From the IMG/VR virus record IMGVR_UViG_3300045931_000157, positions 1-59,828 of that record: a stretch of 59,828 bases of DNA; one strand, given 5' to 3'. The notes under the pieces were generated by a model, which searched no databases, was not told the DNA's origin, and saw only the letters and a list, made by a program, of their open reading frames with translations. This document shows, piece by piece, positions 1 through 59,828 of the stretch (position 1 is its first letter; the number at the start of each line of letters is the position of its first letter). This DNA comes from a virus. Its lineage: Duplodnaviria; Caudoviricetes. A program made the position numbers and the translations under genes.

Positions 1-129
1 CAGTGAGCGCGGCACTGTCGCTGGCTTCAGAGACAGCCAGGCTGCCGAACCACTCAACCCGCGCGTCGAAGCTGGCCGTGTCGGCGGCTTCGCTGGCCCC
101 CAGGGACGTGAGCCAGCGCACCAGGCCTG
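1..129. repeat. Terminal direct repeat, left copy (circular assembly overlap)
   Basis: 1-126 is identical to 59700-59825; one mismatch at 127/59826, then 128-129 match again. Confidence 0.95.
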
Positions 130-1801
130 AGCTGGCAGCAGTGTCTGCAGCTTCGGTTGCAGCGAAGCTGGCAAGCCAGCGAACCTGACCAGGGAAGCTG
201 GCAGTGTCCTGGCCTTCAGCTCCAGCCAGCGTGCCCAGCCAGTTCACCTGGCCGGTGGAGCTCGCTATGTCGGTAGCATCGCTGGCTGCCAGGACAGCTG
301 ACCAGGCCACCTGGCCATTGGCGGCTGCAGTGTCGCCAGCTTCAGCTGCGCTGAGCGTGCCAAGCAGGCCGAGCAGGCCAATGCAGCTTGCACTGTCTGC
401 TGCATCACTGGCTGCCAGCGTGGCAAGCCAGCGCACCTGGCTGCTGATGGCTGCAGCATCACCAGCTTCCGTGGCTGCCAGCGTGCCAGCAACCAGGACC
501 TGGCCAGTGAAGGCTGCACCATCCCTGGCTTCGGTGGCTGCTAGAACCGCAACCCGATCCTGCGAACCACCTGCGAACTCGGCAGTATCGGTGGCTGGTG
601 CATACGCTGCACCAGGAGGCGCGATGGCCTCTGTGCCAAACGGCACGACGCGCAGTTCATCCAGCCACAGCGCGGCGGGCACATAGTCGAACTGGGCAGT
701 GTCACCAGCTTCAGTGGCGGCCAGCTCACCCTGCCAGGCCACAGATCCGGGGACTGCGGCAGTGTCGCTGGCTTCAGGAGCAGCCAGCGTGCCGAACCAC
801 TCCACCTGGCCCGCGATCGCGAAGCTGTCCGCAGCCTCAGTGGCAGCCAGGGTTGCCAGGTGCGCGACATTGCCAGTGAATGCTGTGCTGTCGCCCAGTT
901 CAGTGGCAGCCAGCGTGGCAACCCAGCACAGATCGCCAGTGAAGGCTGCACCATCTGCTGCAGCCTCGGTGGCTGCCATGGTGGCGAACCAGGCAGCCTG
1001 GGCATTGAAGGCTGCAGTGTCACCAGCTTCTGTGGCAGCCAGGACAGCAACCCAGCGGACTGTGCCGCTCAGTGCAGCTGCATCACCAGTCTCACTGGCT
1101 GCCAGCGTGGCCAGCCAGGCAGCCTGGGCACTGAAGGCTGGAGTGTCGCCAGTCTCAGTGGCAGCCAGAGCTGTCAGCCAGGTGACCGTGCCAGCTGCTG
1201 CAGCCGTGTCAGCGGCTTCACTGGCTGCCAGCGGAGCAAGCCAGTGCACCGTGCCGCTGGCTGTTGCGATGTCTGCAGCAGCTTCTGTCGCAGCAAGATC
1301 ACCAAGCGTGGTGACCGCGAAGAAGCCTTCAAATGCAGCAGTGTCAGCATTCGGCGCGTAGGCAGAACCAGGAGGCGCGACCGTCGCCGCGCCAAACGGC
1401 ACGACGCGCAGCTCATCCAGCCAGAGCGTGCTTTGAGTGCGGCCGACAATCGCCGCTGTGTCACTGGCTTCGGTTGCAGCCAGCACCGCAACCCAGCGAA
1501 CCGTGCCAGCGAACGCAGCTGTGTCTGCTGCTTCTGTCGCGGCGAGTGGTGCCTGCCAGGCCGCCGTGCCGGTGACATTCGCCGTGTCCTTGGTGGCTTC
1601 CGTGGCAGCGAGCGTGCCGAGCCACGCCACTGAGCCGCTGAAGGCTGCACCATCTGCCAGCTCAGTGACGGCCAGCGTAGCAACCCAGCGAACCGTGCCA
1701 TTGATCGCTGCACCATCTGCAGCTTCAGTGACGATCAGCGCGCCGGTCGAAGCAACCTGTGTCGTCGCACCAATCGGCTTGCCAATATATCCGCCGATCA
1801 T
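1..1801 (-). CDS. 5' part of an ~855-aa Ala-rich 21-aa-repeat virion protein (continues across the junction to 58933)
   Basis: ATG at 1801 reads MIGGYIGKPIGATTQVASTGALIVTEAADGAAINGTVRW with no stop to position 1; joins in frame with the 58933..59820 ORF (1801+767=2568 nt). Not in the ORF track because it runs off the edge. Confidence 0.88.
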   Translation of the reverse strand, partial: MIGGYIGKPIGATTQVASTGALIVTEAADGAAINGTVRWVATLAVTELADGAAFSGSVAWLGTLAATEATKDTANVTGTAAWQAPLAATEAADTAAFAGTVRWVAVLAATEASDTAAIVGRTQSTLWLDELRVVPFGAATVAPPGSAYAPNADTAAFEGFFAVTTLGDLAATEAAADIATASGTVHWLAPLAASEAADTAAAAGTVTWLTALAATETGDTPAFSAQAAWLATLAASETGDAAALSGTVRWVAVLAATEAGDTAAFNAQAAWFATMAATEAAADGAAFTGDLCWVATLAATELGDSTAFTGNVAHLATLAATEAADSFAIAGQVEWFGTLAAPEASDTAAVPGSVAWQGELAATEAGDTAQFDYVPAALWLDELRVVPFGTEAIAPPGAAYAPATDTAEFAGGSQDRVAVLAATEARDGAAFTGQVLVAGTLAATEAGDAAAISSQVRWLATLAASDAADSASCIGLLGLLGTLSAAEAGDTAAANGQVAWSAVLAASDATDIASSTGQVNWLGTLAGAEGQDTASFPGQVRWLASFAATEAADTAASSGLVRWLTSLGASEAADTASFDARVEWFGSLAVSEASDSAALT

Positions 1802-1815
1802 GGTGTGCCTTTAGG

Positions 1816-3408
1816 TCAGGCGAGTTTGACGCCGCTGAAATGCGTGTTGCCTACCGTACCGGCTACGGTTCCTGTGCCTGTTGATACGTTTGGGAAGGCG
1901 TACACCGTGTAGGCATCAGTGCCATTGCAGGTGTCAACGACAGAGACGGTCGCCTGCCCAAATGATGCAGATGTTGCGCCCGCGCCTTTTGCGATCACCG
2001 TGCCGTTCTTGTGGATCGCAACGTTGCAGTCCGCCCCTGCGCCATAAGTGCCAAGGAATTGCAGGGTTGCCGTTAGCAACACTGTACCGGCAGGCGGCGT
2101 CCACGCGCCTGTGCCAGTGTTAAAATAGCCGCCCACATCGAAGTTCTCATTGGGCCAATTAACCGCAGTCCACGCACCATCCGCGAAGCCGGTCTGGTCG
2201 ACGCCATTCTTGTGAGCGCGGAAGGCCGCCTTGCCCGACCCAGCATTGTCCACGTACTGCTTGGTGGCAGCATGCATTGTGCTTGATGGATCAGCGGCCA
2301 GAGTGAGCGGGCCGCCCATCGTGTCACCAGCTTTGTTCAGCGGCGTGTAGTTGAAATCTCTTGTGCTCCAGAGTTTGTAAGAGACTGCGCCGAATGACCA
2401 ACCGCCGAAATAAAAATTGTTGTCCGACTTCATTCCAAAGTTACAGGCGAACGCGCCGCCTCTATGGAACGTGATCGAGGTGTCGGTTGGCGTGTTGCTG
2501 AACACCTGCAACTGGCCGGACATTCCGGCGTATTCGATGTCCTGCGTGCAAGCAGGCAGGCTCAGCGCGCCGGTCAGTGAGCCGCCAGTTGTTGGAAACC
2601 GCGTGTTGATCCAGCCATCAACGTATTGCTTGGTGGCCACCTGCAATGCGGTGCCTGGATCACCAGCAACGATCAACGGATTAAGGATTTCAACATTGGT
2701 CTGGCCGCCACCAATCAGCATCGAGCCGTCGCTGGTGCGGCGTCCGATCTTGTGGCCGAGCGTGCCGACTACGAGAGCTGACGTAGTGATATCATTGCCG
2801 AGCTGTACGTTCTGGCCAACGTTGATGGTGCCGCCGACAGTTAAATGCTCCGCACCCATCGTCCAGGTGCGGGCCGTAGCATCGTAGATGAGGACGTTGC
2901 CGCCTGCCGCTACCGAATACACCCGCCAGGTCGTGTCCTGACCAGGCTCACCGCCGACAAAGAATCGGCCCGCAGTTGTCCAGCCGTCATACCAAAAGCC
3001 AGCTCCAGAGCCGCCGCTTTTGAGCGTCTGGCTGGCTGCAATGCCGCCAGCTGGTGTGAACAGGCCGTTGACAGTCAGCGCACCACTGATGGTGTCGCCG
3101 GTCTTGTTCACCCTTTCATTGGCTGGCTGATCGTGCGTGACGTCCTTGGTGCCGACGCTGAAATTCACCGCGGAGTTGGCATTCGAGGAGGCCAGCACGG
3201 TGTCGCGCACCAGAGCGCCACTGGCCTCGTGACCTTTGCCGCGCTCCCATTCAGCAGCATCGCGGTTTGAAATGTAGTAATCGAAAACGTTTGTTCCGCC
3301 TGGACCGAAGGCAAGATTGAAGGTGCGCTTGCCGTTGACGTTGACCAGCGTCAGGTTGCCGATCCCGGTGCTGGTCGTGGTCTGATGAACCAGGTCTGCG
3401 TAGGCCAT
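1816..3408 (-). CDS. Tail fibre-like protein with C-terminal C1q/TNF-like head domain
   Basis: Fibre motifs (NKTGDTISGAL, ATKQYVD twice); C-terminal AAFRAHKN...FDVGGYFNTGTGAWTPP resembles C1q. Confidence 0.7.
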   Translation of the reverse strand: MAYADLVHQTTTSTGIGNLTLVNVNGKRTFNLAFGPGGTNVFDYYISNRDAAEWERGKGHEASGALVRDTVLASSNANSAVNFSVGTKDVTHDQPANERVNKTGDTISGALTVNGLFTPAGGIAASQTLKSGGSGAGFWYDGWTTAGRFFVGGEPGQDTTWRVYSVAAGGNVLIYDATARTWTMGAEHLTVGGTINVGQNVQLGNDITTSALVVGTLGHKIGRRTSDGSMLIGGGQTNVEILNPLIVAGDPGTALQVATKQYVDGWINTRFPTTGGSLTGALSLPACTQDIEYAGMSGQLQVFSNTPTDTSITFHRGGAFACNFGMKSDNNFYFGGWSFGAVSYKLWSTRDFNYTPLNKAGDTMGGPLTLAADPSSTMHAATKQYVDNAGSGKAAFRAHKNGVDQTGFADGAWTAVNWPNENFDVGGYFNTGTGAWTPPAGTVLLTATLQFLGTYGAGADCNVAIHKNGTVIAKGAGATSASFGQATVSVVDTCNGTDAYTVYAFPNVSTGTGTVAGTVGNTHFSGVKLA

Positions 3409-4868
3409 TAGGTTCGCGTCCCGATTCTCGGATAGCCCGCACTCACAGTGATGGCTTCATTGCCAACGTAGTCACTGCCTTCTTGCACGCCGTCGAGGAA
3501 CAGGCGCGTGACACCTAACGCTCGCCGCATGCCAACGTGGTACTGCACATCGACACTGAGCAGCGTGGTGCCAGTGATCCTCTGCACGCCACCAATCGAA
3601 TAGGCCAGATGGCCGTCCGAGGTGATCGTCAGCTTCGGTCCAGTGCCGCCCCAGTCGATCAAATTGAAATTGTCGTAGCCGCCGATCAGCGCGAAGGTGT
3701 CAACACCGAAGTCGCCAGTGCCTATCGCGAAGTCCGCCAGGCCATCCAGCTGCAGCCAGTCCTCTGGCTCAAGGAACATGGCCGATGCGCCGCCGAACTT
3801 GCTTTTGCTGGTGTCGATCTGAACTGCACCTTGCGGCGTAACGGTGTGCGCATTGCCGCTGCTGTCAGTGAAGGTGCTACTGCCATCGGGGCCATCGTTG
3901 TGCAGCAGTAGGATCGGCCGGCGCGGTGACCAGTCCTCGTTGGCAGCCAGGATGCCGGGGATGGTGTCGGACACGGCAGCAACGAAGCTGCAGGTGTCCA
4001 GGCCACTTTCAGTGACAGCAAGGCTGCCGAGCAGGCCGACCAGGCCAGTGAGTGCAGCAGTATCGGGGAGTCCAGTAACAGCAAGGGCACCAAGCAGACC
4101 GACCAGGCCGCTGTCGCTGGTGAAATCATCAGCCAGGTCATCGGCATCCATGGTGCCGGTGATTTCCGGCAGCACCTCCTTGAAGGCCACATAGGCGCTG
4201 GCGTAGATCGCGCTGACATAGGTGGGATCAGAGGCTGCACCTGTGCCGGTGAAAATCCGGCTTTCGGCGCGGGCGCAGATTTCACCAGTGGTGCCGGTGG
4301 TGGCGCTGTTGCCGTTGGCCCAGGCAGTCCAGCTCGCCGTGGGTGTCAGGTTCGTATTGTTGCCGACCTGGCTGGCAATGCCGCGAACGCGCAAGCATTC
4401 GATGTTCGCAGTGGTAACGTTCAGCGAACCTGGGTCGGCTCCAGTATTGTTGACCAGCTGGCCGGGCGTGCCTTCGATCTGCACAAGATTGCCAGCTGCG
4501 ATGGTCCATTTCCTGGCAGTGAGGCCTGAAGCATCAACCAGCGTGCCACTGCCGAACGTGGCGCGGATGGTGCCGCCAGAGGCCAGGGCACTGGTGGCCA
4601 CGCCATACCAGATCGAGCAGGAGGCACCGCCCTGAGCTGCTACGGCATTGGCGATCTGCGTGGCTTTGAGCAGCGCCTGGCCGCCGATGCCCAGGGTGAC
4701 ACCGCTGCAGGCATTGTCATCGCCGCCGCTGGCGATGTTGTCTGCAGCAACCACCACGCAAACAAATTCGCCCGCCGCGATGGCAGCGGCGGTTGCCAGG
4801 TCAAGCGTGGTCTGATTGTTCGCTGTGCTGCCAGTAGCGCCGAGCGAAACTTCACCGCCAAAGGCCAT
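3408..4868 (-). CDS. Virion adhesin with a few 21-aa repeats and a C-terminal LamG/ConA-like domain
   Basis: LLLHNDGPDGSSTFTDSSGN...SKFGGASA...GTGDF is typical of phage LamG-like domains; central repeats such as LLGSLAVTESGLDT. Confidence 0.65.
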   Translation of the reverse strand: MAFGGEVSLGATGSTANNQTTLDLATAAAIAAGEFVCVVVAADNIASGGDDNACSGVTLGIGGQALLKATQIANAVAAQGGASCSIWYGVATSALASGGTIRATFGSGTLVDASGLTARKWTIAAGNLVQIEGTPGQLVNNTGADPGSLNVTTANIECLRVRGIASQVGNNTNLTPTASWTAWANGNSATTGTTGEICARAESRIFTGTGAASDPTYVSAIYASAYVAFKEVLPEITGTMDADDLADDFTSDSGLVGLLGALAVTGLPDTAALTGLVGLLGSLAVTESGLDTCSFVAAVSDTIPGILAANEDWSPRRPILLLHNDGPDGSSTFTDSSGNAHTVTPQGAVQIDTSKSKFGGASAMFLEPEDWLQLDGLADFAIGTGDFGVDTFALIGGYDNFNLIDWGGTGPKLTITSDGHLAYSIGGVQRITGTTLLSVDVQYHVGMRRALGVTRLFLDGVQEGSDYVGNEAITVSAGYPRIGTRT

Positions 4869-4871
4869 TGC

Positions 4872-5015
4872 TTATGCAGGCGGGATTTTCGGCGGCTCAG
4901 GCTGCTGCTCGGTTGGCTTGCGCTTCACCGTCGGAAACATATCAGGCCGCTCCACGATGTTGATCGTGCCAATTATCTCGGGCAGCTCAGTCTGCTTTTC
5001 GGTTTCCTTCTGCAT
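4872..5015 (-). CDS. Small hypothetical protein (47 aa, MQKETEKQTELPEIIGTINIVERPDMFPT...)
   Basis: GGAGG RBS upstream; fills the gap in the late operon. Confidence 0.55.
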   Translation of the reverse strand: MQKETEKQTELPEIIGTINIVERPDMFPTVKRKPTEQQPEPPKIPPA

Positions 5016-5028
5016 CGTGGCCTCCCGT

Positions 5029-5406
5029 TTAAGCGGCGTGCGTGATGGTGCCGCTGGAGATCGTCACCGTCTGGCCGTTGGTGATCGAGGTCGAGTTCAG
5101 GTTGATGTCCTGGCCTGATGTGCCGACCGTCAAGCCAGTGACGACATCAGTGTTGCCGCCGTCGCGGATGCGGGCCGCCGCAGCAGTGCCGCTCTGCGTC
5201 GCAGTGCCAGACTTCGGCACGCCGGTCATGGTGATGACGCCACCGCTTTCACTGAAGCTCGGATCACCCAGCGTGATCGAAACCAGAGTTTGCGCCATGC
5301 CAGCAGTGCCGATCTCCAGCTTGGCTGGCGCGGCGTTCACGTCAATCGCAGTGATGACAGCCGCCATGCGGGACGACTTCAACGATGCAGCATAGTTCAC
5401 AGCCAT
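5029..5406 (-). CDS. Small beta-rich virion structural protein (125 aa)
   Basis: Thr/Gly/Ser-rich; strong RBS (AAGGAG); located in the appendage module. Confidence 0.7.
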   Translation of the reverse strand: MAVNYAASLKSSRMAAVITAIDVNAAPAKLEIGTAGMAQTLVSITLGDPSFSESGGVITMTGVPKSGTATQSGTAAAARIRDGGNTDVVTGLTVGTSGQDINLNSTSITNGQTVTISSGTITHAA

Positions 5407-5423
5407 AGTCGTTGCTCCTTCTG

Positions 5424-5621
5424 TTACTCGTCGGGTAGATCGAGTCCGTTGATGATTTTTGAAACGTCAGCTTCGGCTTTGATGAGCCGTTGCAGCCCAG
5501 CGTTAAACCGCTCCAGGCCGCCTGGTGTTGTGGTGTCGGTCATCATCACCGTGAACAGATGCTCGAAGTAATTGGTGACCGATTGATCGAGTGCAGCAGT
5601 CAGCAGCTCCTTCGTGATCAT
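5424..5621 (-). CDS. Hypothetical protein (65 aa), paralogue of the 6268..6603 core
   Basis: ATG at 5621 overlaps the endolysin stop; shares the AALD...FxVxMxD...R...G.Q..I.A pattern. Confidence 0.65.
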   Translation of the reverse strand: MITKELLTAALDQSVTNYFEHLFTVMMTDTTTPGGLERFNAGLQRLIKAEADVSKIINGLDLPDE

Positions 5622-6271
5622 GCTGCTTCCGTTTCGATCTTGGAGGCTTCCAGGGCTTCCAGAAAATGGTCGTGGTAGTTTTCGATCAGCTTGCCGATGC
5701 TGACGCCGCCAGACCAATCCGGCACGATGTGCTTGTCGCCGTTGATAATCTCTCTCGCGCCATAAGGATCATCGCTTTCCGAATCGAAGTACCGCGCGAA
5801 CGTCTGCGGCTTGCCGTCATTGCCGGTGCGGAACCAGCCTTCGCTCATGCCGCGAAACATCACCGCTGCTGCGATGATGAGTTCAAGCGCGCGGTGTGCA
5901 TGCCATTCCAGGTCATTCTCATCGGCCAGCTCAAGCTCGCGCGTGGCGCGGGCATAGTTGTCGCGCCAGGTGAGCTGCACAAAACCGCGCCCGTAATAGG
6001 TCTGCTTGGTTTCAGGATCGGGCACGCCATAGGGCTGACCAGCTCCCTGGCCGTATTCCTCAATCGGCTGCATGGTCGAGGCGGTTTCGTGGATCGTCGT
6101 CGCCAGCGCGTAGGCCAGCCAGCGCAGATCAGTATTCATGCCGCGCAGCTGCAGTAACTCCCAGCCCAGCAGGATGGCTTCCTGACCATCAACCTGGTCA
6201 TCAGTCATGCTGCCGTAGAACAGCGAAGCGCGAACGCTGTCGAAGTATTTTTTCCGGTCAAAGCGGATCAT
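5618..6271 (-). CDS. Endolysin, glycoside hydrolase family 19-like
   Basis: YALATTIHETASTMQPIEE, YYGRGFVQLTWRDNY and AREIING motifs. Confidence 0.88.
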   Translation of the reverse strand: MIRFDRKKYFDSVRASLFYGSMTDDQVDGQEAILLGWELLQLRGMNTDLRWLAYALATTIHETASTMQPIEEYGQGAGQPYGVPDPETKQTYYGRGFVQLTWRDNYARATRELELADENDLEWHAHRALELIIAAAVMFRGMSEGWFRTGNDGKPQTFARYFDSESDDPYGAREIINGDKHIVPDWSGGVSIGKLIENYHDHFLEALEASKIETEAA

Positions 6272-6603
6272 TGCTTTTGTTCCTGTGGCGGTTCACACAG
6301 CGGCGGATTCCAGGCGAACACCTCATCGCGTGCATAGAGGTAGGCGCTGATGGCGTTCTGCATTCCCTTGTGAGCGCGTGCTGGCTGGTCCTTGCTGTCC
6401 GACATCCAGACCGAAAAGGTCTTCGCGATGCTTTCCTGCAAGGCTGCATCCAGCGCGGCCAGCATGGTGGTGCGGACCTTCAGCCTGGTCAGCACGTCAA
6501 AGCATTGCGTGAGCTGTCGCGACAGCGGCTGTGAGCGCGGTTCGACATGGAGCGCCAGCCCGGTCGCCAGTGCGAGCAGGACCACCACGCCTACGGTGCG
6601 CAT
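6268..6603 (-). CDS. Hypothetical exported or membrane-anchored protein
   Basis: N-terminal hydrophobic stretch MRTVGVVVLLALATGLAL; coupled to the endolysin. Confidence 0.65.
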   Translation of the reverse strand: MRTVGVVVLLALATGLALHVEPRSQPLSRQLTQCFDVLTRLKVRTTMLAALDAALQESIAKTFSVWMSDSKDQPARAHKGMQNAISAYLYARDEVFAWNPPLCEPPQEQKQ

Positions 6604-6605
6604 TG

Positions 6606-6899
6606 CTATTTTTTCTTGCGCTTTGGCTGCTCAGCCTGGGGCTTCGGCTCCTGGTATGGCGCCGGTATTTTCAGCTTCGGCTGCGGCGGCGGTGTCTCTT
6701 GTGGCATCAACCCAGGCGGCATTTCGCGCCCGGTTGAACATGCAGCTGGCGTGTTGCCCTTGGCGATCCAGACGCGCACCGCATCTGCAATCTCAACATC
6801 ACCCTGCAGGTCCACGCCTTCCCACTTGATGCCGTTGACGACAGCGATCACCCATCGCTCGCTGTCGGTGTAGCTGTACTCAACCGGGCCGATGTTCAT
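6606..6899 (-). CDS. Hypothetical protein, possible fibre chaperone
   Basis: Directly follows the fibre gene; likely start MNIGPVEYSY. Confidence 0.55.
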   Translation of the reverse strand: MNIGPVEYSYTDSERWVIAVVNGIKWEGVDLQGDVEIADAVRVWIAKGNTPAACSTGREMPPGLMPQETPPPQPKLKIPAPYQEPKPQAEQPKRKKK

Positions 6900-6903
6900 T
6901 TGC

Positions 6904-9252
6904 TTAAAACCGTGCGTTGGCGTGAGCGGTGAATTGGACCGATGAACTGCCAACACCCGATGTGGTCCAGGTCGCCACTAACGAATTCGTTGAGGAGGCT
7001 CCTAGCGATAGGCCAGAGCCGTTGGCGTAAGTTGCACCGGTTATTGTCATCGCAGGCGCGACTCTCATGTTTGGCGAAATCGGGAAGCCGTAGCCGATCA
7101 ACTGAGCGGCAGGTGCGTAGCCGTAGGCATACCAATTCGACATTGCCGCGAAATGGCGGCGGCACAGCTGCAGTTCAGTATCGAAGCCACGAATGCAGTC
7201 CGGCAACTGCGCCTGCGTTGGCCCGACCGTCCCTGGGTACATCGCGAAGCCGGTCACATAAATTGTGCTGCCTGCAATCGCGAAAGTGTTGACAGCTCCA
7301 GCAACCGAAAGACCGTTGCCGGTATTGGCCCAGGTGTTCGGCGCGATCTGCCAGTTGGTGCCCGCCATCAGGGTGATGGCAAACGATGCAGACCTTGACC
7401 ATGGATTGAGCGTCAGGTGACCGCTCGCGGAGGCATCACCTGGAATGGTGACGGTGTGGTATTGCCAGCCGCTCGCGACAGTGTGGTTGACCGTTGTGAC
7501 ATAACTGCGCTGTGCGGTCGCGTTGCCTTCCGTGTAGGTGCGGAAGCTGATCGGAAAATTGCCAGTCCAGCTCGACCACATCCAAAAGCAGATCGTGATG
7601 GGGCGAGCTTGTGATTGGCCCCAGCCCAGCATCGCCAGGCGCGCATGTTCAATCGGCTGCAGGATGCAGCAAATATCGGCGGCGGCTGGCGTGCCGATGG
7701 TGTTCGCATTGGTGACTGCCAGCGAACTGCGGATGCCGTAGCCATGATTGGTGGCAACCTGCGGCGCGAAGGTGGCGGTAGGTGCTCCCGAGGTGACCAC
7801 CTGCCACTGATCCTGGGCATACATGATCGTGTTCGCAGGGACGTTTTGACCAGCTCCTGCAAACTGCTGCGACACGTCCATCACTGGATTCAAAAAAATG
7901 TTGGCAGTCTGAGAAAAACTCCGCACGCCAGCAACCGCTGCAGCTGCAGCAGCTGCCGCTGTCTGATCAGCATACAGCTTGGTGGCAGCATGGGAATCGA
8001 CGCTCGGTGCACCGCTGAGCACAAGCGACCCGCCAGCCAGCTGAAATTGTCCGCCGTCGAAATAGAGGTAGCGCGCTTTCGAGGTGCCGAAATGATAAAC
8101 GCCGGTGTTGGAATCTCGCGCGGCAGTCACGTCACCGAAAACGCTGTCAGTGCCGACCCCGGCCCTGTACCTGAGCGCATTGACGCCGTTAGCATCAATC
8201 GTTGCGAAGGTCGTCGCCCCATCCGCCGACTGAATGTAATTGACAGTGCCGCGCCAATAGTTGTCGCCAGCTCCAAGATGGAATGACGACAAGCCGCCAG
8301 GGCTGGACAGGGCGAGGTAGGCACCTGAGCAGGTGAGCGTTCCGCCGTTGATGGTCAGGGAGCCAGCAGTCAGTGCACCTGGGACGGTCAGCCCGCCCAG
8401 CAGCGAGACAAGCCCTGTCGCACCGTTGATCGTAACGACATTGCTGCCCATGCCAGCAGCGAAGATGCGGAACACATCACCTGTCGGATCAGTGCCGACA
8501 AAAAACCGATCAGGCGCGGCATCGGTGCCATACCAAAGCCCCGCGCCCACAGTTTGGTGCGCGATGTGGTTTTGGCCGAGCAGGTTCAGCGGTCGCTGAA
8601 ACGTGGGGCTTCCGCCAGTGGGGATGAAAAACGGGACGATGCCCCCGGCCACGTCATAAAGAAAAAACGAACCGTCAGTTTGCTTTCCGATCTGCCACTT
8701 GGCGACACCTGACTGGCAAAGGTTGAGAACTGCCTGCTGCGAGGCCTGCTGCGGATCAATGTTGATCTGGCCGATGCCAGTGGCAGGCGTGAGAAATAAA
8801 TTGCCGGTCAGTGTGCCGCCTGCGAGCGGCAACACTTTCTGCCAGGTCTGATTCTGGCGACCGTAGGCGAAGCCATCATTTGCTGCGTCGAGCAATCCAC
8901 CAGGTGAGATGGACCACGCAGCATTGCGTCGCGAGTAATACTGACCGTCTGATGGTGGGTCCGCGATGATGCCCTGCGGGCCAGTTGGCCCCGGAATGCC
9001 TTGCGCGCCTTGCGGGCCTTGTGCCCCAGCCGGTCCAGTCGGCCCTGCTACACCTGGAGGACCTTGTGCCCCTGGGAAGCCTGTATTGCCTTGCGCTCCT
9101 TGCGGGCCAATCTCCCCCATCGGCCCCTTCGGACCAGGTGGGCCAGGTGGTCCAGGCAGGCCGTGGTCTGGTGCAACGATGGTGATTTCGTCGCCAGCTT
9201 CCTGGATGATTTCGATGTTGCCAGGTGCAGTGCCCGCTACAACCGTGGTCAT
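6904..9252 (-). CDS. Tail fibre with N-terminal collagen-like Gly-X-Y region
   Basis: [18 protein letters not shown]...; [16 protein letters not shown] repeats; C-terminal ELQLCRRHF motif typical of fibres. Confidence 0.8.
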
Positions 9253-9599
9253 CGCGACGGCCCCGCATTCACAATGAAATCGCCGTGCCAGATGTCCTGC
9301 TTGAGGCCGTTCTGATCCATCACCAGCGATTGCTCGAAAGTGCCCAGGCCCAGCTCAAGCAGCTGCAGCTGCGTGACCAGGATCGAGAACTCGCCACCAG
9401 CTGCACTGATGATCGTGATGCCTTCACCGGGATCCGTGGACAGCGAAAGGAACACGGTCGCATCTTCAGCGCGCCGCCGCAGCTTCATCACGAACGCAGA
9501 GCCGGTCAGGTTGACCGGCGCGCCGTCCTGCGTCTTGTAGATGAAGCCGCGATAGAAATCGGCATCGTTGAAAACGGTGATGTTGACGATGGCCATCAC
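9249..9599 (-). CDS. BppU-like Ig-fold fibre adaptor
   Basis: DGAPVNLTG motif; similar to 58517..58936. Confidence 0.55.
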
Positions 9600-10198
9600 A
9601 GACCTGCGTATGCGGCATCAATCTGCTCGATGGTGGTGACGTCACTCACCATCACGCTGTCATAGACGCTCTCGAAAACCTTGTAGCAATCGTTGGTGTG
9701 CTTACCGACCGCATCCGACATTGCGATCATCTTCGGCGCGTCAACATCATAAAAGTTGCCGTCCGATCCGTACCATTTCGTGTTGAAGGCAGGATCGGCC
9801 AGCGCCAATGCACGAGAGCCTTGGATCAAGCCGCGTGAGGACTCATCAGTCCTGACCGGGATGCCAGCGGCAACCATGCCGCCGTTCACCTCATAAGCTC
9901 GCTTCTCAACGTTGTAGTTCTGCAGCTGCGGCTTCTTGTATTGACCAGGACCAGGATAGGAAAACGTGGTGCCGTCCCACGTCCACCACGGCAGAACCTC
10001 CTTGAGCTGCGGCCAGATTTCCGCCTCGTCAGCGGCGTTGTACGGAGGCATGTTGGCATGCGCGTTGCGCCAGGCATCGAACTCGTCGTCATCAATCGGG
10101 ACGTAATAATTGTGCTTGGATGAATAGACTTCGGTGGTGCTGCCGCCGATGGCCCAGTACCAGTCGGCAACGTTGAAGGTGAAGGGCAGAAAGGACAT
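9596..10198 (-). CDS. DUF4376-like tail fibre-associated protein
   Basis: RAYEVNGG...VRTDESSRGLI...WYGSDGNF pattern. Confidence 0.65.
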   Translation of the reverse strand: MSFLPFTFNVADWYWAIGGSTTEVYSSKHNYYVPIDDDEFDAWRNAHANMPPYNAADEAEIWPQLKEVLPWWTWDGTTFSYPGPGQYKKPQLQNYNVEKRAYEVNGGMVAAGIPVRTDESSRGLIQGSRALALADPAFNTKWYGSDGNFYDVDAPKMIAMSDAVGKHTNDCYKVFESVYDSVMVSDVTTIEQIDAAYAGL

Positions 10199-10210
10199 GG
10201 TGCAGCCTCC

Positions 10211-11527
10211 TCAGATATACCAGCCGTTGCGGGTTGCCGTTCCGGCGACGGTGCCCGGAAAAAAGTTCACGGACTGGCCGCCGGTGTAAACGATGCCGTT
10301 GGCGTCGGCGCTGAATTTCTGGCCGGTCACAAATCCAGGATTGACGAAGCTGACCACTGGCAACGGAGGAGCTGCACCGACGACGCAGTTGCCGCCGCTG
10401 CCTGCTGCAGCAAACACGGCGCAAGTGAGCGGACCCAAAAACGTCCAGGTCACGCCTTCCAGGATGTACACCATGGAATTGAACAGCGCCGACAGGACCT
10501 GATCACACTGGCTGTTGGCGTTGAAGGTGTGCTGGCCTGGATAGACCTGGCCGGTCCACGCACCGAACACTGCACCATCAACGAAGGCTGTTGCACAGTC
10601 CTCGGTGTAGATCGTTGCATTGTTATACGCGAGGAAGGCACTCGGCGTGCCTCTGCCAGCAGTCCAAACGCCGGTCGATATGCAGCACTTTTTGACCGTG
10701 ACCTGGTTGGCAGCTCCCCACCAGATCGTGTTGGCGTTGTTCGCGCCAGTGATAAACGTGTTCGTCTTGTCCTGGCCTTCAATGATGACGCGCGGGCCGA
10801 GCACCTGCGGTGGTGCAACGTATTCAGGATAGCTGCCCGCCGCGACATGGATGGTCATGGTGTAAACAGACGGGCCGTATTTCCATGTCTCAGTGATCGC
10901 TCGCCCGATGGTCTTGAACGGACCATGCACGCCGGAAATCGTTGCGGTCGTGCCGTCATACAGGGTGTCGTTGCCGGTCGCGGCGTTGACGTACAGATGC
11001 ATGTTCTGCGTCATCACCGGCCACTGCACACCAGAGGCTGGCGCGTAGTTGGTGCCGTACAGCTCGAACTTGTTGAGTCGCTGGTTATAGGTCAGCAGTG
11101 CCTTGGAATCGGCAATCAGGTCGCCGGTTTCCAGTGCAGCTCCACCGCGCCTGACGATGGCGAGAGCGCCCATCGAATTGATGTTGACCTGAGCTGGGCC
11201 GCTGTTCGTATTCTTGATCAGCGCCCACACCGTCAGGCCGGAGTAGTAAGTGATCAGCGGCGGCGTCAGCGAAAGCGTCACCAGGTTGACCGTGCTGGAG
11301 GTGTCAACCGCATAGATCACGCCATGTGACTGATGCGCCCGCGACAGCTGATGCAGGTCCGCGTTGTCTGGTGTCAGCCCGCTGTCGGCAAAGTAATTCA
11401 CCAGCTCGCGTTGCGGATACTCGATGGACGCAGCTGGTGGAATTGAGCCAGCGCGGCCGAGTGACGGATCTCCATTGATGTAGGGCGCGTTCGGGTCACT
11501 GACCCCGTAAGGCTGATTGTATTTCAT
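10211..11527 (-). CDS. Baseplate-attached tail fibre/spike protein
   Basis: Follows the gp48-like gene; EYPQRELVN...GLTPDNADLHQL N-terminus; LYVNAATGND...PFKTI beta-helix entry motif. Confidence 0.78.
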   Translation of the reverse strand: MKYNQPYGVSDPNAPYINGDPSLGRAGSIPPAASIEYPQRELVNYFADSGLTPDNADLHQLSRAHQSHGVIYAVDTSSTVNLVTLSLTPPLITYYSGLTVWALIKNTNSGPAQVNINSMGALAIVRRGGAALETGDLIADSKALLTYNQRLNKFELYGTNYAPASGVQWPVMTQNMHLYVNAATGNDTLYDGTTATISGVHGPFKTIGRAITETWKYGPSVYTMTIHVAAGSYPEYVAPPQVLGPRVIIEGQDKTNTFITGANNANTIWWGAANQVTVKKCCISTGVWTAGRGTPSAFLAYNNATIYTEDCATAFVDGAVFGAWTGQVYPGQHTFNANSQCDQVLSALFNSMVYILEGVTWTFLGPLTCAVFAAAGSGGNCVVGAAPPLPVVSFVNPGFVTGQKFSADANGIVYTGGQSVNFFPGTVAGTATRNGWYI

Positions 11528-11539
11528 GATGCTTCCTCG

Positions 11540-12313
11540 TTACGGAGTGCCCGCCATCGGATCGTTCGGTGACAGGTTCGAGTAGTCGAACACGATCTGT
11601 GTGTGCCCTGGCTTCCAGCGGTTCAGGATGCAGTCGATGTCCTCGTAGTAGATGATGCGCAGGTGAGGATCGACGCCGCACTGACCTGAGCTGCAGCGGA
11701 ACCAGAGCAGGCCTGCTTCGGTGACGTTGACGGTCCAGTAGTAGCGATTCTCTGGAGGACCCAGCCCGTAGTTCGGCCACTCCGACAGCTCACCTTCTGC
11801 AATGCGCTCACCGTGCGGATTGCAGATCGGCAAATATCCGCGCACGAAGTTTTCGTGAAACATCGGATTGCTGCCGTCGCCATACACGCGACTGTCGCCG
11901 CAGCGATCCATGCCGACCATGAACGGGCGATATTCCCTGATCGTGATCGTGAAGCCGATCTGCTGCTTGAACCACTTGTAGAACTCTCGGCTTTGCGCGC
12001 CGAGCAGTGTCATCCGGTTGACCAGCTCGATGCGCCGCAGCTCCACCGTGGTCGGCGCGCTGTAGCAAGGATCAGGCAGGCCCCAGTTGCGCTCCCAATC
12101 CGTCAGCAGCTCAGCGGTCTTGCGCGGGTCGCTTTCGATTTCCAGCAGGTCAGCTGCGCGCTGATCAACGAAGCCCCAGTATTGCGCCAGCCCATTTATC
12201 GAACGCTCAAGCGTGGAGCCTGGGGCCTTCGGCCAGGCCTGCCCCTGGGGCAGGAGTGAGAGCAGGGCATCGCGGTAGTCGTCACCAGACCGCCGAATAT
12301 GGCGATCAGACAT
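11540..12313 (-). CDS. Baseplate protein, Mu gp48/YmfQ (DUF2313)-like
   Basis: LLPQGQAW, ELLTDWERNWGLPD and WKPGHT motifs. Confidence 0.88.
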   Translation of the reverse strand: MSDRHIRRSGDDYRDALLSLLPQGQAWPKAPGSTLERSINGLAQYWGFVDQRAADLLEIESDPRKTAELLTDWERNWGLPDPCYSAPTTVELRRIELVNRMTLLGAQSREFYKWFKQQIGFTITIREYRPFMVGMDRCGDSRVYGDGSNPMFHENFVRGYLPICNPHGERIAEGELSEWPNYGLGPPENRYYWTVNVTEAGLLWFRCSSGQCGVDPHLRIIYYEDIDCILNRWKPGHTQIVFDYSNLSPNDPMAGTP

Positions 12314-13394
12314 AGCTTATCGTCCCCAGCACAGCCATGTGGCCTGGTGAGGCCATGACGTAATCGGTCGTCGTCACCAGGCGGAATGAAATCACCGATG
12401 GTGCATTCATGATCGCGAAGGAAACCCAGGCTGCGTAGATCGTCTGCCCAGGCGCGGCGCGATCCTTCAGCATGGCGCGAATGCTGGCCTCGATTTCAAA
12501 CTTGGTTTCGTCCTCGTCGGGCACCAGTTCAGTGATGTCGATGTCGATGTGCTGGCGGATTGGCGCGACGACATAGCAATCCTTCACCGTCACAGGCCGC
12601 TTCTGGTCGATGTAGTCAGCAACTGCGTTGATGTCCTCCTGCGTTGGCCAGCCATCAGGCGGCCGCAAGGTTTCATCCATCAGGAAGCGCACTGTCGCAG
12701 TGCCGATGCCCATTTCGTTGCCGACCGCCCAGGCTTTGCTGACACCAGGCACTGCGAGCGCCCAGGCCTCGTAGTCGTACTGCGCGCCGCCCATTGGCGG
12801 CTGCCTGATCCTGCGCAGCACGCGGGCACGCAGGTCCTCATCGGTTTCCGTGTCGGTGCCACCGTACAGGTCCAGCGGGCCAACCGTGGCCTGGTGGTCC
12901 ACGCCATCAGGCGGCGAGCGCAGCGCCAGCCTGGTGCCCGCCACCAGGTTGCCATAGCTGCCAGGATCAAGCGCGCGGATCGGCACCACAGCTGGAGCAT
13001 CGCCCAGCGTGGCATCCTCCAGTGTTTCAAAACTCAGATCGACCACGGCATAGTCGAGCAGGCTGTTGGCTGGCACCACCAGGCCAGGCTGGCCAGTGAA
13101 AGACACCGAGCCTTGTGACAGCGTGGCCTCCTTGCGGCCGCGCGAACCATCGGCATTCACCAGCCAGATTTCGCCGTGACGGTCGAGCCATTCTGTCTCT
13201 GCCGTGTCAGGCAGGAGCTGCAGGGCGAGCCAGTCAACGTACTGCAGCGTGAGGTGGCACAACGCACCCTGGCTGTCGGACAGCACCCGCAGCACTGAGT
13301 TCGGCACGTTGGCATCTGCACCAGGCAGGCTGGCGCGCACGTTGTCGCGAACCAGCGTTCGCACCTCTCGCAATGTCGGTGTTTCCCAGGGCAT
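12306..13394 (-). CDS. Baseplate J / Mu gp47-like wedge protein
   Basis: LLPDTAETEWLDRHG and GGTDTETDEDLRAR...GGAQYDYEAWALAVPGV motifs. Confidence 0.92.
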   Translation of the reverse strand: MPWETPTLREVRTLVRDNVRASLPGADANVPNSVLRVLSDSQGALCHLTLQYVDWLALQLLPDTAETEWLDRHGEIWLVNADGSRGRKEATLSQGSVSFTGQPGLVVPANSLLDYAVVDLSFETLEDATLGDAPAVVPIRALDPGSYGNLVAGTRLALRSPPDGVDHQATVGPLDLYGGTDTETDEDLRARVLRRIRQPPMGGAQYDYEAWALAVPGVSKAWAVGNEMGIGTATVRFLMDETLRPPDGWPTQEDINAVADYIDQKRPVTVKDCYVVAPIRQHIDIDITELVPDEDETKFEIEASIRAMLKDRAAPGQTIYAAWVSFAIMNAPSVISFRLVTTTDYVMASPGHMAVLGTISYV

Positions 13395-13913
13395 CTAATC
13401 CACCATTGAATCCCACAGGACCTGGTAGCGCAGCTCAATCGCGGGCAACGGGCCACGATAGACACGCAGCAGTGCGTCAATGCGCTGGTCCGTTACGCGC
13501 GTGGTCCAGACGTCAAAATCAGAAGCGATGCGGCGGTCCACGAATGGCTGGATGCAGGCGCGAATGTAGTTCTCAACGCGCGCCAGCATGGAGCCTTCAT
13601 GAGCTGCAGCTGGCGTGATCTTGGAGCGGCGCAGCAGCCACAGCTTGGAGCCAATCGGCCAGCCGTTCCAAATCACATCGGCATCCATGTCACCCCACCA
13701 GCCAGCGCGGTCGGTGCTGTCAGGGTCAGGCAGGATGTCATCCTCGCTGGCCAGGGCATCAGTGCCGAGCGCCACGATCACCGCAGTGGCCAGGGCCTGG
13801 CGGTCATCCAGCGTGCCATCAGGCAGCAGTGACCAATCAACCGTGACTGAGTATTTCGGGAATGCGTTGTTTTGGACGAGCCGAATGTCGGGTACTTGCT
13901 CGCGGTCGGCCAT
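13395..13913 (-). CDS. Mu gp46-like baseplate protein
   Basis: LATAVIVALGTD...GWWGD...IGSKLWLLRRSK. Confidence 0.9.
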   Translation of the reverse strand: MADREQVPDIRLVQNNAFPKYSVTVDWSLLPDGTLDDRQALATAVIVALGTDALASEDDILPDPDSTDRAGWWGDMDADVIWNGWPIGSKLWLLRRSKITPAAAHEGSMLARVENYIRACIQPFVDRRIASDFDVWTTRVTDQRIDALLRVYRGPLPAIELRYQVLWDSMVD

Positions 13914-13916
13914 GGC

Positions 13917-14678
13917 TCAGCCGATCTTCGCCAGGACAAATTCTGAAGGGCCGTCCTCTGTCATCACCTTGGAGAACTTCGCCTCGCCACGCTTCGCGCC
14001 GAGGTACACCTTCTGGTCATCAGCGGCATGGACGAGAATTTTTTTGCCCTGCCCACGCAGGTAAGTGTTTTTGTTGGCCAGGTCACTCTCGCCGCCTGAC
14101 ACCTCCAGGTATTGCTCACTGCTCTGGCCGTCCTTGTAGATCGGCTTCTGGCCGCGCTTGTCCTGTCGTTGCTGTTGCGGCTGGCCGCCTGCCTCCAGCG
14201 GCTCGATGGTGACGAAGTGAACGCTTTTATTGTCCTCGCTCTGACCTGACACCAGCTGCAGGCGCAGCTTCTTGTTCGACGGAGCAGACCAAAAGCCGCC
14301 GTCCTGTGTCAGGTGAAGCTGCTGCTTGTCACCGCGACCGCGATACATCGCGCTGTCGCCCTTCTCCATGCCGTACAGGCGGTGGCGCCGGTCATCCATT
14401 GCACCTGCCACAGGGAAGCTGCGATTGCCGCCCATGAAGCCGATGAAGGTTTCGGCGCTGGCTTGTATCTTGCCGTCCTTGTCCTTCTCGGCATCGAACA
14501 CCACCGAAGTGAATCCGTAGTTCTGCGGTGCTTCGATTTCCTGGCGGCTTTCATTTTTCATGAAGTTGCCAGACATTTCCTGCATCAGCTGCTGGTCATC
14601 AACCTTGTCGACCACCGAGCGTGATCCACCTGCCGAGAAGGCGCGGTGTGAGGAATGCAAGGGCGTGGCTCGGTGCAT
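13917..14678 (-). CDS. Baseplate spike, Mu gp45-like
   Basis: QNYGFTSV...GGNRS...DDRRHR...GDSAMY. Confidence 0.85.
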   Translation of the reverse strand: MHRATPLHSSHRAFSAGGSRSVVDKVDDQQLMQEMSGNFMKNESRQEIEAPQNYGFTSVVFDAEKDKDGKIQASAETFIGFMGGNRSFPVAGAMDDRRHRLYGMEKGDSAMYRGRGDKQQLHLTQDGGFWSAPSNKKLRLQLVSGQSEDNKSVHFVTIEPLEAGGQPQQQRQDKRGQKPIYKDGQSSEQYLEVSGGESDLANKNTYLRGQGKKILVHAADDQKVYLGAKRGEAKFSKVMTEDGPSEFVLAKIG

Positions 14679-14681
14679 GGA

Positions 14682-15797
14682 TCAGGCCTCCGTGGTTTGT
14701 GGTGGTTGAGCTGCAACGTCGTCGGTCTTGCTCAAATCCCAGTTGTTCTGGTCGCGCAGCGTGCCTGGCCAGACCAGCTCCAGCCTGGTCTGCGTGCCGC
14801 TTGCATTGTCCTGCGTGAATTGCACGTCCTTGATCTTCATGACCTGGTTGAGCATGGCCATCGGTGAATAGACGTGCACGTTGTCGAGTGGCTTCCACAA
14901 CGATTTGCCATCACGCAGCCAGCCCTGCACCGTGATGTTCGCCTTGATGATCGTGCCCTTGTGCCAGATCGACTCGTAATCGGCGCGCTTGTCCGCCTGC
15001 GGCTGGTTCATTGGATGCTCACCAGGCGTGATCAGCACGCTGCGCGGATTGGTCTGCGTGCCAGCTGCCTTGCCGCGCACCTCGCTGGCTGCCGTGCCGT
15101 TGGTTTTATTGTTCGCGGGCGTCTGGCTGTCCACGTTGAACTCGGTGTAGGCGTGCTGCTTTGAAATGATGCACTGGCAGGCCTTGATGTTCTGACCCTC
15201 CACCAGGTCACTCAGCACCGGGAACGTATGCTCGCCAATCAGCAGGAAATTGCCCTGAGCATCTGAGCCAAGCACGATGCCCTTGGTGCGGCAGATGCGC
15301 TCCAGGAAATCCCAAATCAGTTCGCCTGGCTGGTTCTGCAGCTTCGGGAATGGCTCGTTGTCCAGCACGCCGATGGTTTTGATCTTGACGCCGAACGGCG
15401 TGATCAGCTGCTCGGCAATCTGCTTCACGTTTTTGTTGTCGAAGTTGCCAGTCTTGGTGTCCACGCTGGAGCGCGCGGGCCAGGCCGTCAGACTTTTGCC
15501 GATGAGTTGCACGCCATGCTGGTTGGCGTCGTAGGCCACCTGGCGGGTTTCGATGTAGCCGTTGATGACCGGAATGCCAGCCAGCGTGATTTGGCAGGGA
15601 TCGTCGGGCTTGAACTGCAGGCGCTGCCACAGTGGCACCTTGCCAGCAGCCGTGGTGATCGCGGTGTCGCGCTCAGCAGCAGTGAAATTGAAATAGGCAA
15701 ACGAATCGCCAGGGCGCTCATGCACGAACACCGATTCCCAATCGTCAAACTTTTGGCCCGCCACAATCAGCACGGCGATTTCTTGTGGCTTCGGCAT
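14682..15797 (-). CDS. Baseplate hub, Mu gpP/gp44-like
   Basis: FDDW...VINGYIE...QPGELIWDFLER...VQGW...LWKP. Confidence 0.88.
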   Translation of the reverse strand: MPKPQEIAVLIVAGQKFDDWESVFVHERPGDSFAYFNFTAAERDTAITTAAGKVPLWQRLQFKPDDPCQITLAGIPVINGYIETRQVAYDANQHGVQLIGKSLTAWPARSSVDTKTGNFDNKNVKQIAEQLITPFGVKIKTIGVLDNEPFPKLQNQPGELIWDFLERICRTKGIVLGSDAQGNFLLIGEHTFPVLSDLVEGQNIKACQCIISKQHAYTEFNVDSQTPANNKTNGTAASEVRGKAAGTQTNPRSVLITPGEHPMNQPQADKRADYESIWHKGTIIKANITVQGWLRDGKSLWKPLDNVHVYSPMAMLNQVMKIKDVQFTQDNASGTQTRLELVWPGTLRDQNNWDLSKTDDVAAQPPQTTEA

Positions 15798-15800
15798 TGC

Positions 15801-16472
15801 TCAAGCTGACAGCGCCAGGCCTGTGTTCGGACAGAATGCGGGGTGCACGATCTTGTTTTCGTTGCGCAGCTCATCGGCGCGCGTGGCATCCCCGCCGTAG
15901 AGGCGATACGACACCACCAGGCTGGGCAGCGGCTCCCAAAATTCGTAGCCCAGGATTTGCGGCAGCGGCCTGGCAGTCTCAGCCAGGTGTGCAGTGGTCG
16001 CGCCGTACAAGCCGATCAAGGCCTGGAATGTCATCTGGTCCATGCCATCGGCCGCCGTTTCGATGGCAACCTCGAATGGCATCTGCATCGCAGCACGAAC
16101 ACCCTCAACATCACTGCGGCTGACGAAATCCAGGGTCGCAATGATCAGGCATTCGTTGGCCAGGCACAGCCGGATGAAGCAGTCGCACACCAGGATGGCA
16201 CCGAGCGTGCGCGGCTCCTCCAGGTCAGCTTGCCTGCGCACTGCTTCCAGCTGGGCCAGCTTGCAGCCTGCCTCCCTGGACAGCGTGAAGCAGGCATCGA
16301 GTTCTGGCCCCATGGTGTCGGTGGCCAGCAGCACGATGGCATTCGCTCGCGTCTGGCTGATCTTGGCGCGGGCATATGATCCGGCGCGGCCACTGGCGGG
16401 CACAGTTTTCGCCAGCTCATCCAGCAGGCGATTGACCAGCTTGGCTGCCTCCAGGCGATCCTCGCGCTTCAT
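15801..16472 (-). CDS. Protein resembling the C-terminal half of Mu gpN (DNA circularisation protein)
   Basis: PSLVVSYRLYGGDATRADELRNENKIVHPAF tail. Confidence 0.7.
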   Translation of the reverse strand: MKREDRLEAAKLVNRLLDELAKTVPASGRAGSYARAKISQTRANAIVLLATDTMGPELDACFTLSREAGCKLAQLEAVRRQADLEEPRTLGAILVCDCFIRLCLANECLIIATLDFVSRSDVEGVRAAMQMPFEVAIETAADGMDQMTFQALIGLYGATTAHLAETARPLPQILGYEFWEPLPSLVVSYRLYGGDATRADELRNENKIVHPAFCPNTGLALSA

Positions 16473-17032
16473 ACCGACACCCCCTGCTGCGGTGTCTCAG
16501 GCAGTTGCGTCGGATTTTTCATGGCGCGCAGCACCTGGTCACGCACCTGCTTGGCTGCCCCTTCCAACAGCGTGGTCGTGTCCAGTGTCATTGGTGCCCA
16601 GCGTTGCGGGTCAAGCCCTGCCTCCTGGAATGACATATCGAACACGCAGTAGCCGCCAAAGCGTTGCTCCTCAGTCAGGCGGTAACGCACGCACACCACC
16701 ATTTCTGGCGCTTGCGTTGGCAGCTGCAGCAGGGCTGGCCCTTCAGCATCAAGCGCGCGGCGCAAGCGATCGCGGGGCTGGCGGTAATCGCGCTGGAATA
16801 GATTGTCGCCAGTGTCGTGAGGAAACACGATGCAGTACCCACGCAGATCGAATGTCTTGGAGCGCCGCCCCATGTCCTCGGCATACGGATATTCTTTTTT
16901 CGGAAATTCGTGCTGCACAATCCTGCGGCCGCAATCGCGCGAATTGCTTTCGCAGTGAAAACGTGCACCGCGGAATGAAGCAGGCACCAGGCGCTGACGC
17001 CAGATTGCAGGAATGTCGAAAATGTCTGCCAT
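16469..17032 (-). CDS. DNA circularisation N-terminal domain protein (Mu gpN-like)
   Basis: WRQRLVPASFRGARF...GRRIVQHEFP...EDMGR; likely start MADIF at 17032. Confidence 0.88.
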   Translation of the reverse strand: MADIFDIPAIWRQRLVPASFRGARFHCESNSRDCGRRIVQHEFPKKEYPYAEDMGRRSKTFDLRGYCIVFPHDTGDNLFQRDYRQPRDRLRRALDAEGPALLQLPTQAPEMVVCVRYRLTEEQRFGGYCVFDMSFQEAGLDPQRWAPMTLDTTTLLEGAAKQVRDQVLRAMKNPTQLPETPQQGVSV

Positions 17033-17033
17033 T

Positions 17034-19589
17034 TTAAATCCCGCCGTCAGCAGGCTCCATCGTGGTCTGCCGGTTGATTTCGGTTTTCGCGAATAGGCCG
17101 TCACCAGCAGCATCGACCTGAGCACCAGCTGGTGCCTTCACATCGACCGACAGCTTGCCGTTGCCGGTGACGGTGATGTTTCGATTGTCCGCCGCCGCCA
17201 TCCGCTCGCGGGCATCTGCCAGGCCTGCAAAGCCTGCCTCGTCAAATGATGCCGCACCTGACGTGGCAGCGATCAACTGCTGGCGGGCTGCCGCCTTCTG
17301 CTCCGGGGTCATCCGGGTTGCCAGGCCCTTTCGCAGAGCATCACCAATCCAACCAGAGCCGCCCCAGTGCGCAGTTTTGCCGCCGCCGATATGGATGCGG
17401 CTCGGCCCCATGTAGCCGTGACCATGACCGACGCCGGTTGCGCCAGCGCGCACCGCTTCGGTGACATAGGCCGCCATGCGCTCGCGATCTTCGGGGTTGC
17501 GAGCATCCAGCTTGCGGTTGCCATCGTACAGGTCGATGTCGCCAGCTCCGCCTTGGTCGTGGCGGTGAGAGCCAGTGGCACCTGGTGCGCCATGCATGCG
17601 CTGGCCGCCTGATGCGACCACAGCCCGCAAGCCAGTGGCCTGGCCTGCGATGTTCAGCTGCTCCACCAGTTCAGGTGACAGTGCTCCCTTGCGAATGGCA
17701 GCCAGCTTGTCCTGGGCTTGCGTGACGTAGCCAGCATCTGGAGCTGGTGCACCACCAGGGCCAGCAACGCCCTTTGCTGCCAGGCTGGGATCACCGCCTT
17801 GCACGAACAGCTTGTGAGCTGCTGCCCATTGATCGTCAGTCAGCGGCGACGGTCGGCCAGCCTCCCTGGCTGCCATGGCCTTCATCAATGGAATGGCGAA
17901 TGCCGGGTCCTTCATCATTTCCGGCGTGACGATCATTTTCGGATCGTAGCCAGGAACGCCGAAGCCGTGCTGCCCAGTCCATTTCGCACCAGCAGCTCCG
18001 AGCGGCATGCCGGTGTACTTTTGCGCGAACAGATCAAGGTTCGCTGCAGCACCATGCGTCGGATCAAGAAAGCGCGCGATCTTGTGGCCGCCGCCGATGA
18101 TGCCGTAGCCCTGCTGGCCGAACAGTTCAGCAGCTCGCGCGCTTGGATACTGCGCACCAGGATTATTGTAGCGGATCGAGGCTGGGTCGCTGCCGCTTAC
18201 GTTGTTGGGGCCTTGGTTGCCTGCAGCTCCTCCACCTGCTGGCGTCTGACCAGCTCCAGGTCCGGTGCCAGGTCCGACCGTGCTGCCGTAGGGAGTGCTA
18301 CCGCCGTCTGAATAGCCGCCACCTGGGTAGCCGCCGCCGCCGCTGGGGCCAAGTGATGCCCTGATGAGTTGGGCACCGCCGAAGCCATCACCACCGAACG
18401 ACATCGGCTGGAAGCCTCCGGTGTTCGGATATTGCTTCTTCGCTGCCTCTGCATCGCGCAGCAACTCATTCAAAGCCTTCAGCTCGTCAGTGTTTTTCTT
18501 TTGCTCGTCGGTGTTCTCCTTCTCGATGCGCTGCTGCTCCTCGCGCTCCAGCTCCATCATCCGGCGCTCGCGATCTACGTTGCGCTGGTTCCATGGATTG
18601 AGTTTTTGAAAGAAGCCTTCGGGCGCAGGCAGTTCCTTGTTTACCTTGTCCTCGTTGACACGAGCCTTCTGCAGCTTCTCCAGCACCTGGCCGAGCAATG
18701 CATCGGCTGCCTTCAGGCCTGACATGAACAGGCTGTTCGGCCCGATAAACGGGTCGTTCATGATGTCGAGAATGCGATCCCACTTGTTGCCGAGTTCACC
18801 GACCTGCTCAGCATATTTTTTTGCGTTAGCGTCCCGCTCGTCGGCCCACCTCTGCTCCTCCTTTGACAGGTTTTTGATTTGGCCAGCCTGTGCAACTCGC
18901 GCGTCGTAGCCGATCTTCGCCCACAATGCATTGCGGCGGTTGGCCGCCTCGATTTCGCTGCCAGTCTCACGCAGCGCATTCTGGTACAGCCGCTCGCCAG
19001 CAAGCCTTGCGACTTCATTCCGGTCGGCAATCGTCTTGGCGTTTTTCAGGTCCTCGATAAACTTTTCCATCGCAGGCGCAGACTTGCCTGCCATCTCGAG
19101 CAGCTCCTGGCGCAGCGGTGAACCTGCACGCTGCAGGTCGGCAACCGCCCCCGCCAGACCATTGATGCTGCTCGCTGCCGTCGCAGCATCAATCCCGAAC
19201 TTTTCCATCTGCCGCACAGCATCGCGAAACTGCCCAGGGTTGACGCCGATGTTGCGTGCTGCGATGCCGATGTTGCGAAGGTCCTCGGCATATTTCTGGA
19301 TGACAGAGAACTGCCGCTGCATTTCGTAGCCGACCAGGCCGATGGCAGCTCCAGCTGCACCGAGGCCAGTCTTGAACGAAAACAGCCGTTGCGTGGCGTT
19401 GCCAAGTTCACCACCGAGCTGCTTGCTCAGGCGCGACAGCTCACTGGTTTCGCGCTTGATCTTTTCCGTCGCCTGGCCGCCCTGGCCCTGGGACAGCCCC
19501 TGCAGCTCCTGGCGCAGCTTCGCCAGGCCCTGCGAGGCGTTGTCAACCAGGTTGACGGTTAACAGCAGTTCTTCGCGTTCAGTGGGCAT
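17034..19589 (-). CDS. Tape measure protein with putative muralytic domains
   Basis: Position after the chaperone genes; helical N-terminal half; IRYNNPG and HRHDQGGAGDID...HIG motifs. Confidence 0.8.
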   Translation of the reverse strand: MPTEREELLLTVNLVDNASQGLAKLRQELQGLSQGQGGQATEKIKRETSELSRLSKQLGGELGNATQRLFSFKTGLGAAGAAIGLVGYEMQRQFSVIQKYAEDLRNIGIAARNIGVNPGQFRDAVRQMEKFGIDAATAASSINGLAGAVADLQRAGSPLRQELLEMAGKSAPAMEKFIEDLKNAKTIADRNEVARLAGERLYQNALRETGSEIEAANRRNALWAKIGYDARVAQAGQIKNLSKEEQRWADERDANAKKYAEQVGELGNKWDRILDIMNDPFIGPNSLFMSGLKAADALLGQVLEKLQKARVNEDKVNKELPAPEGFFQKLNPWNQRNVDRERRMMELEREEQQRIEKENTDEQKKNTDELKALNELLRDAEAAKKQYPNTGGFQPMSFGGDGFGGAQLIRASLGPSGGGGYPGGGYSDGGSTPYGSTVGPGTGPGAGQTPAGGGAAGNQGPNNVSGSDPASIRYNNPGAQYPSARAAELFGQQGYGIIGGGHKIARFLDPTHGAAANLDLFAQKYTGMPLGAAGAKWTGQHGFGVPGYDPKMIVTPEMMKDPAFAIPLMKAMAAREAGRPSPLTDDQWAAAHKLFVQGGDPSLAAKGVAGPGGAPAPDAGYVTQAQDKLAAIRKGALSPELVEQLNIAGQATGLRAVVASGGQRMHGAPGATGSHRHDQGGAGDIDLYDGNRKLDARNPEDRERMAAYVTEAVRAGATGVGHGHGYMGPSRIHIGGGKTAHWGGSGWIGDALRKGLATRMTPEQKAAARQQLIAATSGAASFDEAGFAGLADARERMAAADNRNITVTGNGKLSVDVKAPAGAQVDAAGDGLFAKTEINRQTTMEPADGGI

Positions 19590-19591
19590 GC

Positions 19592-19780
19592 CTACTCATC
19601 ACTGACGGGTTGATTGGCCCGATCTACTTGGCCGGTGCGCACCATGTGCAGCGTCACCTCGCTCAACGGCATGGCGAGGAAGATTTCAGGGCTGACGTGG
19701 TAGTGACGCGCCAGGCGGTAGCAATCGAGAATGATGTCGTTCTCGCTGCCTACCAGGCCGTCAGATCGGGCAAGAAAAAA
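19592..19780 (-). CDS. -1 frameshift extension of the tail assembly chaperone (gpGT/gpE'-like)
   Basis: Slippery T TTT TTC at 19780-19774; the -1 frame stays open to TAG at 19592 (...CYRLARHYHVSPEIFLAMPLSEV...). Confidence 0.75.
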   Translation of the reverse strand, partial: FFLARSDGLVGSENDIILDCYRLARHYHVSPEIFLAMPLSEVTLHMVRTGQVDRANQPVSDE

Positions 19781-20235
19781 CGGCGCAGCTTGTAGGCTGC
19801 GGTGTTCCAGTCGCGCGTGTCCATCTGTTCGATGAACGGCACCAGGATGCCAGACAGAGCTGCAATCATGTACGTCATCTTGCGCTCGTCGTGCACCACA
19901 TCACCTTCGGCATTGAAGCGCACTGGGTTGCCGTAGCGGTTGATGTCGAGTGCCTTCGGCTCACGCAAGGTGATTTCCTTTAGCAGCTCACCCTTGTCAT
20001 TGTGGATCGGCCGCAGCAGCTTGACGACGAGTGGCCATTGGTCAGCGTCAAGCGGCGGCAGCTCAGCAGGGGAAGGCTCGATGGTCGGCGGCGGCGTAGC
20101 GCGTGCCGTTGCTGGCTGGGCCTTCTCCTTGTCAGGTGCTGGTGCTGCCACCTGCTCTGGCTCTGCAGGCGGCGGCATGGTGGGAGGTGTGTCGTTGCGG
20201 AAGCCTTCACGCTGCTGGGTCCGTCCGTTGTTCAC
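19750..20235 (-). CDS. Tail assembly chaperone (Mu gp41-like)
   Basis: EITLREPKALD and IEQMDTRDW motifs; lies between tube and tape measure genes. Confidence 0.8.
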   Translation of the reverse strand: MNNGRTQQREGFRNDTPPTMPPPAEPEQVAAPAPDKEKAQPATARATPPPTIEPSPAELPPLDADQWPLVVKLLRPIHNDKGELLKEITLREPKALDINRYGNPVRFNAEGDVVHDERKMTYMIAALSGILVPFIEQMDTRDWNTAAYKLRRFFLPDLTAW

Positions 20236-20248
20236 TGGAGCCTCCGTG

Positions 20249-20614
20249 TTAGATCGAGATTTCCTCGCAGGTCACGCCTTCCCAACGAACACGCGCCTGG
20301 CCGTCGCGTGAGTTGTTTTCGAGGCCGCCTTTGCAGGTGGCCCCGATCAGCGTGTACTGCATGTGGTTGGCGAGCTGTGCCACCACGGTGACGTCGGTCT
20401 GCGCCACCAGGTCCTCCAGGTAGAAGCCCGGCATCGTTGAAATGTCTGCTTCGATGTATGGCACGCGCGGCAGCTCCTGGTAGCCGTGCACACCATCCTG
20501 GCCAGCGAGCATGGTGCGCTCGACTGGTGATGGCGACACGGTGAAATTGCCGCGCAGTGCCAGCTGCTGCCCATCGACCGTCAAGAAGGCGATGCCAGCG
20601 ATTCTCTCTGCCAT
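20249..20614 (-). CDS. Tail tube protein (Mu gpM-like)
   Basis: RIAGIAFLTVDG...GQDGVHGYQELP. Confidence 0.9.
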   Translation of the reverse strand: MAERIAGIAFLTVDGQQLALRGNFTVSPSPVERTMLAGQDGVHGYQELPRVPYIEADISTMPGFYLEDLVAQTDVTVVAQLANHMQYTLIGATCKGGLENNSRDGQARVRWEGVTCEEISI

Positions 20615-20648
20615 TGTCGTTACTCCTCAGTGAGTGGTGATGGTGCCG

Positions 20649-22229
20649 CTAGAGCTGCGAAGCGGCGTTGAACGGCGGCTGGTTGGGGCCGATGATTTCA
20701 ACGTCAATGCCCCGGTCGTACTGCAGCCTGAACTGCGCCAGCACCGAGAAGATGCGCAGCTGATTGATCAGGTCCGGGGGATACAGGACGTTGATGCGGT
20801 TCGGGTTGTTCGGATCGCGCTCGACCAGGAGGTGGCGCTTAAAGTTTTTCAGGTCCTCCACCAGGCCGTTGAACATGTCGATTTGATATTGCGCGATCAG
20901 CTCAGCCTTGATGATGCCAGGAGTGACGACGACCTGGCCGGGGCCGAACCTGGTGCCATCATTCGCCAGCTTGTGCCTGGGGAATTTCTTGGTGATGGCG
21001 TGCCGCTGATTGCGCAGTAGCTTGGCGAGGGTCGCAAGCGTGGTCACCAGTTCATACGCATCATCTGTCTGCTCGTAGATGTTGAACTGGTAGGTCGTTT
21101 GCTCGCGGGCAATCATCGGCTGGTTGTCCCCGCCGAGCTTCTGAATCGCCAGGCCGTTGCTGGCCAGGCTGTTCAGCTCAACGAAATCAAACCGGAAGCC
21201 GATTGGTGCAGCCTTGATCTTGTTGAGCGTCAAGGCTTGCAGCGGCCTGGCCGGATCGTTGACCAGGGCACGCTGAGCCTTTGCAGTGTAAGCCGCCGCC
21301 CACTCAAACGTAGGCGAGGGGCTGAACTGCTCCACTGCCATGATCGACTCGACGCCGCTGTTCTGACCAGCACCAAACGTGATCAGGGCGTTGTAGCCAG
21401 TGTCGCCACCGCTGCCGCGCTTGGCTGAGAACACATGGCCAAACAGCTGGCGCTGCCAGCCCCAGCGGCCCTGGTCGGTAAAGCCAAATTCCTGATCCCA
21501 GTCGAACAGGGACTGCGGATCGGCATATGGCATCGCGACGAACTCGAAAGGCTCCTCGCCCAGGTTGAGGATCGCGGCGTCGAAATCCGGCTGACCAGCT
21601 CCACCAGCCAGGAAGCCGCCGACCGGCAGCTGCAGGTCCAGGCCAGTCGGTGTGCGCTGGCCACCACGCGCGCCGAAATAGTTGAGCGTAACGGCGATTT
21701 CATTCGCGTTGATGCTCTTGAAGCTGGACGTGAGGGTGACAGCCGTTGCCGTGGCAGATGCTGTCACCGGCAAGGTGGCATCGTCGTTGATGGCAGCCGC
21801 GATTGCAGCTGCAGTGTTGGCCGAGGTGTCAGACGAGCCGACATTCACCGGCACATATGTTCCGGCAATGTAGAGGTGGATCGTGCCCGCCTCAGTGGCT
21901 GGCGTTGCCACAGTGATGGTGCCGGTCGAAGGGCTGCTACCAACTGGCTCAGAAATCGGCAGGCCCCACACCTCGTTCGCAAAATTGTTTGCGAAGTAGG
22001 CACGGAACATGCGCGCCAGCTCACTGTCCATGCCGAAGGCTTCATCGGCTTGGGTCTGGCTGCCAATCGGGATCGCGATGTCGGGAGTGGCAAGGCCATC
22101 ACCAGTCATGACGCCGACCAGCAAGGCACGCAGGTTGATGCTCGGAAGCCCCGCCATGCTCGGATCAACTTCGACCCAGTACAGTGGGACTTTGATATTC
22201 GCGGGAATGTTGGCGAAGGAAATGGGCAT
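20649..22229 (-). CDS. Contractile tail sheath protein (Mu gpL-like)
   Basis: ISFANIPANIKVPL, DPARPLQAL, FPRHKLANDG and DLINQLRIF motifs. Confidence 0.94.
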   Translation of the reverse strand: MPISFANIPANIKVPLYWVEVDPSMAGLPSINLRALLVGVMTGDGLATPDIAIPIGSQTQADEAFGMDSELARMFRAYFANNFANEVWGLPISEPVGSSPSTGTITVATPATEAGTIHLYIAGTYVPVNVGSSDTSANTAAAIAAAINDDATLPVTASATATAVTLTSSFKSINANEIAVTLNYFGARGGQRTPTGLDLQLPVGGFLAGGAGQPDFDAAILNLGEEPFEFVAMPYADPQSLFDWDQEFGFTDQGRWGWQRQLFGHVFSAKRGSGGDTGYNALITFGAGQNSGVESIMAVEQFSPSPTFEWAAAYTAKAQRALVNDPARPLQALTLNKIKAAPIGFRFDFVELNSLASNGLAIQKLGGDNQPMIAREQTTYQFNIYEQTDDAYELVTTLATLAKLLRNQRHAITKKFPRHKLANDGTRFGPGQVVVTPGIIKAELIAQYQIDMFNGLVEDLKNFKRHLLVERDPNNPNRINVLYPPDLINQLRIFSVLAQFRLQYDRGIDVEIIGPNQPPFNAASQL

Positions 22230-22271
22230 GGTCGTTGCTCCTGGTGTTGATCAAGAAAAAAGGCGCTGCGG

Positions 22272-22595
22272 TTAGGCAGCGCCCTTGGGTTCGTCATCGC
22301 GAGGCCTACTGCCTCGCTTTTGTTTTGGTGGCCCGCCTTCCAGTGTCACCCCACCGTCAGCCAGGCGGCGCTTGGTGAAACGATCATTCGGCCATTCCGC
22401 ACCGCCTTCGGCGAGGAAGGCCATGCCGTTGGGATGCTTCAGCACGCGCCGAAGGTCCTCATTGGCTGGCACCACACGCACTGAGCTGGGCGGCCGGTTG
22501 GCCTTGCGCCTGGCGATGCGTTCCAGCTGGTGCTTCTTGCGCTCCGACAGCTGCCGATCTGCACGCTGTGGAGTGCGAATATTCACGTCAACCAT
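22272..22595 (-). CDS. Small basic protein, Mu gp38/DUF2635-like position
   Basis: Start MVDVNIR; HP...G..WP.DRFTKRRLADG.V; directly upstream of the sheath gene. Confidence 0.6.
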   Translation of the reverse strand: MVDVNIRTPQRADRQLSERKKHQLERIARRKANRPPSSVRVVPANEDLRRVLKHPNGMAFLAEGGAEWPNDRFTKRRLADGGVTLEGGPPKQKRGSRPRDDEPKGAA

Positions 22596-23253
22596 GTTGC
22601 CGTTCCTTTCGTTTGCTTGCTGCCCCTTCCAGAACCAGGTCGAGGCCGACCTGCTTGCGCTGGGCCATCTCCTCCTCCGTCTCACCGATCTTGATGCCGG
22701 TGCGGACATTGATTTCGAGCAGGTCATCAGTGATGACAGGCTCAAAATAGGTGCGCGTGTTGACCTGCATCTGGTACTGCAGCTCGACGGTCGGAGTTTC
22801 GTTGTTCAACCCGGTCACACCAAACACGGTTCGGCGCTGACCACGTTCGATGCTTTCGACCCTGGTGTTGCCAGGGTTCTGCATGCCGGTGTGCGGGTTG
22901 AAGGTGTCCAGCATGTTCATGACGTACTGATCGCAAAACAGGCGATCCATGATGTGCCAGAACACCCGGTCGACGACGCGCTCGCCTTCTGCATCATCAT
23001 TGCGCGAAATCATCACCGAGAAGCTGATGCGCGCCGAATGCATGAAGCCAATCATGCCGTGGTTGCCCTGGCCATCCGGCACCATGGTTTCGTCACCCAG
23101 GTAGATGCCGAGGTACGGCAGATGCTCAGGCTGTATCTGCAGCATCGGTGTCTTGCGCTTGGTCCATTTCTCGAAGAACGGATCAGCCTTCAGCGTGTCG
23201 AAAAACACGTCGCGGATGATCAGCGAATAGCTCTGCTCGGTGTCAGTTGCCAT
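22588..23253 (-). CDS. Putative tail terminator
   Basis: Synteny; LPYLGIYLGDE motif. Confidence 0.6.
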   Translation of the reverse strand: MATDTEQSYSLIIRDVFFDTLKADPFFEKWTKRKTPMLQIQPEHLPYLGIYLGDETMVPDGQGNHGMIGFMHSARISFSVMISRNDDAEGERVVDRVFWHIMDRLFCDQYVMNMLDTFNPHTGMQNPGNTRVESIERGQRRTVFGVTGLNNETPTVELQYQMQVNTRTYFEPVITDDLLEINVRTGIKIGETEEEMAQRKQVGLDLVLEGAASKRKERQHG

Positions 23254-23605
23254 CCTTGGTTTCCACCTTGCGAATGGTCAGCATCATCTGGCCGCCGCCA
23301 TCGTCAGAGCTGTCGATGATCTGGTAAGTGCCCTTCGGCGTTTCGTTGCAATCCATTGGAATGATCACCTGGTCATTCTGCAGCGGCAGCACAGCGAACT
23401 CGTTGATGCGAATGTCGAGGATGGTGCGCTGGTCCGAATAGATCGAACCGTCTTCGGCTGGCACGTCCAGCGAATAGGTGTTGAGGATGCCGCGCCCTGC
23501 GTACTCAGGCATGCCTGGCTGTGATGCCAGCGGCACGAACGTGCACGGCACGGCGTAGAAATCGAACACTGGTGATTGCAGCAGCACGCTCAGGTTCACT
23601 GGCAT
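23243..23605 (-). CDS. Head-tail joining/closure protein (gpFII-like)
   Basis: 120 aa beta-rich; YQIID...DDGGG...L.IR end. Confidence 0.65.
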   Translation of the reverse strand: MPVNLSVLLQSPVFDFYAVPCTFVPLASQPGMPEYAGRGILNTYSLDVPAEDGSIYSDQRTILDIRINEFAVLPLQNDQVIIPMDCNETPKGTYQIIDSSDDGGGQMMLTIRKVETKDGN

Positions 23606-23615
23606 GGTGTGCAGC

Positions 23616-24089
23616 TCACTTCGGCCATTTCAAAACCTCCTGAGCGAAGCTGGTCATTCGCTCGTACAGCTTGTCCTGCAGGACCTTGCGCAGGATCGGC
23701 TTGCGAGTGCCGACCACGCGCGGCGCGCGGGCATGCTTTGGACTGGCAGAAAACTTTTTCGGCTGGTGCTCCTTCGGCGCGATGATGCGCGGAATTGGAA
23801 CGATGCCCTTTAGCTTCATTTCACGGATGCGAGCGCGGCGAGCTCTGGCACGCCACTGGGCCTCACTGCGCTTCCTGCCGCGCGGCTGCAGCAGCGTGAA
23901 CACGCGCTGCTCCTTGGCACCACCGTAGCGGCTGGTGCGTGACCATGGCTTGCGGCGGTTCAGGTCCTCGCCCTGCCAGGCCATGAACTCGTCCTGCCAG
24001 TCCTGCTCTCGAAACACCGAATAGCGGCGTTCCAGCAGGTCGAATTTCTTGAGCAGCGGGTCGAGGCCGTCCAGATGAAAGCTAAACAT
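23616..24089 (-). CDS. Basic neck/tail completion-type protein
   Basis: Start MFSFHLDGLD overlapping the upstream stop; very Arg/Lys-rich; synteny. Confidence 0.5.
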   Translation of the reverse strand: MFSFHLDGLDPLLKKFDLLERRYSVFREQDWQDEFMAWQGEDLNRRKPWSRTSRYGGAKEQRVFTLLQPRGRKRSEAQWRARARRARIREMKLKGIVPIPRIIAPKEHQPKKFSASPKHARAPRVVGTRKPILRKVLQDKLYERMTSFAQEVLKWPK

Positions 24090-24717
24090 AGAGGCGCGTG
24101 TATTTGTAAAGCAGCGCGTTGACTGTCTCACCCATGGCCTTGATCGGTGAGCCACCGGAGTCACTGCTGCCTGAAGGAGCATCGAAAAACTGCACGCGGG
24201 TTTCGCGATGCGCGATTGATTTGATGCCGCTCACAGCTTCACGCGCCCCCTGGACGCGGGCGCTCTGAATCATCAGCAGTGCTGCCTGCTTGAGTGCAGG
24301 AGGTGCTTCGGCTGGCAGATTGTAGCCGCCCGTGTAGATCACCTGCACCGGCTCAGCATAGCTGCCGAACAGCAGCAGCTTGCCTTCCGCATTGTCCAGT
24401 TCCCAGCTGCCGGTTTCGGCCAGCCCTGGAGCCAGGATCGTTTCGATGTCCTCGTCCTTGGCGACTGGGTAGCGCGTCAAGTAGATGCGATTGCAGTCCA
24501 ACACTGGCGTGTTGCCGCGCCAGATTTCGCGCACCTTCTCCTTGCCGAACACGCGATTGCACATGGTGGCAATCGTGTCGCTGTACTGGTCGATCAAAGC
24601 CTGCAGCTGCACGTCCTGTGAGGTGTCGGTGATTCCGAAATAGCCCTTCACCTCAGCCAGTGTCAGCAGCGCGTAGCTGCTGGCAGGCGTCAGGATTTTC
24701 ACCGTTATGTCGGCCAT
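24082..24717 (-). CDS. Head-tail connector (gp6-like)
   Basis: LLTLAEVKGYFGI...D..LQALI and YTGGY...PPALKQA motifs. Confidence 0.82.
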   Translation of the reverse strand: MADITVKILTPASSYALLTLAEVKGYFGITDTSQDVQLQALIDQYSDTIATMCNRVFGKEKVREIWRGNTPVLDCNRIYLTRYPVAKDEDIETILAPGLAETGSWELDNAEGKLLLFGSYAEPVQVIYTGGYNLPAEAPPALKQAALLMIQSARVQGAREAVSGIKSIAHRETRVQFFDAPSGSSDSGGSPIKAMGETVNALLYKYTRLYV

Positions 24718-25838
24718 CAGCGAGTCTCGATCTGGTACTGCTCGAACAGCTCACGCAGCTCCATGGCAGGTGCTTCACTGCCATCTGTCATCACTGCGAA
24801 AACCTGGAATTCGTCACGATCAACGCGCCAGCTTGCAATGGCAGGAGCTGCTGGACCTGGTTGGCCGCGTGCACCTGGTGCTCCAGGATCACCCTTCGGC
24901 CCTTGCCCCCCTCGGCGGCCTTGGCGCGCAATCATCTGCCAGCCATCACCTGGGCACGGACCTGGCTTGTCACGCACTGCGATGAAGCTGCCACCGTCAC
25001 TGGCCACGATGTCCAGGCAGCGATACTCAGCCGCCTCGGCATAGAGGCCCTTCACCTCTGGCCACTTGGCATCACGCCCATTGCGACCGGCTGCAGCCAG
25101 CAAGGTCCAGCTGTCAGATGGCGGTTGCGTTGCGGTGTCGCGCTTGGCCTGGAAGGTGCAGCCATCCCAGGTGACCACGTCACCACGATAGTGCACCTCA
25201 CCAGGTGCGAAGGCCTTGGCCTGTGGCAGCACACCAGGTGTGCCGTCCTTGCCAGGCTCACCGTTCTGCCCTGGTGCTCCAGGCTCACCTTGCGGACCTG
25301 GTGGCCCTTGCTCCCCAGCATGGCCTGGTGGTCCAGGCTCACCAGGTGGCCCTTGCGGTCCAGGCTCACCTGGCTGAGCTGGTGGCCCAGGAGGCCCTGC
25401 AGGACCAGGCGGGCCTTGCTCACCAGGTGGCCCTTGCTCACCTGGCTGAGCCGGTTCGGCAGGCTGGCCAGGCTCCCCGGCAGGACCTGGAGGCCCAGGT
25501 TCGCCCTGCGGCCCCTGCTCCCCTGGCTTGCCTGGCTCGCCCTGCGATCCTGCTGGCCCTGCAGGACCTGGTGCCCCTGGTTCGCCGTTCTGCACAGCGG
25601 CCATGCGCACCTGGACAGTCTCAAGCATGGTGCCTCTGAACTGCAGCACCTCGGCCTTCAGCTCCGCGATCACCTGAGCTGCTTGTGCCTGGATCAGTTC
25701 ACGCTCGCGCTGCCACTGCGCGCGCTCAGTTGCCAGCACCTCAGCCAGGGCTTCGCGCCAGGCTTCAAGCAGACAATCGGCGGCGGCCGATGCGGGCAGC
25801 GGAGGCAAGGAGGTTTCGTGCTTCCCGTTGGATGTCAT
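24717..25838 (-). CDS. Collagen-like head-associated protein with carbohydrate-binding-like repeats
   Basis: Long G-X-Y run; [15 protein letters not shown]...WTLL and [12 protein letters not shown]...PGDGWQ; likely start MTSNGK. Confidence 0.78.
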
Positions 25839-27195
25839 CGCGGCGTTCCTTCTCAGGAGGAGGAGCTGCATCGCCAGATGCTTCAGCTGGAGGAGCTGCA
25901 GGCGGTGCACCAGGTCCAGGAGCTGACGGAATGCCTGCAGCTGCGGAGAGCGGCACCACCTGCTGCTGCACGCGCGGCTCGTCGCCAAATTCCACGCTGT
26001 CAAAGCCTTCGGCGTTGCGTGCTTCGTTGGGGGCGAAGATCCCGCCCTGCACGCCACGCGCCAGGGCCTCGATGCGATCCCGCATGGCACTGCGCAGCAG
26101 AGCTGCAGTGTCAAACTCCAGGTATTCGTCAGGCTGGCCGTATAACTGAAACAGCAGGCCGAAAGCCTCCTCGATGTGATTGAGCGCGAAGCCAAGGCCG
26201 GTCGAAATCCAGGCCTGCATCAAGGCCTCGGTGGTGTTGAAGCCAGAGCTGCCCAGGCCCAGCACCTGCAGCGGAATGCGATACGCCAGCGCGATATTGT
26301 CATTCGACAGCTTGAGCATTTCGGCTGTCGCTGCATCCTTGCCGCCATAGGACCAGGGCTGCACCTTCAGGCCTGCAGTGAGGATCGGCGTGCCGCCCTG
26401 GTGCAGGCCTGCAGCCTGCTCATTCCAACGATCACGCAGGTGCTGCACGTCATCCTTGTCCAGCACTAGGTCGGTCGATAGCACTGCCGAAGGCCTGGCC
26501 TGGTTGGCATAGAACTGCATCTGCTGCTTGGCGATGGCGCTGGTCACGGCCATGTCGTCATAGGCAGCGACGACAGGCGACTCTCCCACCAGCGGCTGCG
26601 GGTAGCGGTGGCGCGTGGTGTGCAGTCTGATGTGCAGCACATCACGTTGCGGCACGATGAGCTGGTAGCCGTTGAGGCGCTTGTCGATCACGTCATTGCC
26701 GCCGAGCTGGTAGAACACGTCACCTGTCTCGGCCACCAGTGGCGCGCACTGGTCCGAGTTCATCAGGTGCAGCTCATCAATCTCGAAACGGGAATTGCGG
26801 AGTGCGAGAGCGTATGCGTTGCCTTCGCTGTACAGCCAGCGCGTAGCGTTGAGCATGAAATCCGAAATGCTCTGATACAAATTCGGCTTGCGCAGAATGC
26901 GCGACAGTGCCGAGGTGGCCACGCGATCTCGGCCGCCCTTCTCGTTGGCGCGCCAGTGATCGCCTGGGCACATCGCCACGGTCTGGCTGTAGGCCGACAC
27001 GCAGGCCTCCACCATGGCCGAGCGCGGCCCGTAGGTGGGGCTGATGCCGAGCTGCCACCAATTCCAGGGCGAACCAGCGGGCAGCACGCCACCTGTCACC
27101 GGCAAGAAATACGGCCCAGGGTGCGGGACACCCTCGGCTGCCTTGCCGATCAGCAGGCGTGCTGCCGCCCTGGTCAACCAGTTCAGCGGACTCAT
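25765..27195 (-). CDS. Portal protein, HK97 family
   Basis: [24 protein letters not shown]...GESP and NEARNAEG motifs. Confidence 0.93.
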
Positions 27196-27470
27196 GCTGC
27201 TGGAGTGGCTGCCCTGGTTTGATAGTTGCCGCGACCGCGCTTGTCAGCTTCGCTCTGCTTGGTCTGCGGCCCGTTTCCAGGCGGTGAACCATCTGGCTCG
27301 TGCTCCATGATGTGTTCACCACAAGCAGCGCGGTCGTTCTCCTCCTGCGTCGGCGTCGGCTTGGCAGCAGCAACAGCTTCACGCTGCTCTGCCGTCGCCT
27401 TGGCGTGCTCCTCGCGGCGCTTCTTTTCGTCCTCGTACAGCTTCTTCGCAGCTTCGTTCTGGTCGGCCAT
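27192..27470 (-). CDS. Hypothetical protein (92 aa)
   Basis: RBS AAGGAG; coupled to the portal gene; PTPTQEEND motif. Confidence 0.7.
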   Translation of the reverse strand: MADQNEAAKKLYEDEKKRREEHAKATAEQREAVAAAKPTPTQEENDRAACGEHIMEHEPDGSPPGNGPQTKQSEADKRGRGNYQTRAATPAA

Positions 27471-27607
27471 TGGAGTCTCCTTGGTTGAAGGTCAAAAGGT
27501 GGTGACGTTTTTTCTGATTTGGAAAAGGAAGGCGACCAGGGTTTGTGTTGGGTCGCCTTCCCCAGGTGCCTGGCAGCTGCCCGGACCCGAACCAGCTGCC
27601 GTGGCCC

Positions 27608-29752
27608 TTACCAGGTAACGCCCTGGACCCAGGCGACGGTGCCAGTGCGCTGCAACGTCCAGTTCACCGGCAGGATCAACCGCAGCGCCAGGCTGTCAGT
27701 CTGGAACATCGAGCGCGTGGGAGCTGCCACGACACCTGGTGTGCCAACCGTGCCGATCTGCGCCGGGTTGGTGTCCTCCATGTGGAGGGTTGCCTGGTCG
27801 CTCACCTCGAAGCGCGGAGCCTCGGCACCGACCGAAACGAAATCGGCGGCGTCGAGCGCAATCACCGTGCCAGCCGGCACATGGCCGCTGTCGATGATTG
27901 GCCAGCCAGACATGCTGCCTGCCCGCACTTCGTCGCGGAACGGGAAGGCACCGCTGTTCGGCCCGACCGTGAATCCGATGCTGTTGAGCTGCTGCGGATT
28001 CATCAGCCAGACAGGATTGCGCAGATTGCCGTTCGTGCCAGTGAGCAGCGCGGCAGTGATCTGCTTGATGTCACCGACCAGGGCGTTGAAGCCGCCGCCG
28101 GTCGTGGCCGTCAAGGCTGCCACACCGTACAGGATGCCAGCAGGCCGGATTGCTGTGTCAACGTTGGCGTCGAGCAGGACAGAATCGAGCGAAACTGACG
28201 TGTCCTCCTGGATGCAGTTGCGCAGCAGCGGTTGAATTGCGGGCGTGCTGTGTTCGTCAATCTCCCTGGTCCAGGTGGTGATGACGCCCATTTTTTTCGG
28301 CAGCAGCGTGACCGCCGAGAATGCAGCCATCCGCACCGGGATCGGATTGCCTTCACCGACGAACGAGCCAGCGATGGTCGGCGTGGTTCGGCGCGTCGGC
28401 ACGACGAGCTTGCCATCAGCTCCGAATGTCACGCTGGTGCCCATGCCAGCCAGGCGCGGATACACCGCTTTCGGCTGCAGCAGTGGCAGGAAGCCGAGAT
28501 TGCGCTGACTGACCAGTTCAGCTGCCCAGTTCGACGGCCCAGCTCCAGTCGTCGTTGCTGGCACGGTGGCGGCCTTGGTAATCAGCTCCTGGACCAGGCG
28601 AATTTCGTGATCTTCGCCGAACAGGAGATGGATCGCCTCGGCCTCTGATTTGCGTTGCGAAGCCGCGAGCATCTTGGCCATGCACATCCTGGTGTACACG
28701 TCCATGATGTCCACGGCCTTGCCATTCGTGAACGGCTGGCGCGGCTTGGCCGGAACAGTGCTCGGCCTGGTCTGCACAGCACCGCCGCGTGCCACCGGCA
28801 CCGGCAGCTGAGCCTGCACCTGAGCTGCTTGTGCAGTCTCACCGAGGCGGGCTTCGTTGTCCTTCAGCATCTGATGAAGGGCAGCCTCGCGGTCGATCTT
28901 GTCCTTCAGCTCCTTGTTGGTTTCCAGGTCCGCGTCGGTGACGTTGTTATCGTCAATCAACTCGGTGTGCTTCTGCAGCTCATCACGCGCTGCATTCAGA
29001 CGCTGCTCGGCGTCTGCAATCCGTTGTGCTAGCGACGACATTGTTTTGATCCTTGTGGGAGGGGTTTCGGCATGCTTGCCGCGATCCCCGCGCCGCACGA
29101 TGCCGCCCCGTGCGCCATGCTTGGCGAAAACGGCATCGAGTGTTGCGGGGGAAATCTTCAGTGACTTGGCGATGGCCAGTGCGTTGGGATTTGCTGGCAC
29201 TGCGACGATGCTTGTCTCAACCAGCTTTTGCTTGACGTAGAAGGAGCCGAAATCGGTTTCCTCGCGCGGCCTGGTTTCGATGGGCTTGAAGCCCACCGAG
29301 GCAGCTTTCAAAATTCCGGCCTCGACCAGCTTGCGGATTTCGTCAACGCGATCTGATGTGCCGAGCGGCGCTAGCTCCAGCTTGCCGCGCAGCTGCTTGC
29401 CGACGACGCGCACGTTGGTCCAGGTGCCGATGATGAAATCGGACTGGTGACTGAACAGCGCAATCGGGTTTAGCTTGAACTCCTCGAGCTGCCAGCCGCT
29501 CGACAGGATGATGTCGTCCATGCGGTCAGGCGTTTCATCTGACAGCACGAACTCCAGGCCATCCTGCTTGGCTGCAGGCTTCCGCTTCCTGATGATGCCG
29601 TCCGCGCTGCGCTCATCCCAAATGATTTCGCAGGCTGTCTCGTCGCCCAGCTCATCGACGCAGCGATCCATGAAATCGTCGAAGGTTTCGTCATCATCAG
29701 GCGTGATTTCACGCGCGACGACGCAGCCGCCGTCGAGGACGTGCTTGGTCAT
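27608..29752 (-). CDS. Fused prohead protease / major capsid protein (HK97 fold)
   Basis: Protease: DRMDDII, NPIALFSH, ASVGF, ETSIVAVPANPNA. Capsid: FVGEGNPIP, WLMNP, SMFQTDSLALR. Confidence 0.93.
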   Translation of the reverse strand: MTKHVLDGGCVVAREITPDDDETFDDFMDRCVDELGDETACEIIWDERSADGIIRKRKPAAKQDGLEFVLSDETPDRMDDIILSSGWQLEEFKLNPIALFSHQSDFIIGTWTNVRVVGKQLRGKLELAPLGTSDRVDEIRKLVEAGILKAASVGFKPIETRPREETDFGSFYVKQKLVETSIVAVPANPNALAIAKSLKISPATLDAVFAKHGARGGIVRRGDRGKHAETPPTRIKTMSSLAQRIADAEQRLNAARDELQKHTELIDDNNVTDADLETNKELKDKIDREAALHQMLKDNEARLGETAQAAQVQAQLPVPVARGGAVQTRPSTVPAKPRQPFTNGKAVDIMDVYTRMCMAKMLAASQRKSEAEAIHLLFGEDHEIRLVQELITKAATVPATTTGAGPSNWAAELVSQRNLGFLPLLQPKAVYPRLAGMGTSVTFGADGKLVVPTRRTTPTIAGSFVGEGNPIPVRMAAFSAVTLLPKKMGVITTWTREIDEHSTPAIQPLLRNCIQEDTSVSLDSVLLDANVDTAIRPAGILYGVAALTATTGGGFNALVGDIKQITAALLTGTNGNLRNPVWLMNPQQLNSIGFTVGPNSGAFPFRDEVRAGSMSGWPIIDSGHVPAGTVIALDAADFVSVGAEAPRFEVSDQATLHMEDTNPAQIGTVGTPGVVAAPTRSMFQTDSLALRLILPVNWTLQRTGTVAWVQGVTW

Positions 29753-29775
29753 GGCTCTGCCCTTTTGCTGAGGTG

Positions 29776-30480
29776 CTACGACACTACGATCAGCACTGGA
29801 TCGTTGCCGCCGAGTGGCGGCCCGCTGCTCTGGCCTGGTGTCACTGTCAAATCAAACCAGCCGCCCATGTCGGCATTGGCAGTGATCGCGTAGCGTTTGA
29901 TCACTGTGGCATCCAATTTTTTCTGGATGGTGATGCTCTGGCCTGGCTTCACGCCTTGCCAGAACAGCGTCAGATCCCGGTTTTCGATGTCGCGCGCATC
30001 AACGAACAGGTGTGTCGCGTCATCCTGCGCCGCCGTGTCCCAGGCGATCTTCGTGTCACCAGGATCACCTGCCGTGGTCTGCGTTGTCTTGGCACTGTAA
30101 TCGAGCATCGTGCCAGTGGCGTTCGTGCCTGGTGCAGCATCCTGCTTCACCACCAGCTCGAATTGCCGCTCAGCCTCCTGCTCGATTGGCTGTCCGACAG
30201 CGCCAGAGTGCAGCTTGAGCAGCCTGATCGATCGCGAATGTTCCTCTGGCACGACCACCGCACCACCTGGCACCACGTTGATGGTGACTTCGCGCCCATC
30301 GGGCGCGTAAAGGCCGCTGTAGCGCGTGCCTTCTGCAGACACTGCAAATGCCAGCGTGGCAGGCGTCCACTCGGCGGGCATGTTGATGCGGACGATTTCG
30401 GCATTGTCACCAATATCGACGGCCTCTGACAGGCTCCCGCCTGCCGGAATGACTGGCCCCGTGATGACTTTCAGTGCCAT
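29776..30480 (-). CDS. Hypothetical two-domain structural protein
   Basis: 234-aa ORF in the head operon with RBS AGGAG. Confidence 0.65.
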   Translation of the reverse strand: MALKVITGPVIPAGGSLSEAVDIGDNAEIVRINMPAEWTPATLAFAVSAEGTRYSGLYAPDGREVTINVVPGGAVVVPEEHSRSIRLLKLHSGAVGQPIEQEAERQFELVVKQDAAPGTNATGTMLDYSAKTTQTTAGDPGDTKIAWDTAAQDDATHLFVDARDIENRDLTLFWQGVKPGQSITIQKKLDATVIKRYAITANADMGGWFDLTVTPGQSSGPPLGGNDPVLIVVS

Positions 30481-30482
30481 CG

Positions 30483-30785
30483 CTATCTCCTGTTGGCCGG
30501 ATGCTTCGGATCGGTCGGCCAGCCATCGGCATCAACCTCGTCGGTGTAGCCGCGATGTTCGATGGCTTGCTTTTGGTTGCTGTGGCAGGAGCTGCAGAGG
30601 CTCTGCAGATCGCCCAGCGAAAACAGTGTCCAGTTGCCTTTGTGCGGAATGACGTGATCAGCCACCGTGGCGCGCGTGACCACTCCGCGGTTCAGGCAGA
30701 ACTTGCACAGCGGGTGATGCTTGAGCTGCAGCGTGCGTCGGCGTTGCCATCGCGCCGTGTCGTAGAACCGCTGCCAGTCTCTCAT
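30483..30785 (-). CDS. Packaging-associated HNH endonuclease
   Basis: PLCKFC...ATVADHVIPHKG...LQSLCSSCH. Confidence 0.92.
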   Translation of the reverse strand: MRDWQRFYDTARWQRRRTLQLKHHPLCKFCLNRGVVTRATVADHVIPHKGNWTLFSLGDLQSLCSSCHSNQKQAIEHRGYTDEVDADGWPTDPKHPANRR

Positions 30786-32446
30786 CCGATCAGGGCCTCG
30801 ATGTCCACCGGCCTGGCGCCCTTGCGATCACGCGAGCGCAAGCCCATCAGCATCGCGAGTGCCACCGCGCCGTCGATGCGGAAGCGTGCCTTGTCCTTGT
30901 CCAGCTTGCGCAGGCCTGCAGGGTCCATCGCAGCCACTGCGTTTGCGATGTTCCAGTTCAGCACTGGATTGTTGGAATGGATCAGCGTGCGATCAATCAC
31001 GGCACGCTCCAGGGCATCAATGGCTGGCCCCATGTCCTTGAAGCCTTGGCCCCATGGCACCAGGCGCAAGCCATCAGTGAGGCGCGGCCTGGCTCCCAGG
31101 GTGACGCGCTGGAATTTTTCATCAGGCTCCTTGCTTGGGTCCTCGTAAGCCTGCAGGCCGATGCGGTCGAACTCGCGCAGCAGGTCCTGGATGCGCCAGC
31201 GGTCATACGCCATGCCCTTGACGCGGTAACGCTGCGACAGCTCAGCGATGAACAGCGCGACCACTTCGGGATTGATGGTGCGGCCAGGTGAGGCCAGCAG
31301 GTGGCCTGCCTCCAGCCATTCGACGTAGCGGAACGTGCCAGTGCCGAAATCCCGCTGCGATTGTTCGCGCAGCAGGTCCTTCGGCTTCCAGAAATACGGC
31401 ACGATGCGGCACGGATCAGAAGCTGAGCCGACCAGCAGTGCTGTCAGGTCCAGCACGCTGGACAGGTCCAGTGCCAGGTACACCTCCTCGCCTTCCTGCA
31501 GCTGCACCTCACCAGCACAGGCCATCCATTCAGAGCGCGACAGCAGCGCAGACACTGGCGCGATGCGCTGGTTCAGGAACAGGTTGCGCACCTTCGGCTC
31601 CTCGGCAGGCATGCGCTTGGCCTTCCGAATGGCCGCCACCAGGTCCTCGCGGTCGCGAAACTTGCCGAGCGCCGGATTGGCCTTGCGCCATTGCCGCTCA
31701 TCGCCCAGGTCGCAATCCTCATCGGCTGCGTAGAGGTGGCAGACGATGGTCGGATCTACACCTGCCTGGCCGTCATCAATCAGCTGGCTCAGGATGTGCT
31801 CAGGGTCATTGCTCTGCGTGCTGATGGTGATGAACAGCGGCTCATCGCGAGCGCCGAATGCAGTGTCCATCACATCGTACAGCGTGCGATTTTTCGCCTG
31901 CGCCAGTTCATCGTAGATCACCAGGCTGGGCATATAGCCGTGCTTGGTGCCAGCCTCTGCACTGATCGCTCGGTAGATCGAGCCAGTGCGCCTGGCGATC
32001 ATGGTCTTGGTCGAGGCCACGATCTCCAGTTCGCCGCGCAGCTCTGGCTCCAGCTCAACAATCTGCCTGGCGAACTTGAACACGATGGCTGCCTGGTCGC
32101 GGTCATTGGCAGCTGAATAGATTTCGCCGTGCACGATGGCCTCTGGACCGATCAGGTGTGCCAGCGCCAGCGTTGCGATCAGTGCGGTTTTGCCATTCTT
32201 GCGCGCCACCGAGAGGATGGCACGGCGCACCGCACGATTGCCGTTCGGCATGTGCGGCTCGTAGATGTCGCGAATGAATTTCTTTTGCCAGGCATCCAGC
32301 TTGAACGGTTTGCCCTGGCCCTTGCCACTGGGCACGGTCAATCGCTGGATGAAATCAATGACCAGTTTCGCACGCTGTCTGCCTCGCGGCGTGCGTCTAA
32401 CTTGCGAGGAGGCCCGCAAACTTGCTCTGTTGTGCTTCGCCAACAC
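30782..32446 (-). CDS. terL: Terminase large subunit (start uncertain)
   Basis: ARKNGKT Walker A, YDELA Walker B, LDLS nuclease motif, RIDGAVA. Confidence 0.95.
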   Translation of the reverse strand: MLAKHNRASLRASSQVRRTPRGRQRAKLVIDFIQRLTVPSGKGQGKPFKLDAWQKKFIRDIYEPHMPNGNRAVRRAILSVARKNGKTALIATLALAHLIGPEAIVHGEIYSAANDRDQAAIVFKFARQIVELEPELRGELEIVASTKTMIARRTGSIYRAISAEAGTKHGYMPSLVIYDELAQAKNRTLYDVMDTAFGARDEPLFITISTQSNDPEHILSQLIDDGQAGVDPTIVCHLYAADEDCDLGDERQWRKANPALGKFRDREDLVAAIRKAKRMPAEEPKVRNLFLNQRIAPVSALLSRSEWMACAGEVQLQEGEEVYLALDLSSVLDLTALLVGSASDPCRIVPYFWKPKDLLREQSQRDFGTGTFRYVEWLEAGHLLASPGRTINPEVVALFIAELSQRYRVKGMAYDRWRIQDLLREFDRIGLQAYEDPSKEPDEKFQRVTLGARPRLTDGLRLVPWGQGFKDMGPAIDALERAVIDRTLIHSNNPVLNWNIANAVAAMDPAGLRKLDKDKARFRIDGAVALAMLMGLRSRDRKGARPVDIEALIG

Positions 32447-32891
32447 CGGCTGCGATGCGGCTGCGTGCTGCTGGTGTCATGCCGAACTCGGATGCGTAGC
32501 GGCACATATCGCCAGCAGCCTTCCTGGCAATCGACAGCAGCGGATTGATGTGAGCCTGCTTGTCGCGCTTCACCAGCAGGCCCTGGAAAACCGGATCGCC
32601 GCTGCGCATTTTGGCCAGGGCTTCCTCAGCCATCTTCCAGGTGCCGTAGGCCTGGGAGTAGGCAGCCAGCGGCCCATAATCGACAATGGTGAGCAGCCCC
32701 AGGCGGTGCAGCTCCAGCACGATGCGGTGCCACTCATCCTGGCCATACGGGCACAAAAAGTCGGGCGGCTCTGGCACGTCATCAGGGATCAGCGGCCTCG
32801 GCTCGTCGTAGCTCAGCTTCTTGTGTCCTGGATTGCCGCGCAGCACCTGCAGGTGCGTGGGGATCGGGCGCGGTCCTCGCGGGCCACTCAT
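32397..32891 (-). CDS. terS: Terminase small subunit, P27 family
   Basis: RGPRPIPT..LRGNPG; INPLL...EFGMTPAARSRI. Confidence 0.92.
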   Translation of the reverse strand: MSGPRGPRPIPTHLQVLRGNPGHKKLSYDEPRPLIPDDVPEPPDFLCPYGQDEWHRIVLELHRLGLLTIVDYGPLAAYSQAYGTWKMAEEALAKMRSGDPVFQGLLVKRDKQAHINPLLSIARKAAGDMCRYASEFGMTPAARSRIAAGVGEAQQSKFAGLLAS

Positions 32892-33796
32892 GTGCGTTGC
32901 TCCTTGTTCAGCTTCACTGCACCGTAGCGTTCAGCCATCAGCTGCAGGCCGTACTCGTTCACGCCGACTGGTCGCTCCAGGTCCTTGCGCAGCAGCAGCT
33001 TGTTGCGCTCCTGGAATCGGCTGTAGTCCACGAAGTGGTGCCAGCGGTTGAATTTCCAGACCACCTTGGCGACGTCAGGATGCAGCTTCACCAGCACCTT
33101 GCTCTTGAGCAGCGTGCCGTCTTGATAAATCTCGTCGGTGTTGCCGCCTGCCATCTTCTGCGTGGCGATCTTCTTTTGCAGGAAGGCGTAGAACTGCACC
33201 GTGCACCAGCCAGCCTTGAGACAGCGCAGGCTCAGGTCAGTGTCCTCGTTGTAGCGGCTGCGCCAGCGAAACGGCAGGTCGTTGCGGATCAGAATGCAGC
33301 TGTAAATTCGCGTATTGAACACCAGCGGAGCGAACTTGGTTTTGCGCGGCGCAAACATTTCATAGGCAGGGCCAGCCATCGCGACGTTGCGATAGCGCAG
33401 ACAGAAATCCTCCATCGCACGAAAGTGAGTGCCGTCGCCAAGCGAAGTTTTCTGGTTGCGGTTGAGGCGATAGAAGCCGCCGATGTTGTCATCCATCACC
33501 CAGTGCCAGGCATGGCCTTCGCTGATGGAATGCTCCCAGGCGCAGTTGCGAGCTGGCCCGGATCCTGTGCCAAGCCCCTGGGCATCACCATCAGGGTCGC
33601 AAGTGTCGAAATTCTTTTTGAAGGCTGGATCGAGCACCAGCAGCTTGCTGCGATCAATCACTGCGGCGTAGCTGTCCAGCTCCTGCGGCTCCACGATCAC
33701 GCGATAGGGCACACCCATCGCGTCCAGGTGGCGCATGGTCAGGCGGCTTGCTGCTCTGCCCTTGCTCGGAATGTAGATCGGGAATTGCGGATTCAT
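32888..33796 (-). CDS. GT-A fold glycosyltransferase, TET-associated (TAGT/GREB1-like) type
   Basis: [33 protein letters not shown] and GGNT motifs. Confidence 0.82.
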
Positions 33797-33978
33797 CCTG
33801 CGTAATCGCGCCGCCTGCGATCAGCACGCTCAGCCAGCTTGTCGTACTCATCAGCAATGCGCAGCATCGCAGCCTTGGCTTCGCGGTCTTTCATATCTGC
33901 GGCCAGGGTTCTCATTTGCTCAGCCCGCTTGCGCCAGTGTGCCGGGTTGCGGATCGGATTGCTGCTCTGCTTGGGCAT
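33793..33978 (-). CDS. Small helical hypothetical protein (61 aa)
   Basis: [13 protein letters not shown]...[15 protein letters not shown]; stop overlaps the glycosyltransferase start. Confidence 0.7.
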
Positions 33979-35023
33979 TGGCTGACCTGTCGAAGCGGCC
34001 GACAGCAGGATCAGCCTCAAGGGGCCGCCAGGTCTGGCCATTCCAGAAGCGATCAACTTGCTTGTCGCTCCAGTGTTTGAAATCGCAGCGGCTGAACGTG
34101 ATGTTGCACTTGCGGCAGGCGTAGTCAGTATCGGCACGGTTTTTCAGACGCAGGCGGCGGCGCACCGTCTGCATTTCCTCGCCATACCAAAACGCCATGA
34201 AGCCTTCAGCACCTTCATTCACATTGCCGAATTTGCCTTCACTCTTGTGCATTCCATCCTGGCAGCACAGCAGGAAGGCACCAGAGGCGGCGACCGTGAC
34301 ATAGAGGAACGGCTGATTGCAGCGCCTGGCCAGCGGCTGCTCCAGGGGCTTCATGCCGAAGCGTTTGCCAGCATCCCAGTCCAGATTGCCATACCAGTTG
34401 CCCAGCAGACCGGCGCGGTAGCGCGACTTCGGCCAGCGCGTTGGTTCATCCATCAGCACGATCAGCTTGGTTTTCGGCCCGTAATATTTCCAGGGCGTGG
34501 GTGCGAACTCAGGGGCCACGCACTTGCCGCTGGCTTCGTTGTAGTAGGCGAAGAACGGATACTTCGATTGCGCAGCCAGCTTGTGGAAGCGCGAGCGCGG
34601 CCCGTACATGTCGGTGTAAATGATGTTCGCCCCTGCATCCAGGAAGCCATCGTAGGTCACGTCACCTGTCAGCAGCTTGGTGCCGTTGGTCGTGATTTGA
34701 ATTTGCACCAGTGGTGCCAGCTCACGCGCGATCCTCAGCCAGGCTGTCAGCTGAGGATGCAGGGTCGGCTCACCGACGACGCCGCAAATGTCAACGCGCA
34801 CGGTGGGTGAAACCTTGTTGATCGTGGTGAACAGCTTGCGCCAGGTCTGCTCGCTCATCTGGTGTTCGTTGTGCTTCTCAATCAGCCCAGCACAGCAGTG
34901 GCCGCATTTCAGATTGCAGCCATAGACTGGCTCGATCACCCAAACATTTGGCGAAGTGCTACCCAGCGGCTTGATCTTCTTTTGATGGCCGAAGCCCTTG
35001 GTGATCGCAGGCCAGTTGAACAT
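33920..35023 (-). CDS. Radical SAM enzyme with SPASM/twitch-like C-terminal domain
   Basis: CNLKCGHC (CX3CX2C), GEPTLHP, TTNG; C-terminal CNQPF...G...CCQD...GNV...CRKC. Confidence 0.92.
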
Positions 35024-35715
35024 CAGCGGCCCCCTGAGTTGGCCTGGAGCAGCTCGGCAACTGGAGGCAGTTCATCGCTGCCCTTCTTGGCCTTGAACTG
35101 CTGGGCGACGTAGCTCTGTCGATCAGCGCGCGGAAACCAGAGAAACTTCGTCTTGTCGCTCATGTCCTGCTGCACCAGGTGGCAGAATTGCTTGACGGCC
35201 TCAGCATCCTTGAAGTGAAGCATGATGGTGCGAAAGGCCTCAGCACTGTTCTGCTCGTACTCAGGCATGCCAACGTATTCGCGGATCGGATCATTGGCAG
35301 GTGCAGTGAGCTGCTCAGCCTCTACCTGGGTGAAGCCTGTCAGGTCAGTGTCGAAGCCCAGGGTCTGCAGTTCATTCAGCTCCAGCGTGAGCATCGCGGA
35401 ATCCCAGCTGGAATTTTCTGTGAGCCTGTTATCGGCAATGCGGTAGGCACGAACCTGGGCTTCGCTCCAACCACGAGCGACCATGACTGGCACCTGATCC
35501 AGCTTTAATCGCTGTGCAGCCAGGACTCTCCCATGCCCAGCGATGATCTCCCCACGCTCATCGACCAGGACCGGCATCGTCCAGCCCCACTCCTGAATCG
35601 AGTCGGCCAGCTGCTCAATCTGAGCGTCAGAGTGAATGCGAGCATTCCTGGCCGATGGAAGCAGCTCAGCGATTGCACGCCGCTCCACATGGTCTGCAGG
35701 CCATTTCACAGTCAT
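35023..35715 (-). CDS. ParB/Srx N-terminal domain protein with an additional C-terminal domain
   Basis: NARIHS..QI..LADSIQEWGW..PVLVD, IIAGHGR..AA, AYRIADNRL. Confidence 0.9.
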   Translation of the reverse strand: MTVKWPADHVERRAIAELLPSARNARIHSDAQIEQLADSIQEWGWTMPVLVDERGEIIAGHGRVLAAQRLKLDQVPVMVARGWSEAQVRAYRIADNRLTENSSWDSAMLTLELNELQTLGFDTDLTGFTQVEAEQLTAPANDPIREYVGMPEYEQNSAEAFRTIMLHFKDAEAVKQFCHLVQQDMSDKTKFLWFPRADRQSYVAQQFKAKKGSDELPPVAELLQANSGGR

Positions 35716-36009
35716 CTGCGATCCTTCGGTTAGAACGTTTTTTCGCTGGCGATTTTCAAAACCTCAGGGCGCTCACGGAAAGGCCCCGCTCCGCTGGCCC
35801 GCCGCGCGACTTCTGAGCGGTTTGCACGCCCCCCCTGGCCATGCAGTCCCACTGCCCCCCGGTTCCCGCTGCAACGCTTTGCAGGAGCTGCGGTTTATTC
35901 GCGTCGGTTTTGCTTGAACTGGGCGCTGGCGTGGCCCATATATAGGCCACTACCCCGGTCCTTTGGCTCATATCTGAGCCGGGCCACCTGAACCAAGAAA
36001 GGAAACAAG

Positions 36010-36456
36010 ATGACGACCATTCTCAAAGGCCACACCTCGCCAGAGACTGCGTACCTGGTCAGCGACTATCCCTATGGCTTCAAGCTGCGCTGCTCCATCC
36101 GCTACTGGATTGAGTATGCACCAAAGAAGGGATTTCGGTTTGTCTCACAGACCACCAACCCGAAGCGCGGCAATGTTTGGAACAAGCCCAAGGCTTCCAC
36201 TTACTGCAAGTTCGGTGGCTGCTTGTTCATCAATGATGAAGGCCACGTCACCTGGTCTGGCCTGACTGAATACTGCAACAGCCAGGAGGCACAGGCCTTC
36301 CTCAACACCTATGGCGCAGGTGTCCCTGAGGCTGGCTTGCCAGTGCTGCGCAAGTGGGTTGCTGCCAAGGTGGCCTATGACAGCAATCGCCAGTCAGATG
36401 ATCCACTCCATGTCGGTCTGCCTGAAGCCCGCAAAGCCTTCAGCGTGACGGAGTGA
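36010..36456 (+). CDS. Hypothetical protein (148 aa)
   Basis: RBS AAAGGA; first gene of a rightward accessory operon. Confidence 0.75.
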   Translation: MTTILKGHTSPETAYLVSDYPYGFKLRCSIRYWIEYAPKKGFRFVSQTTNPKRGNVWNKPKASTYCKFGGCLFINDEGHVTWSGLTEYCNSQEAQAFLNTYGAGVPEAGLPVLRKWVAAKVAYDSNRQSDDPLHVGLPEARKAFSVTE

Positions 36457-36779
36457 CCATGCGCACCTTCATCACTGCTGCAGCTCTGGCACTGCTGGTG
36501 CACTCAGCACAGGCTGCGCCCTTCACCGGCAATGACCTGGTGCAGGAGTGCGAAGCACAGACTCCGATGTGCACTGGCTTCCTGCTGGGCGTGTCCGACA
36601 TAGCCCTTCAGCTCAAGGCCGTTTGCGTGCCAGCTGCATCAACCAACCAGCTGCGCGCTGTCGTGCTGAGCTATCTGCGAAAAAATCCAAATCGCTGGCA
36701 TGAGAACGCAGCCAGGCTGGTGCGCTTGGCTCTGCTTGATGCCTGGCCCTGTTTTGACCTGAGTGAGCCAAAGCCATGA
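36453..36779 (+). CDS. Rap1a/Tai-family T6SS amidase immunity-like periplasmic protein
   Basis: Signal peptide (AQA); TGNDLVQEC...CTGFLLGVSD...CVP...V..YL..NP...AL..AWPC. Confidence 0.82.
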   Translation: MTMRTFITAAALALLVHSAQAAPFTGNDLVQECEAQTPMCTGFLLGVSDIALQLKAVCVPAASTNQLRAVVLSYLRKNPNRWHENAARLVRLALLDAWPCFDLSEPKP

Positions 36780-37030
36780 ACATCGACACACCTGAGCTGC
36801 CCTGGTTCTCGCAGGGCCTCACACCTGAAACCATCACGCGCTGGCGCGAGCGCCTGTTCCTGTCACAGCGTGAAGCTGCCAGGAAGCTGGGCTGCTCGCG
36901 TGGTGCATTGGCTGGCTGGGAAAGTGGCCAGACCGAAATTCCGCGCTACATCGGCCTGGCAATGGCAGCCCTGGCCCTTGGCATCGACCCTTGGAAACAG
37001 CAAGCCGATGAGAGTGACCAGCATGAGTGA
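36776..37030 (+). CDS. XRE-family HTH protein
   Basis: WRERLFLSQREAARKLGCSRGALAGWESG. Confidence 0.85.
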   Translation: MNIDTPELPWFSQGLTPETITRWRERLFLSQREAARKLGCSRGALAGWESGQTEIPRYIGLAMAALALGIDPWKQQADESDQHE

Positions 37031-37526
37031 ACAGCAACTGCGCCAGCTCATCGAGTACGCATCAGGCTTTGCCGAGGGTGTCATGGCCAAGGATGGCTAC
37101 GTCGCTTCGCTCTGGCACTGTGTCAAGGCAGACGGCCAGCAGATCGTCACGCCTCATCCTGCAGGCGACAAGGATTTGGCCAACGCGATGATGCGCGCGT
37201 TTTTTGATCTGCATGACGTGGTTCGCTACGTCTATTTGGGCGAGGCCTGGACACTGCTGCAGCCTGAGAGCGAGCAGGCCGTCAATGACTGGATCGCCAA
37301 ACACGGCAGCCTGAAGGATCACCCGCGCCGCAAGGAGGTGGTGCAGCTCATGGGCGAGGACAGCGAATGCGGTCAGCACATTTGGTGGCGCGAAATCATC
37401 CGGCCCAAAAACCGCAAGCCATATCTTGGGCCGCTCCAGACTTTCCAGGAGCTGCATCCTGGCAAGCCACTTGAATCCAGAGGCCGCATGGTTGGCATGC
37501 TGCCAGTGAGAGGAACGAAGCAATGA
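37023..37526 (+). CDS. Hypothetical protein (167 aa)
   Basis: Likely start MSEQQL; EAW and HPRRKE motifs. Confidence 0.7.
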   Translation: MSEQQLRQLIEYASGFAEGVMAKDGYVASLWHCVKADGQQIVTPHPAGDKDLANAMMRAFFDLHDVVRYVYLGEAWTLLQPESEQAVNDWIAKHGSLKDHPRRKEVVQLMGEDSECGQHIWWREIIRPKNRKPYLGPLQTFQELHPGKPLESRGRMVGMLPVRGTKQ

Positions 37527-38029
37527 TGAAAAACAATGACCGTGCCGCGCTTAAAATGAAGCACTGGCAGCAACATCAAAAGCTGATCAAGTGGCTGACT
37601 GCAGCGCGGCGTCGAGCCGGGCTGCGGCAGGTCGATCTCGGCAAGCAGATGGGCCACAGTCAGGCGTGGATGGCACGCGTCGAGGCTGGCGGTCGCCGCA
37701 TTGATGTCAACGAATTTTTGATGTTGGCACAGTTGCTGCGCTTTGACCCATGCAAGGCTATGCGAAGCATTTCAAGTCTGCTGCTGCTGCTGCTGGCCCT
37801 GTCTGCCAGTTCAGCCCTGGCCCAGGGCCAGGTCACGATCTACAAGCCAGGCGGATCAGTGGCAGGGCGTGCTGTCACAGCACCAGGTGGCGGCACCACG
37901 TTCTACGATGCAGGCGGCAACGTGGCAGGCAAGGCCTCCACCAGCCCCAGCGGCACGACCACGTTCTACGATGCCAGGGGCAACGTGACGGGCCGTGCCG
38001 CTTCTGCGCCCAGCTCTGGACGCAAATAG
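37523..38029 (+). CDS. XRE HTH fused to a hydrophobic segment and TTFYDAxG repeats
   Basis: HTH (RRRAGLRQVDLG...RVEAGGRRIDV.EF), then LLLLLLALSASSALA, then three ~21-aa repeats. Confidence 0.75.
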   Translation: MMKNNDRAALKMKHWQQHQKLIKWLTAARRRAGLRQVDLGKQMGHSQAWMARVEAGGRRIDVNEFLMLAQLLRFDPCKAMRSISSLLLLLLALSASSALAQGQVTIYKPGGSVAGRAVTAPGGGTTFYDAGGNVAGKASTSPSGTTTFYDARGNVTGRAASAPSSGRK

Positions 38030-38076
38030 AACTGTTCGCTATAACGCCGCCGTTCAGGTGGAATACATCCCCCTTG

Positions 38077-38104
38077 CCCCGGCCTTGTGCCGGGGCTTTT
38101 TTTA
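38077..38104 (+). terminator. Rho-independent terminator
   Basis: GCCCCGGC-cttgt-GCCGGGGC followed by a T run. Confidence 0.85.
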
Positions 38105-38392
38105 TATCCGTGGGAAGCGCGGCAAGCCTGAGCCGATCAGGCAGCTGAGCAGCATGAAGATCAGCCACAGCACGAAAATCATGATGACTGCCCACACGAT
38201 GATGTTGAGAGCTGCTGCAACGAAGCCCAGCAGACCGCCGCCAGACGGTGCAGCTGCAAAGGTCGGCGGCCAGAACGGTCCTGCAGCACCACCCAGGGCC
38301 GAAATCAGCAGACGCAGCAGGGCCACCACTGCGATCAGCACGATGACGTAGATCGCAACGTCATACCAAAACGCCAGCGACAGGCAGGCCAT
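38102..38392 (-). CDS. Two-TM membrane protein (96 aa), possible holin
   Basis: GGAGG RBS; two long hydrophobic helices and a basic C-terminus. Confidence 0.65.
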   Translation of the reverse strand: MACLSLAFWYDVAIYVIVLIAVVALLRLLISALGGAAGPFWPPTFAAAPSGGGLLGFVAAALNIIVWAVIMIFVLWLIFMLLSCLIGSGLPRFPRI

Positions 38393-38552
38393 GTGAACCT
38401 CCATGCGCAAATCGACCGCGCTAGGGGGGCCATGCGCGGCCGATTCGGGGTTCTGCTTTGAGGGTAACGTGCGCAGCTTCAGCTGAGAGGGGAAAGACTC
38501 ACACTGATGGCCGCGCCCGTGCGCGCGATAGAGCAACCAAAAAAATCTTTTG

Positions 38553-39257
38553 TCAACGGTGCTGACCTGGCAGCAGCGGAAAAATCTTCGGCAGCAGTGC
38601 GGCGCCGAAGCTGGTGACGTCACCCTGCAGCACTGCAACAAAAACGACGCGGCGCAAGCGCGCTCTGGCTTCTGCGTAGCTCATGTAGCGCCCATGCTGC
38701 TTGGCTTCTAAGCGCCATTCCCGAAATCCGCGGTTGAACCACGACAGCTCACCTGACGCATTCGCGGCCTCGATTATTTTCTGCACCTCGGTGACAGCAA
38801 TGCGCACGCGCTGCATCACCACGCTATGCGGCGTCATCTGGACACCCATGCGCTGCGCGGCCTCCGCGATCGCTTGGATGGAAGGCCCGCAGGAGGCGGT
38901 GAGGATCCGCCTGGCTATGTCTGCATCGTCGACCCAGCTGGCCCAGCTCAACCGCCAGGCCAGGTGCTGACGGCGCAACTCCAGCATGGTGCGGCGCAAA
39001 TCCCGCGACACGCCACTGCGGCGTTCGATGTGATTGCCTTCGCAATCGGCAATGTAGATCGCGGCCACCTCTGCTGCGATCAGGTATTCACGCAGCGTGC
39101 CGCGTGGCAGTTCAGGCTCAGAACACCGGGGAACGCTCGCGGCGTAGCGAGCGGGCGATGATGCTGCAGCCCTTGTCGTGGTTGTGCCTCCAGGCATCAG
39201 GATGACCGCCGAACCTTCTGGAAACCCAGCCTGCGTCACGGTCCAGGCTATGCGCAA
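38553..39257 (-). CDS. Hypothetical protein (true start probably well downstream of 39257)
   Basis: C-terminal part is protein-like; 5' part overlaps the next gene. Confidence 0.45.
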   Translation of the reverse strand: MRIAWTVTQAGFPEGSAVILMPGGTTTTRAAASSPARYAASVPRCSEPELPRGTLREYLIAAEVAAIYIADCEGNHIERRSGVSRDLRRTMLELRRQHLAWRLSWASWVDDADIARRILTASCGPSIQAIAEAAQRMGVQMTPHSVVMQRVRIAVTEVQKIIEAANASGELSWFNRGFREWRLEAKQHGRYMSYAEARARLRRVVFVAVLQGDVTSFGAALLPKIFPLLPGQHR

Positions 39258-39588
39258 ATGCGACCCAATTCACGGCACGCACCAGGCACAGATCACTGGT
39301 CAGGAATTGCATCGGCCAATACAGCGCCAGTTCCATGCGCGTGATGTCGCGATAGCTCGGCAGCATGCGGATGTAGTTTTGCTGCTGCTGCGTGCGCTCC
39401 AGTTCACCCTGCTCAGCCTGGTGCAGCAGGTCCTCGAACTCGTAGCAGTAGGCAGGCCAGCAGCCGGATTTTTTGCTGATGCCTCCAGTGGGGAGGAGGC
39501 GCAGCGTGCGCAATGCCTCCACCAGGCGGCAGCTCACATGGCCGCCTGACCACCTGGACGGAGCCTCGTCCAACAGCTCGAGCAGCAC
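39118..39588 (-). CDS. DUF6362-like putative late transcription regulator
   Basis: W....V..RLVEA..TL..LP...WP.Y and PS..DITRME.AL.W; Q-like position between replication and late genes. Confidence 0.6.
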   Translation of the reverse strand: MLLELLDEAPSRWSGGHVSCRLVEALRTLRLLPTGGISKKSGCWPAYCYEFEDLLHQAEQGELERTQQQQNYIRMLPSYRDITRMELALYWPMQFLTSDLCLVRAVNWVAFAHSLDRDAGWVSRRFGGHPDAWRHNHDKGCSIIARSLRRERSPVF

Positions 39589-39769
39589 TGTTCAAGCATC
39601 CGAGGCGCACACGCACTGTGTTCGTACCGGCTCCGGGTTCCAGTGTCCACGACCGAGCATTCACAAAAACGGAACCTCTTTCTGTTCCCTCCTCCAACTG
39701 CTGCTGCTGATGCCGACAGGTTGCTGGCTTTCCGAGGAAGGACTCTGGAGGGGGTGGGAGACGTATCAC

Positions 39770-39990
39770 CACACACCCCTATAGTGTGTGTGTGTGGTGT
39801 TACGTTCTCCCCCACCAGTCCCTCGGAGCCACCTTCTGATCAGGCCAGCTGTAACTTGTAACAGTGCAAAAGTTTTAATGCCGGGTGGGGCTTAGTGATT
39901 TCGTAACTGGCCGTCACGGTCAGTCCAGGTCGAGGCGTTCCTGGTCCTCCAAATCGGTAACATCGGGGTCATTTTCGGCCTTGCTGTAAC
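39770..39990. other. Candidate replication origin
   Basis: Six GTAAC/GTTAC copies and an imperfect CACACAC...TATAG...GTGTGTG palindrome at the helicase 3' end. Confidence 0.45.
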
Positions 39991-41053
39991 CCGCAAGTTT
40001 TTTGGCCTCCTCCACCCCCTTTTTGGTGAGCTGGAACCGGCCTCGGAACTTGTTGACCATCTTGCCAGCCTCCAGGCGCTTCAGGGTCCGGTTGACCTGC
40101 ATGCGATAGGGCTGGCCCTTGGCAGCACCGCTCTGCTGGAACCAGCCCAGCGTCTTGGCCAGGTCGGCCTGGGAGGCCTCGGCATTGGCAGGGTCAGCCA
40201 GGGCCACCAGCACCTGGTCCTCGCGCTCCCTGGTGGCCTTGGCTATGGCCTGGGAACTGTCATCACTGATGGCGCTTGCCACCACGGTCGGCATCGCGCG
40301 GCCCTTGGCATCGCGCAGCTGGTCGACCGTCACCTCCTTCAGCTCGAAATTCACCGGGCTGAAATCAGCACCACGGAATTTGCCCTGCCAGTGCAGCTCG
40401 ATGTTGCTCTCGCTCATCTTGGCGGACAGGTTGCCGTCAACCTCGGCCAGGTAGGCACCGCCGCCGCGCGGGATCAGGTCATCATCCGAGGCACGCTTGA
40501 CCGGATGGCAGGCTGCTAGCGTGGTCGGTCCTCCAGGCATGTCGCACAGCCTGCGCAGCAGCCTGGCGTGTGCGCCATTCTGCACGTTGTCGTTCTCATC
40601 CTTGCCTTCAAAAAAAGCTGCGCTGGTGTCCACGAAGATCGCGACCACCTCACCCATCCAGTGAATTTCGGTGCGCACCTCCTCCAGCAATTTGGACAGG
40701 GTGAACACGCCTGGAATGAAATTCACGTCGATGTGGTCCACGTCAAAGCCAACGGTCTGTGACATGGCGATCCAGCGCATGCGCACGTCATTGTCATTCT
40801 CGCCAGCCAGGTAGAGCACGCGCCCCTTCTGCACATCGCGGCCGAGCAGTGGCCGCCCTAGCGCGATGTGAGCTGCCATCAGCAGCATGATTGCCGTCTT
40901 GCCCGCTCCAGTCTTGCCGGTGAGGCTGTAGAAAAATCGGCGCTGCAGGATGCCGTCGAACAGGTATTCAGGCGGCACGAAGCCGCGCACGAAGGCTGAG
41001 CTGGTCAGGATGCGCCGCTTAAAGCGCACAATCTTTTCGTCATCGTCGGCCAT
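39920..41053 (-). CDS. AAA_25/RepA-like replicative helicase with C-terminal wHTH
   Basis: GKTGAGKT Walker A, VLYLAGEN, FVDT, HPVK...RGGGA. Confidence 0.85.
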   Translation of the reverse strand: MADDDEKIVRFKRRILTSSAFVRGFVPPEYLFDGILQRRFFYSLTGKTGAGKTAIMLLMAAHIALGRPLLGRDVQKGRVLYLAGENDNDVRMRWIAMSQTVGFDVDHIDVNFIPGVFTLSKLLEEVRTEIHWMGEVVAIFVDTSAAFFEGKDENDNVQNGAHARLLRRLCDMPGGPTTLAACHPVKRASDDDLIPRGGGAYLAEVDGNLSAKMSESNIELHWQGKFRGADFSPVNFELKEVTVDQLRDAKGRAMPTVVASAISDDSSQAIAKATREREDQVLVALADPANAEASQADLAKTLGWFQQSGAAKGQPYRMQVNRTLKRLEAGKMVNKFRGRFQLTKKGVEEAKKLAGYSKAENDPDVTDLEDQERLDLD

Positions 41054-41297
41054 CAACGAACCCCTGAGCGATGATGCCTTGAACGAAATCGGTGCCGTGC
41101 ACCTCCACCAGGTCATGCGCTAGCGCAATCTCAAACAGACCAGAGGCAATGCGGCTTCGCAAATGCTCTGGCAGCTCAGCAGCCATCTGCTTGGCTTCCA
41201 GGTAGAGTGCCTCGATCCTGGCCAGCGACACGGCGCGCCTGGCCGCCGTCATGCGCTCCAAAAAAACAGCAATGTCGCCCGCCTCGCTGGCGTCCAT
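41040..41297 (-). CDS. Hypothetical protein (85 aa)
   Basis: In operon; GAGG RBS. Confidence 0.6.
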   Translation of the reverse strand: MDASEAGDIAVFLERMTAARRAVSLARIEALYLEAKQMAAELPEHLRSRIASGLFEIALAHDLVEVHGTDFVQGIIAQGFVDGRR

Positions 41298-41304
41298 TGC
41301 TGCC

Positions 41305-41718
41305 TCAACCTAATTCGGGACGCAGGCGGCCACCGTGAGGCTTGTCGCCGGTGACCGCCTGGCCCTTTCCGACCGAGCGTGTTGCGGATCGGTCGTACCT
41401 TTGAATGCTGCTGCTGACGCGCTTGAGGCGATAGCGTGCATAGAGGCCGCGCGGTGAGCTGATGATGCGAACGCCAGTGTCCTCCAGCTTGTCGTTCATC
41501 TGCATGATGTGAGTGCGCAGAATGTTCATGCCGGACTTGCAGTTGCGCGTTGCCATCACGGCTTCGTAGAGCGTGGGGCCATCAATGCCATCAGCTCCAG
41601 CGCGCTTGAGCAGATCGAACAGCCTGGCCTTGATCGGCCCCAGCGACACGCCCAGCCGATGATGGACCATGAGCTGGTCGCAGTAGGGACAGCGGTCGCG
41701 GCGTTCGTCACGCAACAT
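41305..41718 (-). CDS. CxxC plus OmpR-type winged-helix protein
   Basis: CPYC; LRTHIMQMNDKL...I.S..RG..Y. Confidence 0.65.
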   Translation of the reverse strand: MLRDERRDRCPYCDQLMVHHRLGVSLGPIKARLFDLLKRAGADGIDGPTLYEAVMATRNCKSGMNILRTHIMQMNDKLEDTGVRIISSPRGLYARYRLKRVSSSIQRYDRSATRSVGKGQAVTGDKPHGGRLRPELG

Positions 41719-42325
41719 GGCGGCGCTCGTCCTCAGAGTGCTTTAGGCCTTCCCATTCATCATCGCTGAGTTTCGCCACCGCCTTAGTGGCGTGGTCCAT
41801 CGGTGTTTGTTGTTTGCGAAAGCCAGCCTCGATGGCTGCAGCGTTGGCTGACAGTTTGCCAGCACGAACCTTGGTTGCCAGTTCGTCATGCCCGTCGCGG
41901 TCGAGGCGGGCGAGGATGTAATCGCGCGTGGTGCCCCCGGCTGAAATCAACTTGGTATTACCAACTTGATCCTTTGCCTGCTCTGACTTGCGATCACCAC
42001 CATGCTGGCCCAGCACATCACCGAGAAGCCGCTTGTCGTCCAGCTCCTCCATGATCAGCTTGGCGCTGACGGCAGGAATGCCGAGGCCATCCGGCTCGGG
42101 ATATTGCAGGTAATCTTCCCAGCTTCTGAACGGCCGCCCTTTTTTGTCGGTGAGCTGCTTCCAACGCTCGAACTTTTTGAACTCGATCAGGCCATACTTG
42201 AGCCGAGCGACTTCAGAATCAGTGCGACGTTTGCCTTCACACAGAGTGCCATGTGCATACTTGCACCACGGCGGTGAGCCGACTGGAGCGCGGGGGTCAC
42301 CGATGTCGATGAAGGCTGACGGCAT
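41708..42325 (-). CDS. Hypothetical DNA-binding protein
   Basis: HGGDRKS and LARLDRD...V.AG.LSANAAAIEAG, as seen in ParB-like C-terminal regions. Confidence 0.65.
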   Translation of the reverse strand: MPSAFIDIGDPRAPVGSPPWCKYAHGTLCEGKRRTDSEVARLKYGLIEFKKFERWKQLTDKKGRPFRSWEDYLQYPEPDGLGIPAVSAKLIMEELDDKRLLGDVLGQHGGDRKSEQAKDQVGNTKLISAGGTTRDYILARLDRDGHDELATKVRAGKLSANAAAIEAGFRKQQTPMDHATKAVAKLSDDEWEGLKHSEDERRHVA

Positions 42326-42328
42326 TGT

Positions 42329-44269
42329 TCAAAGCCACTGATGGCGGCTGTCATAAACAGCCTGCAGCTGTTGCTCGGTCAAATCCTCCACGCGCTTGCC
42401 AAAAATTCTGTAGATCCGACGACCACGTTCCTTGATCATGTCTGAGGCTGCAGGATCATCGCGCCTGTAGCCGGTGCGTTTGCAGCTTTCGATGACAGTG
42501 CGCAGCCTGGCTTCACGTTGGCTCGGCGTCATGATCGGCTCAGCCTCGGCCTGCTGTTGCTGGGCCTGTGGCCGAATTTTTTGCGCATTCATTGCATCAA
42601 AAAATCTTTTCGCAGGTTCAACTCCAATCGCGCCGAACAGACCAGCATCACGCAGTGCTGCATCAATGTTATTGTGGTCGGTGTCCTCGACTGGAGGACT
42701 GTCGAACGTATGTGTTGATGCGTTCGTGATGCCCGACTCGATTGGTCGCGTGCGCGTTCCCTGACCGCCGCCGCCAGCTGGTGATTGGCGGATTTGGTCA
42801 TCCACGAACGGCGCCTGGTTCGCGCGGATTTCCTCCATGATGTCGATGAAAAACTGATCACGCGGTGCAAAGATCGTTGCGAACTGTTGCTCCCAAGGGA
42901 GGCCATGGCGATCAAAGCGCGAGACGCGATGCAGCATCTGCTCGATCCATTCGCGCGATCGAATGTGGGTCAAGCAGCACAGAACATCGGCAGGCGGACA
43001 ATCCATCCCGATGTAGGCCATGCCCACCGTGACCAGTGCATTCAGGTGCGGCCGTCTGACGCGCCGAAACCGCTCAATCGCAAATCGTGCTGCGTCATCA
43101 TCCTCGCTTGTTGCAATGTCCACGCCCTTGACGCCGCGCTGGATCAACAGCCGCAAGGCCTTCTGTGCTGATGCGATGGACGGACAGACGACCAGGAATT
43201 GTGAACGCTGGTTGACCTGCCGCCTGGCTTCCCAGTAGTCACAGGCCTCGGTTAAAAGTGCTTCAAAAAATTCAGTGTTAAGCGCACTCATCAGGCCTTT
43301 GGCTGTCTCGTACTCTGATGCACCTGCAAAGGTCTTGATTGCTCCCTGATCAACCACATCGCCAGTCAGACTGTCCTCGATTTCCCACTTTGCCTTGGCA
43401 TCACGCAGCTCGAAAAAAATCTGGATCAGCTGATGATCGCGCGTAGCATCGGCAAGCGTGTATCGGACAAAGCGTTGTGTGCTGCTGTCGGACAAATCAA
43501 CGAAGCAACGCATGTCCTTGTCTGGCGGCAGATATTGCAGCAAGGCAATGCGCTCGTCGTCATTGCGGCTCAAGCAGCCGCTGACCATGACGACGATTGC
43601 TGCCCGTTCAATCAGCGGCTTCAGCGCCTCATGAGTTTGGCTGTTGAGTGCTACGCACTGAATTTCGTCCAGCAGCAAGATCATTCGCTTGCGGTTGAAC
43701 ACATCAACGTGCGGATTGAGTTTGTATCCGGTGGCCCGGATCAAGGCCTGGTAGCTGGTGCAATAGCCGACCTTGTCGCGAATCGGATCAGCCTCATTGG
43801 TGGCCGACCTAATCTCCATGGTGTGGCCCAACACATTTCGGAGCCACGGAGCTGTGAAGTTGCCTTCAGCCTGCAGCCTCAAATTGTCGCGCGGAACAAC
43901 CCAGCACAGCCCATCGGCGCGATAGGGTATCAGTTCATGAGCTGCAATCGGTGGGTAGATGCTTTTGCCGCCGCCGCACACGATGGATGCCAGAACCGTG
44001 CGCAGCGATGTACCAACTTTCAACTCGCGGCAGATGTCCTGAAATTGCTTTTGGTGGCTCAGCAGCATTGATGTGCCTTTTTTTAGATTGCACTCGATAC
44101 AAGCGAGACGGCCGTTCTCATCGACCGTAGGTCCTGCTCGCGAAAACGGCTGCGCATGGTCGGCATGGAAAGCAGCAGCACTGACTGGTTTGTCGCAATA
44201 CTCACAAAGCCCATCGGCCCGCAGATAGATTTCCGTTCGTTGTCGTTTTGAAAAAAATCGCGGCATCAC
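42329..44269 (-). CDS. HNH endonuclease / superfamily 2 helicase fusion
   Basis: CEYC...HADH..PFSRAG.T...NGRLAC..CN.KK; GGGKS, DEIQ, GMDCP and QMLHRVSR motifs. Confidence 0.85.
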   Translation of the reverse strand: MMPRFFSKRQRTEIYLRADGLCEYCDKPVSAAAFHADHAQPFSRAGPTVDENGRLACIECNLKKGTSMLLSHQKQFQDICRELKVGTSLRTVLASIVCGGGKSIYPPIAAHELIPYRADGLCWVVPRDNLRLQAEGNFTAPWLRNVLGHTMEIRSATNEADPIRDKVGYCTSYQALIRATGYKLNPHVDVFNRKRMILLLDEIQCVALNSQTHEALKPLIERAAIVVMVSGCLSRNDDERIALLQYLPPDKDMRCFVDLSDSSTQRFVRYTLADATRDHQLIQIFFELRDAKAKWEIEDSLTGDVVDQGAIKTFAGASEYETAKGLMSALNTEFFEALLTEACDYWEARRQVNQRSQFLVVCPSIASAQKALRLLIQRGVKGVDIATSEDDDAARFAIERFRRVRRPHLNALVTVGMAYIGMDCPPADVLCCLTHIRSREWIEQMLHRVSRFDRHGLPWEQQFATIFAPRDQFFIDIMEEIRANQAPFVDDQIRQSPAGGGGQGTRTRPIESGITNASTHTFDSPPVEDTDHNNIDAALRDAGLFGAIGVEPAKRFFDAMNAQKIRPQAQQQQAEAEPIMTPSQREARLRTVIESCKRTGYRRDDPAASDMIKERGRRIYRIFGKRVEDLTEQQLQAVYDSRHQWL

Positions 44270-44709
44270 TGCACGCTGACCTTGCTCTGCAGGATGCCGA
44301 GCTGCTTCAGCCAGTCGGCCGCAACGCGCACGTTGTCAGTGACCAGGTAGGGGAAGCCGCAGGCCTGCAGGTGGTTGCCGACATCAATCTGAGCTGGCGT
44401 TCGCCCGCGCCCTTTGCGCTTCAGCTCCAGCCAGGCGATGCCGCGATTGGGTCCGGTGAACACCAGGTCGGGATAACCTGGCACAGCTCCAGCTCTGCTC
44501 AGCCTGCTGCCTGATGGGGAGATCCGACGCCCATCGCGGATGATGTGCTCGCGCTGCTCACCAGCTGGCCAATGCGCAACGCGCCAGCCTGGCATCATCC
44601 AGCGGCGCGCTATGTCAACTAGCCAGCACTGGGTTTCAAATTCGAGTGGGGCTGGAGGCTCCACACCGAGTTGTCGGCGGCCTTTGAACAGCGACAGTTG
44701 CCGCGACAT
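44266..44709 (-). CDS. VRR-NUC (PD-(D/E)XK) nuclease
   Basis: GAVPGYPDL...WLELK..G...TPAQ. Confidence 0.85.
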   Translation of the reverse strand: MSRQLSLFKGRRQLGVEPPAPLEFETQCWLVDIARRWMMPGWRVAHWPAGEQREHIIRDGRRISPSGSRLSRAGAVPGYPDLVFTGPNRGIAWLELKRKGRGRTPAQIDVGNHLQACGFPYLVTDNVRVAADWLKQLGILQSKVSVQ

Positions 44710-44715
44710 GAAACC

Positions 44716-44958
44716 TCACGCCGATTGGCGCTCATGTTCACCAGTGGAGTGGAAGCCGAACAGGCGGATCGGCGCGTAGTAGCCGCGCTTCTCCAGCTCA
44801 GCCTTGAATGTGAAGTAATGCCTGGTCGGAAAGTAACCGTGCTTTCGCCATGCCGTGACGTTGCTCCCATCAAGGCCAACGAGCGCGGCCGCGTTCGTTG
44901 GGCCGCCGAGAGCAAGCAGCACGTCATCGAATGTCCAGAGTGGCATCAGCATTTTCAA
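44716..44958 (-). CDS. Cro-like regulator
   Basis: LGG....AALVG....V..WRK.G.FP; first gene of the leftward early operon. Confidence 0.75.
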   Translation of the reverse strand: MKMLMPLWTFDDVLLALGGPTNAAALVGLDGSNVTAWRKHGYFPTRHYFTFKAELEKRGYYAPIRLFGFHSTGEHERQSA

Positions 44959-45046
44959 AACAGAACTTGATCAATCTATCCTCTGTCAAATGTTCCGCAC
45001 ATTTTTCATGAGCGTGCAGGGTGTGTGCAGGGTCTAAGTTTGGTCA

Positions 45047-45074
45047 CACCAAATTGGTGACACCAAATTGGTGA
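45047..45074. promoter_or_regulatory. Tandem palindromic operator candidate (CACCAAATTGGTGA x2)
   Basis: Exact 14-bp tandem repeat, each a 13-bp palindrome with a central base, between divergent operons. Confidence 0.7.
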
Positions 45075-45149
45075 TCAAAAGAAAGGAAATTAAATCGCGC
45101 TTGAACTTTTTTCTTGACTCTGATCGCTGATAAATTTTTTATGCATCAC

Positions 45150-45283
45150 ACGCTGCGATGTTGAAGTGATTGAGTGCCGCAGCGTCCTACCGAGTGATCG
45201 CAGTCTGGTGCCGTCACTCGATCAAGCTGGCAAGTCTGGTTGCCAGCTGCACGCGACGAAGCTGGCAGGTGCTGGCCGCCAGC
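45150..45283 (+). ncRNA. Structured leader with four hairpins, three with (GU/UG)CUGG loops
   Basis: Stems at 45150-45185, 45191-45220, 45225-45248 and 45261-45283. Confidence 0.65.
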
Positions 45284-45365
45284 GACACAGACGGACCCGA
45301 AGCGAAGTCAACACTGAGCGCGAACGTGCTGCATGCACACTCCTGCATGCGGTGGGGAATTTTTT

Positions 45366-46166
45366 ATGCTCACAGACGAGCAGCTGGAGTTCAAAGTCGG
45401 CAAGGTCAGCGGCTCCATGATGGGGCCGCTGATGAACGCAGTCAGCGAAGCTGCCCTGGTTCGCATGTGGGAAATCGCGGTCGGCCTGCGCGAACCTGAC
45501 CCGCCGAACTGGGCCATGACGGTCGGCTCCCTGATGGAAAAGCCGATGCTGGATCAGCGCGAGAAGGTCACCGGCCAGCTCATCACTCGGCGCGGCGACC
45601 AGGTTGATCACCCCAAGCATCACGGCGTGATGGTGACGCTCGATGGCTACCGCGAAGCCGACGATGCAGTGGTCGAAAACAAATTCCATGGCTGTCATCG
45701 CCCCTACCAGGACGTGATCGCCTGGGCGGCGCCGCAGGCCACGCTGGCTGCACTGTGCACTGGAGCCACCAAGGCCGTGGTGATCACCGGCCAGGGCACC
45801 GCTGACCCAATCGAAACCGAAATCCAGATCACCGATGAATACAGCGGCGTCGTGATTGAACGCGCGCTCTGGATGCTGGACCACATCAGGCGTTTCGTGC
45901 CGCCGTTCCCGCTGCCACCAGCTCCACCGCCACCAGAGAAATGGCGCACCGCCGACATCGTTGCTGAGCCGTGCAACTGGGGCCAGCAGCTCCTGAGCCA
46001 CCTGGAAACCTACGGCAGCCTGGCCGAGGCCGCGCAGCAGTATGAGCTGGCGGGCAAGGCGGCGCGTGAGCTGGTGCCGGATGACGTCGGCACCTGTCTG
46101 GCTGGTGCCTGGCAGCTCAAGCGCAATCGCAAGGGTGTCCTGTCCATCACGAGGAGCCGCCAATGA
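45366..46166 (+). CDS. YqaJ/lambda-exonuclease-like protein
   Basis: SGS, G..ME, TLDG, VENK and Q motifs; adjacent to the ERF gene. Confidence 0.75.
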   Translation: MLTDEQLEFKVGKVSGSMMGPLMNAVSEAALVRMWEIAVGLREPDPPNWAMTVGSLMEKPMLDQREKVTGQLITRRGDQVDHPKHHGVMVTLDGYREADDAVVENKFHGCHRPYQDVIAWAAPQATLAALCTGATKAVVITGQGTADPIETEIQITDEYSGVVIERALWMLDHIRRFVPPFPLPPAPPPPEKWRTADIVAEPCNWGQQLLSHLETYGSLAEAAQQYELAGKAARELVPDDVGTCLAGAWQLKRNRKGVLSITRSRQ

Positions 46167-47023
46167 ACACCGCTGTCGCCAGGCCTGCTGCTGGCTCGCC
46201 TGCTGAGCTGCTGACCATGATCGAGCGTGCTGCTCGCGATCCGCAGGTTGACCTGGAGAAGATGCAGCGCCTGCTCGACATGCACGAAGTCATGGTGAAC
46301 CGCGAAGGCGAGCGCGAAATGAATGCCGCGCTGGTGGCAGCAAGCCAGGACATGCAGCCCATCGTGGCCGATGCCACCAATCCGCAGACCAGGAGCAAGT
46401 ACGCCACCTTCGCCGCGCTGGATCGACAGGCGAAGCCGATCTACACGCAGCACGGCCTGGCGCTCAGCTTCAACACTGAGCCGACCAGCACGCCCGATAC
46501 GATCCGCGTCATCTGCTACCTGCACCACACCTCTGGCTCCACGCGCCGCTATCAGACACCCGACCTGCCGGTCGAAACCACCGGCCTGGCTGGCAAGTCG
46601 ATGATGACGCGCATGCATGCCACCGGCAGTGCCATGACCTACGGCAAGCGTTATCTGCTGTTGCTGATCTTCAACCTGGCTGTCGATGATGATGATGACG
46701 GCAACGCTGCTGGCGGCCGCCGTCATGTGGTCGCGCCGATCAACACTGCAGCTGGCCGCGCCATGAATGAGCCAATCGACCAGGGGCCAGCCGTGGCACC
46801 TGCAGAGCCGCACGCGCTCACCATGGAGCAGGGCAGCACCTGGTCTGATTTTGTTGGGCCGCTCACCCAGCACGTCATGCGCTGCGAATCCGCTGTCGAA
46901 CTCGGTGAGTGGCTGAGGCTGAACGAGGCCATGCTGCTGAAGCTGAAGGAAATGAAGCCAGCTCTGCACAAGGTTTTCGAGGCCAACGTCGAGGCCAAGC
47001 GCAAGGAGTTCAGCGCGAAATGA
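46163..47023 (+). CDS. erf: ERF-family ssDNA annealing protein
   Basis: GSAMTYGKRYLL..IFNL...DDDG signature. Confidence 0.9.
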   Translation: MNTAVARPAAGSPAELLTMIERAARDPQVDLEKMQRLLDMHEVMVNREGEREMNAALVAASQDMQPIVADATNPQTRSKYATFAALDRQAKPIYTQHGLALSFNTEPTSTPDTIRVICYLHHTSGSTRRYQTPDLPVETTGLAGKSMMTRMHATGSAMTYGKRYLLLLIFNLAVDDDDDGNAAGGRRHVVAPINTAAGRAMNEPIDQGPAVAPAEPHALTMEQGSTWSDFVGPLTQHVMRCESAVELGEWLRLNEAMLLKLKEMKPALHKVFEANVEAKRKEFSAK

Positions 47024-47436
47024 TGTGGACGTGCACGCCAACCGGGCTTGCGCCATTCGACCAGGCTGCAGTGGATTTCATGCGCCACTGTGATGGTGAG
47101 CCATTTGAGCTGAAGCACCTGCACAGCCGCGACATGCGCCTGCACAACGGCTGCTTCGGCGTGCTGCACGAACTCAGCAAGGCCCTGGGCACACCGATGG
47201 ACCTGGTGCGCGCTGAGCTGCTGTTCCAGACAGGAAAATTCCAGATGATCGGTGAGCTGTTCGGCCGCTCTGTGATCGCGGTCGATTCCATGTCTCGCAG
47301 CGCGATGAGCGACAAGGAGCTGCGCGCCTGGTGGGCGGAAGCCGAACAGATCATTCGCAAAAGCATGCTGCCACGAATTTCAGATGCCTCTGAGCGGCAA
47401 CGCTTGGAGGAGCTGCTGCTGCTGGTGCCCGCATGA
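47020..47436 (+). CDS. DUF1367/NinB-like recombination accessory protein
   Basis: R.M.LH...F..L and SMS..AM.D patterns; synteny. Confidence 0.55.
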   Translation: MMWTCTPTGLAPFDQAAVDFMRHCDGEPFELKHLHSRDMRLHNGCFGVLHELSKALGTPMDLVRAELLFQTGKFQMIGELFGRSVIAVDSMSRSAMSDKELRAWWAEAEQIIRKSMLPRISDASERQRLEELLLLVPA

Positions 47437-47468
47437 CCCGCATCCCGCGTACATCGCGCGCACCTCAG

Positions 47469-47560
47469 TGGCCAACGGCCCGCCGTTCTCGGTCACAGCT
47501 GGTGCTGCAGCCAGACACTGCAGCACTGGTGCCCACACCGAGGCGGCGGGCTGGCGGCCA
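47469..47560 (+). ncRNA. 92-nt long hairpin RNA with CCAGACA loop and 3' CCA
   Basis: Nested helices across the intergenic gap: 47469-73/47556-60, 47476-86/47543-53, 47488-93/47537-42, 47498-510/47518-30. Confidence 0.7.
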
Positions 47561-47584
47561 ATCATTTCAAACCAGGGAGGACCC

Positions 47585-47782
47585 ATGCGCGCATCCGTCG
47601 AAGTGAGTAGCCGTCAGGAGGCCGAGGCCATCAGGGATGGCCTGGGCGATCCAGTCACGCGCGCCATCGTGGTGTGCATGGGAGCCATCAAAAGTTTGCC
47701 CAGCGAGCGCGCCCGTATGCGCGTTCTGCAATTCCTCCACGACCACTTTGATGAGCAGCAGACAGGAGGGGTGACGAAATGA
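47585..47782 (+). CDS. Hypothetical protein (65 aa)
   Basis: GGAGG RBS; start MRASVEV. Confidence 0.7.
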   Translation: MRASVEVSSRQEAEAIRDGLGDPVTRAIVVCMGAIKSLPSERARMRVLQFLHDHFDEQQTGGVTK

Positions 47783-48174
47783 ACCAGCGCGATGACGAAC
47801 TGACCACTGACATGAAGCGCCTGGCGCGAAGCATCCGCCCCGTTCCCATCACCACCAATGGCGGCGAGGCCACTCCACCTCCTCCACCAGGTCAGCAGCC
47901 GCTGATCGAGCAGAAGGATCATGACCTGCTGCATCGCAGCCTGGATCAGATCGCAAACAACTGGGTGAAGCAGCTGCAGGCAGTGCGCACCAATGCCGAG
48001 CAGATCGAGCAGCTGGTGCTGACGCGAGCTGCCAAGGTCAAGGCCGACATCACGCAGCTTTACCTGCTGGGCACAGCTGCCGTCAGCGAGGCCGAGCGCA
48101 GCGCCAAGGTCTGCAAGACGCTGCAATCCGAACTGGAGCAGCTGGGCGAGGTGCCGGATGTCACAGCATCATGA
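47779..48174 (+). CDS. Hypothetical coiled-coil protein
   Basis: Translationally coupled ORF. Confidence 0.7.
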   Translation: MNQRDDELTTDMKRLARSIRPVPITTNGGEATPPPPPGQQPLIEQKDHDLLHRSLDQIANNWVKQLQAVRTNAEQIEQLVLTRAAKVKADITQLYLLGTAAVSEAERSAKVCKTLQSELEQLGEVPDVTAS

Positions 48175-48400
48175 TTATCCGCTGCACCAGGTCCGTGATC
48201 GCGTCGATGATCTGATCAAGGCTGGTGCGACCTGCTTCCAGAAATTCACTTGCGCCACCTGCCGCACGCGCCAGTCCTGCAAGGAGCCAAACGTGTTCGG
48301 CTTCAATGGCAAGTGCGGCCACTGCGGTAGCTTGACCAACCTGGTGAGCAGCGGCTGCGGCTTCATGGTGATCTACACACGGAGGCCGCTGTGCAGCTGA
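48158..48400 (+). CDS. Zn-ribbon protein
   Basis: CATC and CGHC. Confidence 0.7.
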   Translation: MSQHHDYPLHQVRDRVDDLIKAGATCFQKFTCATCRTRQSCKEPNVFGFNGKCGHCGSLTNLVSSGCGFMVIYTRRPLCS

Positions 48401-48744
48401 AACGACCGAGCAGCGAATATGTTGGCTTCCTCACTGATGGCCTGCCCCAGGTGCGGAGGATCCGTGACGGTCGGCGCTTGCCACTGCCAATGCGCACCGA
48501 CCTGTTCAATCACAGCCCGACTGGTCCGAATTGGGGTTACTCAGGATCAGGGCCAGCTCAGCTCAGCCTGGCGATCTTGTGTGATGCCTTATTGGATGAC
48601 GCACGAGCGGTCAAATTGCATCAATTTTTTAAGCGCCGAGTTATCGCAGCCCTGGACCCTGATCGCTCCTGGGTTCTGACCCGCACTGCCGTGCTGGCCG
48701 CCGTCAAGCAGATCGAGCAGGAGAAGGAGCTGGCAGACACATGA
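48391..48744 (+). CDS. DUF6166-like protein
   Basis: NHSPTG..WGYSGSGPAQL.LAIL. Confidence 0.7.
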   Translation: MQLKRPSSEYVGFLTDGLPQVRRIRDGRRLPLPMRTDLFNHSPTGPNWGYSGSGPAQLSLAILCDALLDDARAVKLHQFFKRRVIAALDPDRSWVLTRTAVLAAVKQIEQEKELADT

Positions 48745-49118
48745 CCAGCGGGCGCAAACGCTTCAGCGAAAATGAGTACAGTGAAATGGCTGAACTGCGC
48801 GAGCGTGGCTGGAGCTATGACCGCATCGCCAGCAAGTTCAACTGCAGCAGAGGTGTTGTCAGCTGGACCTGCCTGCGCCTGGGAGCTGCACCGCCCCACC
48901 CGCCGCCGCTGAAGCCGAACTATCACCTTGAGCATCCCACCATCAAACGCAACGGCTACATCGTGCGGCCCTTCACGCCTGACGAAGATCGCGTGCTGCT
49001 CGAGATGGAGGCCAACGGCAGGGGGCCAGCTGCTATCGGGCGCAAGCTGGGGCGCAAGACCAACAGCGTGATCGGCAGGCTGCTGACACTGGCCAGGCGG
49101 GAAGGCAGGAGCGCATGA
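48741..49118 (+). CDS. Tandem HTH/Myb-like DNA-binding protein
   Basis: FSENE...LR..GWSY..IA and FTPDED..LL...IG.KLGR. Confidence 0.7.
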   Translation: MTSGRKRFSENEYSEMAELRERGWSYDRIASKFNCSRGVVSWTCLRLGAAPPHPPPLKPNYHLEHPTIKRNGYIVRPFTPDEDRVLLEMEANGRGPAAIGRKLGRKTNSVIGRLLTLARREGRSA

Positions 49119-49354
49119 CACCGAAATTCGATGAACTGGACGACGGCCAGGTTGGCGGCATGACGCAGGAGGAGTTCTGCAAAGCGTTCGGAATCTCCGA
49201 GCGGTTTTACCGCAAGATGAAATCCGAAAAATGGGGTCCGCGGCTGATGGCACTCGGCGGGCGCACTGTCATTTCATTCGCCGCGATCCACGATTGGGTC
49301 AGGGATCGCGAGCAGGCCTACACCGAAGGCACGCGCCGCAAGCGATCAGCATAG
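49115..49354 (+). CDS. AlpA/excisionase-like protein
   Basis: EFC..FGIS...Y.......GP....LG.RT.I. Confidence 0.75.
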   Translation: MTPKFDELDDGQVGGMTQEEFCKAFGISERFYRKMKSEKWGPRLMALGGRTVISFAAIHDWVRDREQAYTEGTRRKRSA

Positions 49355-49363
49355 GAGGCAGCC

Positions 49364-49606
49364 TTGCTCGATGTCGACCTTGTGACCTTCCACCAGCTCC
49401 GAAAACAAATCGAGCCGCTGCTGCGTGATGTTGATCGTGACGTGCATGGCGCAACACTCACGCACCTGGTGGCGCTCTGGCTTGAACGCTACCCGACACC
49501 TGACCTGCGCTGCGGCGTGCTGAGCCTGATGGTGGCCAAGGTGATCAAGCATCCGAACGAAGCCCTGCTGCATGAGACACCGAGAACCGAAGCCAAGCCC
49601 CACTAA
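49364..49606 (+). CDS. Hypothetical protein
   Basis: GGAGG RBS with TTG start. Confidence 0.55.
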   Translation: MLDVDLVTFHQLRKQIEPLLRDVDRDVHGATLTHLVALWLERYPTPDLRCGVLSLMVAKVIKHPNEALLHETPRTEAKPH

Positions 49607-49619
49607 CCAGGAGGACCCG

Positions 49620-49820
49620 ATGAAGCGAAAAACTGAATCCACTGCACTGGTCATGGCTCCAGCCATCATGCTGGGCCAGACGCCTGCAGGCGATGACCTG
49701 CTGCTGCGCGCCCTGATGCAGCGCCTGCCACCACCTGGCTCGGTGTGGCCAGAGAGCGAGCGCCGCCCCTGGCTGGATGCTCTGCGCCAGTCCTTTGAAT
49801 TGATCTACCTGCAGGAGTGA
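49620..49820 (+). CDS. Hypothetical protein
   Basis: GGAGG RBS; LPPPGSVWP..ER..WL...F.LIY. Confidence 0.7.
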   Translation: MKRKTESTALVMAPAIMLGQTPAGDDLLLRALMQRLPPPGSVWPESERRPWLDALRQSFELIYLQE

Positions 49821-49824
49821 GCCG

Positions 49825-50061
49825 ATGCTGGAGCGAATGCAGAAGCGTCATCATGAGCTGGTGACGCAGCACGACCGCGAGCAGGCCAGGCGCGATGACC
49901 TGATCACCAAGCTGGGCCGCTCGAATGCCAAGGTCATCACGCTGCGCAAGGCCCTGGCCAGGTCCAGCAAGCGGATTGATGAGGCCAGAGCTGCTGAGCG
50001 CAAGCAGCGCCGCAAAGCGGCGGCAATCGCTGGCTTCAACGACCCCATCGAACTGGCATAG
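49825..50061 (+). CDS. Hypothetical coiled-coil protein
   Basis: In operon with AGGAG RBS. Confidence 0.65.
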   Translation: MLERMQKRHHELVTQHDREQARRDDLITKLGRSNAKVITLRKALARSSKRIDEARAAERKQRRKAAAIAGFNDPIELA

Positions 50062-50073
50062 GGGGGGGCACCG

Positions 50074-50340
50074 ATGCTCGTACTCAACATGCCGCTGCAG
50101 TTCAAAGTGGGCGAGACACGCGACTGCAGGATCAACGGCGAGCCGAAGCGCGTCACCTGGCGCGATGAGAAAACTCTGGTGATCGAGCCAGATGATGTTC
50201 GCGTCATCGCCTCACAGGTCATGGAGCCAGACATGATGACGCTTTTCTGTGCCGAGCCTGACGAGGATGCCAGCCAGTACCAGGTCACGGACAATGCTGA
50301 CGGCTCGATCACCGTCATGGCACCGCTGTTCAAGAAATGA
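50074..50340 (+). CDS. Hypothetical protein
   Basis: In operon. Confidence 0.65.
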   Translation: MLVLNMPLQFKVGETRDCRINGEPKRVTWRDEKTLVIEPDDVRVIASQVMEPDMMTLFCAEPDEDASQYQVTDNADGSITVMAPLFKK

Positions 50341-50543
50341 GGAACGACCTGCAGTCAGGGAGGCCTACGCAATCGGGCAGCGTGTGGCTCGATGACGAAA
50401 GGTGGCCTCCGGCTCCCTGCTGCAGGACGCGATGTTACCCGGCCAAGGCCACCGGCACACGCACCATTCGTGATTCGTTCTGAGTTGGCGATTCGTTCTG
50501 CAGCCTGGCGCTGCAGATTCCACAGCCAGGGAATGCAGGAGCC

Positions 50544-50843
50544 ATGACACAGCCGCTGCGCAAGCCACTGCTCAACGCACAGATCGCCCTGGAGGCCAGG
50601 GCCATCGCGCACCGTTTCACGCGCAGCTGCCTGCGGTTTGATGTGCTGCGCACTACGACGAGCAGTGATGACGATGACCACACCAAGGCCTGCAATGATC
50701 TGAAGCGGCAGATTCAGGACCTGGCCATGGGCGTGAAGCTGGCCACTCTGCAGGGTCATTCGTTCCGGCATTCCAAGGCAATAAAAAAAGGGGCGGGTGA
50801 TGAGGACCCGCCCCCTGTCAGTCTGGAGCCTTTGAATTGTTAG
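50544..50843 (+). CDS. Hypothetical protein
   Basis: AGGAG RBS; 3' end runs through the integrase terminator. Confidence 0.5.
   Translation: MTQPLRKPLLNAQIALEARAIAHRFTRSCLRFDVLRTTTSSDDDDHTKACNDLKRQIQDLAMGVKLATLQGHSFRHSKAIKKGAGDEDPPPVSLEPLNC
50783..50815 (-). terminator. Rho-independent terminator for int
   Basis: A7-GGGGCGGGT...ACCCGCCCC on +, i.e. hairpin plus U run on -. Confidence 0.8.
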
Positions 50844-52084
50844 GCCCTGAGCTGCACCACGTTGGTGGCCTCAGCTCGCGGCAGCAGGCCACGGCGGCTG
50901 ATGTGGTCGCTGTGGTCGGTGATGAAAAATCCGTAGTTGGATTTGATCTTCGCCTCGGAGGTGTCGTGCAGAGCAGCCACCACATAGGCCGGATCGCCAG
51001 CCAGCAGACGGCGGACAATCGAGCTGTGGCGCATGAACATCAGCACACCTTCAGCATCTTCACGCATGCCCAGCTGGTCCAGGGTTTCAATGGCCAGCGG
51101 GCGATAGGCGTTGTACGACCACTCGGTGCCATTGTCGCGGGTCAGCAGCAGGTCGTTGGCCTTCTTGCCTGCCTTCAGCTCCTGGAGCAGCGCGGCGAGC
51201 TCCACCGAGATCGCCACTGCATAACGCTGCTCACCCTTGGCCTGTCTGCTGCTGGGCTTCTTTCCGCCCTTGCAGCTTTTCGGCATCATCAGCTTCGGCT
51301 CGCGCGGATCATTGCGCAGGTCCTTGACCTGCAGGCGCTCCACCTGGCTGGCGCGTGCACCAGTCTCGCCCAGCACCTCACAGAAGACGCCGAACTTTTT
51401 GTTGCGCTCGTAGGCAGCAGCAATGAAGGCCAGCACCTTCTCAGTCGCCACCACAGAGTTGCGGGCCACACTGGTGCCTGCGAATTTCAGATCAGCCCAG
51501 GCGTCCTTGTTCTTGATGCGGCTGTCGTGCTTGGCAGCCAGGTTGCAGGCGCGAACCAGACCGACGACCATGCGGTTGAAGGTCTGCTTGTTCATGCCAG
51601 CGCGGATCAGGCCGTTGCGCCAATCCTTCAGGCCCAGGTTGGTCAGCATCTGCACCTGCGTCTTGAGCAGAGCTGGCGTCAGGTGCTGGCGCGGGTGGCG
51701 CGCGTTGTAGGTGTTGCCACCTTCCACCTCCAGCTCGCCTTCGTAGGTGAGCAGAGCTGCATCAACATCCTGCGGCGCGCCTGCCTGGTCGGCCTTCTCA
51801 TCAGGCTGGCCAAAGGAAGCGCGGGCCAGTTCATAGGCCTTGGCGAAGCTGATGCCTTCCTGACCTGGCACGTCATCAGCTGGCCCCAGGTCCTTGACCC
51901 ATTCCGGCTTGGCGGTGCGATCGTTGGCCAGCCAGGAGCCTTGCCCCAGGTTGCGGCGGTATTTCAGGAAGCGGCCAGGAGCCAGCTTCGCAGCGGTGTA
52001 CATGCCAGCTCTGACGATCAGCTGCAGGCGCTTGCCTGGAAATTCAAAGTCATTCTGGATGCGGCGTTCTCTGGTGGTCGTCAT
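50840..52084 (-). CDS. int: Tyrosine recombinase/integrase
   Basis: ETGARASQ, MRHSSIVR and HDTS...NY catalytic segments. Confidence 0.88.
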   Translation of the reverse strand: MTTTRERRIQNDFEFPGKRLQLIVRAGMYTAAKLAPGRFLKYRRNLGQGSWLANDRTAKPEWVKDLGPADDVPGQEGISFAKAYELARASFGQPDEKADQAGAPQDVDAALLTYEGELEVEGGNTYNARHPRQHLTPALLKTQVQMLTNLGLKDWRNGLIRAGMNKQTFNRMVVGLVRACNLAAKHDSRIKNKDAWADLKFAGTSVARNSVVATEKVLAFIAAAYERNKKFGVFCEVLGETGARASQVERLQVKDLRNDPREPKLMMPKSCKGGKKPSSRQAKGEQRYAVAISVELAALLQELKAGKKANDLLLTRDNGTEWSYNAYRPLAIETLDQLGMREDAEGVLMFMRHSSIVRRLLAGDPAYVVAALHDTSEAKIKSNYGFFITDHSDHISRRGLLPRAEATNVVQLRA

Positions 52085-52097
52085 TTTTGTGGTCCTC

Positions 52098-52319
52098 TCT
52101 GTTCCAATCTGTCCCAATGGTGGGGCTGCCAGGCAGGTGCCTGGCCTGGACCCAATGTAGGCAAATTCTATCGGCAGGACAAGGGGTTAAGCCCTGCACA
52201 GAGGGGGCACAGGCTAGGCACAGAGCTGGTCACTTTTACCCTTGTAGGGCAAAGCGTTAGACGAAATTCGCCAACAATATCAACGAAAAAAAATTCGTCT
52301 GTTCCAAATCCATCCCAAT
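52098..52319. other. Candidate attP / int control region
   Basis: Repeated TCTGTTCCAA..TCCCAAT blocks at 52098-52118 and 52298-52319 flanking an AT-rich core. Confidence 0.45.
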
Positions 52320-52377
52320 CGCGGGGCGTGCAGGGGCGGAGCAGGTCCTGTGCAGTGCGTATGTATAAGGTGTCGCT

Positions 52378-52854
52378 GTGCTGACGCCAGACGCCCTGGC
52401 GAGGCTCCTGGTGGCCGCGCTCCTGCTGGCCTGTGTCCTCACAGGGGCGAGCCTGATTTCTTACCTGGAGGGCCGCCAGCCATACGCTGTGCCCCCTCCT
52501 GTGGTGGTGCGCCTGATCTATTTCCAGCTGCCAACTCCATGGCAGCAGCCACTGCCGCAGCAGCTCACCCCGCCCGAACAGCAGCCGCGCTTCGATGACC
52601 GCTGGCCAGCAGCAGCGGAACTGACGCCAGTGCGCCAGGTCCAGCAGCGCCCAGCTCAGTCCGTGGCCGTGATCGCGGCCGATGCCTTCAGCAGGCTGCA
52701 GCTCGAGCAGCCAGCTCTGGTGACCAAGGGCAGCGACAGCCCAGTGCGCCAGGTGCAGATCAATCACAGCTCCCGCGTGCGCGACATTTGCCGGGGCAAG
52801 GGGCGCATCCACTTCACCAGAAACGGACGGCCATCCTGGAGGTGCAGGCGATGA
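52378..52854 (+). CDS. Hypothetical membrane-anchored protein
   Basis: N-terminal TM; C-terminal DIC.GKG......G..SWRCRR. Confidence 0.65.
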   Translation: MLTPDALARLLVAALLLACVLTGASLISYLEGRQPYAVPPPVVVRLIYFQLPTPWQQPLPQQLTPPEQQPRFDDRWPAAAELTPVRQVQQRPAQSVAVIAADAFSRLQLEQPALVTKGSDSPVRQVQINHSSRVRDICRGKGRIHFTRNGRPSWRCRR

Positions 52855-53117
52855 AACAACCCGAACAGCTTGGCGACAAGCCAATCCAGCCTGAGGTGCG
52901 CGAAACGATGAACAAGATCGCGCGCGTGGTCGACAGCGCGCTCAACATAAACACCAAGGAAAAGACCTGGGGCTTTTGCCTGATGGTGTTTCCGTTTGAA
53001 GGCTTTGACGGTCGCGCCAACTACATCAGCAACGCCAAGCGGGCCGATGTGATCGTGCTGCTGAAGGAGCAGCTGAGGCGATTTGAAGGTCAAGCAGACG
53101 TGAGGGGGAAAGCATGA
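52851..53117 (+). CDS. Hypothetical protein
   Basis: GF.LMVFPF...NYISNA.R.D motif; coupled. Confidence 0.75.
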   Translation: MKQPEQLGDKPIQPEVRETMNKIARVVDSALNINTKEKTWGFCLMVFPFEGFDGRANYISNAKRADVIVLLKEQLRRFEGQADVRGKA

Positions 53118-53332
53118 GCATCGACCGCGACGACCCCGATATTCCAGTCAGCATCGGCCACTTCATCAGCAGCACGTTCGATGAGCTGACAGTGAACGAA
53201 CTGGAGTGGTTCGAGAAGCTGGAGCTGAAGGACCGCCTGCTGCTCGCCGGCGTCCTCAGCATCTCGGTTGAACTGGGCCGGATTGCAGAACTGCTGCAGG
53301 CCGCCTCCCAAGAAATCGAGAAGCCGAAATGA
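53114..53332 (+). CDS. Hypothetical protein
   Basis: Coupled ORF. Confidence 0.65.
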   Translation: MSIDRDDPDIPVSIGHFISSTFDELTVNELEWFEKLELKDRLLLAGVLSISVELGRIAELLQAASQEIEKPK

Positions 53333-53514
53333 AACACTCACTGCGCATGCAGATCATGGAGGTGCAGCGCGAAATCAGGAAGCGGCGCGAGGTGTATCCG
53401 CACCAGGTGCACATCGGGAAGCTGCGCATGAGCGAGGCGGCTGAACTTATCCGCATCATGGAAAGCGTGCTGCAGACACTGCAGGAGCTGGAGGCGCGGG
53501 AGCAGCCGGAATGA
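53329..53514 (+). CDS. Hypothetical protein
   Basis: QI.EV.REI..R..VYP..V..GK motif. Confidence 0.75.
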   Translation: MKHSLRMQIMEVQREIRKRREVYPHQVHIGKLRMSEAAELIRIMESVLQTLQELEAREQPE

Positions 53515-53639
53515 TGCGGGCCTGGCTGCTGCTCAGTCTGCTGCTGCTGGCCAGCTGCTCAACTGCGTCTGACCGCTTCCGTTTCGATAACCGATCAGAA
53601 CTGTGCAAGGCGCTGAACTCACGCGGAAAGGAGTGCTGA
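53511..53639 (+). CDS. Small lipoprotein (42 aa)
   Basis: MMRAWLLLSLLLLASC lipobox; below the ORF-track size cutoff. Confidence 0.65.
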   Translation: MMRAWLLLSLLLLASCSTASDRFRFDNRSELCKALNSRGKEC

Positions 53640-53816
53640 ATGATCACCTGGAAGCCAATGGACACTGCGCCGAAGGATGGCACCACAGTTCGCATTCCGC
53701 TGCGCTTCCCACTCGGCGTGCGGGCCTACTGGGACGACGATCTGAAAACCTGGGTGTTGGCTCACCCGCTACACATCGAATCAATCCGCGATCCAGACTA
53801 CTGGAGTCCAGAGTGA
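53640..53816 (+). CDS. DUF551-like small protein (58 aa)
   Basis: MITWKPMDTAPKDGT...W...PDYW; AAGGAG RBS. Confidence 0.75.
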   Translation: MITWKPMDTAPKDGTTVRIPLRFPLGVRAYWDDDLKTWVLAHPLHIESIRDPDYWSPE

Positions 53817-54025
53817 TGCCGTTCTTCGGTTGGCGTCTAAACCCATACGGCCCAGCAACCTGCTGGAAGGCTGAGCATCGGCCCTTCAACACCACACCGC
53901 TGACCAGTGGCGAGTTTGATCCGCCGCACACGCAAATCAGAACGATCACCGATGAGGAGCTGAACAGCCCGCTGAGCGTACTGGCTGCACGCTATCCCTA
54001 CGTTCCGCCGCTGGAGAAAGCCTAA
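53816..54025 (+). CDS. Hypothetical protein (69 aa)
   Basis: TGATG coupling; start MPFFGW. Confidence 0.6.
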   Translation: MPFFGWRLNPYGPATCWKAEHRPFNTTPLTSGEFDPPHTQIRTITDEELNSPLSVLAARYPYVPPLEKA

Positions 54026-54078
54026 AGCGGCCCGCCGCTGCTTTCGGGTTTGCCTTTGGGGGGCACGGCGGGCCGCTT
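54025..54078. terminator. Strong hairpin between convergent operons
   Basis: AAGCGGCCCGCCG / CGGCGGGCCGCTT 13-bp inverted repeat. Confidence 0.6.
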
Positions 54079-54117
54079 CGAGTTGGTACGCGGGTTGTCA
54101 ACGCTCCAACTCGGCGA

Positions 54118-54699
54118 TCACACCTTCACCCATGGGGGTGAAATCTGTCTGCCTGACAGCGCACCTCCAGGTGGTGCGGTGGCGCGCTTCGCTTTCGAGT
54201 GCCAACGCTTCACTCTGGCGTCGATCGACACGAGCTTGGCGCGGACATCATCGCCGGGCTCGGCGACTTTCTCCGGGCGCTTCAGCTTGCCTTCCAGCCA
54301 TCCATTCGAGACGACGTGGTTGATAAGCTGCCGCTCGATCCAAGCGTGGCGTGGACCGTGCGCTTCGCCGTAGAGCCGACGTGCTGCCAGATGCGAGATC
54401 GAATGCACGATCTCGTGCCAGCCGCCGCCGTTTCGGACGTAGGGTTTGCCGCCCATCAGCTTGACGCTTTTGAGCAGGCCACCGCCTTCGTCCGGGTTCA
54501 CAAGCAACACGCCGTACCGAATCCAAGTTCGTTTCCGGCCTGTCACTAGCTTCGTCGGACCTCGCCACGACTTCCCCATCGCGACGCGATAGAGACGCTT
54601 GGCACCGGCCAGAGCTTCTTGCGACGTTGGCTTCAGATCGCGACCCTCGCGAGTCCCGTCCGGCCACGCGCCGTTCACCGACTGATACTTTTCGGGCAT
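54118..54699 (-). CDS. Hypothetical basic protein with HExxH/HxxxH motifs
   Basis: GGAG RBS; WHEIVHSISH...H...H; start MPEKYQ. Confidence 0.7.
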   Translation of the reverse strand: MPEKYQSVNGAWPDGTREGRDLKPTSQEALAGAKRLYRVAMGKSWRGPTKLVTGRKRTWIRYGVLLVNPDEGGGLLKSVKLMGGKPYVRNGGGWHEIVHSISHLAARRLYGEAHGPRHAWIERQLINHVVSNGWLEGKLKRPEKVAEPGDDVRAKLVSIDARVKRWHSKAKRATAPPGGALSGRQISPPWVKV

Positions 54700-55079
54700 C
54701 AGAGTTCTCCATTGGTTTGACGATTTCAAACAGCCCGCTGACCGAGTTGCAGATCGATCAACGTGAGAGGATTCTATCACGTCACGGAGTCGCGCTTCGA
54801 AAACGCATCGATTCCAAAAATTTTGCCGCTGACAAAAAAAGTGAATTCGGAATTTTTTGGAAATGCCAACTTCGGAATGAAGGGCTTTTCGAGATGCAAC
54901 CCGACGCGGTTTTGCGGAATCGACCCGCGTCGTTAGCGGGTCAAAGGTGCGACACTGCGTACACTTTTCGCTCTTGGTTGTGTTCGAGCCGCGCCGAATT
55001 GTTCAACGCGCGCGGTCGCGATTATCGCGCTAAGTCGTTGATGAAATAATTTTCGAGCGGTCAGAAAACCGGCGCGCGT

Positions 55080-55265
55080 TCAAGTTGAACGTCGTCGTCG
55101 TTTGAATTGCTTCTCGACCAAGATGGTCGCCGCCCGGACCTGCTCGTCAGGTCGGCATTCTTCGAACGCCATGAACAGGCCCCAGACCACGCGGCGGACA
55201 TGGAAACCGTTGCGTTGCTGCTTGCCGATCGCCCACGCCGAACAGTTGGCGGCGTGCTTCAGCAT
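55080..55265 (-). CDS. Hypothetical protein (61 aa)
   Basis: TGATG coupling. Confidence 0.55.
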   Translation of the reverse strand: MLKHAANCSAWAIGKQQRNGFHVRRVVWGLFMAFEECRPDEQVRAATILVEKQFKRRRRST

Positions 55266-55465
55266 CACACCGACCCGCTCTCGCGGATTTGCTTGGCGAC
55301 GCTTTCCAGAATGTCCGGCAGCCGCAGCGTGGCTTCCAGATCGGCCTGACACGAGAAGCCGCTACCGCGCTTGCCACCGAAGACGATCACGATCGCGCCT
55401 TCAGCTTCGGCCTTCTCGCGCACCATGGTGCAAAGGTCATCGTACTTGCCCGGACCGATCGCCAT
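55265..55465 (-). CDS. Hypothetical protein (66 aa)
   Basis: MAIGPGKYDDLCT; TGATG coupling. Confidence 0.7.
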   Translation of the reverse strand: MAIGPGKYDDLCTMVREKAEAEGAIVIVFGGKRGSGFSCQADLEATLRLPDILESVAKQIRESGSV

Positions 55466-55722
55466 CACAGACCAGCCGGGCGCGGTTTGCGCTTCGTCTT
55501 CTGCTCCGTGGCCAGCGGCGGCTCGGCGCTGACCAGCTTCCACGGCGACGAGTTCTTGATGCGCTCGGCTGACTTGTATTCGTCGCCGTCGAGCGGCGAG
55601 CGGCCCAAGCCGCCGAACTGGGCCCAGCCGACCACTGCCCTTTCGGTGAGCCCTTCGTTGTCCGCTTCGATGGTGATGCGCTCGTGTGTGGTGCGCTCAA
55701 AGGTAAGTCTGTGCTTAGTCAT
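55465..55722 (-). CDS. Hypothetical protein (85 aa)
   Basis: AAGGAG RBS; ATGA overlap. Confidence 0.65.
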   Translation of the reverse strand: MTKHRLTFERTTHERITIEADNEGLTERAVVGWAQFGGLGRSPLDGDEYKSAERIKNSSPWKLVSAEPPLATEQKTKRKPRPAGL

Positions 55723-55925
55723 GTTTTGCTCCTTAGATATTTTTCGACGTAATCCCAAAAGACCTTCGCGGCTTCGTCCGGCGTGTAGCCTTCGTGCGTC
55801 ACGGTGCCGGTGTTCATGTCGATCACAACGGTGCCCTTGTCGCCCTGAAACAGAAACCTGTTGGTGGGTTTGAGATTGCTCACGGTGAACGTGAGTCCTT
55901 CCGGCACGGTCAGATCGTCAGCCAT
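55719..55925 (-). CDS. Hypothetical protein (68 aa)
   Basis: YTPDEAAKVFW motif. Confidence 0.65.
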   Translation of the reverse strand: MADDLTVPEGLTFTVSNLKPTNRFLFQGDKGTVVIDMNTGTVTHEGYTPDEAAKVFWDYVEKYLRSKT

Positions 55926-56100
55926 GTGGCTGTTTAATGGGCCTGCTTTTGTGTATCCACAAAGCCGCTCCGGTCCAGTACATCGCAGCCAAAGCATCGT
56001 CTATGCTTGCCTGCCATCCGAGGGCGACCTTAGTTATCTGATACAGCGTGACGCCCACGGCCACGCCCAGCCAAACGCTCAAGTATCCTGATCCTCTCAT
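55918..56100 (-). CDS. Small membrane protein (60 aa)
   Basis: Two hydrophobic segments. Confidence 0.55.
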   Translation of the reverse strand: MRGSGYLSVWLGVAVGVTLYQITKVALGWQASIDDALAAMYWTGAALWIHKSRPIKQPHG

Positions 56101-56272
56101 TGGCTGTCACCCGTTGGATGTTCAATGCGCCGTTTTATTCGGCCCCATCGGTTTCCTATCCGGTAGAGCAGCGTTGCAATGAAGCCGTCTGGCGGAACAT
56201 ACCCGCCGATGTAGCCCTCGAAATATCCGTACCAAAGCCACGACCGTTCTCTCATTGGCTGTCACCCGTTGG
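56094..56272. repeat. 24-bp direct repeat CTCTCATTGGCTGTCACCCGTTGG (56094-56117 and 56249-56272)
   Basis: Exact match; on - each copy contains a stop/start junction. Confidence 0.9.
56097..56255 (-). CDS. Mini ORF (52 aa, MRERSWLWYG...PTGDSQ)
   Basis: Exactly bounded by the 24-bp repeats; ATGA coupling at both ends. Confidence 0.55.
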   Translation of the reverse strand: MRERSWLWYGYFEGYIGGYVPPDGFIATLLYRIGNRWGRIKRRIEHPTGDSQ

Positions 56273-56392
56273 CTGTTTAGTGCCGGATGACACGTTGGGG
56301 GCCTTCAGCCTGCACCAAGCAGCCTCGCGAATGTGTTGCAGAAAGTTCTGCACCAGTTCATTTGGGATCGCGGCGTCGATGGTTAGTCTCAT
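56252..56392 (-). CDS. Mini ORF (46 aa, MRLTIDAAIP...PTGDSQ)
   Basis: Open frame ending in the repeat. Confidence 0.5.
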   Translation of the reverse strand: MRLTIDAAIPNELVQNFLQHIREAAWCRLKAPNVSSGTKQPTGDSQ

Positions 56393-57515
56393 GGCGCTTT
56401 CGCTTTCGCTTGTGATGGGTCACGTTGTAATCGTGGATGGTATAGCTGATTGAAGCATCGCCTCGGTTATGTTCAGGGATTTTGAACTTGCGCCCACCAC
56501 ACCGCTTGCACTCGAACATGCTGTCCGAGCCTTCCAAGGGCTGGTAGGCCGCGCCATTGTCGTGATCGCACAGCGGGTTTTCGGGAAACATCCAATGGCG
56601 GCGCATGTGTGCTCGCACCAGCTCACGCCCGCGCCGTCTGGCGGCGCGGAGGATCCGACGCGCATGAGCCAGCCTGGTGCCTTCCTTCGGCAGGTTCAAT
56701 TCGAGGACAGTGTGCCGAACGAAGGGGCGCTGCTTGCCAGCAACGATGCGGCCGCCACCTGGCATGACCAGGCGACGACGATGCGGCACGTCATTGATGG
56801 CGCTGAGCAGTGCCCACAGGAAGCGTATCGAATAGACCGCATTATCGGCTGCATCCTGCAGGAAGCCATCCTTGCGAAACTGCTCCAGCTGCCTGTCATT
56901 CAGCCATGGCGCGCGGGTAACTGCCAGCACCATGTCACCAGCCGAATTGTAGAACAGGCTGCCGCCTTCCTTTTTGGTTTTGGCAGATGATGGGCCGAGC
57001 AGTGATGGCCAGGGCGGCACCTCGTCTGTCGTTGACCACATCATGGCAACTGGTGACACCCAGGAGCGCGGCACGCCTTCCAGTTCCTGCTCGTAGCGTG
57101 CTGCCCCCACTGCCATGACGGCCCAGTCAGCTTTCGGGTGGCGCAGCAGCAGCCAGCCCATGTGCGTCAACGGCCCGTTGACTCCATGGCTCTCTGGCAC
57201 GCCCCACTGCTCCTTGCCGCGCCTGGCCGAGGCCTTCCAGTCGTATTCGATCCAGGTGTTGGAGTGCGGAGGGAATGCCAGCCTGCGATGGTAGCTGAGG
57301 ATTTCGCCAATGCGCTTTTCGTTGAAGCGCGCAATCGCTGGCAGACCATGGCCAAGGTCTGCCAGGAAGCCCGACATGGCTTCATCGAGGCGAAACTTGC
57401 GGGCGCTCGCGATAGTGTTGGCCACCCAGCCCTTCTGGTCCATCACGCGCCTGATCTTGTTGCGCGAATATTCCTGGATCAGATGGTCGGCCAGAGTCGG
57501 CTCGTACTCCTCCAT
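56358..57515 (-). CDS. Hypothetical protein (385 aa) with basic His-rich C-terminus and CxH/CxxC
   Basis: VRAHMRRHW...CDH...CKRC...H.RGD; likely start MEEYEP. Confidence 0.75.
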   Translation of the reverse strand: MEEYEPTLADHLIQEYSRNKIRRVMDQKGWVANTIASARKFRLDEAMSGFLADLGHGLPAIARFNEKRIGEILSYHRRLAFPPHSNTWIEYDWKASARRGKEQWGVPESHGVNGPLTHMGWLLLRHPKADWAVMAVGAARYEQELEGVPRSWVSPVAMMWSTTDEVPPWPSLLGPSSAKTKKEGGSLFYNSAGDMVLAVTRAPWLNDRQLEQFRKDGFLQDAADNAVYSIRFLWALLSAINDVPHRRRLVMPGGGRIVAGKQRPFVRHTVLELNLPKEGTRLAHARRILRAARRRGRELVRAHMRRHWMFPENPLCDHDNGAAYQPLEGSDSMFECKRCGGRKFKIPEHNRGDASISYTIHDYNVTHHKRKRKRHETNHRRRDPK

Positions 57516-57517
57516 GG

Positions 57518-57949
57518 TCAGAACACACAGAGAGCCACGCAGACGATGCCCCACACCTCGCGCAGTTCATTGGCCGCACGCAGCACGATGCCGCGAATCT
57601 GTTTGGTTTGATCCTCCCATTTCGGGTGGTTCGCCCAGGCCGGATTGGAAACAAAGCTGAAGCTGCGATGCTTGTTGCCGTTTCTCAAAATCAGACCTTC
57701 GCGCACCAGGTCACCAATGATCCGCTCGACATTGGTGCGGGCAAGGCCGCTGCTTTTGGCAATTTCTCTGATGGTCACTTCGGGCTGCTTCTTGTCAGCC
57801 CTGGCGTAGATCACCATCGCGACCAGCAGATTGTTGAACGTCATTCCTGGATTGCTGCGGCGTCCGTAGATCAAACTGATTTCAGCAAATGCTTCGATGA
57901 ATAAGCGTGCGCACACGGCTCCCTGGCCGTGCTGTGGTTCAAGCCTCAT
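57518..57949 (-). CDS. Winged-helix regulator (MarR/IclR-like HTH)
   Basis: TIREIAKSSGLARTNVERIIGDLVREGLI; AGGAGG RBS. Confidence 0.78.
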   Translation of the reverse strand: MRLEPQHGQGAVCARLFIEAFAEISLIYGRRSNPGMTFNNLLVAMVIYARADKKQPEVTIREIAKSSGLARTNVERIIGDLVREGLILRNGNKHRSFSFVSNPAWANHPKWEDQTKQIRGIVLRAANELREVWGIVCVALCVF

Positions 57950-58087
57950 TGCATCCTCCTTGCACCTTGATCTGGTGTTAAATGCCCCCCTTCGACCAGG
58001 CATCATGAACAAAATCTCATACTATAGTCAACATTTCGCGCTCTTTAGTCTGTAGTCCTTCGGTCAGCATTCTCACCATTTGGGAGC

Positions 58088-58321
58088 GTGAACCAAGTGG
58101 CCAAACCGCTCGGAAAAATCATCGCCAAACTTCGGCGCGACCAGGAACTTTCCCAAGAGGAACTGGCAGACCGCGCCGGGATTCACCGCACCTATGTCAG
58201 CCTGCTGGAGCGCGGTCTAAAGTCTCCTACGGTTTCGATGTTGTTCAAACTCGCCAAGGCCCTGCACACCACGCCAAGCAAAATATTGAAGCTGGTCGAA
58301 CCCAATAACAACGGCGGTTAG
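58088..58321 (+). CDS. XRE-family regulator, restriction-modification controller (C protein)-like
   Basis: LSQEELADRAGIHRTYVSLLERG.KSPT. Confidence 0.88.
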   Translation: MNQVAKPLGKIIAKLRRDQELSQEELADRAGIHRTYVSLLERGLKSPTVSMLFKLAKALHTTPSKILKLVEPNNNGG

Positions 58322-58340
58322 ATGTCGAGGCCACCCGCAT

Positions 58341-58367
58341 AAAAAAAGCCCCCGCCGAAGCGGGGGC
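58341..58367 (-). terminator. Rho-independent terminator ending the late operon
   Basis: A7-GCCCCCGC-cgaa-GCGGGGGC on +; UUCG loop and U run on -. Confidence 0.88.
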
Positions 58368-58400
58368 AGGCGGGGATTCGCCACCAGGAGGAGGACGTAA

Positions 58401-58520
58401 TTACCTGGCGACGTGTCTGCTACCAGACATAGGCTTGATCCTTTGGCGCAATGCCAGGGCCACGCGCTTTGCAGCTGCAGCCATGGCGCGTCGGCGCTCC
58501 TCGCATTTCTTGCAGCTCAT
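58401..58520 (-). CDS. Small basic CxxC peptide (39 aa, MSCKKCEERRR...)
   Basis: ATGA coupling to the upstream gene; ends before the terminator. Confidence 0.5.
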   Translation of the reverse strand: MSCKKCEERRRAMAAAAKRVALALRQRIKPMSGSRHVAR

Positions 58521-58936
58521 CGCGTCACCACTCGCGCGGCTGGCCGCCCATGCAGGGTGATGACAGTGGCAGGCTTGAACTGCACTCCAGATGCCTGCAG
58601 GCCGAACGGATCAGTCATCACGTTCCAGTCGCCGCTCAGCATGGTTGAGGAGATTCCGCCCATCACCAGGCGCAGTGAATCGGTGTACAGCCCGCTGGTC
58701 AGGCGCGTGGTCACTGCAGCTGGCACGAACACTGAGCAGCGCCCTGCCACGGCATCCGTGATCGCAACGCTCACCTCATCGGCCTCGATCACCCGCTTGC
58801 CCTGGCTGCTGAGCATCGTCCAGAGGATCGGCGGCGTACTGCTCAAGTTGATGGGCTGGCCATCAGCATCCAGCAACGTCACGCGAATTTCCCAGTCATC
58901 ACCTGCTGTCGCGCCGACCACCGTGTGGCGATTCAT
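58517..58936 (-). CDS. BppU-like Ig-fold adaptor
   Basis: GDDW...LLDADGQPINLS...ITDAVAG...GLY.D. Confidence 0.65.
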   Translation of the reverse strand: MNRHTVVGATAGDDWEIRVTLLDADGQPINLSSTPPILWTMLSSQGKRVIEADEVSVAITDAVAGRCSVFVPAAVTTRLTSGLYTDSLRLVMGGISSTMLSGDWNVMTDPFGLQASGVQFKPATVITLHGRPAARVVTR

Positions 58937-59828
58937 GATTGCCTCCCTGTCAACTGCGTCGGCGCCGCACGCTTGCCGATCATGGTCAGCTCTGCAGCTT
59001 CACCCTCAAGCTCGTCTGGTGTCTCGCGCTTGCCAGTGAACTCCAGCTCTGCAGCCTGGCCGATGAAATCGAACACCACACGCTGGCCGATGCCGTCGAT
59101 GATTTGGATGCGGCCGCCAGTGAAGCGGCAATAGTCTGCTGCTTCAGTTGCGACCAGGTAGCCGTTATTGATCAGCGAAGTGGAGAACAGCGGAACGTCG
59201 CGTTCCTCTGTCGCGTGCAGCTCACCATCCAGGCCGACCAGGCCAATGAACTCAGAGCCATCGGCCAGCTCAGTGGCCGCCATGCTGCCGGACCAGCCGG
59301 TGGTAGCGACCAGTTCAGCGGTGTCTGCAGCTTCACTGGCAGCCAGCGTGCCGACCCAGTGCACGCCGATATTGAAGGCTGCACTGTCAGCTGCTTCGCT
59401 CGCAGCCAGCACAGCAACCCAGCGCACCAGGCCTGAACTGCTGCAGGTGTCCGCAGGTTCAGTGGCAGCCAGGCTGGCAACCCAGCGCACTGTGCCAGTG
59501 AGTGCAGCTGCATCACGAGCTTCGCTGGCGGCCATGGTGCCGAGCCAGCGCACCAGGACATTGACTGCAGCAGTGTCTGCAGCATCGCTGGCCACCAGGG
59601 CACCAGCGATGCCGGTGACCTGGCCGTTAAGGCTTGCACCATCACCAGTTTCGACAGCCACCAGGCTGCCGATCAGGTCGATGCCCCAGCTGACCGTGCC
59701 AGTGAGCGCGGCACTGTCGCTGGCTTCAGAGACAGCCAGGCTGCCGAACCACTCAACCCGCGCGTCGAAGCTGGCCGTGTCGGCGGCTTCGCTGGCCCCC
59801 AGGGACGTGAGCCAGCGCACCAGGCATG
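58933..59828 (-). CDS. 3' part of the ~855-aa 21-aa-repeat protein (starts at 1801)
   Basis: Same repeat (W..SLAASEAADTA.F.G.V); in-frame continuation through the terminal overlap. Confidence 0.88.
   Translation of the reverse strand, partial: CLVRWLTSLGASEAADTASFDARVEWFGSLAVSEASDSAALTGTVSWGIDLIGSLVAVETGDGASLNGQVTGIAGALVASDAADTAAVNVLVRWLGTMAASEARDAAALTGTVRWVASLAATEPADTCSSSGLVRWVAVLAASEAADSAAFNIGVHWVGTLAASEAADTAELVATTGWSGSMAATELADGSEFIGLVGLDGELHATEERDVPLFSTSLINNGYLVATEAADYCRFTGGRIQIIDGIGQRVVFDFIGQAAELEFTGKRETPDELEGEAAELTMIGKRAAPTQLTGRQS
59700..59828. repeat. Terminal direct repeat, right copy
   Basis: Matches 1-129 with one mismatch. Confidence 0.95.

Follow-up and report, generated by a model that had tools for sequence, protein, structure and literature searches.

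What does the large hairpin between the genes of this soil phage's rightward early operon do, and does its apical loop act on the leader of the same operon? We addressed both questions in the window, that is, the whole 59,828-nt stretch of DNA that was analyzed. The preliminary description had noticed that the loop is complementary to loops in the leader, and had proposed an RNA switch analogous to the P1/P7 C4 and P4 CI immunity RNAs.

The 92-nt hairpin and its family

The hairpin lies in the gap (47437-47584) that follows the gene p3 (47020-47436), together with the following features.

47433..47606, plus strand: 57-codon arginine-rich ORF, with an ATGA overlap with the p3 stop, running through the hairpin
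47446..47460, plus strand: small hairpin CGCGU-ACAUC-GCGCG, just 3' of the p3 stop codon
47469..47560, plus strand: 92-nt hairpin, an enlarged member of the hairpin-B family

Its outer stem pairs 47469-73 with 47556-60, and its basal 12-bp stem pairs 47476-87 with 47542-53. An extra apical arm (47489-47541), which includes a 13-bp stem (47498-510 with 47518-30), bears the complementary loop CCAGACA (47511-17); GCCCAC at 47531-36 is unpaired, the hairpin ends in GGCCA, and the tail after it reads AAUCAUUUCAAACC. Folding bears out the hairpin and loop that had been described at this place (z about -4.6): the folding energy of the 149-nt gap is -76.4 kcal/mol, whereas shuffled sequences give -57.7 +/- 4.1 kcal/mol (z -4.57, 0 of 200 as good), and the hairpin is the most stable 100-nt window across the 5.5 kb scanned (z -4.9). 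We considered an intrinsic (Rho-independent) terminator and rejected it; the terminator scan called no terminator-like site at 47469-47560, and the hairpin is not a canonical intrinsic terminator because no U-tract follows it. Judging from its position, the small hairpin at 47446..47460 may be homologous to a hairpin of the relatives that we call hairpin A.

The 92-nt hairpin is a member of a conserved family of RNA hairpins in phages that had not been described before. This family, hairpin B, is an RNA-level, plus-strand-specific element and marks the same gene boundary in relatives. The gene order exo-erf-p3-gap-next is conserved in related alphaproteobacterial temperate phages, with hairpin B in the gap after p3. 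A p3 homologue was found by tblastn in 31 of 49 sources, and in 20 of the 28 loci with enough sequence a stem finder placed a GGCYCGYCG...CGGCGRGCC hairpin 3' of the p3 stop. We built a covariance model of 15 pairs (R1) from the relatives only, excluding the window. Its top match in the 59.8 kb, on both strands, was 47465-47566 on the plus strand (27.4 bits, E 6.3e-6), which covers the model from end to end and has 44 nt inserted in the loop; a further copy was found by the model in L013 and L014. The covariation in related phages that had been suggested as a check is present in the stem. Among 14 relatives, with the window left aside, 96.1% of cells were paired and both sides had changed in a compensatory manner in 7 of the 15 pairs; none of 500 shuffles reached the observed values, and slid controls paired at 25-52%. 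The element is plus-strand specific because the G-U pairs of the stem become A-C mismatches on the other strand.

The family plan consists of an outer 3-bp helix, a 3x3 purine-rich internal loop (GAA/GAA type) and a 12-14-bp stem of the form GGCYCGYCG.../...CGGCGRGCC. The window hairpin follows it (outer helix UGGCC/GGCCA, stem CGGCCCGCCGUU/GGCGGCGGGCUG), with a 2x2 internal loop AA/GC instead of GAA/GAA as its one departure from the stem plan. The usual loop of the family is 15-25 nt long and C-rich, with a GCCCCC-type core and no complement to the leader. The window hairpin has the 53-nt arm instead of such a loop, and only its GCCCAC resembles the core; apical insertions also occur in L012, L035 and L063. 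The 15-nt loop core UGCGCCCCAGCCYUG is common to six Bradyrhizobium-type loci, and the seventh, L003, has C for the first U. Since this core is shared and a GAA/GAA-type internal loop flanks the stem, we argue for specific recognition. Within the 10-kb loci, the C-rich loop has no conserved complement that we could find. Rfam gave no family match at the gathering score in the whole window or in the 14 relatives. Hairpin-B matches occurred once in each of three Bradyrhizobium genomes, in 6 of 151 genomes of the genus and in 2 of 151 sampled genomes of the class (centre genome included); given so few matching genomes, hairpin B is rare, and it is phage-linked where its context was checked.

We therefore have a covariation-supported RNA structure, absent from Rfam, at a fixed early-operon boundary in temperate phages and prophages of soil alphaproteobacteria, including Bradyrhizobium. 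It offers a handle on the post-transcriptional control of phage recombination genes in a little-known group. Our best explanation, held tentatively and at slightly less than an even chance, is that the 92-nt hairpin acts in cis, as a structured RNA element within the early (recombination) operon. It would work inside the polycistronic mRNA, most likely as a processing site or as a barrier to 3' decay by which the recombination segment is separated from the later genes, and would be recognized via its conserved internal loop and its apical loop; a pause or termination point is a less likely role. The Rhodobacter puf stem-loops and the RNase III sites of phages are likewise large G+C-rich intercistronic hairpins with no U-tract at a conserved gene boundary. 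Unlike these, hairpin B has a conserved loop and internal loop and covarying stems. The conservation of the loop sequence runs against the cis-acting role, in that a simple barrier to decay could do without it.

The leader of the early operon

The region 5' of the exonuclease gene, and the gene itself, contain the following features.

45036..45075, no strand assigned: two overlapping CACCAAATTGGTG palindromes, 5' of the rightward promoter region
45150..45185, plus strand: hp0, first leader hairpin, 8-bp stem ACGCUGCG/CGCAGCGU and 20-nt loop, present in the leader MFE
45192..45219, plus strand: hp1, leader hairpin with loop GUCUGG at 45203-08
45225..45248, plus strand: hp2, leader hairpin with a perfect 9-bp stem AGCTGGCAA/TTGCCAGCT and loop GUCUGG at 45234-39
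45261..45283, plus strand: hp3, leader hairpin with a AGCUGGCA arm common with hp2, loop region GGUGCUGGCC, and TGCTGG at 45270-75
45327..45357, plus strand: SD hairpin, with the exonuclease Shine-Dalgarno (GGUGGGG) in its 3' arm; AAUUUUUU and the AUG (45366) come next
45367..45382, plus strand: small post-AUG hairpin with loop ACAGAC, -6.4 kcal/mol
46089..46109, plus strand: hairpin within the exonuclease gene, 6 bp, loop UGUCUGGCU

The palindromes may form an operator-like context for a divergent switch, and relatives have their own, different direct repeats at this place. A consensus scan of 44800-47900 gave no promoter-like site, and the rightward promoter was placed by eye only. The first hairpin, hp0, is probably at the 5' end of the leader (-12.6 kcal/mol folded alone); its 5' CACACGCTG is also seen by eye in L010. 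The three leader loops reported earlier, GTCTGG, GTCTGG on its perfect 9-bp stem, and TGCTGG, are all in place. The stems of hp1 and hp2 differ while the loop GUCUGG is kept. Folded alone, hp1 has -12.4 kcal/mol, and only then does it form, being absent from the global leader MFE. For hp2 (-14.6 kcal/mol) the loop lies at -132 from the exonuclease AUG. In hp3 (-15.6 kcal/mol) TGCTGG is partly paired, and the complementarity to the distal loop is limited to 4 nt. The stability of the whole leader is unremarkable (z -1.57; 13 of 200 shuffles equal it).

The SD hairpin (-15.3 kcal/mol) looks like a terminator or a hairpin that sequesters the Shine-Dalgarno sequence; 45327-45354 fits a simple terminator pattern (11 pairs plus a T-run), and by eye the relatives have SD-containing hairpins without the U-run. 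The post-AUG hairpin has a 5-nt complement, CAGAC, to the leader loops, which is weak and expected by chance. The loop of the hairpin within the exonuclease gene has a 7-nt complement to CCAGACA; coding constraint applies here, because the conserved PDDVG..LAG motif is encoded at this place.

The leader hairpins are a conserved feature separate from the 92-nt hairpin, with a loop that is lineage-specific in relatives. The hairpin hp2 is the positional counterpart of the relatives' leader hairpin, about 130 nt 5' of the exonuclease AUG; the best-pairing leader loops are at -138, -127, -132 and -126 from the AUG in L003, L006, L007 and L035, respectively. Both the leader hairpins, with varying stems and a kept loop, and the 92-nt hairpin, with its G-U pairs, have the character of plus-strand RNA structures, and to this extent the view of the locus as an RNA-level system stands. 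The leader hairpin loop might be read by a phage protein in the manner of nut, or by RNA. Lambda-type nut sites comprise a boxB hairpin with a GNRA-like pentaloop and a boxA, and have a cognate N-type antiterminator. Like lambda nut (boxA + boxB) and HK022 put, the leader has short hairpins with a lineage-specific loop just past the early promoter, and in relatives a short conserved sequence precedes the leader hairpins (CGCUGAA-like, by eye). In L032-L034 tandem leader repeats with a CGAAAAG core can fold to short hairpins with a GAAAA-containing loop. Unlike in nut, the window loop is the 6-nt GUCUGG and not a GNRA-like pentaloop, and nut is not known to have a complementary downstream partner. 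No N-like antiterminator family was found with PHROGs (10 + 36 ORFs) or Pfam (10 + 20), with many small ORFs giving no match.

Complementarity between the leader and the distal loop

The central claim of the preliminary description, that CCAGACA contains the exact complement of the GTCTGG loops, agrees with the sequence. GUCUGG and CCAGAC are perfectly complementary over 6 nt, or over 7 if a G-U is counted, and the predictions leave both loops almost wholly unpaired (Pu 0.99 for hp2 and 1.0). The accessibility-weighted energy of -8.0 kcal/mol is the best of its row and column in a 16x16 leader-by-gap matrix. GTCTGG and CCAGAC occur 21 and 25 times on the plus strand of the window, respectively. 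Among hairpin pairs of the window with loops of at least 6 nt, 0.07-0.32% have a 6-nt loop-loop complement; for plus-strand pairs within 3 kb, we counted 17 of 3,624 at stems of at least 6 bp and 2 of 382 at stems of at least 7 bp, one of these two being the pair of the leader and the 92-nt hairpin. Given this background rate, a blind scan of the window would yield such pairs by chance. The chance in the targeted comparison (three leader hairpins against one loop) is about 0.2-1%.

The GUCUGG and CCAGACA loops are conserved in no relative found, so that there is no covariation for this pair. On loop co-variation, the other check that had been put forward, the window loops are not conserved, and two other lineages carry different complementary pairs. 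In the Bradyrhizobium-type lineage, the leader loop is GAUACGG, and opposite it the loop of hairpin A reads CCGUAUC in L007, UCGUAUC in L004 and L005, CUGUAUC in L059 and CCGUAUU in L003. These variants are C-to-U changes that keep G-U pairing, with an exception at one end in L006 (CCGUAUG). In the third lineage, the pairs are UGGACC/GGUCCA in L035 and CGGACG/CGUCCG in L012, with two compensatory double changes around a GGAC/GUCC core. Across the lineages the complement is carried at three structural places: in the loop of hairpin A and, within insertions of hairpin B, either in an internal loop or at the apex. An unbiased search ranked such pairs first among the accessible interactions in 5 of 16 loci, each time with the leader site 126-138 nt 5' of the AUG.

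These observations make it a serious possibility, although less likely than not, that the GUCUGG hairpins of the leader kiss the CCAGACA loop, in one transcript or in trans, with each lineage having its own code. In that case the 5' leader would be linked to the boundary after p3, and might be linked to the exonuclease start region as well; the 92-nt hairpin would serve as target or decoy. The kept hp1/hp2 loop, the exactness and accessibility of the complement and the analogous pairs of the other two lineages favor it. However, of 194 control pairs mismatched between different lineages, 5.7% reach the score of the window pair, and across the family matched loci are marginally enriched in complementarity (Fisher p 0.055 and 0.10). 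Matched and mismatched loci could not be told apart by a looser loop-matching test, and five lineage groups (L002; L015; L016; L017; L026/L033), as well as the Bradyrhizobium-type L010, have no such pair. In addition, the Bradyrhizobium and L012/L035 pairs were recognized post hoc, and a contact of six base pairs is weak if it does not extend further.

Coverage in a soil metatranscriptome (run X10) favors the leader. One 155-nt contig equals 45164..45318 with 0 differences at a depth of 3.8; it represents a handful of reads with no strand or ends given and may be DNA carry-over. The run gave just one more piece, a partial match of 44 nt in which 8 letters differ. The RNA-seq check that had been named therefore found the leader hairpins alone covered and the 92-nt hairpin without a contig, an absence that proves nothing. 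On this coverage, the leader is to be preferred over the 92-nt hairpin as the source of a stable regulatory RNA, if there is any, and since C4 and CI also sit in the leader, the leader array would be the abundant, regulator-like partner of a kissing contact. With a chance well below even, each lineage may have a private RNA-RNA address, made of a loop some 130 nt 5' of the first early gene and a complement about 2 kb downstream. It is conceivable, at a similarly modest level of belief, that the complement was grafted onto the conserved intercistronic hairpin, that some lineages also pair the start of the first gene, and that the leader array is a stable regulatory RNA.

The 5'-3' loop contacts of plant viruses and the kissing of ColE1/R1 also use 5-7-nt loop complements between hairpins kilobases apart or on separate RNAs. 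The former differ in belonging to RNA viruses, and the latter are fully complementary cis-antisense pairs; we know of no kilobase-range kissing contact described inside the early mRNA of a dsDNA phage. If the lineage-specific pairing is true, it would mean RNA-encoded specificity in early control, and perhaps immunity, through long-range loop contacts in a dsDNA phage mRNA, in a layout that differs from those of P1 C4 and P4 CI. That the tip of the 92-nt hairpin is able to pair with the leader hairpins of its operon is suggestive of a functional use. If the hairpin is instead a cis-acting element, as we prefer, the GUCUGG/CCAGAC match would not be required for its basic function, and would be due to chance or be a lineage-specific addition; the exact, accessible loop complement and the analogous pairs in two lineages then go unexplained.

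Possible DNA repeats, immunity RNA or coding gap, and a second hairpin

It seems improbable that GCA(N)GTCTGG is a protein-binding or recombination motif of the DNA, present as three direct copies in the leader and one inverted copy in the hairpin, although the complementary loop would then follow automatically from an inverted copy of the hairpin. By eye, the reverse complement of hp2, AGCTGG-CAA-CCAGAC-TTG-CCAGCT, does resemble the apical arm AGCTGG-TGCTGCAG-CCAGACA-CTGCAGCA-CTGGT, and hp2 is a perfect DNA palindrome. There are also three GTCTGG in 45203-46101 (about 900 nt) against 0.32 expected (Poisson P 0.004), and L013-L015 have about six CAGACA-type repeats 5' of the promoter. However, the arms of the copies differ while the pairing and the loop are kept, which argues for a folded single strand and not a duplex site. 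Moreover, the hairpin-B family has strand-specific G-U pairs, and the operator-like repeats of this phage differ in sequence (CACCAAATTGGTG).

An immunity RNA of the kind first proposed appears slightly less probable still. The 92-nt hairpin would be cut by RNase P at its GCCA end into a trans-acting RNA, which would bind the leader loops and the RBS of the exonuclease gene and thereby repress the operon it comes from. Regulators of the C4/CI type are located in the operon leader, with complementary targets nearby, among them the RBS of the first gene under their control, and are processed by RNase P to discrete RNAs of about 77-80 nt with a CCA-type 3' end. The likeness consists in a structured phage RNA within the operon, several copies of one partner, and short single-stranded loops complementary to other sites on the same transcript, and the hairpin is real and conserved. 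The analogy fails in other respects. No C4 match was found at the gathering score, and at E<=10 the region 44900-47700 gave five chance-level Rfam matches, none to C4 and none on the leader or hairpin. The hairpin lies 2.1 kb downstream of the leader, after three genes, lacking a promoter-like and a terminator-like site in the scans above, and it has one 6-7-nt complement where C4 and CI have two longer ones. It belongs to a different, new structural family, and any positional resemblance to C4 or CI resides in the leader hairpin array. The proposed processing end exists as GGCCA, but GCCA follows the stem only in the window, L002 and L017, and most relatives have GCCG. Similarly, CCCAC and GUGGG at the exonuclease Shine-Dalgarno (45352-56) are both present, but this 5-nt match is at chance level, and the best leader-TIR helix is equalled by 30% of controls. 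The missing contig for the hairpin in run X10 counts weakly in the same direction. In keeping with the preliminary description, which had pointed to the absence of a cI gene at the switch, no repressor gene lies between the divergent promoters (ORFs scanned with Pfam and PHROGs); an XRE-type HTH protein is encoded elsewhere (37523-38029), and therefore an RNA repressor is not needed to explain the absence of cI at the switch.

It is very improbable that the gap codes for a small basic protein and that the hairpin is incidental: the ORF 47433..47606 has a start/stop overlap as in translational coupling, an arginine-rich product and a GTGA overlap at the same place in Bradyrhizobium-type relatives, but it is probably not coding, as its GC content barely differs between the codon positions (0.66/0.69/0.64, where neighbor genes have about 0.65/0.45/0.76), it has no Pfam or PHROG match, it overlaps the Shine-Dalgarno and start of the next gene, the relatives' ORFs through the gap differ in frame, length and sequence, and substitutions track base pairing.

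The window contains a second hairpin resembling hairpin B.

54018..54083, minus strand: similar hairpin with the same stem (GGCCCGCCG/CGGCGGGCC) and a C-rich loop (R1 19.6 bits, E 0.0013)

It has no 3x3 internal loop, and is located between convergent genes, about 35 nt past the minus-strand ORF 54118-54780, a position that would be expected of a 3'-end element and is in line with the cis-acting role preferred above.

A conserved hairpin family after the third gene

In the window, minus-strand genes extend to 44952 and the plus-strand operon begins at 45366, with three genes before the non-coding gap:

First gene, plus strand: RecE/YqaJ-like exonuclease (exo; phrog_434)
Second gene, plus strand: ERF annealing protein (erf; PF04404)
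47020-47436, plus strand: third gene, p3 (138 aa)

The 148-nt gap (47437-47584) folds into a single long hairpin at 47469-47560, with -76.4 kcal/mol compared with -57.7 +/- 4.1 for shuffled sequences (z -4.57; 0 of 200 as good), and this hairpin is the most stable 100-nt window of the 5.5 kb scanned. It has an apical loop CCAGACA, an unpaired GCCCAC beneath the 13-bp apical stem and a helix end GGCCA; it does not have the form of an intrinsic terminator. The leader hairpins, the long hairpin and the loops that a preliminary description had read from the sequence were all recovered at the same positions.

We then used exonuclease alignment, which retrieved relatives from three collections: five genome loci (Bradyrhizobium and alphaproteobacterial MAGs), 16 IMG/VR loci and 27 metagenome loci. 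Exonuclease identity to the window was 50% for the nearest and no higher for any other, and the gene order exo-erf-p3-gap-next gene is preserved among them. Single-protein locus searches found no relatives, the exact loop-plus-stem patterns of the window had 0 matches in viral contigs, and at the nucleotide level the phage collection matched over just 207 nt of the ERF gene. A word-based search of 5.8 billion proteins matched the p3 query to the window's own protein only; tblastn found p3 in 31 of 49 sources (30 related loci), and therefore p3 is not an orphan.

Sequence past the p3 stop codon sufficed in 28 loci, and 20 of them (manual count) show a G+C-rich hairpin there, here called hairpin B. 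It is built from an outer 3-bp helix, a GAA/GAA-type internal loop, a stem GGCYCGYCG.../...CGGCGRGCC and a C-rich loop of 15-25 nt. Across 14 relatives, with the window excluded, 96.1% of the cells were paired and both-side changes occurred in 7 of 15 pairs; none of 500 shuffles reached these values, and slid controls paired 25-52%. The covariance model R1, built from the same 14 relatives, found its top match in the whole window at 47465-47566 (27.4 bits, E 6e-6, with a 44-nt loop insertion). Given that the G-U pairs of the stem are mismatches on the opposite strand, the structure belongs to the plus-strand transcript. The 92-nt hairpin is a real, conserved RNA structure of the plus strand, belonging to a new family; Rfam gave nothing at the leader or gap sites in the window or in 14 relatives.

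The base of the window hairpin is that of hairpin B, and the C-rich loop is swapped for a 53-nt arm bearing CCAGACA; apical insertions also occur in loci L012, L035 and L063. The motif is rare and single-copy: three Bradyrhizobium genomes had a single match apiece, and it was found in 6 of 151 Bradyrhizobium genomes and, with the centre genome counted, in 2 of the 151 genomes sampled from the class. The module also stands in other gene contexts (L060, L062 and L063), and some loci have tandem copies. Each locus holds 8-11-nt complements to the conserved C-rich loop but at non-homologous places, so that a conserved target for this loop was rejected. The window has a second, lower-scoring match to R1:

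54018-54083, minus strand: hairpin with a GGCCCGCCG/CGGCGGGCC stem and a C-rich loop (19.6 bits)

This lies 35 nt past the minus-strand ORF 54118-54780, between convergent genes, and resembles a 3'-end element. The p3 stop codon of many relatives is spanned by a second hairpin, hairpin A (11 loci folded), and in the non-Bradyrhizobium lineages this codon itself is within the small loop. Ribosomes translating p3 should melt hairpin A. At this position the window has a small hairpin only.

We tentatively prefer the reading that the 92-nt hairpin serves as a cis-acting element (processing, stability or pausing), for which kissing with the leader is not required.

Leader hairpins in the window and its relatives

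The leader of the plus-strand operon contains the following features:

45150-45185, plus strand: hp0, 8-bp hairpin preceding hp1-hp3
45192-45219, plus strand: hp1, loop GUCUGG at 45203-08, -12.4 kcal/mol folded alone
45225-45248, plus strand: hp2, perfect 9-bp stem, loop GUCUGG at 45234-39, -14.6 kcal/mol alone
45261-45283, plus strand: hp3, UGCUGG at 45270-75, -15.6 kcal/mol folded alone
45327-45357, just before the AUG: hairpin containing the exonuclease Shine-Dalgarno, then a U-run

The stability of the entire 221-nt leader is unremarkable (z -1.57; 13 of 200 shuffles as good), and hp1 is missing from its global fold. The Shine-Dalgarno hairpin might work by attenuating transcription or by hiding the ribosome-binding site; by eye, the U-run was not seen in relatives.

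The hp2 loop lies at -132 relative to the exonuclease AUG. A leader hairpin some 130 nt upstream of this codon is found in relatives too, with the corresponding loops at -138 (L003), -127 (L006), -132 (L007) and -126 (L035). Six Bradyrhizobium-type loci keep the loop (G)GAUACGG(G)AC while their stem sequences differ, and the loop in L035, L029 and L012 is UUGGACCC, UUGGACGC or UUCGGACG. Because MAFFT and RNAalifold misaligned the stems (4 consensus pairs for the leader hairpins, 8 for hairpin A), single-sequence folds were used for both.

The window and L010 share an identical CACACGCTG (window 45142-45160), probably the 5' end of the leader, and CGCTGAA stands directly 5' of the leader hairpin in the Bradyrhizobium-type loci L003-L007; either may be a boxA-like or initial-transcribed element. 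The L026 and L033 leaders have short hairpins in tandem arrays. CGAAAAG is the core of a tandem repeat in the L032-L034 leaders and recalls lambda boxB; one L033 copy folds (RNAfold) into a 4-bp hairpin with the loop GAAAA. The repeat unit of the L026 and L028 leaders includes CGAAAC. It is possible that the leader is a nut-like element; no antiterminator was found among the ORFs scanned.

Complementarity between leader and gap

A functional kissing interaction between leader and gap, with the leader as the likely regulator, is the next reading to consider. Within the window, two hairpins have loops complementary over 6 nt in 0.07-0.32% of pairings; among plus-strand pairs less than 3 kb apart, this holds for 17 of 3,624 (stems of at least 6 bp) or 2 of 382 (at least 7 bp), so that a blind scan of the window would turn up some. 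If three leader hairpins are set against one given loop, a match is expected by chance at 0.2-1%. In an accessibility-weighted interaction search of 16 leaders against 16 gaps, the window pair GUCUGG/CCAGAC scored -8.0 kcal/mol with both loops unpaired and was the best of its own row and column; 5.7% of 194 mismatched different-lineage pairs equalled it. The same search gave as best accessible pairs AUACGGG/CCCGUAU (L003), AUACGG/CCGUAU (L006), GAUACGG/CCGUAUC (L007) and UGGACC/GGUCCA (L035), although pairs outside the window were recognised post hoc.

Among the Bradyrhizobium hairpin-A loops CCGUAUC, UCGUAUC, CUGUAUC and CCGUAUU, C-to-U changes preserve G-U pairing with the leader loop, and between L035 and L012 the flanks of a GGAC/GUCC core are altered on both sides. 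However, the L006 loop CCGUAUG breaks the pairing at one end, and the pair is absent from five lineage groups (L002; L015; L016; L017; L026/L033) and from L010 in the Bradyrhizobium-type group. Fisher combination over eight lineages gave p 0.055, or 0.10 after within-lineage correction. A looser loop test, in which hairpins were defined liberally, could not tell matched loci from mismatched ones, and RNAduplex over whole leaders was uninformative, as it allowed huge internal loops. We consider functional kissing rather unlikely, though worth keeping in mind.

The exonuclease start region (TIR) offers a further complement to the leader motif in the Bradyrhizobium and L029 lineages. The helices GGGACGCC x GGCGUCCC and GACGCGCACC x GGUGCGCGUC were equalled by 3.4% and 1.2% of controls, respectively, and L006 has matching one-base deletions on both sides of the complement. 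In L003-L007 and L059, the leader loop GGAUACGGGAC (about -130) complements (GU)CCCGUAUG just before the exonuclease AUG; such pairing would close the whole leader as a long-range helix. In the window, the counterpart is no more than the CAGAC of a small hairpin that follows the AUG. The best leader-TIR helix of the window, UCCUACCG x CGGUGGGG, was rejected as standing at chance level, being matched by 30% of controls.

Within the exonuclease gene, a hairpin at 46089-46109 shows UGUCUGGCU, complementary over 7 nt to the loop CCAGACA. The hairpin's 3' arm plus the next base (46103-46110) is GCTGGTGC, an 8-mer that recurs in the apical arm at 47498-47505.

Remaining readings and the divergent region

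The apical arm of the 92-nt hairpin resembles the reverse complement of hp2, as a DNA-level motif or inverted repeat would, but the arms differ while the loops are kept, and this makes such an origin very unlikely. Similarly improbable, and slightly more so, is the RNase P-processed immunity RNA of the preliminary description. We found no support for placing the 92-nt hairpin in the C4/CI group: no model matched, relatives do not keep the CCA-type end and the position does not fit, the leader array being the closer analogue in this last respect. A coding ORF through the gap is scarcely credible, because GC by codon position is flat over its 57 codons (0.66/0.69/0.64). A frameshift or read-through product was rejected, as frames differ between relatives.

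The complete stretch is present in five soil metagenome runs, which are its possible source. In one soil metatranscriptome run, a single contig matches any part of 44900-47900 exactly: 155 nt long, it is identical to 45164-45318 and takes in the three leader hairpins. It represents a few reads with strand and ends unseen, and may be DNA. If the contig is accepted as it stands, the abundant RNA would be the leader rather than the 92-nt hairpin. No contig covers the 92-nt hairpin in this run, an uninformative absence. The DNA runs X6-X8 showed no loop variants, which is likewise uninformative. Runs X7-X9 contain small shares of the stretch, and the X7 and X8 pieces are short partial matches.

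The leftward operon encodes a small protein, an endonuclease-like protein, an HNH-helicase and a primase. Three other features are as follows:

37523-38029, plus strand: XRE/HTH_31-type HTH protein in a small plus-strand island
45036-45075: two overlapping CACCAAATTGGTG palindromes between the divergent operons
50840-52117, minus strand: integrase-like ORF with weak tyrosine-integrase likeness, opposite in orientation to the early operon

A cI gene had been described as missing at the switch. We indeed found no repressor gene between the divergent promoters, but the XRE/HTH_31-type protein is a repressor candidate elsewhere in the genome. At the palindrome position, relatives have their own, differing direct repeats, such as GCGACATCTC in L002 and CTGCACATTCC in L017, and L013-L015 have CAGACA-type repeats there. 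These palindromes and repeats look like immunity-specific operators.

The soil IMG/VR record (59,828 nt) is classed linear and 81% complete. Bases 1-126 recur exactly at 59700-59825, within a minus-strand gene made of repeats of about 60 nt; despite the linear class, the record may be circularly closed, or the repeat may be a collapsed one.
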